From: Candidatus Jordarchaeia archaeon
GTDB lineage: Archaea > Asgardarchaeota > Jordiarchaeia > Jordiarchaeales > Jordiarchaeaceae
DNA: 17,464 nt
Direction of reading: 5' to 3'
Assembly (NCBI GenBank): GCA_029856435.1
Contig: JAHQXB010000027.1
Span: 1 to 17,464 of the forward strand
Part shown: one piece after another, positions 1-17,464 of the stretch
How the letters are laid out: every line of letters starts with the position of its first letter
Position numbering within the stretch: the stretch's first letter is position 1
Notes under the pieces: generated by a model
Seen by the model: the letters and a program-made list of their open reading frames with translations, nothing else
What the model was told of the DNA's origin: nothing
Databases searched by the model: none
Program-made: the position numbers and the translations under genes

Positions 1-343
1 GTTTCTGGTGGTTTTTCCGTTTTTCGTTCAATCCAGAGCCTATGTCGGTCAGTATTTTTGTAACTTCCTGCTGTTTGAGCAGTTCCACCTGTTTTTGGAG
101 GTCGTTGCGCTGGGATGCTGACGGCACGCGGGCGTACCCTACGACCTCTCTCTGTTCGTGGATGTGAGGCAGTCGCTTGATTTCACTTTCGGGTATCCGT
201 CTTCGACCGCCGGTTGTTCTGGCCACTCGTAGTTTGCTCTGCTTGTCCCATTTCTGGATGGTTCGCGTCGTGGCGCCCAGTGGTTGTTTTGCCTCTTTGA
301 GGGTGTATAATCGCTCCATAGGCATCTTGCTGTAGTTCAGCAT
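1..343 (-). mobile_element. tnpA: IS607-family transposase TnpA (MerR-like HTH plus serine recombinase), 5' part only, runs off the window; probably degenerate
   Basis: Manual translation from ATG 343 (alternative ATGs at 325 and 319): MLNYSKMPMERLYTLKEAKQPLGATTRTIQKWDKQSKLRVARTTGGRRRIPESEIKRL...VVGYARVPSASQRNDLQKQVELLKQQEVTKILTDIGSGLNEKRK. The HTH with RTxGGRRR followed by GYARVxS and DIGSGLNxKRK is typical of IS607 TnpA. It is missing from the ORF track because it is truncated by the window edge. Confidence 0.88.
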
Positions 344-411
344 GATTCTATTTAAACACCGCTATTTTAGAACTGTTAGCATGGGCGTTATAAAAAGTGA
401 CTGGGAGTAAG

Positions 412-2841
412 CTATGATTTAGACTTACGTTTAATTTTTCCTTTGAGACCACTGGGTTTTACCACGATTTCTTTTTCCAGAACTGGAACTTCGAATGTTT
501 TCTCGGGTCTGGTGAGTTGGCGGTTTGAAGCAAAGGGAGCGAATTCTCGTCCGTCACCAGCATAGAACTTGGTGAAGAACTCCACCCAGTGAAGTCGCAA
601 GCTGTTCATAAAGCTTAGCAGTCCCTCTAAGCCAATAATGAGAATAGCGCCTATACCTGCCCAGAGGAGTGATTCGGTGACCAGCGTTGGAACACTGTAC
701 GTGCCAAATTGTGTGACTTCAATTATATTTGCCAATGCAGGTGGGCCTGGCAACTCCAGAAATATTTCTGAGAGGATGGCGTGTACAGCTGCTAGGGCGA
801 AGATTCGCGCGAAGGATATAGAGTGGGACAGACATGAGATTAGGTAGTCTAACTGTTCTGAGAACTCTGAAGTTTTATCGTGGGAGACTGCTATGGTGCC
901 AAATAGTGATATGAACAGTGGAATGAAAACGCATCCAAAGGTGAGAAATTGTACTGGTGGAAGGTGGATTGCGGGTCCCCATGCTGTAGTGTTGAGAATT
1001 ACAATGGTTTGGATAAGGTGTGCCATTTCTTCGAGAGCTGCGCTGTGAGTTAGTTCTATTTGCAGTTCTAGAAGATGCCAAAATTGAGTGTCAAGTAAGT
1101 AAGTTCCAATGCCTAAGGGCTCCAAGCATTTCAATGGTCTTATGGTTGTGTAATACCAGGGTGTAATGGCTTGAGAGAACAGTTGCAGATTTTCTAGAGT
1201 GAATTTTCCACTAGATAGGTAGGAGATTGTGAATTCTTGCAGTTTTGCAAATGATTCTCCTTGGGGAGAGAACCAGTTCATGAAGTTTACGCTGTACTCA
1301 TCGCTGTATATGATTAGGAAGGCGCCTATATAGAACCATATTAGGAACAGCGGCTGGAATACCGCCAGTTTTTTCTGCCCCTTCTTAATCAGGTTGACGA
1401 ATTTCACAGAGAAACCAAAGGTTATTTCCATAACACCAATGACTATTGATAGTCTAAGGAGTCTAAAGTTGCCCTCGGTGGTGAAAGGGTTGAACCATAG
1501 GGGATTGTAAACGGCGTGTGAGCCAAATACCGCACCGAAAAGAAAGCCAAAAATTATTGCTGAAAGTCCACAGATGAATAGCAGTCCTGCTCCCTCGTAT
1601 ATGTAGGCTGCGATTCCGGTAACTACTGGTTTTCTTAGCTTCCAAGCCAGAATAATGAGCGCAAAGAGAGCCAGTATTGCCCCATGAGCCACATCTGGGA
1701 ACATTAGCCCAAAGAAAAGTGGAAATGTCAGAATCATAAGTTTTGAGGGGTCAACTTCCTTATAGTTGGGTATACCGAACCCCCTCACAAGTTTCTGGTA
1801 TGCTCCGAATATTCGGGCATTCTGCATTTTTGTAGGTGGCGCCTCTGCGGTGGGGATAGTTTTTGTTACCTCTATGATAGCTGACCTTTGTGTTGCATTG
1901 TCTATTGCTGCGCTCAGCCTTTTCACTTGGTCGAGGGGAACCCAACCCCAAACCTCTACGGTTGTTTTAGTTATGCGGAAGTACTTTTTGGCATCTATGC
2001 GGTCTCTTTCAATTTCAAGCAGTTCTTTGCAGATGAGTAATTGATAACCCCACTCCCTAATTAGTTCCATCCGCCTATCTTCCAATTTTTGGAGAGCCTC
2101 TTCCAGTTTCTGTATGTTGGAGGAGGTTTTACTCTTAATCTCCTGGGTGGTGCCTTTAAGTTCCGGAGGTATTTTAAACTCTTCAAAACCGAAGGCGGTT
2201 AGAACCCTGTCGACCACACCGCGATACTGGTTTAGTATCGCTATGAAAACCACATCTCGCCCTTCACCTACGCTGACTGAACGGTAAACGTAATTACCTT
2301 CAGTTACCTCTCTAATCCGCCATTTTAGAGTACTGGACTTTATGGTGGGCACCGTCCCTGCCACCGCATACACGTATCTCCCTGGGCCCAGTTGGGATAC
2401 TGAGATTTCCAAGGGTTCAAGGGTCTCTACCACTTTTAGTATGGTCTTTTGCTGATCCAGTTCCTGTCGTTTTTGGATTTGCTCTTGACTTAAAGCTTGA
2501 ACTTTTGGTTCAACCTTACTTAGGGTCTTTTCACACATGTCAATTATTGTTTCTATTTTCTTGTCGTTGACAACCCAGCGCTTATTTTTCGGTATTTTGG
2601 TCGCCAGAATAGGGATGTACTGAGCTAGTCCAAGGTAGTCGACTTGCCTCTGAACATCGTTCAGCAACTTGTAGATGGATTGTTCTTGTTCGGAGAGCTC
2701 AGTTGGTGCTGAGGTACCCTTTTCTAGCACATCGATAATTTCTACTTCTCCCACTTCATGCAGGCAACGTATTAAGTCGCGTTCATAGTCTTTATGGCAG
2801 ATGATTTTTATTATGCCCATTTTAGCAGGGGTGAATTTCAT
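412..2841 (-). CDS. atpI: A/V-type ATP synthase subunit I (a), 809 aa
   Basis: Starts with MKFTPAKM and has a coiled-coil soluble domain. Motifs seen: FPLFFGLMFPDVAHG, the essential Arg in SISFARIFALAAVH, and LRLHWVEFFTKFYAGDGREFAPF. Confidence 0.96.
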   Translation of the reverse strand: MKFTPAKMGIIKIICHKDYERDLIRCLHEVGEVEIIDVLEKGTSAPTELSEQEQSIYKLLNDVQRQVDYLGLAQYIPILATKIPKNKRWVVNDKKIETIIDMCEKTLSKVEPKVQALSQEQIQKRQELDQQKTILKVVETLEPLEISVSQLGPGRYVYAVAGTVPTIKSSTLKWRIREVTEGNYVYRSVSVGEGRDVVFIAILNQYRGVVDRVLTAFGFEEFKIPPELKGTTQEIKSKTSSNIQKLEEALQKLEDRRMELIREWGYQLLICKELLEIERDRIDAKKYFRITKTTVEVWGWVPLDQVKRLSAAIDNATQRSAIIEVTKTIPTAEAPPTKMQNARIFGAYQKLVRGFGIPNYKEVDPSKLMILTFPLFFGLMFPDVAHGAILALFALIILAWKLRKPVVTGIAAYIYEGAGLLFICGLSAIIFGFLFGAVFGSHAVYNPLWFNPFTTEGNFRLLRLSIVIGVMEITFGFSVKFVNLIKKGQKKLAVFQPLFLIWFYIGAFLIIYSDEYSVNFMNWFSPQGESFAKLQEFTISYLSSGKFTLENLQLFSQAITPWYYTTIRPLKCLEPLGIGTYLLDTQFWHLLELQIELTHSAALEEMAHLIQTIVILNTTAWGPAIHLPPVQFLTFGCVFIPLFISLFGTIAVSHDKTSEFSEQLDYLISCLSHSISFARIFALAAVHAILSEIFLELPGPPALANIIEVTQFGTYSVPTLVTESLLWAGIGAILIIGLEGLLSFMNSLRLHWVEFFTKFYAGDGREFAPFASNRQLTRPEKTFEVPVLEKEIVVKPSGLKGKIKRKSKS

Positions 2842-2910
2842 TGCTGGTCCCTTTGAGAATTATGTGCTGAGATATGTGACTAGAGAAGTACTTTACGGTT
2901 AATGCTTCGC

Positions 2911-2926
2911 ATATATATAATTTTTG
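2911..2926 (-). promoter_or_regulatory. Putative BRE/TATA box for atpI
   Basis: The minus strand reads AAAAA-TTATATATAT about 70 nt upstream of the atpI ATG, inside the divergent atpI/atpH intergenic region. Confidence 0.45.
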
Positions 2927-3200
2927 TAGACCTAGTAAGGAAAAGGTGATAAGAAGCGTCTTATTTTCGCAGTGGGAAAATTGAGCCTATTTGAGTTCTA
3001 CGCGTTGCGCTTTATAAGATTTTAAAGAGTTGATTCTTTATGGAATGAATATTATAGAGATAATTTACTTTAAAAAAGGGTTAATTTATGAAAGTACAAC
3101 TGTTTTTTGGGGGTTTCCGTGTAGTAGTTTGCCGTTATTGTTAAATATTAAAAGGCAATACTTCAAACTTAAAAACACGGTGAGTGTTGAGGTGAACGCG

Positions 3201-3515
3201 TTGGCTTCTAATGCTCTTAAAGTCATCAGAAGCGCTGAAGAGGCGGCTGAAAAGAGAATAGCTTTAGCGGAAAGCGAAGCAAAAGCGATAGAAAGCAATG
3301 CTATTAAGAAAAGAGATGAAATAATGGGAAAAAAGGTAAGCGCCGCTGAAAAGAACGTGGAAGAAATCATGAAAAAGGCCGAATTAGAGGTTAAGGAACA
3401 AATAAAGCAAATAGAGGACGAAGCTGAAAAGGAGGCCAAAAAAATCGCGGAGCAAGGCTCAAAAAGAATAGATGATGCAGTTAAGATAATTATTGATGCT
3501 ATAATAGGGGGTTAG
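3201..3515 (+). CDS. atpH: A/V-type ATP synthase peripheral stalk subunit H (G), 104 aa
   Basis: E/K/A-rich coiled coil (IRSAEEAAEKRIALAE...AVKIIIDAIIGG) directly upstream of subunit E. I moved the start from the track's 3030 to TTG 3201, which lies 6 nt after a GAGGTG RBS (3189-3194) and gives the usual size of about 105 aa. Confidence 0.85.
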   Translation: MASNALKVIRSAEEAAEKRIALAESEAKAIESNAIKKRDEIMGKKVSAAEKNVEEIMKKAELEVKEQIKQIEDEAEKEAKKIAEQGSKRIDDAVKIIIDAIIGG

Positions 3516-3520
3516 ACAAA

Positions 3521-4192
3521 GTGGCGAGTGAAGAAAATGTTGAAGAGGAAATAACAGAGATTGAAGAAGAACCAGAGAACGAGAGACTAAAGAAAATTAA
3601 AGAAAAAATTGAGAAAGATGCTGAGCAGAGGGCAAGTGCAATAATTGAGGAAGCCAAAAGAAGAGCTAGGGAAATAGAGGACGAAGCACTATCCAAAGCA
3701 GAAAAAAAGGCAGAAGAGATACTAAAAAGGGCGGAGGAAGAAGCCGAGAGATACAAGAGAAGGAGATTGGCCGAAGCAAAACTGAAAGCGAAACAGAGGA
3801 AAACAAGAGCCCAAGAAGAAATCATAGAAAAAGCGTTTAGCAAGGCCAACGAAAAACTAAAAGAACTCACTTCTTCGCCAGAATATAAGGGTGTACTGGA
3901 AAAACTGATTCAAAAGGCAGCTATAGGCTTAGGCGGCGGAGACCTAGAAGTCGTTCTAGTTCCAGGCCACGACAAATACTTACCAGACCTCTCCTCGATA
4001 GCCAAAAAGGTAGAGGAGGAAACCAAGAATCCCACCAAAATAAGCCTCTCAAAAGAAAAACTGGACGCCGACGGTGGATGCCTAGTTAGAAGGAAGGACG
4101 GCACCATTTACATTGACAACAGCTTCCAAGCAATACTAGAACGGAAAATCAAAGAACTCAGAGTAGAAGTAGCAAAAACGCTAATAAAATAA
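3521..4192 (+). CDS. atpE: A/V-type ATP synthase subunit E, 223 aa
   Basis: N-terminal coiled coil (KIKEKIEKDAEQRASAIIEEA) and the C-terminal globular motif GGCLVRRKDGTIYIDNSFQAILE. Confidence 0.95.
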   Translation: MASEENVEEEITEIEEEPENERLKKIKEKIEKDAEQRASAIIEEAKRRAREIEDEALSKAEKKAEEILKRAEEEAERYKRRRLAEAKLKAKQRKTRAQEEIIEKAFSKANEKLKELTSSPEYKGVLEKLIQKAAIGLGGGDLEVVLVPGHDKYLPDLSSIAKKVEEETKNPTKISLSKEKLDADGGCLVRRKDGTIYIDNSFQAILERKIKELRVEVAKTLIK

Positions 4193-4197
4193 CACTC

Positions 4198-4207
4198 TTT
4201 ATTTTTT
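4198..4207 (+). terminator. Putative oligo-T terminator of atpH-atpE
   Basis: TTTATTTTTT starts 5 nt after the atpE stop; oligo-T tracts are typical archaeal terminators. Confidence 0.45.
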
Positions 4208-4416
4208 AGGAAAAATACAACTTACAACTATAATATTTTGGAGAACTTTTTGCATTTTCAATTTGTGGAAAAAAAGGTTATTTTGGCTCTATTTGGAAGA
4301 ATAAGCCTAAAAAATGGTAGAGTGTGTACCTGTTTTTCTCACAAAAATTATTAGAAATACTAATAAAAACGGGTTTCACGGATAGAAATGGCAACTGTTG
4401 GGCTTCCTGAGTGTTT

Positions 4417-4433
4417 AAAAAAGGTAAAAAAAA
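4417..4433 (-). terminator. Putative oligo-T terminator of atpC-atpK
   Basis: T8 and T6 runs on the minus strand about 20-35 nt after the atpK stop, convergent with the atpE terminator. Confidence 0.45.
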
Positions 4434-4453
4434 GATATTTTTGATTTTTTTAT

Positions 4454-4780
4454 TTATGTTATTTTGCCCAGCAACAAGAAGCTAATAACGAATCCATAAA
4501 TTGCGATAGCTTCGATTAACACAATGTAAATGATGGATCTACCGAACACTTCGGGTTTCTCACTTATGGCTCCAATTGCAGCCGCAGAAGCTGTGCCCAT
4601 CCCCAAACCAGCTCCCAAACCCGCTAGACCTACTGCTAGACCTGCGCCAATGCCTACGGTATACTTTGCGAAGGGACTTAAGTCAAGTGTTTCGTATTGT
4701 GCGAGAACAAACGAGTTGTAAAGAGCGACTGTGAGAACCAGCGCCACTGCTAATTGGAGGAGCAGAAATTTTTTGTTCAT
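4454..4780 (-). CDS. atpK: A/V-type ATP synthase proteolipid subunit K (c): single hairpin with an N-terminal signal-peptide-like extension, 108 aa
   Basis: Gly-rich helix GAGLAVGLAGLGAGLGMG, loop ISEKPEVFG, ion-binding Glu in LIEAIAIYG, and a GAGGTGG RBS. Confidence 0.96.
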   Translation of the reverse strand: MNKKFLLLQLAVALVLTVALYNSFVLAQYETLDLSPFAKYTVGIGAGLAVGLAGLGAGLGMGTASAAAIGAISEKPEVFGRSIIYIVLIEAIAIYGFVISFLLLGKIT

Positions 4781-4793
4781 TTTTCCACCTCTA

Positions 4794-5858
4794 CTAGAAG
4801 ATTGTTAGCAGATCACGAATTTTGCTTGGTTCGACCGCCTCTACTTTCCCAACAATTATTATTTTAATGTTTCGGATTTCTTGGCCTTTAAGTTCCAGAA
4901 AAGCTATGGGAACACCTATGTGGAATGGAAATCCTATTAGTTGGGAGTAAACAATCTGGGTATGATACTCGTTGAAGGCGTGTTCAACTAGGAATAGAGA
5001 CTGGGTTTCCTCGTAAACCTCTTTAGCTCTATAGGCGATGTATCTAAACTCTGAAACTGAGAGAATATTTAGTACATTTTCCACGTTGGGTGCAGCAATG
5101 CATTCTCTTATGGTTGCTTCTGACTTGTAGAATACGGGGAGTATGAGTTGCTCTGTTATTTCTGGTCGAAGTTTAAGGGCTTTGCTCCTCAGAATGGTCA
5201 GAATGTTTAGGAGGTCTATTTTGGTTCCAATTATTATCTTGGCGTACTTTTTGTCGCCCCTAGGAAGTTTGTTAATGTTTTCCCAAAGCTGGCGGTATAT
5301 CTCGTTATCGAGGGCATTTTCCAGAATTAGTGGCGTTTTGAGAGACTCATACTGGGGAAGCGCTGCCCTCAAAGCCTCCCTAGCTTTCCGGTTTCTCACC
5401 TGATCAATAAGTTGATTAATGTTTTGTGAATCTAGGAGAACATTGTACTCATCCACTTCTTTGGGAGACATGGATACAATGTATTGCATCGCTGTTTGTT
5501 TGGGAATTTTATTAATCACTGCTCCAATGATTACCTTTAGATTGTCATAGTAGAATTTTTCCTTGTAAAGTTTCAAAAATTCTTTTGCTTTTCCCGAGGA
5601 GCTATGCATCACCAAGTCAAAAACCTTTAAGAATCCTTCACTGAGAACCCGGTCTATCTGTAACAGGTCATATGGAGGCTTTAGCTCCATCTGCGCAATC
5701 TGCTCAGCATAGCGAGTTGCACCCAGAATACGTATCACATCATCTATGTTTGCCGCCTGCACTAACTTCTCATAGTCTCCCACTGACAACAGATAGGATT
5801 TAAGCGCCCTCACCTTTGCGTTGACTTGGGCGTAATCTCTTGACTTGAGGACATCCAT
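4794..5858 (-). CDS. atpC: A/V-type ATP synthase subunit C (d), about 354 aa
   Basis: YAQVNAKVRALKSYLLS at the N-terminus, IDLLNILTILRSK, and C-terminal IAFLELKGQEIRNIKIIIVGK. The start is probably ATG 5858 (GGGGT RBS 5 nt upstream) rather than GTG 5873. Confidence 0.94.
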   Translation of the reverse strand: MDVLKSRDYAQVNAKVRALKSYLLSVGDYEKLVQAANIDDVIRILGATRYAEQIAQMELKPPYDLLQIDRVLSEGFLKVFDLVMHSSSGKAKEFLKLYKEKFYYDNLKVIIGAVINKIPKQTAMQYIVSMSPKEVDEYNVLLDSQNINQLIDQVRNRKAREALRAALPQYESLKTPLILENALDNEIYRQLWENINKLPRGDKKYAKIIIGTKIDLLNILTILRSKALKLRPEITEQLILPVFYKSEATIRECIAAPNVENVLNILSVSEFRYIAYRAKEVYEETQSLFLVEHAFNEYHTQIVYSQLIGFPFHIGVPIAFLELKGQEIRNIKIIIVGKVEAVEPSKIRDLLTIF

Positions 5859-5913
5859 TGTTTTACCCCGCACATATTATTCTTTGAGGCCTGCCTCTAC
5901 ATTGACGATTACC

Positions 5914-5922
5914 TATATAAAA
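5914..5922 (-). promoter_or_regulatory. Putative TATA box for atpC-atpK
   Basis: TTTTATATA on the minus strand immediately after the stop of the AtpZ-like gene, about 56 nt upstream of the atpC ATG. Confidence 0.4.
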
Positions 5923-5923
5923 A

Positions 5924-6367
5924 CTATTCCTCAAACTTCTCATCTTTAAAAGGCGGCTCCTCATCCTCCTCCAAGTTAACACTAAGCTTCATTAGTCTAA
6001 GCACCCTCTCCCACTTCTCATCATCAGACAACTCATCCTTTTTCTGAGTCTCCCCTGAAGTTTTCGCCTCTCTTGGTGAAGGTTTAGGAGGCGGGGAGGC
6101 TTCTCCATTTATTTTTCGGGTGAGATCCCTTTTCTCCCAGATTTTAACAATTTTGACAATGTTATAGGTACCCACCAAAAAGCCCAAAACCGCCCCCAAA
6201 ATCACAAAGAAATTATAGTACTGGGCACCAAACTGCTCACCCAAATAGTAACCTATATACACACCAGCAATAACCATAATGGGAAGCTCAGAACCAATCA
6301 CCATCCACTTACCAATATTCCCAACACTATACCTTCTAGAATCCTTCTTACCTCTTACAAGGCTCAT
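5924..6367 (-). CDS. AtpZ/AtpI-family (ATPase_gene1-like) two-TM membrane protein with a charged C-terminal tail, 147 aa
   Basis: Two helices, SELPIMVIAGVYIGYYLGEQFG and FFVILGAVLGFLVGTYNIVKIVK, match the pattern of the small first gene of bacterial atp operons. It lies directly upstream of atpC. Confidence 0.7.
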   Translation of the reverse strand: MSLVRGKKDSRRYSVGNIGKWMVIGSELPIMVIAGVYIGYYLGEQFGAQYYNFFVILGAVLGFLVGTYNIVKIVKIWEKRDLTRKINGEASPPPKPSPREAKTSGETQKKDELSDDEKWERVLRLMKLSVNLEEDEEPPFKDEKFEE

Positions 6368-6536
6368 ACATCAGCCCTCAAAAACCCCTACACAAAACAA
6401 ACAATTAAACCTTTTCCAAAAAATCACAAAACCACACAAATCAAAAAGCCAGCTCCCCAAAAAAACAATAAAACAAAAAACACCAAACCAAACACAAAAG
6501 CATATTAGAAAAAGGGGAATCCCAAATTTTTCCCAC

Positions 6537-6550
6537 AAAAAATAAAAAAA
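6537..6550 (-). terminator. Putative oligo-T terminator of the Nuo/Mrp-like operon
   Basis: TTTTTTTATTTTTT about 15 nt after the stop at 6565, followed by a long T/G-rich tract down to 6368. Confidence 0.5.
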
Positions 6551-6564
6551 GGTGAGAATTGAGT

Positions 6565-8319
6565 TTAGAGAATTCCACCGAAGTACGCTGGCAGGTAGAA
6601 CAGAGCCTCAGCAGCCCTATTCGACATGGCGTAAAGCACACCGGGGAACAGACCGAAAGCCACGCAGCCCACAGCCAGCAACACAATAGCCACAAGCATC
6701 CACACAGGAGCCCTCGACTTCTCCAGCTCCCTAACCTTCGCAGACTCCCTGCCAAACCACACAATCTGAATCAAACGCAAATAATACACAGCTGAGAAGC
6801 CACTGCACAAAACCGCCACCAGTGCCAGAGTAACCCACACCCAACCATTCAGGGTGAAGGGAGCAAGCTGAACCGGAGCCAATATCAGCAACAGCTTGGA
6901 CCAGAAACCATTGAACGGCGGCAAACCAATAAGCCCCAAAGAACCAATAGCCAGAGCAATGCTCGTTACAGGCATCTTACGCCCAATACCAGAAAGATCG
7001 TCCAGCATCCGGGAACCCGTAGCATGCAGGTAAGCTCCCGCACACAAGAACAGGAGCCCCTTCATCATAGCATGGTTAATCACGTGGAACCAAGATGCCG
7101 TGAACCCCAGAATAGTCCCAGTCGACAAACCAATAAGAATGTAGCCAATGTTAAGAATACTACTGTAAGCCAGCAATCTCTTAATGTCCTTCTGGAGGAG
7201 AGCCATAATATTTGCTACAACCATGGTAATTATTGACAGCACAACCAGCGCGTAGTTCCAGTCAAACGGGTAGGGGAACGATGGAAAACCATAGGGATAA
7301 CTGTAGGGAGTCGAGGAGAACATGAACCACAGGTATGGGAACGGTGTGGACTGGATGGGAAACATCACGGTCAAGCTCCGAATCAAGGCATAGACGCCAG
7401 AAGCGATAACCACACCCGATAGCATAGCACTCATACCGCTCGGAGCGGCTGGGTGTGCGTCGGGAAGCCAGAAGTGGAACGGCACAATAGCAGACTCAAC
7501 ACCAAAGCCCGCTATCAGAAACGCAACAATCAAGTAGAACAAAGGCCTACCAGTAAACAACTGAAGCTGATCCAAAGCATTCATCAGGGTTCCAACGTAG
7601 GCAAAATTCAGCGTGCCAGTGTAGCCGTATATGAATGAGCTGGCGTAAAGAATCAAAGTGCTTCCAACAGCCACCATCACCAGATATTTGAAGCCCGCCT
7701 CCACAGGCTCCCACTTCTCCTTCCTGAAACCCACAAGGACGAAGGCGGTGATGCTCATCATCTCAAAGAACACAAACAGTGTGAACAGGTCACCAGCGAA
7801 AACTATTCCGTTAAGAGAACCTACCAGCACCAGCAACGCCGCATAATACTTGGTCTTCCCAGTGTCGTGCGCCATGTAACTTATGGAGTAAATGCACACC
7901 AGCAACCCCAGACCCGTGAAGGCCGCCGCCATAAGCATACTCAAAAAGTCCACCGCAAACACTGAACCCGTAGGCGGCGCTGTGACCAGCGAAAGTGGAC
8001 CCGCCCCGCCCGACAGCAAGTTTATGAACATGGTTAGTGCAAAGCCGCCGGGCATATACTCAAAGTAGAACGTGGGAGCGATATAAACGCCCCAAACCAG
8101 AAATGAATAGTCAGACACCAGTTTCAGAACATTGAGATCCCAGTACAACTGGTAAACTGCCACTGCGGTTGCTGCAAATCCCAGCGTGGCCAACGCCTCT
8201 CTAATTCTCTGGAGCTTGCCTCCCGCCACACGTTCAAATAGGGAGCCAGCCCCCAGCACCAGTAAAGCAGTTCCAATTGGGATAATTATGGGATACAACA
8301 AGTTAATGTCGCTTATCAT
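6565..8319 (-). CDS. nuoN: Antiporter-like subunit, NuoN position, MrpD/MbhH-like sequence, 584 aa
   Basis: Motifs LFVFFEMMS, EAGFKY, PFHFWLPDAHPAAPS, IKRLLAYSS, NHAMMKGLLFL and GLPPFNGFWSK. It is the last gene of a J-K-L-M-N-ordered operon. The symbol is assigned by position; the sequence looks closer to MrpD/MbhH. Confidence 0.88.
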   Translation of the reverse strand: MISDINLLYPIIIPIGTALLVLGAGSLFERVAGGKLQRIREALATLGFAATAVAVYQLYWDLNVLKLVSDYSFLVWGVYIAPTFYFEYMPGGFALTMFINLLSGGAGPLSLVTAPPTGSVFAVDFLSMLMAAAFTGLGLLVCIYSISYMAHDTGKTKYYAALLVLVGSLNGIVFAGDLFTLFVFFEMMSITAFVLVGFRKEKWEPVEAGFKYLVMVAVGSTLILYASSFIYGYTGTLNFAYVGTLMNALDQLQLFTGRPLFYLIVAFLIAGFGVESAIVPFHFWLPDAHPAAPSGMSAMLSGVVIASGVYALIRSLTVMFPIQSTPFPYLWFMFSSTPYSYPYGFPSFPYPFDWNYALVVLSIITMVVANIMALLQKDIKRLLAYSSILNIGYILIGLSTGTILGFTASWFHVINHAMMKGLLFLCAGAYLHATGSRMLDDLSGIGRKMPVTSIALAIGSLGLIGLPPFNGFWSKLLLILAPVQLAPFTLNGWVWVTLALVAVLCSGFSAVYYLRLIQIVWFGRESAKVRELEKSRAPVWMLVAIVLLAVGCVAFGLFPGVLYAMSNRAAEALFYLPAYFGGIL

Positions 8320-8320
8320 T

Positions 8321-10141
8321 TTACAGGCCTCCTAATAGATACAGTATTTGTTGATATCCATACCAGGGCAAGAGTATCTGGTTGATTATCGGCGTAAAGT
8401 ACTGTGTAGCAATGGCTGGCGCTATGCCCAAAACAATTATGAAAGCCGCTAAAACCACAATGGGAGCCACCAAGCTTCGAGGAACCGCCACCTTCTCAAG
8501 TCCCTCCTTTAACGGGCCAAAGAAAATCCTGCGAACAGCCCACAAGTAGTAGCCCAAAGTGATCGCTGTAGCCACTATCAAAAGCGCCGTAAGCAAGTAC
8601 TGAGTAGCCATTATTCCACCTGCAAAAATCATCCACTCACTGGAGAAGCCCAATAGGGGCGGAACACCAGCCACAGACAAACCCGCAATAACCGCAATTG
8701 CAGCCACCGCAGGCATCTTCTCAGACAAGCCGCCCAGCTTATCAAAGTCCAAAGTACCAGTAGCCTTCAGCACAATTGCTGCAACCATGAACCACACACC
8801 CATACAAATACCATGATTCAAAATGTGCAACAGCGAACCGTTTACGCCCAGCACCGAAACCATAGCGAAGCCGAACAAAATGTATCCCATTTGACTCATG
8901 GATGAGTAGGCTAGCATTTTCTTTAGGTTGTTTTGTGTTAGTGCCATTATTCCGCCGTAGGCTGCGGTTATTAGTCCGATTATGGCTAGGCTTACTTGGA
9001 GCATTTGTAGTGATGGTCCCATGTATATTACTAGGAATCTGGCGATACCGTAGGCTGCGGTTTTGGTCATGGCTGCGCTGAGTAGTAGGACGACCGGCAT
9101 TGGTGCTTCCATGTATGTGTCTGGTAGCCAGGTGTGGAGGGGGAATATTGCCATTTTGACTGCGAAGCCGATGAAGATTAGTATTGCGGGTATGACGAGG
9201 ATTAGGCCGGTTAGGAATAGGCTTAGCCACTGGTTGAATGTTGCTCCGAAGGGTATGATTGTGCCGAGATAGGTTGCGTATGTGGTTTGTGCTGCTGCTA
9301 GGTTGAGGGTCATTTGTTGGAAGTCGAAGGTGTTTAGGGTTACGCCCATCATGAATATTCCTACGAACATGATTACGCTTCCGAATGTGGTCCACAGGAA
9401 GTATTTGAGGGCGGTTCTGCTCTTATTCTCTGTTAGTCCGAACTGGTTCACCAGTATGTATGAGGGTATCAGCATTACTTCCCAGAATATGAAGAATTCT
9501 ATTACTGTGGTTGCCAGTATTACTCCAATCATTCCGCCGATGAAGAATAGCATGTTTCCATAGAAGCTTCCTGGACTCTCAACGTCCTTCATGTAGAAGG
9601 CGGAGAAGAACATTACAGCGGCGCCCAGACCCGATATGAGTATGGCTATGGGGTAGCTTAACCCGTCGGCGAGTAGACCCGCGGTGATTGAGGGAAGTCT
9701 TAGGGTGCTAGTTAATGGATCCATGGAGAGTAGCACGAGGTATGGGTAGTCGGGTATTACACTGTATGCCTGATACGTGGGGAATGCTATTGCTCGGTCG
9801 AAGTTGTTCCACATCCATGGGATTTGGTTTAGGGAAGTGGTGAAGGGGTAGAGTTGCACATTTAACTGTAATGCGGCCATTGGCACTATTTGGCTTGAGT
9901 ATATGAAGCTGTAGGTCCATGTTGTGGGGTCAAGTGTTACTGTTAGGGATACTGCGTAGGGGTCGAGTAAAATTATTCCTATGTGTGCCAAGAGTGCTGC
10001 TGAGGCGGCTGCGGTTAGGAAGGCTAGCCATCTTGCAGCTTTGCCAGACTTTTTTCCTACGAGGTAAACTATGGGTCCCATTATTAGTAGTACCGCTATT
10101 GATGCAAGTAGCTCGTAGCTTGCTAAAATGTTGTTTATCAT
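8321..10141 (-). CDS. nuoM: Antiporter-like subunit NuoM, 606 aa
   Basis: Motifs FFIFWEVMLIP, VKMAIFPLHTWLPDTYMEAP, MTKTAAYG, AYSSMSQMG, HGICMG, and the NuoM-type TM12 Glu in GFSSEW. Confidence 0.92.
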   Translation of the reverse strand: MINNILASYELLASIAVLLIMGPIVYLVGKKSGKAARWLAFLTAAASAALLAHIGIILLDPYAVSLTVTLDPTTWTYSFIYSSQIVPMAALQLNVQLYPFTTSLNQIPWMWNNFDRAIAFPTYQAYSVIPDYPYLVLLSMDPLTSTLRLPSITAGLLADGLSYPIAILISGLGAAVMFFSAFYMKDVESPGSFYGNMLFFIGGMIGVILATTVIEFFIFWEVMLIPSYILVNQFGLTENKSRTALKYFLWTTFGSVIMFVGIFMMGVTLNTFDFQQMTLNLAAAQTTYATYLGTIIPFGATFNQWLSLFLTGLILVIPAILIFIGFAVKMAIFPLHTWLPDTYMEAPMPVVLLLSAAMTKTAAYGIARFLVIYMGPSLQMLQVSLAIIGLITAAYGGIMALTQNNLKKMLAYSSMSQMGYILFGFAMVSVLGVNGSLLHILNHGICMGVWFMVAAIVLKATGTLDFDKLGGLSEKMPAVAAIAVIAGLSVAGVPPLLGFSSEWMIFAGGIMATQYLLTALLIVATAITLGYYLWAVRRIFFGPLKEGLEKVAVPRSLVAPIVVLAAFIIVLGIAPAIATQYFTPIINQILLPWYGYQQILYLLGGL

Positions 10142-10153
10142 TTCTCATTCCTC

Positions 10154-12556
10154 CTACCATAGAGCAAATATTATCGCCAGTATTGTCACTCCCAAAACTA
10201 TCATTAGTGCATTGATGAAGGCTATTCCAGTCTGTGTCCTTCTGAACTTATCGCTCACCAATATGGTTAACTTTGCACTGGCGTAGTTGAATCCGTCAAG
10301 AACCTTGACTTCCAGGTTTCTGTAGAGCCAGGCGATTCCCGCCAAGAATCCTTTAACGAACACTATGTGGTAGAGCTGATTTATGTACCACCTGTTCACC
10401 AAGAATTTCCAGATGGCCCCACCCAAACGGCTGCTGGTTATTCTTTCCGCTGCGCCTCTTCGGGATATGTAGTAGTACCAGGCAGGTATGAAGCCTAGGG
10501 CGAATAGTCCCAGTGAAAGCAGAATTGATGGCCAGGCGCTTGCCAGTTCTGCCAGCCACCCGCTGTAACTGGTCATCTCAAAGTAGTGCCAGTACTCTAA
10601 GAGTAGAGCTGCCTCTTCAGACAGGCCATAGGGAACTTCGCTGAAAATCAGGCCGCCCAGAACATACGGCTGTACGTGGAAAAGCTCTTGGAAACTGTGC
10701 AGGTAGTTGGTGAACGGTCCTAGGAAGTATTTTCTGAAGAGAGGCTCAAACCATCCAGCTAGCAGTGTACCACCAGCCAGTATTACTAGGGGTGTCCACA
10801 TCACTGGTGGAGCCTCGTGGACTGGTCCTTTTTCCTTCTCGTAGCTTTTGACGTGTTTGCTCTCTGGTCCGTGGAAGGTTAATCCCACCATGCGGAACGT
10901 GTAGAAGGTGGTCATTGCTACCACAATTCCTGCCAATGCGAAGAGAATCAGTTGGTTTGCTTGTAGTGTTGCGCCGAGTATTGCTTCCTTACTGAAGAAG
11001 CCGGCAAATCCCGGAAAGCCCGCTAGGGAGAGGGCTCCCACCAAGAAGCAGGCGTATGTGATGGGCATTCTTGTTTTTAGGCCGCCCATCTCAAACATGT
11101 CCTTAGTTTCTACGGCATGGAGAACCGCTCCGGCGCTGAGGAACAATAGGGCCTTGAATATGGCGTGGGCCATGAGGTGGAATGTGCCGGCGAGAAAGCC
11201 CATGGCTGTGACTCCGGAGATTCCAGCGATTCCCAAGGCGAGCATCATGTATCCTATTTGCGACATGGTGGAGTAGGCTAGGACTTTTTTGATTTCGCTT
11301 GCTACTAGGCCCATGCTGGCTGTGAGGAAGGCTGTGAAGCCTCCTATGATGGCTACGGTTGTGAAGAAGATTTGTACTCCGGTTTGAACGTTTATGTAGA
11401 GTAGGAGCCATTGCTGGGCGTTGAGGGTTAGGCCGTAGAGTGTGTATAGTGTGGGGTCGGCTATTAGGGTTTCTAGTAGGTGGGGTACTCCGAAGAATAT
11501 GGGTAGCATTCTGGCTACTAGGTATACACCTGCCTTTACCATGGTGGCAGCGTGTATGAGTGCTGAGACTGTTGTGGGACCAGCCATGGCTTCTGGTAAC
11601 CATACGTCTAGTGGGAACTGGGCGGATTTTGCCACTGGGCCGCCGAAGAATAGTATGGCTACTGTGGGGAGTAGTCCTCTTATGGCTAGGCTGCTTACCC
11701 AGCCCAGACCGTTACTTGTGAGGCCTACTAGGGGGTTGAGTAGTTGTATCGCTGCGTTTTGCTGTAGTTGGACGTAGTTGAATGTTCCGGAGGCGAAGAA
11801 TATGATTACAATTGCGATTAGTAGGGCTATGTCGCCGACTTTTGTGGTTATGAATGCTTTCATGCCGCAGTAGGCGTTGTACTCTCCCTCTGTTATGTAG
11901 TCGGGTACTGGGCTTGGTTCTCGGGCTTTGTGCCAGAAGCCTATTAGGCCCCAGCTGCAGAGTCCGACTATTTCCCAGCCTATGAACATTTGGATGAGGT
12001 TGTCGGATATTACTAGGAATATCATGCCTCCGATGAAGAAGTTCATGAAGAACCAGTAGCGTGTTAGGTCTGGTTCTCCGTGCATGTAGCCTAGGGAGAA
12101 GACCATTATTAGGAATCCTATGCATGCTGTTACGTTGGCCATGAATATGCTTAGGGGGTCTATTAGTACTCCTGCGTATAGTCCTTGTGGTAGGTAGACT
12201 CCTATTTGTGATGGTGGGTTTATGGGGATGTTGGGTATCCAGAGGTAGGTCCAGTCGTAGGGTATGAGTGCCATCCACTTGACGATTATGTGCCAGTCTG
12301 TGGTTAGGGGTATTGTTATGTCCCAGGGGAATGTGGGGAATGCTGTTAGTCCGAGTAGTATTTGTGGTTGAGGTAGGGTTATGTATCCGGCCCATATGTC
12401 TGGTATCATGCTTACTGCTATTACTGCTGCTGCACCTGCGAATAGTATGGCGCATATGTCTCTGAATTTGTGGTGGATTTTGCTAAATAGGGGTGTTAGG
12501 ACTGCTCCTAACATGGGAATTATCCAAACAAGCCAAGGTGCATATGGTATCATCAT
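10154..12556 (-). CDS. nuoL: Antiporter-like subunit NuoL (MrpA-type) with C-terminal transverse helix, 800 aa
   Basis: Motifs GWEIVGLCSWGLIGFW, KSAQFPL.VWLPEAMAGPTTVSALIHAATMVKAGVYL, KKVLAYSTMSQIGYM, GFFSKE, and C-terminal NRWYINQLY...QTG. Confidence 0.94.
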   Translation of the reverse strand: MMIPYAPWLVWIIPMLGAVLTPLFSKIHHKFRDICAILFAGAAAVIAVSMIPDIWAGYITLPQPQILLGLTAFPTFPWDITIPLTTDWHIIVKWMALIPYDWTYLWIPNIPINPPSQIGVYLPQGLYAGVLIDPLSIFMANVTACIGFLIMVFSLGYMHGEPDLTRYWFFMNFFIGGMIFLVISDNLIQMFIGWEIVGLCSWGLIGFWHKAREPSPVPDYITEGEYNAYCGMKAFITTKVGDIALLIAIVIIFFASGTFNYVQLQQNAAIQLLNPLVGLTSNGLGWVSSLAIRGLLPTVAILFFGGPVAKSAQFPLDVWLPEAMAGPTTVSALIHAATMVKAGVYLVARMLPIFFGVPHLLETLIADPTLYTLYGLTLNAQQWLLLYINVQTGVQIFFTTVAIIGGFTAFLTASMGLVASEIKKVLAYSTMSQIGYMMLALGIAGISGVTAMGFLAGTFHLMAHAIFKALLFLSAGAVLHAVETKDMFEMGGLKTRMPITYACFLVGALSLAGFPGFAGFFSKEAILGATLQANQLILFALAGIVVAMTTFYTFRMVGLTFHGPESKHVKSYEKEKGPVHEAPPVMWTPLVILAGGTLLAGWFEPLFRKYFLGPFTNYLHSFQELFHVQPYVLGGLIFSEVPYGLSEEAALLLEYWHYFEMTSYSGWLAELASAWPSILLSLGLFALGFIPAWYYYISRRGAAERITSSRLGGAIWKFLVNRWYINQLYHIVFVKGFLAGIAWLYRNLEVKVLDGFNYASAKLTILVSDKFRRTQTGIAFINALMIVLGVTILAIIFALW

Positions 12557-12565
12557 TTTTCATCC

Positions 12566-13000
12566 CTACCATTTTAGTTTTCTCATTTTTTCTGAGTCTA
12601 GAGTGCCGTAGTGCTTGTAGAGGTTCATTATGAAGGATAGGGCGATTGCTACTACGCAGCCTCCCAGAACAATGGATATTATCACTATGACGTGTGCCAG
12701 GGGGTCAACGTAGAGCGGTGTGTAGAGGTTGGCTGTGATGAAGTAGGATCCAAATAGGGTCAGGGTGAGGTTGTCTGTTATTCCCATGCTGCTGAAGAAG
12801 GAGAAGATGTCTAAGGCCCACTGGGTGAACCATCGGTATGCTGAGAAGGCTATGAAGTTTAGGTGGGCTGCTGCTACCAGTATTTCGATGCCGATTACCA
12901 GTTTTATGACGTTTCTCTTGGTTGTGACGCAGTATAGTCCAACTCCGTAGAGTATGGCTGCGCCTACCAAATAAACTGTGGGTGATACGGGTAGTGCCAT
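12566..13000 (-). CDS. nuoK: NuoK/MrpC-family three-TM subunit, 144 aa
   Basis: KRNVIKLVIGIEIL carries the NuoK-type Glu; DPLAHVIVIISIVLGG and YKHYGTLD are MrpC-like. It overlaps the upstream gene (TAATG). Confidence 0.88.
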   Translation of the reverse strand: MALPVSPTVYLVGAAILYGVGLYCVTTKRNVIKLVIGIEILVAAAHLNFIAFSAYRWFTQWALDIFSFFSSMGITDNLTLTLFGSYFITANLYTPLYVDPLAHVIVIISIVLGGCVVAIALSFIMNLYKHYGTLDSEKMRKLKW

Positions 13001-13323
13001 TATTTTTCAACTCCCTTCTCTTCTTCGGTTTCTTCTCGGAGCATGATTGCTGCTCCGATTCCTGTGGCGACTAGCACTATGGCCAGTGTCATGGTGTCGA
13101 TAATCCTGTTTGACCAGAGGTATTGTCCTTCAAAGAATGCTATTTGCCACACTGCGGCTGTTGGTGTTGTGGCGTTTGCCATTGGTGGGAATAGTGATAG
13201 GTAGAAGGGGTAGAAGACTCCGGGGGTTAGCCAGAACACTTTTACTACTGTTGCTATGACGAATGCTGCTAGGATTATGCTTGCCAGAATTCTTGTGACT
13301 TTTATTATGGTTTCACTAACCAT
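13000..13323 (-). CDS. NuoJ C-terminal half / MbhE-like membrane subunit, 107 aa
   Basis: Two TM helices, with YLWSNRIIDTMTLAIVLVATGIGAAIMLR resembling the last helix of NuoJ/MbhE. It lies between the NuoJ N-terminal half and nuoK. Confidence 0.7.
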   Translation of the reverse strand: MVSETIIKVTRILASIILAAFVIATVVKVFWLTPGVFYPFYLSLFPPMANATTPTAAVWQIAFFEGQYLWSNRIIDTMTLAIVLVATGIGAAIMLREETEEEKGVEK

Positions 13324-13325
13324 TT

Positions 13326-13580
13326 TTACTCACTCTCGCGTGCTTCTTTGGTGAGGCTTACGGTGACTAGTAGAAGGACTACTATGGCTCCGGCATAGAT
13401 TAGCCACTGGAACACTGCCACCCAGGGAGCGTAGAGTAGGTAGAATAGGGCCCCTAAGACTACGTTCATCGCGGCGAATGAAATTACTGCATGATCTAGT
13501 CTTTTTAGTTCCACAGCGATTATTCCAAAAAGTATTGCTAGAGCTATGAGAGCCACGTGAACAATTGTAGGGTCAACCAT
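13326..13580 (-). CDS. nuoJ: NuoJ N-terminal half / MbhD-like (TM1-3), 84 aa
   Basis: NuoJ TM3 motif APWVAVFQWLIYAGAIVVL; GAGG RBS; first gene of the operon. Confidence 0.85.
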   Translation of the reverse strand: MVDPTIVHVALIALAILFGIIAVELKRLDHAVISFAAMNVVLGALFYLLYAPWVAVFQWLIYAGAIVVLLLVTVSLTKEARESE

Positions 13581-13833
13581 TCAAGTCGCCTCTCAAATCG
13601 AATTATCCGTCACTCACGTAATTTTGTTGTTTTTAAAACGTTTTAGTTTGGATTTAATGTTATATTTAACTCTTACGTGCCCAAGACCGTCGAGAATGGT
13701 CCAGAAAGAGATTAGTAACTGGAAAAATCGTTAAAATTCGGGAACCACATATTATTATAACAAAAATTTTAAAGTTAAACCCCAAAAAAAGTGTGACACT
13801 ACCAGCCTAGCTACCTGTTTTGGAAAATTTTCC

Positions 13834-13894
13834 TGAAGCATAGAAAAATGTTGTTTTAAGTCGCAAATCGGCTTTTGAAGCACAGAAAAATGCC
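13834..13894. repeat. Local 17-bp direct repeat TGAAGCAyAGAAAAATG, overlapping a dispersed repeat of about 43 bp
   Basis: Copies at 13834-13850 and 13876-13892 differ by one base. The stretch 13853-13894 also resembles 17259-17302. Confidence 0.5.
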
Positions 13895-13991
13895 TGTTTG
13901 GAGCCCGGAAAAGGAATATAAAATTTGGAAACAGCACCAAGAAGGGCTCCTTCAAGCCTCTACCCGTGCGGAAACTAATTAGTTTGTAAGG

Positions 13992-14068
13992 GCGGCACCA
14001 ACCTTGCGAGGTGGAGTGTTCCCTGCAGACCTCCATAAAGGGTTTTGTCTGCAGGTCATTACTGCCGC
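13992..14068 (-). promoter_or_regulatory. Eukaryote-like SECIS element in the selD 3' UTR
   Basis: RNA: GCGGCA-GUA-AUGA-CCUGCAGAC-AAAA-CCCUUUAUGGAG-GUCUGCAGG-GAA-...-UGCCGC. It shows helix I (6 bp), the AUGA/GA core, a perfect 9-bp helix II and apical unpaired As. It begins 1 nt after the selD stop. Confidence 0.9.
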
Positions 14069-14069
14069 T

Positions 14070-15125
14070 TTAAACTTCAAGTATTTCGGCCTTGCTGAAG
14101 TCTACTTTTCCAGACCCTTTACTAGTTTTTCCTATCTCGTAATGGGCTACAGATCTCCTGTCAAGTTCGTGTTCCAAATTCTCCTTTAAATCACTTGGGA
14201 CAAAGAGAATCATGCCGCCGGCGGTCTCCGCTGATTCGCCGGATTGCAGACCATAGCCGAAGAGATCCGAAATTTGTAAGGTGCCTTTAATGATGGGTAG
14301 GGTATGAATGGTGATGTTTACTTTGCTGCTTTCCGCTATTCCCTGTGTGTGGCCGAGTAAGCCGAAGCCTGTGATATCGGTGGATGCGTGGGGTTTAACT
14401 ATCCTCATGGCCTCGGCCACGGGTTTATTCGAGGTGGTCATCAATTTAATTCCTTTTTCGACCATTTCTTCTGCCTCCTTTCTTGAAACCAGCCCAAGGA
14501 TTTGTTCTGCCACGGCGGCGTCTCGTAATCCTCTGTAGACAGCCATTGCGGGTTGTGTGCCTAAGGGTTTGGTGAGTATAATTATATCTCCGGGTTGTGC
14601 GTCTTTGTGGGTTACTATCTGGTCGGGGTGGGCTATTCCTGAGGCTACGCCTCCTACTAGGGGCCAGGGGTTTATTATGGTGTGTCCCCCGGTAATGGTT
14701 GTGGTGCCCAGCTCACCTATCAAGTCGTTTATTCCCCGTAGCATTTCCTCAGCCATCTTGAGGGGCATGTTTTCAGGGATTCCCAGTATTGCAAGAAAGC
14801 TCACTACATCGGTTCCACCTATGGCTTATGCATGTAAATCGGGATGATTTACATTGTACACATCGTTGGTGACGTTTACTGCGGCAATTTTGCCCTGAAT
14901 GTAGGGATCGTCAACATTGGGGGTTATGAAGTCCACAGTTTCTATGAGCACCAAGTCGCTTCGAATTTTTATAACTGCTGCGTCCTCTCCGATTCCTCCC
15001 ACAACTCTGCCTGAGGGGTCCTTTTTAACGCCCACCTTTTCCAAGAGGCTAATAAGCTCTGTTTGGGGCAACTTACAGGATCATCCGTGAAGAGTTACTG
15101 CCTTCGTTAACCTATAATCCTCCAG
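14070..15125 (-). CDS. selD: Selenophosphate synthetase, Sec-containing and interrupted; join(complement 14856..15125, 14070..14825), 341 aa after removing 30 nt
   Basis: Reconstructed protein MEDYRLTKAVTLHG-U-SCKLPQTEL...EDAAV...ETVDFITPNVDDPYIQGKIAAVNVTNDVY|AIGGTDVVSFLAILG...GGHT...PGDIIILTKPLGT...DITGFGLLGH...ETAGG. UGA is at 15081-15083 and the probable CTG start at 15123-15125, 8 nt after GGAGGTG. The two track ORFs (14826..15071 and 14070..14804) share one frame. Confidence 0.93.
14826..14855 (-). other. Candidate 30-nt archaeal mRNA intron with a relaxed bulge-helix-bulge motif
   Basis: The insert AATGTAAATCATCCCGATTTACATGCATAA sits between codons TAC (Y90) and GCC (A91). It has a 9-bp stem AUGUAAAUC/GAUUUACAU, a 4-bp central helix GUGU/GCAU, and 3-nt bulges AC^A and AA^G. 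It ends in an in-frame TAA. Confidence 0.8.
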
Positions 15126-15413
15126 GCTTTTTACACCTCCAGTCTTATATTTGCGTAGGCTACGCTAGTTAAGGAAACGTTTCTAAAACTTAAAAAAATA
15201 TTGAAAAAGCAGAAAACAATTTTGGAAAAGCTTATGAGCTGGTTTGGCCTCGCTGGCCCTGTTATTCTCCTTCTTCTCACCTTTTTTTAAGGTGGAAACT
15301 GTAGTTTCTGCCAGTTTGCGGCCGGAAAAAGAAATAATGCATATTTTGAGGATATAGTAGTGTAGAGCAGTTGTATTTAGGTAGGGATTGTTTCGGAGGC
15401 TTGGAGTGAAGGT

Positions 15414-16502
15414 TTATTCTAGTGCTTGGCTTATTACTTTTGCGAAATCTTCGGGGGTTACTCCGGGGGTTTCTATTTCTTCTTTTTCGTAAAAGGAGCG
15501 AATTTTTCTGGTTATTTCCTCCCTGTTGGTTGGGATGCCAGTGAGGCTTTTCTCCAATTCCGCTAGCTTGTCCTGGGGATATATCCAGAAGTCTCCGCTA
15601 AACATTATTTCTTTTATGTGGTTTTCCTCGATTATCATGGTGACTCTTATTAGTCCTCCGGGTGCCTTATAGGCGGACTCAGAGACAGAGGTGGTTCCCG
15701 AAATTTTGACCCGCCTAGCTAAGTCTGGGTGGCGCATATATGAGAGGTTAAGCCATTCCTGGGATTCGTATTTCTTCCTTAACTCCTTCATGATTTCCTG
15801 CTCGCTGCTGGTCAGTTCTCCCAGTCTTAATTTTATGTTTAGGGTTTCCTCGTAGTTTTTTATGAGTAGGGATTTTATTTTTTCCGGGGGAACCTCGTGT
15901 CCCAGTTCTCTTTTTATGGTGGTCATTCTCTCCTCAAGGCTTTTTGCCACTTTGTCTCGGAACTTTTCGCTGGGAACCTTTAGAACCTTCACCATCATTT
16001 CAAAGTTGAAGTCCAAGATGATGTTTCCAGTTAAAATGTTCACCACATTATCCACGGTGCCCGCTCCGTTTCCACTAATTTTTCTGCCACCCACCTCAAT
16101 GTCGTTTATGGGCTTGTACTGTGCAGGTATGCCCAAATCCTGATAAGTTTTTGTGGGCGCCTCCAAAAGCTTCCTGAAAAAGTCCTTTATGGAAACCGGA
16201 ACCTTGGGGCTTTTTTTACCCACAATTATCTGGTAGAAAAGCTGACCCCGATCCAAGTACACTGCCCCTCCCCCCAAGATTCTTCGAACAACAGGTATAC
16301 CCTGAGACTTGCAGAAGGAGTAATCCACTTCTTTTTCCAACTCCTGGTGATATCCAATACAGACCAATGGACTTTCTGGATAGCAGAGAATCAAAGTGTC
16401 AGGAACCAAATCCTTGCTCCTAGCTACTGCCACGGCCTCGTAAATGATTTGGGTGTCAACCGGAGGAAGGGCGCCTAAGTCTAAAAGCCTCCACTCCTCC
16501 AC
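15414..16502 (-). CDS. lplA: Lipoate-protein ligase (LplA with fused C-terminal accessory domain), about 362 aa
   Basis: Motifs RRILGGGAVYLD, NDIEVGGRKISGNG, and C-terminal KAPGGLIRV...FSGDF. The start is probably GTG 16502 (7 nt after GGAGGTG) rather than TTG 16508. Confidence 0.92.
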   Translation of the reverse strand: MEEWRLLDLGALPPVDTQIIYEAVAVARSKDLVPDTLILCYPESPLVCIGYHQELEKEVDYSFCKSQGIPVVRRILGGGAVYLDRGQLFYQIIVGKKSPKVPVSIKDFFRKLLEAPTKTYQDLGIPAQYKPINDIEVGGRKISGNGAGTVDNVVNILTGNIILDFNFEMMVKVLKVPSEKFRDKVAKSLEERMTTIKRELGHEVPPEKIKSLLIKNYEETLNIKLRLGELTSSEQEIMKELRKKYESQEWLNLSYMRHPDLARRVKISGTTSVSESAYKAPGGLIRVTMIIEENHIKEIMFSGDFWIYPQDKLAELEKSLTGIPTNREEITRKIRSFYEKEEIETPGVTPEDFAKVISQALE

Positions 16503-16544
16503 GCCCAAGCACCTCCAAAACTAAACTAAAAGACCCCAGATTCT

Positions 16545-16991
16545 CTACTTTAGACGCTCTTTTATCTCCTTATTTATCCAGTCCTTTATGGCACTCCCAG
16601 TGACAAGTTTAGATAATTCCGCCTCTAGGTTATCTGTCGGCTTAACCACCAGCAACCACCCTTTCCCATAGGGATCCTCGTTGATGATAGTAGGTTTCTT
16701 TTTAAGTTCGGGATTCACCTCCAAGATGGTGCCACTAATAGGCGCCTTAAGGGGGCCCACCCACTTCCCTGTTTCTATAGAGCCAAAGCTTTTATCCACC
16801 TCTATGGTTTTTCCCTCGGGTTTAAGCCTCACGAACAGAATTTTGCCCGCAGTTGCCTGGCCGAAGTCATCGAACCCAATTCTAGCCTTTTCATCCTCCA
16901 CCTTGACCCAACAGTGATCATTGTGATAGTATAAGTCCTCAGGAAGTTTAACAGTTACCTTTTCACCTTCCAAATCAAACGTTACATCCAC
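16545..16991 (-). CDS. gcvH: Glycine cleavage H-family lipoyl carrier (GcvH/LbpA-like), 148 aa
   Basis: Motifs LYYHNDHCWVKVE, lipoyl-Lys in SIETGKWVGPLKAPISG, and NEDPYGKGWL; GAGGTG RBS before the GTG start. Confidence 0.9.
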   Translation of the reverse strand: MDVTFDLEGEKVTVKLPEDLYYHNDHCWVKVEDEKARIGFDDFGQATAGKILFVRLKPEGKTIEVDKSFGSIETGKWVGPLKAPISGTILEVNPELKKKPTIINEDPYGKGWLLVVKPTDNLEAELSKLVTGSAIKDWINKEIKERLK

Positions 16992-17258
16992 ACTTCACAC
17001 CTCACTAAATAATAGTAATATAGCATAGTATAACCATTTTATTAACAGTTTTGGTCAACACCACCTGACTATACTTCTTGAAACCGTTCATACCCTTAAT
17101 AAGTAAATAGCCTTTTGTTACTCTTCCAATAGAGGCTCCTTTAAGCCCCTTCAAATTTGTGAGAAAATAGATAGGAATTGTCCCAAACCCACCCATTTTT
17201 TGAGATCGAAACTTTTAACCCCACGTTACCTAATTGCAGTCGAATTTCAACAGACAAA

Positions 17259-17302
17259 GTTTCCAAGACGCAAATCGGCCCTTAAACAGAGCAAAAATGA
17301 CC
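17259..17302. repeat. Second copy of a degenerate intergenic repeat of about 43 bp
   Basis: GTTTCCAAGACGCAAATCGGCCCTTAAACAGAGCAAAAATGACC versus 13853-13894 GTTTTAAGTCGCAAATCGGCTTTTGAAGCACAGAAAAATGCC, sharing an exact CGCAAATCGGC core. Confidence 0.45.
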
Positions 17303-17464
17303 TTTTAGAGCAAAAAAAAGAAAAAAACTTACAAAAACGTCCCCGTAAGAAATTGTAAAAGTTTTTTATCATTAGTTATATTGGTCTCCGTGAAAAAGAG
17401 GGCAAAAAACGCTTTTTTTGGGGAAAAGAAGACTTCATTAACCGTTTATGCCCGGGACACCAAA

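Follow-up and report, generated by a model that had tools for sequence, protein, structure and literature searches.

A three-way-junction SECIS element behind selD of Jordarchaeia and Freyarchaeia, with a third arm that appears to be standard in Asgard archaea

The locus studied here raises the question of whether an additional hairpin within a eukaryote-type SECIS element of an archaeon is an embellishment of one gene or lineage, a separate structure that shares the 3' UTR, or an integral part of the element itself. The window, i.e. the whole stretch of DNA that was analysed, is the entire 17.5-kb contig C35 of a MAG (3.54 Mb, 181 contigs, 97.8% complete), and it carries a selD gene whose stop codon is the TAA at 14072-14070 and whose start is uncertain, being possibly the CTG at 15125-15123 (Table 1). 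The in-frame UGA of this gene occupies the catalytic position and is also found in the selD loci L007-L012 and L023. The element is located on the minus strand at 14068-13992, with its 5' end 1 nt past the selD stop codon, and hence in the 3' UTR of selD, in which an in-frame UGA occupies a known Sec position, as is required of an Asgard type II element.

The selD gene contains a second interruption. The downstream coding sequence is readable only if the 30-nt insert listed in Table 1 is removed from the mRNA. The insert consists of a 9-bp hairpin between GUGU-ACA and GCAU-AAG, cuts in the bulges give DVY-AIGG exactly, and judged from these features it looks like a bulge-helix-bulge intron. 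It has been kept in loci L007-L012, where the hairpin is fully compensatory. The selD open frame is 251 aa long in 9 of 11 Jordarchaeia genomes, including the present one, and 256 aa in another (G002), the match in the remaining genome (G001) being partial. Outside the Jordarchaeia the open frame is ~329 aa, and the short frame occurs in no other Asgard genome that was compared.

The earlier note, which was made from the letters of the window, had surmised an Asgard-like host, and the selD gene bears this out. Its nearest public counterparts are loci of Jordarchaeia/Freyarchaeia MAGs, with identities of 97, 96 and 93% for the top three, followed by 79% to the complete Freyarchaeia SRVP19 chromosome and 77% to Ca. 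Jordarchaeum madagascariense, which together span the range of 77-97%; identities to a Jordarchaeales MAG and to Atabeyarchaeum are 52% and 47%, respectively. The same note had made its interpretation dependent on the presence of tRNA-Sec, SelB, SepSecS and PSTK. The three proteins are encoded, clustered within 7 kb on contig C117 of this MAG, and SelB is 463 aa long and has the archaeal domain III (aSelB_III). The tRNA-Sec part of the expectation was left unsupported: no tRNA-Sec was found in the MAG with Rfam RF01852, with aragorn, with a hand-made 9/4 pattern allowing an optional intron, or by blastn with a candidate from a congener, and the Sec-cluster region on C117 contains no Rfam RNA. 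It should be noted that this miss is uninformative, because only ~7 tRNA genes are detectable in the whole of this 3.5-Mb, 98%-complete assembly. Most of them are 92-107 nt long, which suggests that they contain introns. Congeners provide sub-threshold RF01852 matches only (27 bits versus the 47-bit cut-off), and the best candidate, in the complete congener (G006:C1:810418-810533), has the UCA anticodon arm GGA-CUUCAAA-UCC plus an insertion. A tRNA-Sec of Jordarchaeia has been drawn by Sun et al. 2021.

The Sec cluster as a whole (C117:22887-30612; L070 4887-12612) comprises PSTK, two ~355-aa paralogues, a ketol-acid reductoisomerase, SelB, SepSecS and a 233-aa protein. The two paralogues have weak matches to nucleotidyltransferases and the 233-aa protein has no Pfam family, and these unassigned genes are candidates for Sec-related factors. 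Eukaryotic SECIS elements are read by SBP2, an L7Ae-domain protein, and no reader of this type was found in the present genome. Only two open frames of the genome match the L7Ae family (PF01248), and their lengths, 123 and 103 aa, are the sizes of ribosomal L7Ae and L30e; since there are only these two small proteins, we conclude that no SBP2-like protein is encoded. SBP2 has likewise been reported to be absent from Lokiarchaeota and other Asgard archaea.

Helix I of the element has 6 bp and helix II 9 bp, the core reads AUGA..GA, the apical region contains AAAA and a CC/GG ministem, and the 3' side bears a hairpin of 17 nt, exactly as the earlier note had described it; the coordinates given there are correct to the base on the minus strand. 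Sequence and fold thus confirm a eukaryote-type SECIS element (AUGA..GA, apical A-run, type II-like) situated 3' of an archaeal Sec-type selD. The three-way junction is the minimum free energy (MFE) structure returned by RNAfold (-31.7 kcal/mol, z = -2.5; equalled by 1 of 200 shuffles), in which the third arm (P3) directly adjoins helix I with a linker of 0 nt. The G and the A of AUGA are the likely bulged-strand partners of tandem sheared G.A pairs with the 3' GA, a non-Watson-Crick pairing that we infer from the core sequence. Two other sequence features lie nearby: the perfect palindrome AAACTAATTAGTTT at window positions 13972-13985, 7 nt past the SECIS element, which has been kept in the closest relatives, and two copies of TGAAGCAYAGAAAAATG at 13830-13900, within the 490-nt spacer ahead of a nuo-like operon.

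Table 1. Features of selD and its SECIS element in the window, and the other SECIS elements of the genome
Feature	Position	Strand	Basis or remark
selD (selenophosphate synthetase)	14070..15125	-	AIRS and AIRS_C domains, read-through translation, orthologues
In-frame UGA (Sec), motif LHG-U-SCK	15081..15083	-	~1.0 kb upstream of the SECIS element
30-nt selD insert with in-frame UAA, after ...NDVY	14826..14855	-	bulge-helix-bulge intron-like
Helix I (P1), 5' strand GCGGCA	14063..14068	-	pairs with 13992-13997
5' junction GUA and AUGA core (AUGA = 14059-14056)	14056..14062	-	read from sequence
Helix II (P2), 5' strand CCUGCAGAC	14047..14055	-	9 perfect pairs with 14022-14030
Apical region: unpaired AAAA, CC/GG ministem, 5-nt loop, then AG	14031..14046	-	RNAfold
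Helix II (P2), 3' strand GUCUGCAGG	14022..14030	-	RNAfold and covariation
3' core GA (14021-14020) and connector ACACU, non-bulged strand	14015..14021	-	read from sequence
Third arm (P3) CCACCU-CGCA-AGG(U)UGG, 6 bp, one bulged U	13998..14014	-	RNAfold MFE and covariation
Helix I (P1), 3' strand UGCCGC	13992..13997	-	pairs with 14063-14068; RNAfold and covariation
SECIS of hdrA with two Sec codons	C180:27775-27851		arm present
SECIS of vhuD/mvhD with two Sec codons	C180:28308-28388		arm present
SECIS of hdrA-vhuD fusion with four Sec codons	C99:3020-3092		arm present

The type of SECIS element to which this structure belongs is already known. The SPS/selD form of lokiSECIS and the Asgard type II elements (PMC4989117, PMC11227280) have in common with it the AUGA..GA core, a helix II of ~9 bp, unpaired adenines, an apical ministem and a position in the 3' UTR of a Sec-type selD, and their hosts likewise have archaeal-type SelB, PSTK and SepSecS, and no SBP2. 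According to Mariotti et al. 2016, lokiSECIS consists of AUGA, a 9-bp stem, an A-rich loop and GA, and a separate SPS/selD form has an extra apical stem (PMC4989117). Huang et al. 2024 defined type I and type II eSECIS-like elements by a core, an upper stem and a loop at the apex, the lower part having no conserved features (PMC11227280), a model that is restated in a 2026 review. The present element agrees with the definition of Huang et al. 2024 in its core, where (A/G)UGA...(G/A)A and a 7-15-bp upper stem containing no more than 2 mismatches are prescribed (here AUGA, 9 perfect bp and GA), and in its apical part, for which adenines, a ministem of 2-8 bp, a bulge of 4-12 nt and a loop of 2-6 nt are prescribed (here AAAA, 2 bp and a 5-nt loop). 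The difference lies below the core: the published type II models are confined to core, upper stem and apical region, what remains being handled as an internal loop plus a lower stem, whereas here there is in addition a conserved arm with a GCA loop. No such 3' arm is mentioned in the text of Mariotti et al. 2016, of Huang et al. 2024 or of the 2026 review (as distinct from the figures and from the supplement of Mariotti et al.), and a full-text search of the literature for three-way junctions in connection with SECIS brought up nothing relevant. The third arm is thus a refinement of a known type, and one that appears to be undescribed.

Eukaryotic SECIS elements of form 2 (Rfam SECIS_1, RF00031) resemble the element in their AUGA..GA kink-turn-like core, AAR-type adenines, ministem, 3' UTR position and helix I below the internal loop. 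They differ from it in that helix II is shorter here, an extra helix is present on the 3' strand, and no SBP2-like protein is encoded by the host. To our knowledge, eukaryotic SECIS elements have no such third arm. Scoring against SECIS covariance models had been proposed as a check in the earlier note; the curated Rfam models yielded no SECIS family, either at the gathering threshold in the whole window or at E <= 10 in the region 13900-14150, and the only match obtained in these searches was a chance one to mir-2996.

The euryarchaeal SECIS elements (Methanococcales, Methanopyrus) share the 3' UTR site and the same Sec machinery with the present element, and the methanococcal VhuD elements also have AUGA and GAC/AAC around the main stem as well as an extra outer stem. 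They contain, however, a GAA_A bulge followed by three G-C pairs, in place of which the present sequence has AUGA/GA in a junction of 7 x 7 nt, next to a helix II of 9 bp. The idea that the arm and a 'GAA' after the core are the homologue of the euryarchaeal GAA_A element was dropped, as the third base after GA is not conserved and as the methanococcal main stem lies between AUGA and GAC/AAC, which is the position of helix II (PMC4989117). According to the 2026 review, the Sec-using archaea are limited to Methanococcales, Methanopyrales and Asgard archaea. As a separate observation, two genomes labelled as Bathyarchaeia, with the loci L013 (JAWBZV010000017.1) and L056 (OY970340.1, a complete chromosome), have a Sec-type selD (HG-UGA-SCK) and encode SepSecS; an R2 search (see below) behind selD of these two loci found no Asgard-type SECIS element.

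If the arm is a functional part of the element, its helix should have been preserved by compensatory changes in related loci. Five congeneric selD loci retain the element straight after the stop codon, and in six Jordarchaeia/Freyarchaeia genomes the orthologous elements have compensatory changes and fold, each independently, into the three-way junction. The same junction is formed by the selD element of Atabeyarchaeum, which is unrelated in sequence. In the more distant congeners L009 and L010 the first pair of helix II has changed from C-G to U-A, the arm, CCACCU/AGGUUGG in the present element, has become CCACA/UGUGG and CCAUCC/GGGUGG, and the ministem has 3 bp (CCC/GGG) versus 2 bp (CC/GG) here. 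We then aligned 15 Asgard selD elements from 6 families, an alignment that is model-fitted and so leans towards the structure. Standard pairs make up 89.8% of the cells in these 15 sequences versus 65% in shuffles, 0 of 500 shuffles being as good, and 21 of 23 pairs have changed on both sides; as a control, sliding the 3' partners by 1-3 columns lowers the pairing to 33-48%. The support extends to every helix: P1 is 95% paired with 5 of 6 pairs changed on both sides, P2 has double changes across families in all 9 pairs, the ministem, in which CG, GC and AU variants occur, is 88% paired, and the P3 arm is 94% paired with both-side changes in 5 of 6 pairs. The arm is also returned by unconstrained folds of single sequences. 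In the 15 held-out elements among the 28 that were aligned, it is 97% paired. Thus, all four helices covary in the relatives, the arm included, and the extra hairpin, which had been proposed in the earlier note as turning the internal loop into a three-way junction, is a real one according to both the MFE structure and the covariation.

The 28 aligned elements further show which parts of the junction are fixed and which are free to vary. At least 13 different stem sequences occur in the arm, and its loop holds GCA, GCG or AGC in 27 of the 28. AUGA is present in 26 (the others have GUGA and UUGA, once each), GA follows helix II in all of them (as AA in two), and the apical A-run is kept. The connector after GA is variable in length and sequence, and the linker between the arm and helix I measures 0-3 nt. 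Core or arm are weak or unclear in two vhuD elements (L103 and L105).

One reading, proposed as a possibility in the earlier note, is that the hairpin is a lineage- or selD-specific embellishment with a dedicated partner in Jordarchaeia. This could be argued from the close similarity, within the genus, of the arm (CCACC..GCAA..GGUGG) and of helix I (GCGGC/GCCGC), and from the fact that selD elements are of type II, unlike most other Asgard SECIS elements. The distribution of the arm speaks against it. A covariance model built from six selD-element sequences (R1) gave matches straight behind selD in other Asgard families (E 1.4e-5 to 0.4). A second model, built from 15 selD-element sequences (R2), recovered held-out selD elements of families f2, f4, f17, f19, f21 and f31 (E 1e-6 to 9e-3), as well as the hdrA/vhuD SECIS elements of this genome and of f17, f20 and f28, with the arm aligned. 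At E <= 1e-3, R2 matched 22 of 151 Asgard genomes, all of them in families in which selD was found: 5/5 genomes in f1, 1/5 in f2, 13/25 in f20, a family absent from the training set, and 2/5 in f28. At this threshold it had no match in families without selD found (f8 0/14, f14 0/19, f11 0/7, f24 0/7, f25 0/5 and others). Those of the listed matches that were compared with gene positions (G178, G219, G221 and G160) are directly behind selD. On inspection by eye, each of the nine sampled Asgard families that carry selD (f2, f4, f15, f17, f19, f20, f21, f28 and f31) has a hairpin after the GA core of its selD element, and the arm is present on most vhuD-type SECIS elements of f17, f20 and f28, which align to R2 over the full length. 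An arm with differing stems thus occupies the same place behind selD in nine families and on hdrA/vhuD elements, and we consider a lineage- or gene-specific embellishment to be highly improbable. Judged from this sequence comparison, SECIS elements of Asgard archaea in general have the third arm as a standard part that is under selection.

The other selenoprotein genes of the genome, which the earlier note had named as a way of finding out whether the arm is a peculiarity of selD, point in the same direction, as all three further SECIS elements of the genome have it (Table 1). Their loci extend over C180:25714-28388 and C99:594-3092. On C180, hdrA and vhuD have one SECIS element each, in contrast to the shared SECIS element that has been reported for Lokiarchaeota. 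The stop codon of the hdrA-vhuD fusion on C99 is probably the UGA of the AUGA core of its own SECIS element. These elements were located through a search for the vhuD family combined with a three-way-junction descriptor; whole-MAG scans with R1 and R2, in which 150 of ~1,500 candidates were scored, returned the selD element only. A scan of the genome for the AUGA-stem-GA pattern produced mostly noise. Descriptor candidates on C56 and C120 were set aside, there being no supporting gene with an in-frame UGA, and the descriptor also caught AT-rich repeats as well as a multi-copy element that has nothing to do with Sec. The latter is a near-identical repeat of at least 230 nt, seen at C59:43530-43808, C175:5180-5406, C103:24-104, C106:107-187 and C26:12560-12650, mostly at contig ends. 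The descriptor had picked up its GUGAUGA...CAGAG hairpin; the repeat has no match among the Rfam families and probably represents a mobile element at which the assembly breaks.

It might also be supposed that the hairpin is an element in its own right, serving the stability or the termination of the mRNA 3' end, or that it is a neutral by-product of the local sequence. It is short and GC-rich and lies in the 3' UTR, and T-rich tracts are found in this selD 3' UTR a few dozen bases beyond it. An independent hairpin would, however, not be expected to be enclosed by a helix I whose covarying strands pair across the arm, nor to keep a fixed place with respect to both the GA core and helix I, from which the linker separates it by 0-3 nt, nor to preserve a loop motif while its stem changes; the confinement of the model matches to families with selD found argues against it as well. 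As regards termination, archaea rely on oligo-T tracts and not on hairpins. We give this second reading just as little credence as that of an embellishment. Least probable of all, and very nearly negligible in our judgement, is that we are dealing with a generic kink-turn for L7Ae, one that regulates the translation of selD or the stability of its mRNA, and not with a signal for Sec insertion: many kink-turns are bound by archaeal L7Ae, and L7Ae is encoded in the genome, but the identified elements of the same architecture follow genes (selD, hdrA and vhuD) in which known Sec positions hold an in-frame UGA, the apical A-run is conserved although an L7Ae site needs none, and solved k-junctions are not folded by L7Ae, the third helix blocking access (PMC10573300).

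We therefore regard it as very probable, on the basis of sequence, predicted fold and covariation, that the structure is the SECIS element of the selD mRNA of Jordarchaeia/Freyarchaeia, that it combines the published Asgard type II core with a lower half in the form of a three-way junction, and that the arm is standard in Asgard SECIS elements. As such, the 3' UTR element would direct the UGA located ~1 kb upstream to be read as Sec, by means of archaeal SelB and Sec-tRNA(Sec). In the core, G and A of AUGA would form the sheared pairs with the A and G, respectively, of the 3' GA, and the core would kink. Going by what is established for AUGA..GA cores, the kink-turn would have helix II as its non-canonical arm and helix I as its canonical one. 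P3 is inserted in the 3' strand, with the G.A core on one side and helix I on the other, and may be stacked end to end with the latter; the 0-nt linker by which P3 is joined to P1 fits such coaxial stacking. The arm might then either stabilise the kinked fold in the absence of SBP2, or present its GCA loop to a partner, which could be SelB, the ribosome or another protein. The apical adenines would play the same role as they do in eukaryotes.

The arrangement resembles that of k-junctions, in which a third helix is located on the non-bulged strand and the C helix is coaxial with the T helix (PMC10573300). Like the k-junctions of the TPP riboswitch and the DUF-3268 RNA (PMC4005666, PMC10573300), the element has a kink-turn core and a third helix opposite the loop that abuts the C helix (here helix I), and at the level of secondary structure the topology, with P3 between the core GA and helix I, is the same in this element and 27 others. 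The likeness is topological only, the biological role of k-junctions being different from that of SECIS elements. It should also be noted that k-junctions have a 3-nt loop and a 2-nt connector, compared with 5 nt here for both GUAAU, ahead of the GA on the 5' strand, and ACACU, past the GA on the 3' strand, strands that moreover vary in length between elements; since these junction strands are longer than those in solved k-junctions, the k-junction fold is to be taken as an analogy and not as membership of the class. In k-junctions the T helix obstructs the face to which L7Ae binds, and the protein therefore does not fold them (PMC10573300). No archaeal SECIS-binding protein is known, and archaeal SelB has been reported not to bind SECIS elements. 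By this analogy, and as a preferred but tentative idea whose full version we consider rather doubtful, Asgard SECIS elements could be self-folding k-junctions, in which the arm holds the kink without SBP2 or L7Ae and the GCA loop contacts domain IV of SelB, the ribosome or another factor, eukaryotes having lost the arm when SBP2 took over. If this were true, the three-armed form would be the ancestral, pre-eukaryotic SECIS element.

In summary, the extra hairpin in the selD element of this Jordarchaeia genome seems to belong to Asgard SECIS elements as a group. Search models that include the arm, which the published Asgard models omit, provide a more specific detector of these elements, because among 151 genomes R2 matched only families in which selD was found. 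A covarying arm with a fixed loop motif also offers a target that can be mutated for testing how an archaeal SECIS element is linked to the ribosome, and its conservation alters the picture of what the pre-eukaryotic SECIS element looked like.

What the first reader, a model, noticed from the sequence alone, without database searches (positions are those of the whole stretch)
14826..14855. Candidate tRNA-endonuclease-spliced micro-intron inside the selD mRNA
Seen in sequence: selD is interrupted within its conserved NDVYA(M/I)GG motif by exactly 30 nt that end in an in-frame TAA. The RNA reads ...GAU [GUGU] (AC^A) AUGUAAAUC-AUCCC-GAUUUACAU [GCAU] (AA^G) CCAUAGGUGG. This gives a perfect 9-bp intron stem, a 4-bp central helix (G.U, U-A, G-C, U.G) and two 3-nt bulge positions on opposite strands. 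Established: archaeal splicing endonucleases cut bulge-helix-bulge motifs after the 2nd nucleotide of each bulge and RtcB ligates the exons; mRNA introns of this type are known mainly from crenarchaeal cbf5. Applying that rule gives GTG TAC|GCC ATA GGT GGA = VY|AIGG. Shifting a 30-nt excision by -1, -2 or -3 creates a TAA, and +1 or +2 changes the conserved Ala, so structure and protein conservation independently pick the same junctions. Caveat: the exon-side helix is interrupted (UCACC/GGUGG pairing resumes 5-6 nt out), so this is a relaxed BHL-type motif that needs a broad-specificity endonuclease. Inference: this is a spliced protein-coding intron that makes selenium activation depend on the tRNA-splicing machinery. 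I know of no such intron described in selD, but cannot search to confirm novelty.
Basis: partly seen in the sequence, partly recalled or inferred. Interest (0 to 1): 0.96.

Follow-up and report, generated by a model that had tools for sequence, protein, structure and literature searches.

The report
tRNA-type mini-intron inside Asgard selD
The only selenophosphate synthetase gene (selD) of this Asgard archaeon (class Jordarchaeia/Freyarchaeia) is not broken: it carries a 30-base intron of the kind archaea cut out of tRNAs, kept at the same codon in every relative examined, so its mRNA almost certainly has to be spliced, which papers document for the coding part of only one other archaeal gene (cbf5).

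Summary
selD (minus strand) is interrupted by exactly 30 nt (14855..14826) between SelD profile positions 90 and 91. No residue is lost.

It is not a pseudogene or an assembly error:
- The same insert sits at the same codon boundary in all 18 Jordarchaeales selD sequences I could assess. These are 10 genomes, one of them closed, plus 8 metagenome contigs.
- It is absent from about 60 selD genes of other lineages.
- Its length varies (30, 31, 32, 34 nt), so it cannot be translated through.
- The 9-bp hairpin shows compensatory changes, the loop drifts freely, and the 4-bp central helix always pairs.
- Both exons have dN/dS of 0.02-0.16. The Sec codon and a SECIS-like 3' element are conserved.

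The genome encodes a two-subunit EndA with the broad-specificity loop, and RtcB. The same cutting rule restores conserved motifs in cbf5, gatE, hypD and rtcB itself.

The motif is relaxed (HBh'): the exon-exon outer helix is not conserved.

No RNA data could be obtained, so splicing itself remains inferred.

This scan already reported the same selD intron in sister genomes, and other mRNA mini-introns in this genome. I found no paper describing either.

The intron looks like one of many in this lineage, not a selD-specific switch.

The parts
14856..15125 (-). selD exon 1. It covers residues matching SelD profile positions 4-90 and ends ...NDVY. It contains the Sec codon.
   Evidence: Translation. 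NCBIfam NF010705 positions 4-90, E 3e-29. dN/dS 0.02-0.13 among 10 genus-level sequences. The start codon is unclear.
15081..15083 (-). In-frame TGA read as selenocysteine, in the motif HG-U-SCKL
   Evidence: The TGA is conserved in all 14 relatives inspected.
14858..14861 (-). 5' strand (GUGU, exon) of the 4-bp central helix H
   Evidence: It pairs with GCAU at 14831-14828. The helix is 100% paired in 18 sequences, with one G.U to G-C change and one U.G to U-A change.
14855..14857 (-). Bulge 1 (ACA). The predicted 5' splice site lies between 14856 and 14855.
   Evidence: A 3-nt bulge appears in the local minimum-energy fold. The rule that EndA cuts between the 2nd and 3rd bulge residues is stated in PMC2738675.
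14826..14855 (-). The 30-nt intron
   Evidence: The gap between the two exon matches is exactly 30 nt. Homologous inserts of 30-34 nt occur in 18 of 18 Jordarchaeales sequences.
14832..14854 (-). Intron hairpin h': 9-bp stem AUGUAAAUC/GAUUUACAU with loop AUCCC (14845-14841)
   Evidence: Six of the 9 pairs show changes on both sides, and 95.7% of cells are paired. The loop differs in nearly every species.
14828..14831 (-). 3' strand (GCAU, intron) of the central helix H
14825..14827 (-). Bulge or loop 2 (AAG). The predicted 3' splice site lies between 14826 and 14825. No conserved outer helix closes it.
   Evidence: It is AAG in 17 of 18 sequences and AGG in one.
14070..14825 (-). selD exon 2. 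It starts AIGGTD..., encodes 251 aa, and ends with the stop codon TAA at 14072-14070.
   Evidence: Translation. NF010705 positions 91-341, E 1.5e-73. dN/dS 0.05-0.16. The first 20 codons, which lie upstream of any start codon, have pN 0-0.08 against pS 0.07-0.79.
13992..14068 (-). SECIS-like element of eukaryotic type in the 3' UTR. It has AUGA at 14059-14056, a 9-bp helix, an AAAA apical motif, GA at 14021-14020, and a second small hairpin.
   Evidence: Fold. The AUGA...AAA...GA pattern and helices are conserved with covariation in 17 relatives. No Rfam family matched. The type is assigned by comparison with the description in PMC11227280.

Best explanation
The 30 nt are an archaeal splicing-endonuclease intron of the relaxed HBh' (bulge-helix-loop) type, sitting inside the selD pre-mRNA.

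**How it works**
1. In the transcript, exon bases GUGU pair with intron bases GCAU to form the 4-bp central helix.
2. The 9-bp intron hairpin stacks on that helix and defines the 3-nt bulge ACA.
3. The (alpha-beta)2 EndA, which carries the broad-specificity loop, cuts after the 2nd base of that bulge and after the AA that follows GCAU.
4. RtcB joins GUGUAC to GCC.
5. The result is a continuous mRNA encoding ...NDVY-AIGG..., which is translated with Sec insertion at UGA, directed by the 3' SECIS-like element.

**Shown here**
- The anatomy of the element.
- Its conservation across the class.
- Covariation in the hairpin.
- Lengths that cannot be translated through.
- Purifying selection on both exons.
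- Presence of the splicing enzymes.
- The same rule working for four other genes in the genome.

**Inferred**
- That cleavage and ligation actually occur, and occur at these bonds.

The intron probably arose once in the common ancestor of Jordarchaeales. It is kept because precise loss is rare and any change that blocks splicing kills the only selD. A dedicated regulatory role is possible but unsupported.
For: 1. **Precise interruption.** SelD profile positions 4-90 and 91-341 flank the insert.
2. **Class-wide presence.**
   - All 10 assessable genomes of the class have it, including the closed Freyarchaeia chromosome CP147778.
   - So do 8 further metagenome contigs.
   - It is absent at this site from 5 other Asgard selD genes and from about 57 Bathyarchaeia, Atabeyarchaeia and other selD genes.
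3. **Lengths** are 30, 31, 32 and 34 nt.
4. **Structure conservation.** 97% of cells are paired, 6 of 9 hairpin pairs changed on both sides, and the central helix is 100% paired. Structures slid by 1-3 columns pair in only 14-59% of cells.
5. **Stems conserved, loops free.** Within the genus dS exceeds 1, yet the stems are almost invariant while the loop differs in nearly every species.
6. **Selection.** dN/dS is 0.02-0.16 in both exons, and the Sec codon is conserved. The SECIS-like element is conserved. SepSecS is present.
7. **EndA.**
   - The alpha subunit has the Tyr/His/Lys triad and aligns best to the Aeropyrum pernix catalytic subunit 3P1Z_B, through the loop with the K44-equivalent lysine.
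   - The beta paralog lacks the His.
   - The literature says Asgard EndA is (alpha-beta)2 with this loop, and that the loop allows relaxed HBh' substrates (PMC5829648).
8. **RtcB** is present.
9. **The fixed rule works elsewhere in this genome.**
   - With a fixed geometry and cut rule, the scan restores GHAGTL|DPKV in cbf5, ICG|THE in hypD, GatB_N continuity in gatE and LPD|AHQGYG in rtcB.
   - After ORF and coding-score filters there are 13 candidates, against 0 in the reversed genome.
10. **Published context.** 92-95% of tRNA genes of this genus carry introns, many at non-canonical positions (PMC11291895).
Against: - **No RNA-level evidence.** No spliced read, cDNA or peptide was available.
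- **The motif is not canonical.** The exon-exon outer helix is not conserved (62% paired), so the 3' cut site sits in an open loop.
- **The central helix is weak.** It has two G.U pairs, one A-U and one G-C. It is absent from the 90-nt minimum-energy fold, though present in the 54-nt fold.
- **Few independent events.** Most compensatory changes separate the two families, so the number of independent evolutionary events is small. The shuffle control overstates support for related sequences.
- **Uncertain start codon.** No canonical start codon lies upstream of the Sec codon in the genus, so the 5' end of the gene model is uncertain.
Confidence: 0.88

Rival explanations
1. Split gene. The hairpin and stop codon end an N-terminal, Sec-containing peptide of about 99 aa. 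The C-terminal 244-251 aa are translated separately from an internal start, and the two pieces assemble into SelD.
For: Gene callers annotate exon 2 alone as a 232-250 aa protein in every relative. In this genome, GGUGG lies 10 nt upstream of an in-frame GUG at codon 8 of exon 2.
Against: - That Shine-Dalgarno-like string is not conserved; other species of the genus have GGCGC.
- In the second family the first start codon is 19 codons downstream. Yet the codons before it (A-K/M-G-A-T-E-I-V/A-G-F-L-A) are conserved, with synonymous changes. For the first 20 codons, pN is 0-0.08 against pS up to 0.79.
- The model explains neither the covarying hairpin nor the invariant GUGU/GCAU pairing.
- The break falls inside one fold unit, between adjacent profile positions.
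Confidence: 0.04
2. Programmed translational bypass (hopping). The ribosome skips the 30-34 nt, as in phage T4 gene 60, helped by the hairpin and the stop codon.
For: The element is a short untranslatable gap with a stable hairpin, and most variants contain a stop codon. That superficially resembles the gene 60 gap (resemblance recalled from my own knowledge).
Against: - There are no matched take-off and landing codons. The codon before the gap is UAC or UAU, while the gap ends in CAUAA, CACAA or CAUAG in all 18 sequences.
- The stop codon is at the 3' end of the gap, not right after the take-off codon, and the 34-nt variant has none.
- What is conserved is BHB geometry: a 4-bp helix, a 3-nt A-rich bulge and a stacked hairpin. 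The same geometry is found in other genes of this genome.
Confidence: 0.03
3. RNA-level removal by some other route than EndA plus RtcB, for example another nuclease or ligase, or slightly different cut sites that give the same joined sequence.
For: - The 3' site is not in a closed bulge.
- The exact bonds cannot be deduced from DNA alone.
- rtcB itself needs splicing in this genus, which raises the question of how the ligase is first made.
Against: EndA plus RtcB is the only known archaeal pathway for this geometry, and both are encoded. Only the zero-shift junction keeps the conserved Ala and avoids a stop codon (read from the sequence).
Confidence: 0.04
4. Dead gene or artefact: a pseudogene disrupted by a small palindromic insertion, or a sequencing or assembly error.
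For: There is an in-frame stop inside an essential motif. Annotations list only the C-terminal fragment.
Against: - 18 independent assemblies carry it, including a closed chromosome. The authors state that long reads validated that chromosome's topology (PMC11291895).
- dN/dS is 0.02-0.16 at saturated dS.
- It is the only selD in a genome that keeps SepSecS, a Sec codon and a SECIS-like element.
- The hairpin sequence occurs once in the genome, so it is not a repeat element.
Confidence: 0.01

Closest known systems
cbf5 pre-mRNA intron of Crenarchaeota (Desulfurococcales and Sulfolobales; Watanabe 2002; Yokobori 2009, PMC2738675)
   Same: - A short intron inside a protein-coding sequence.
- A BHB-like, often relaxed motif.
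- Cut between the 2nd and 3rd bulge residues by a heterotetrameric EndA.
- Conserved position within a clade.
   Different: The gene is different (selD, a selenoprotein gene) and so is the phylum (Asgard, Jordarchaeia). Splicing here is predicted, not shown by cDNA. This genome also has its own cbf5 intron and several more.
BHB intron in the 5' UTR of HVO_1309 mRNA, Haloferax volcanii (PMC7714728)
   Same: An mRNA substrate of the tRNA splicing endonuclease, confirmed in vivo and in vitro.
   Different: It lies in the untranslated leader and is cut by a homodimeric EndA at a canonical motif. It does not interrupt a reading frame.
Non-canonical and multiple tRNA introns of Freyarchaeia and Atabeyarchaeia (PMC11291895; bioRxiv 10.64898/2026.10.13.758758)
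   Same: Same lineage, same size class, and presumably the same enzymes. They show that the cell processes very many BHB sites.
   Different: Those are in tRNA genes. Neither paper mentions introns in protein-coding genes: my term searches of both texts found none, and the preprint has no occurrence of 'mRNA'.
Unconventional HAC1/XBP1 mRNA splicing in eukaryotes (IRE1 cleavage, RtcB or Trl1 ligation). Recalled from my own knowledge, not tested here.
   Same: Spliceosome-independent removal of a very short mRNA intron (26 nt in XBP1) at stem-loop sites, with joining by a tRNA ligase. Removal is needed to read the downstream frame.
   Different: The nuclease is IRE1, not the tRNA splicing endonuclease. 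The sites are 7-nt loops, not a BHB. That splicing is a regulated stress switch, and no regulation is shown here.
Phage T4 gene 60 translational bypass (recalled from my own knowledge)
   Same: A short untranslatable gap with a hairpin inside a coding sequence.
   Different: Bypass needs matched take-off and landing codons and keeps the gap in the mRNA. No matched codons exist here.

Membership tests
Archaeal splicing-endonuclease (BHB-type) intron | A 4-bp central helix formed between the exon and the 3' end of the intron | tested here: met
   GUGU/GCAU is paired in 100% of cells in 18 sequences. Both variants strengthen a wobble pair.
Archaeal splicing-endonuclease (BHB-type) intron | A 3-nt bulge carrying the 5' splice site, flanked by the central helix and an intron helix h' | tested here: met
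   An ACA or AUA bulge lies between H and a hairpin of 8-9 bp. It is present in the local minimum-energy fold, and the hairpin covaries.
Canonical hBHBh' motif | A second 3-nt bulge closed by an outer exon-exon helix h | tested here: not met
   The proposed UCACC/GGUGG helix is paired in only 62% of cells, with no covariation, and no alternative conserved pairing was found. The motif is therefore the relaxed HBh' (bulge-helix-loop) form.
Archaeal splicing-endonuclease (BHB-type) intron | Cutting between the 2nd and 3rd bulge residues yields a functional product | tested here: met
   The rule (PMC2738675) gives GUGUAC|GCC = VY|A. This joins SelD profile positions 90 and 91. All other shifts give a stop codon or change the conserved Ala.
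Archaeal splicing-endonuclease (BHB-type) intron | The host encodes an EndA able to cut relaxed motifs, and an RtcB ligase | tested here: met
   - The alpha subunit has the catalytic triad and the loop lysine.
- The beta subunit lacks the His.
- Asgard EndA with the L1 loop is described in PMC5829648.
- RtcB is found at 579 bits.
Archaeal splicing-endonuclease (BHB-type) intron | Excision and exon ligation observed in RNA (cDNA, circular intron) or in vitro | not testable with these tools
   No RNA run was listed for this sequence. The spliced-junction pattern found only two unrelated contigs.
Selenide, water dikinase SelD (NCBIfam NF010705 / TIGR00476) | Full-length match to the family profile across both exons | tested here: met
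   Exon 1 scores 102 bits over positions 4-90 and exon 2 scores 247.7 bits over positions 91-341. The sum exceeds the 291-bit cut-off only when the two are joined.
Selenide, water dikinase SelD (NCBIfam NF010705 / TIGR00476) | N-terminal G-(U/C)-x-C-K active-site loop | tested here: met
   HG-U-SCKL, with U encoded by TGA at 15083-15081, is conserved in relatives.

The most novel reading that the evidence does not exclude
mRNA splicing by the tRNA-splicing machinery is a routine and possibly regulated layer of gene expression in Jordarchaeia/Freyarchaeia.

- Dozens of housekeeping mRNAs would need EndA plus RtcB before translation. They include selD, cbf5, gatE and hypD, and also the ligase gene rtcB itself, which gives a self-dependent loop.
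- Splicing efficiency would then gate selenoprotein synthesis and other pathways.
- This would be an archaeal counterpart, or forerunner, of unconventional HAC1/XBP1-type mRNA splicing in the closest relatives of eukaryotes.
Probability: 0.2. Interest if true: 0.93.

Novelty: new member of a known kind. Interest (0 to 1): 0.8.

Why it matters
**What the literature holds.** Papers I could search record an endonuclease-spliced intron inside an archaeal coding sequence for one gene only, cbf5 in Crenarchaeota. They record one 5'-UTR case in Haloferax (PMC7714728).

**What this adds.**
- An essential single-copy selenium-pathway gene of an Asgard archaeon carries such an intron.
- It has been kept since the ancestor of a whole class.
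- It is one of several in the genome, including one in the RNA ligase gene.

**Practical consequences.**
- Gene callers annotate selD in every Jordarchaeales genome as a truncated 232-250 aa protein. Pathway reconstructions and selenoproteome surveys therefore mis-score it.
- Intron-aware annotation is needed for this lineage.

**Conceptual consequences.**
- Protein-gene splicing by the tRNA machinery is not a crenarchaeal oddity. It is common in a close relative of eukaryotes.
- This gives a concrete system for asking how mRNA introns are tolerated and spread without a spliceosome.

Tried and rejected
- **RNA evidence.** The look-up of sequencing runs listed no RNA holder for selD, so read laying could not be used.
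- **Spliced-junction search.** I searched JGI metagenome contigs with AAYGAYGTGTAYGCNATAGGNG and got two hits. Neither encodes SelD.
- **Search for spliced products.** Among 606 relatives, every protein with 51% identity or more to exon 2 is 232-250 aa long, meaning unspliced gene calls. The 301-318 aa hits at about 50% identity (P0016, P0021) are continuous intronless SelD proteins whose sequences differ clearly from the Jordarchaeales ones. No assembled spliced transcript was seen.
- **Repeat or mobile element.** The hairpin occurs once in the genome.
- **Second intact selD.** None exists; the other hits are weak, unrelated PurM-fold matches with E of 1e-6 or worse.
- **Rfam.** No family matched the window at gathering thresholds. 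None matched the selD 3' UTR (window 13800-14080) at E up to 10. RF01852 (tRNA-Sec) found nothing in the genome, possibly because tRNA genes here are intron-rich.
- **First genome scan.** Stems of at least 6 bp gave 644 mostly spurious candidates.
- **Tightened scans.** These gave short lists.
- **Candidates rejected or left open.**
  - The gatB candidate was rejected because gatB is intact in another frame.
  - The nurA-adjacent and CoA-transferase candidates look like neighbouring genes.
  - The C24 candidate has no Pfam match on either side and is left open.
- **Literature.** Searches for any paper on a selD intron or on Asgard mRNA BHB introns found none.
Full report
**What is in the sequence**

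selD lies on the minus strand.
- Exon 1 is 15125..14856. It encodes ...TLHG-U-SCKL...NVTNDVY, with Sec as TGA at 15083-15081.
- Exon 2 is 14825..14070. It encodes AIGGTDVV... through to the TAA stop.
- Between them are exactly 30 nt (14855..14826): A AUGUAAAUC AUCCC GAUUUACAU GCAU AA.

Against the NCBIfam SelD model NF010705, exon 1 covers positions 4-90 and exon 2 covers positions 91-341. The insert therefore removes nothing and adds nothing to the protein. The gene is the only selD in a 97.8%-complete genome. The hairpin sequence occurs nowhere else in it.

**Whose genome**

Titles of near-identical records place the window in the Asgard class Jordarchaeia. The genus holds "Ca. Freyarchaeota SRVP19_Freyarchaeia-1" (closed chromosome CP147778) and "Ca. 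Jordarchaeum madagascariense".

**Comparative test**

This was the decisive step.
- *Presence.* Every assessable genome of the class has an insert at the same codon boundary. That is six in the window's genus and four in a second family. An eleventh genome is cut off by a contig end.
- *More copies.* Eight more metagenome contigs, fetched through their exon-2 proteins, have it too.
- *Absence elsewhere.* Five other Asgard selD genes and about 57 from Bathyarchaeia, Atabeyarchaeia and others are continuous at this point.
- *Length.* The insert is 30 nt in 15 sequences and 31, 32 or 34 nt in three others. The 34-nt form has no stop codon. The insert therefore cannot be read through by the ribosome in any uniform way and must be absent from the translated message.

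**Structure conservation**

In the 18-sequence alignment A2:
- The hairpin is paired in 95.7% of cells.
- Six of its nine pairs changed on both sides. Examples are AUGUAAAUC/GAUUUACAU, GCGUAGCC/GGCUACGC, ACACAGCC/GGCUGUGU and GCGCAACC/GGGUUGCGC.
- The 4-bp helix GUGU/GCAU pairs in every sequence. Its only two variants turn a wobble pair into a Watson-Crick pair.
- Sliding the 3' partners by 1-3 columns drops pairing from 97% to 14-59%.
- Within the genus, synonymous sites are saturated (dS above 1). The stems are nevertheless almost invariant, while the 5-nt loop differs in nearly every species.

The caveat is that most double changes separate the two families, so independent events are few.

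**The genes are alive**
- Pairwise dN/dS is 0.02-0.13 for exon 1 and 0.05-0.16 for exon 2.
- The first 20 codons of exon 2 lie upstream of any possible start codon. They have pN 0-0.08 against pS up to 0.79.
- The TGA codon is kept everywhere.
- Just after the stop codon lies a SECIS-like element of eukaryotic type: AUGA, a 9-bp helix, an AAAA apical motif, GA, and a second hairpin. It is conserved with covariation across the class. It matches the description of Asgard SECIS-like elements in PMC11227280.
- SepSecS is encoded.

**Geometry and enzymes**

The published rule says the endonuclease cuts between the 2nd and 3rd residues of each bulge (PMC2738675).
- The 5' cut falls in bulge AC|A, and the 3' cut falls after GCAU-AA|G.
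- This gives GUGUAC|GCC = VY|A. It is the only junction that keeps the conserved Ala and avoids a stop codon.
- In a 54-nt context the minimum-energy fold contains the central helix, the 3-nt bulge and the hairpin.
- The outer exon-exon helix that would close the second bulge is not conserved (62% paired). The motif is therefore the relaxed HBh' form.

The genome has two EndA paralogs.
- One has the Tyr/His/Lys triad and aligns end to end with the Aeropyrum pernix catalytic subunit. The alignment includes the Crenarchaea-specific loop and its lysine: IRKPK aligned to VEKPR, K44.
- The other has Thr in place of the catalytic His.
- This is the (alpha-beta)2 architecture. The literature reports it for Asgard archaea and links it, through that loop, to cleavage of relaxed HBh' substrates (PMC5829648).

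RtcB is present.

**The same rule works elsewhere in this genome**

I scanned both strands for the fixed geometry: 4-bp helix, 3-nt bulge, adjacent hairpin, 4-nt return strand, 2 nt. I kept sites where excision fuses two open frames that are broken in the unspliced DNA.

Besides selD, the scan returned:
- **cbf5:** a 31-nt insert at GHAGTL|DPKV. The DKCLD domain and TruB_N positions 17-149 are contiguous.
- **gatE:** a 30-nt insert. GatB_N positions 2-41 and 47-237 lie on either side of it.
- **hypD:** a 28-nt insert at ICG|THE.

These were confirmed with Pfam. gatE shows stops inside its profile match.

rtcB came to light differently: I first noticed a TGA inside its Pfam match.
- It has a 30-nt insert between LPD and AHQGYG, with helix CCCG/CGGG and bulges ACA and AAG.
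- The relaxed second scan then recovered it as well.
- The insert is present (29-30 nt) in all six genomes of the genus. It is absent from four genomes of the sister family.

Other points from the scans:
- Bulges are A-rich in all five genes (ANA and AAN).
- With that constraint plus coding-score filters, the real genome gives 13 candidates and the reversed genome gives none. Some of the longer candidates are clearly adjacent genes.
- Local folds of cbf5, gatE, hypD and rtcB show an outer helix that selD lacks.

**What it most likely is**

It is a relaxed BHB intron in the selD pre-mRNA, cut by EndA and sealed by RtcB, and inherited from the ancestor of Jordarchaeales (confidence 0.88).

Rivals considered:
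- A split gene with two polypeptides fails on the conserved codons upstream of any start codon, and on the covarying RNA structure.
- Translational bypass fails on the lack of matched take-off and landing codons.
- A pseudogene or an assembly error is excluded by 18 independent assemblies and the dN/dS values.

That is true in the trivial sense. Because many housekeeping genes share the feature, a selD-specific regulatory role is not indicated.

**What is missing**

There is no RNA evidence.
- No RNA run was listed.
- A spliced-junction pattern found only two unrelated contigs.
- No assembled protein joins the exons.

**Novelty**

PMC7714728 (2020) states that, beyond tRNA and rRNA, only the cbf5 mRNA intron had been reported. 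That paper adds a 5'-UTR intron in Haloferax.
- The Freyarchaeia genome paper and a 2026 preprint on Asgard tRNA introns discuss tRNA genes only.
- Two Asgard selenoproteome papers never use the word intron.
- I found no paper on a selD intron.

Within this scan the finding is not new. Earlier notes report the same selD intron in sister genomes. They also report mini-introns in tyrS, ahcY, fbp and other genes of this genome. My class-wide result agrees with the selD notes. I did not re-test the tyrS, ahcY or fbp cases.

I file it as a new member of a known kind.

Noticed in passing
G000:C93:1547-1576 (minus strand; same coordinates in L107/L109): The RNA ligase gene rtcB carries a 30-nt BHB mini-intron between LPD and AHQGYG, with helix CCCG/CGGG and bulges ACA and AAG. 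It is present (29-30 nt, with hairpin changes) in all six genomes of the genus and absent from four genomes of the sister family. The enzyme thought to seal these introns therefore needs splicing of its own mRNA.
   Followed up: partly
G000:C73:22783-22813 (minus; L101:883-913): cbf5 has a 31-nt canonical hBHBh' intron at GHAGTL|DPKV. The DKCLD domain and TruB_N positions 17-149 are contiguous across it. This is an Asgard counterpart of the classic crenarchaeal cbf5 intron. I did not compare the position with the crenarchaeal one.
   Followed up: partly
G000:C73:11339-11368 (minus; L100:939-968) and G000:C136:1384-1411 (minus; L102:984-1011): gatE has a 30-nt insert containing TAG and TAA, with GatB_N continuous across it. 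hypD has a 28-nt insert at ICG|THE. Both have the same BHB geometry.
   Followed up: partly
G000:C24:15011-15038 (minus; L119:1011-1038): A 28-nt candidate with a perfect helix ACGG/CCGU and AAA bulges fuses two long open frames that have good coding scores. Neither side has a Pfam match, so it is unresolved.
   Followed up: partly
window 15084-15160 (minus strand): No ATG, GTG or TTG lies in frame between the upstream stop codon and the Sec codon. All 10 genus sequences have GGAGGTG, then 8 nt, then CTG-GAG (L-E-x-Y-R). The sister family has TTA at the equivalent spot and an ATG five codons later. The selD start codon may be non-canonical.
   Followed up: partly
window about 15150-15175 (minus strand): A small hairpin (AGCGU...ACGCU, varying in loop and partly in stem) lies between a TATA-like TTTTTAAG box and the Shine-Dalgarno sequence of selD in most genus members. 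It may be a leader element. It was not analysed.
   Followed up: no
whole genome G000: Rfam tRNA-Sec (RF01852) finds no match, although SepSecS, a Sec-containing selD and a SECIS-like element are present. The tRNA-Sec gene may be interrupted by introns, like most tRNA genes of this lineage, or it may be unassembled.
   Followed up: no
window 15414-16991 and 12566-13580 (minus strand): selD is flanked upstream by ORFs that look like a lipoate-protein ligase (364 aa) and a glycine-cleavage H protein (148 aa), both judged by eye. Downstream are small hydrophobic ORFs. The called genes of related contigs place LplA and Oxidored_q3 family genes at the corresponding positions, so the neighbourhood is kept in relatives.
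   Followed up: no
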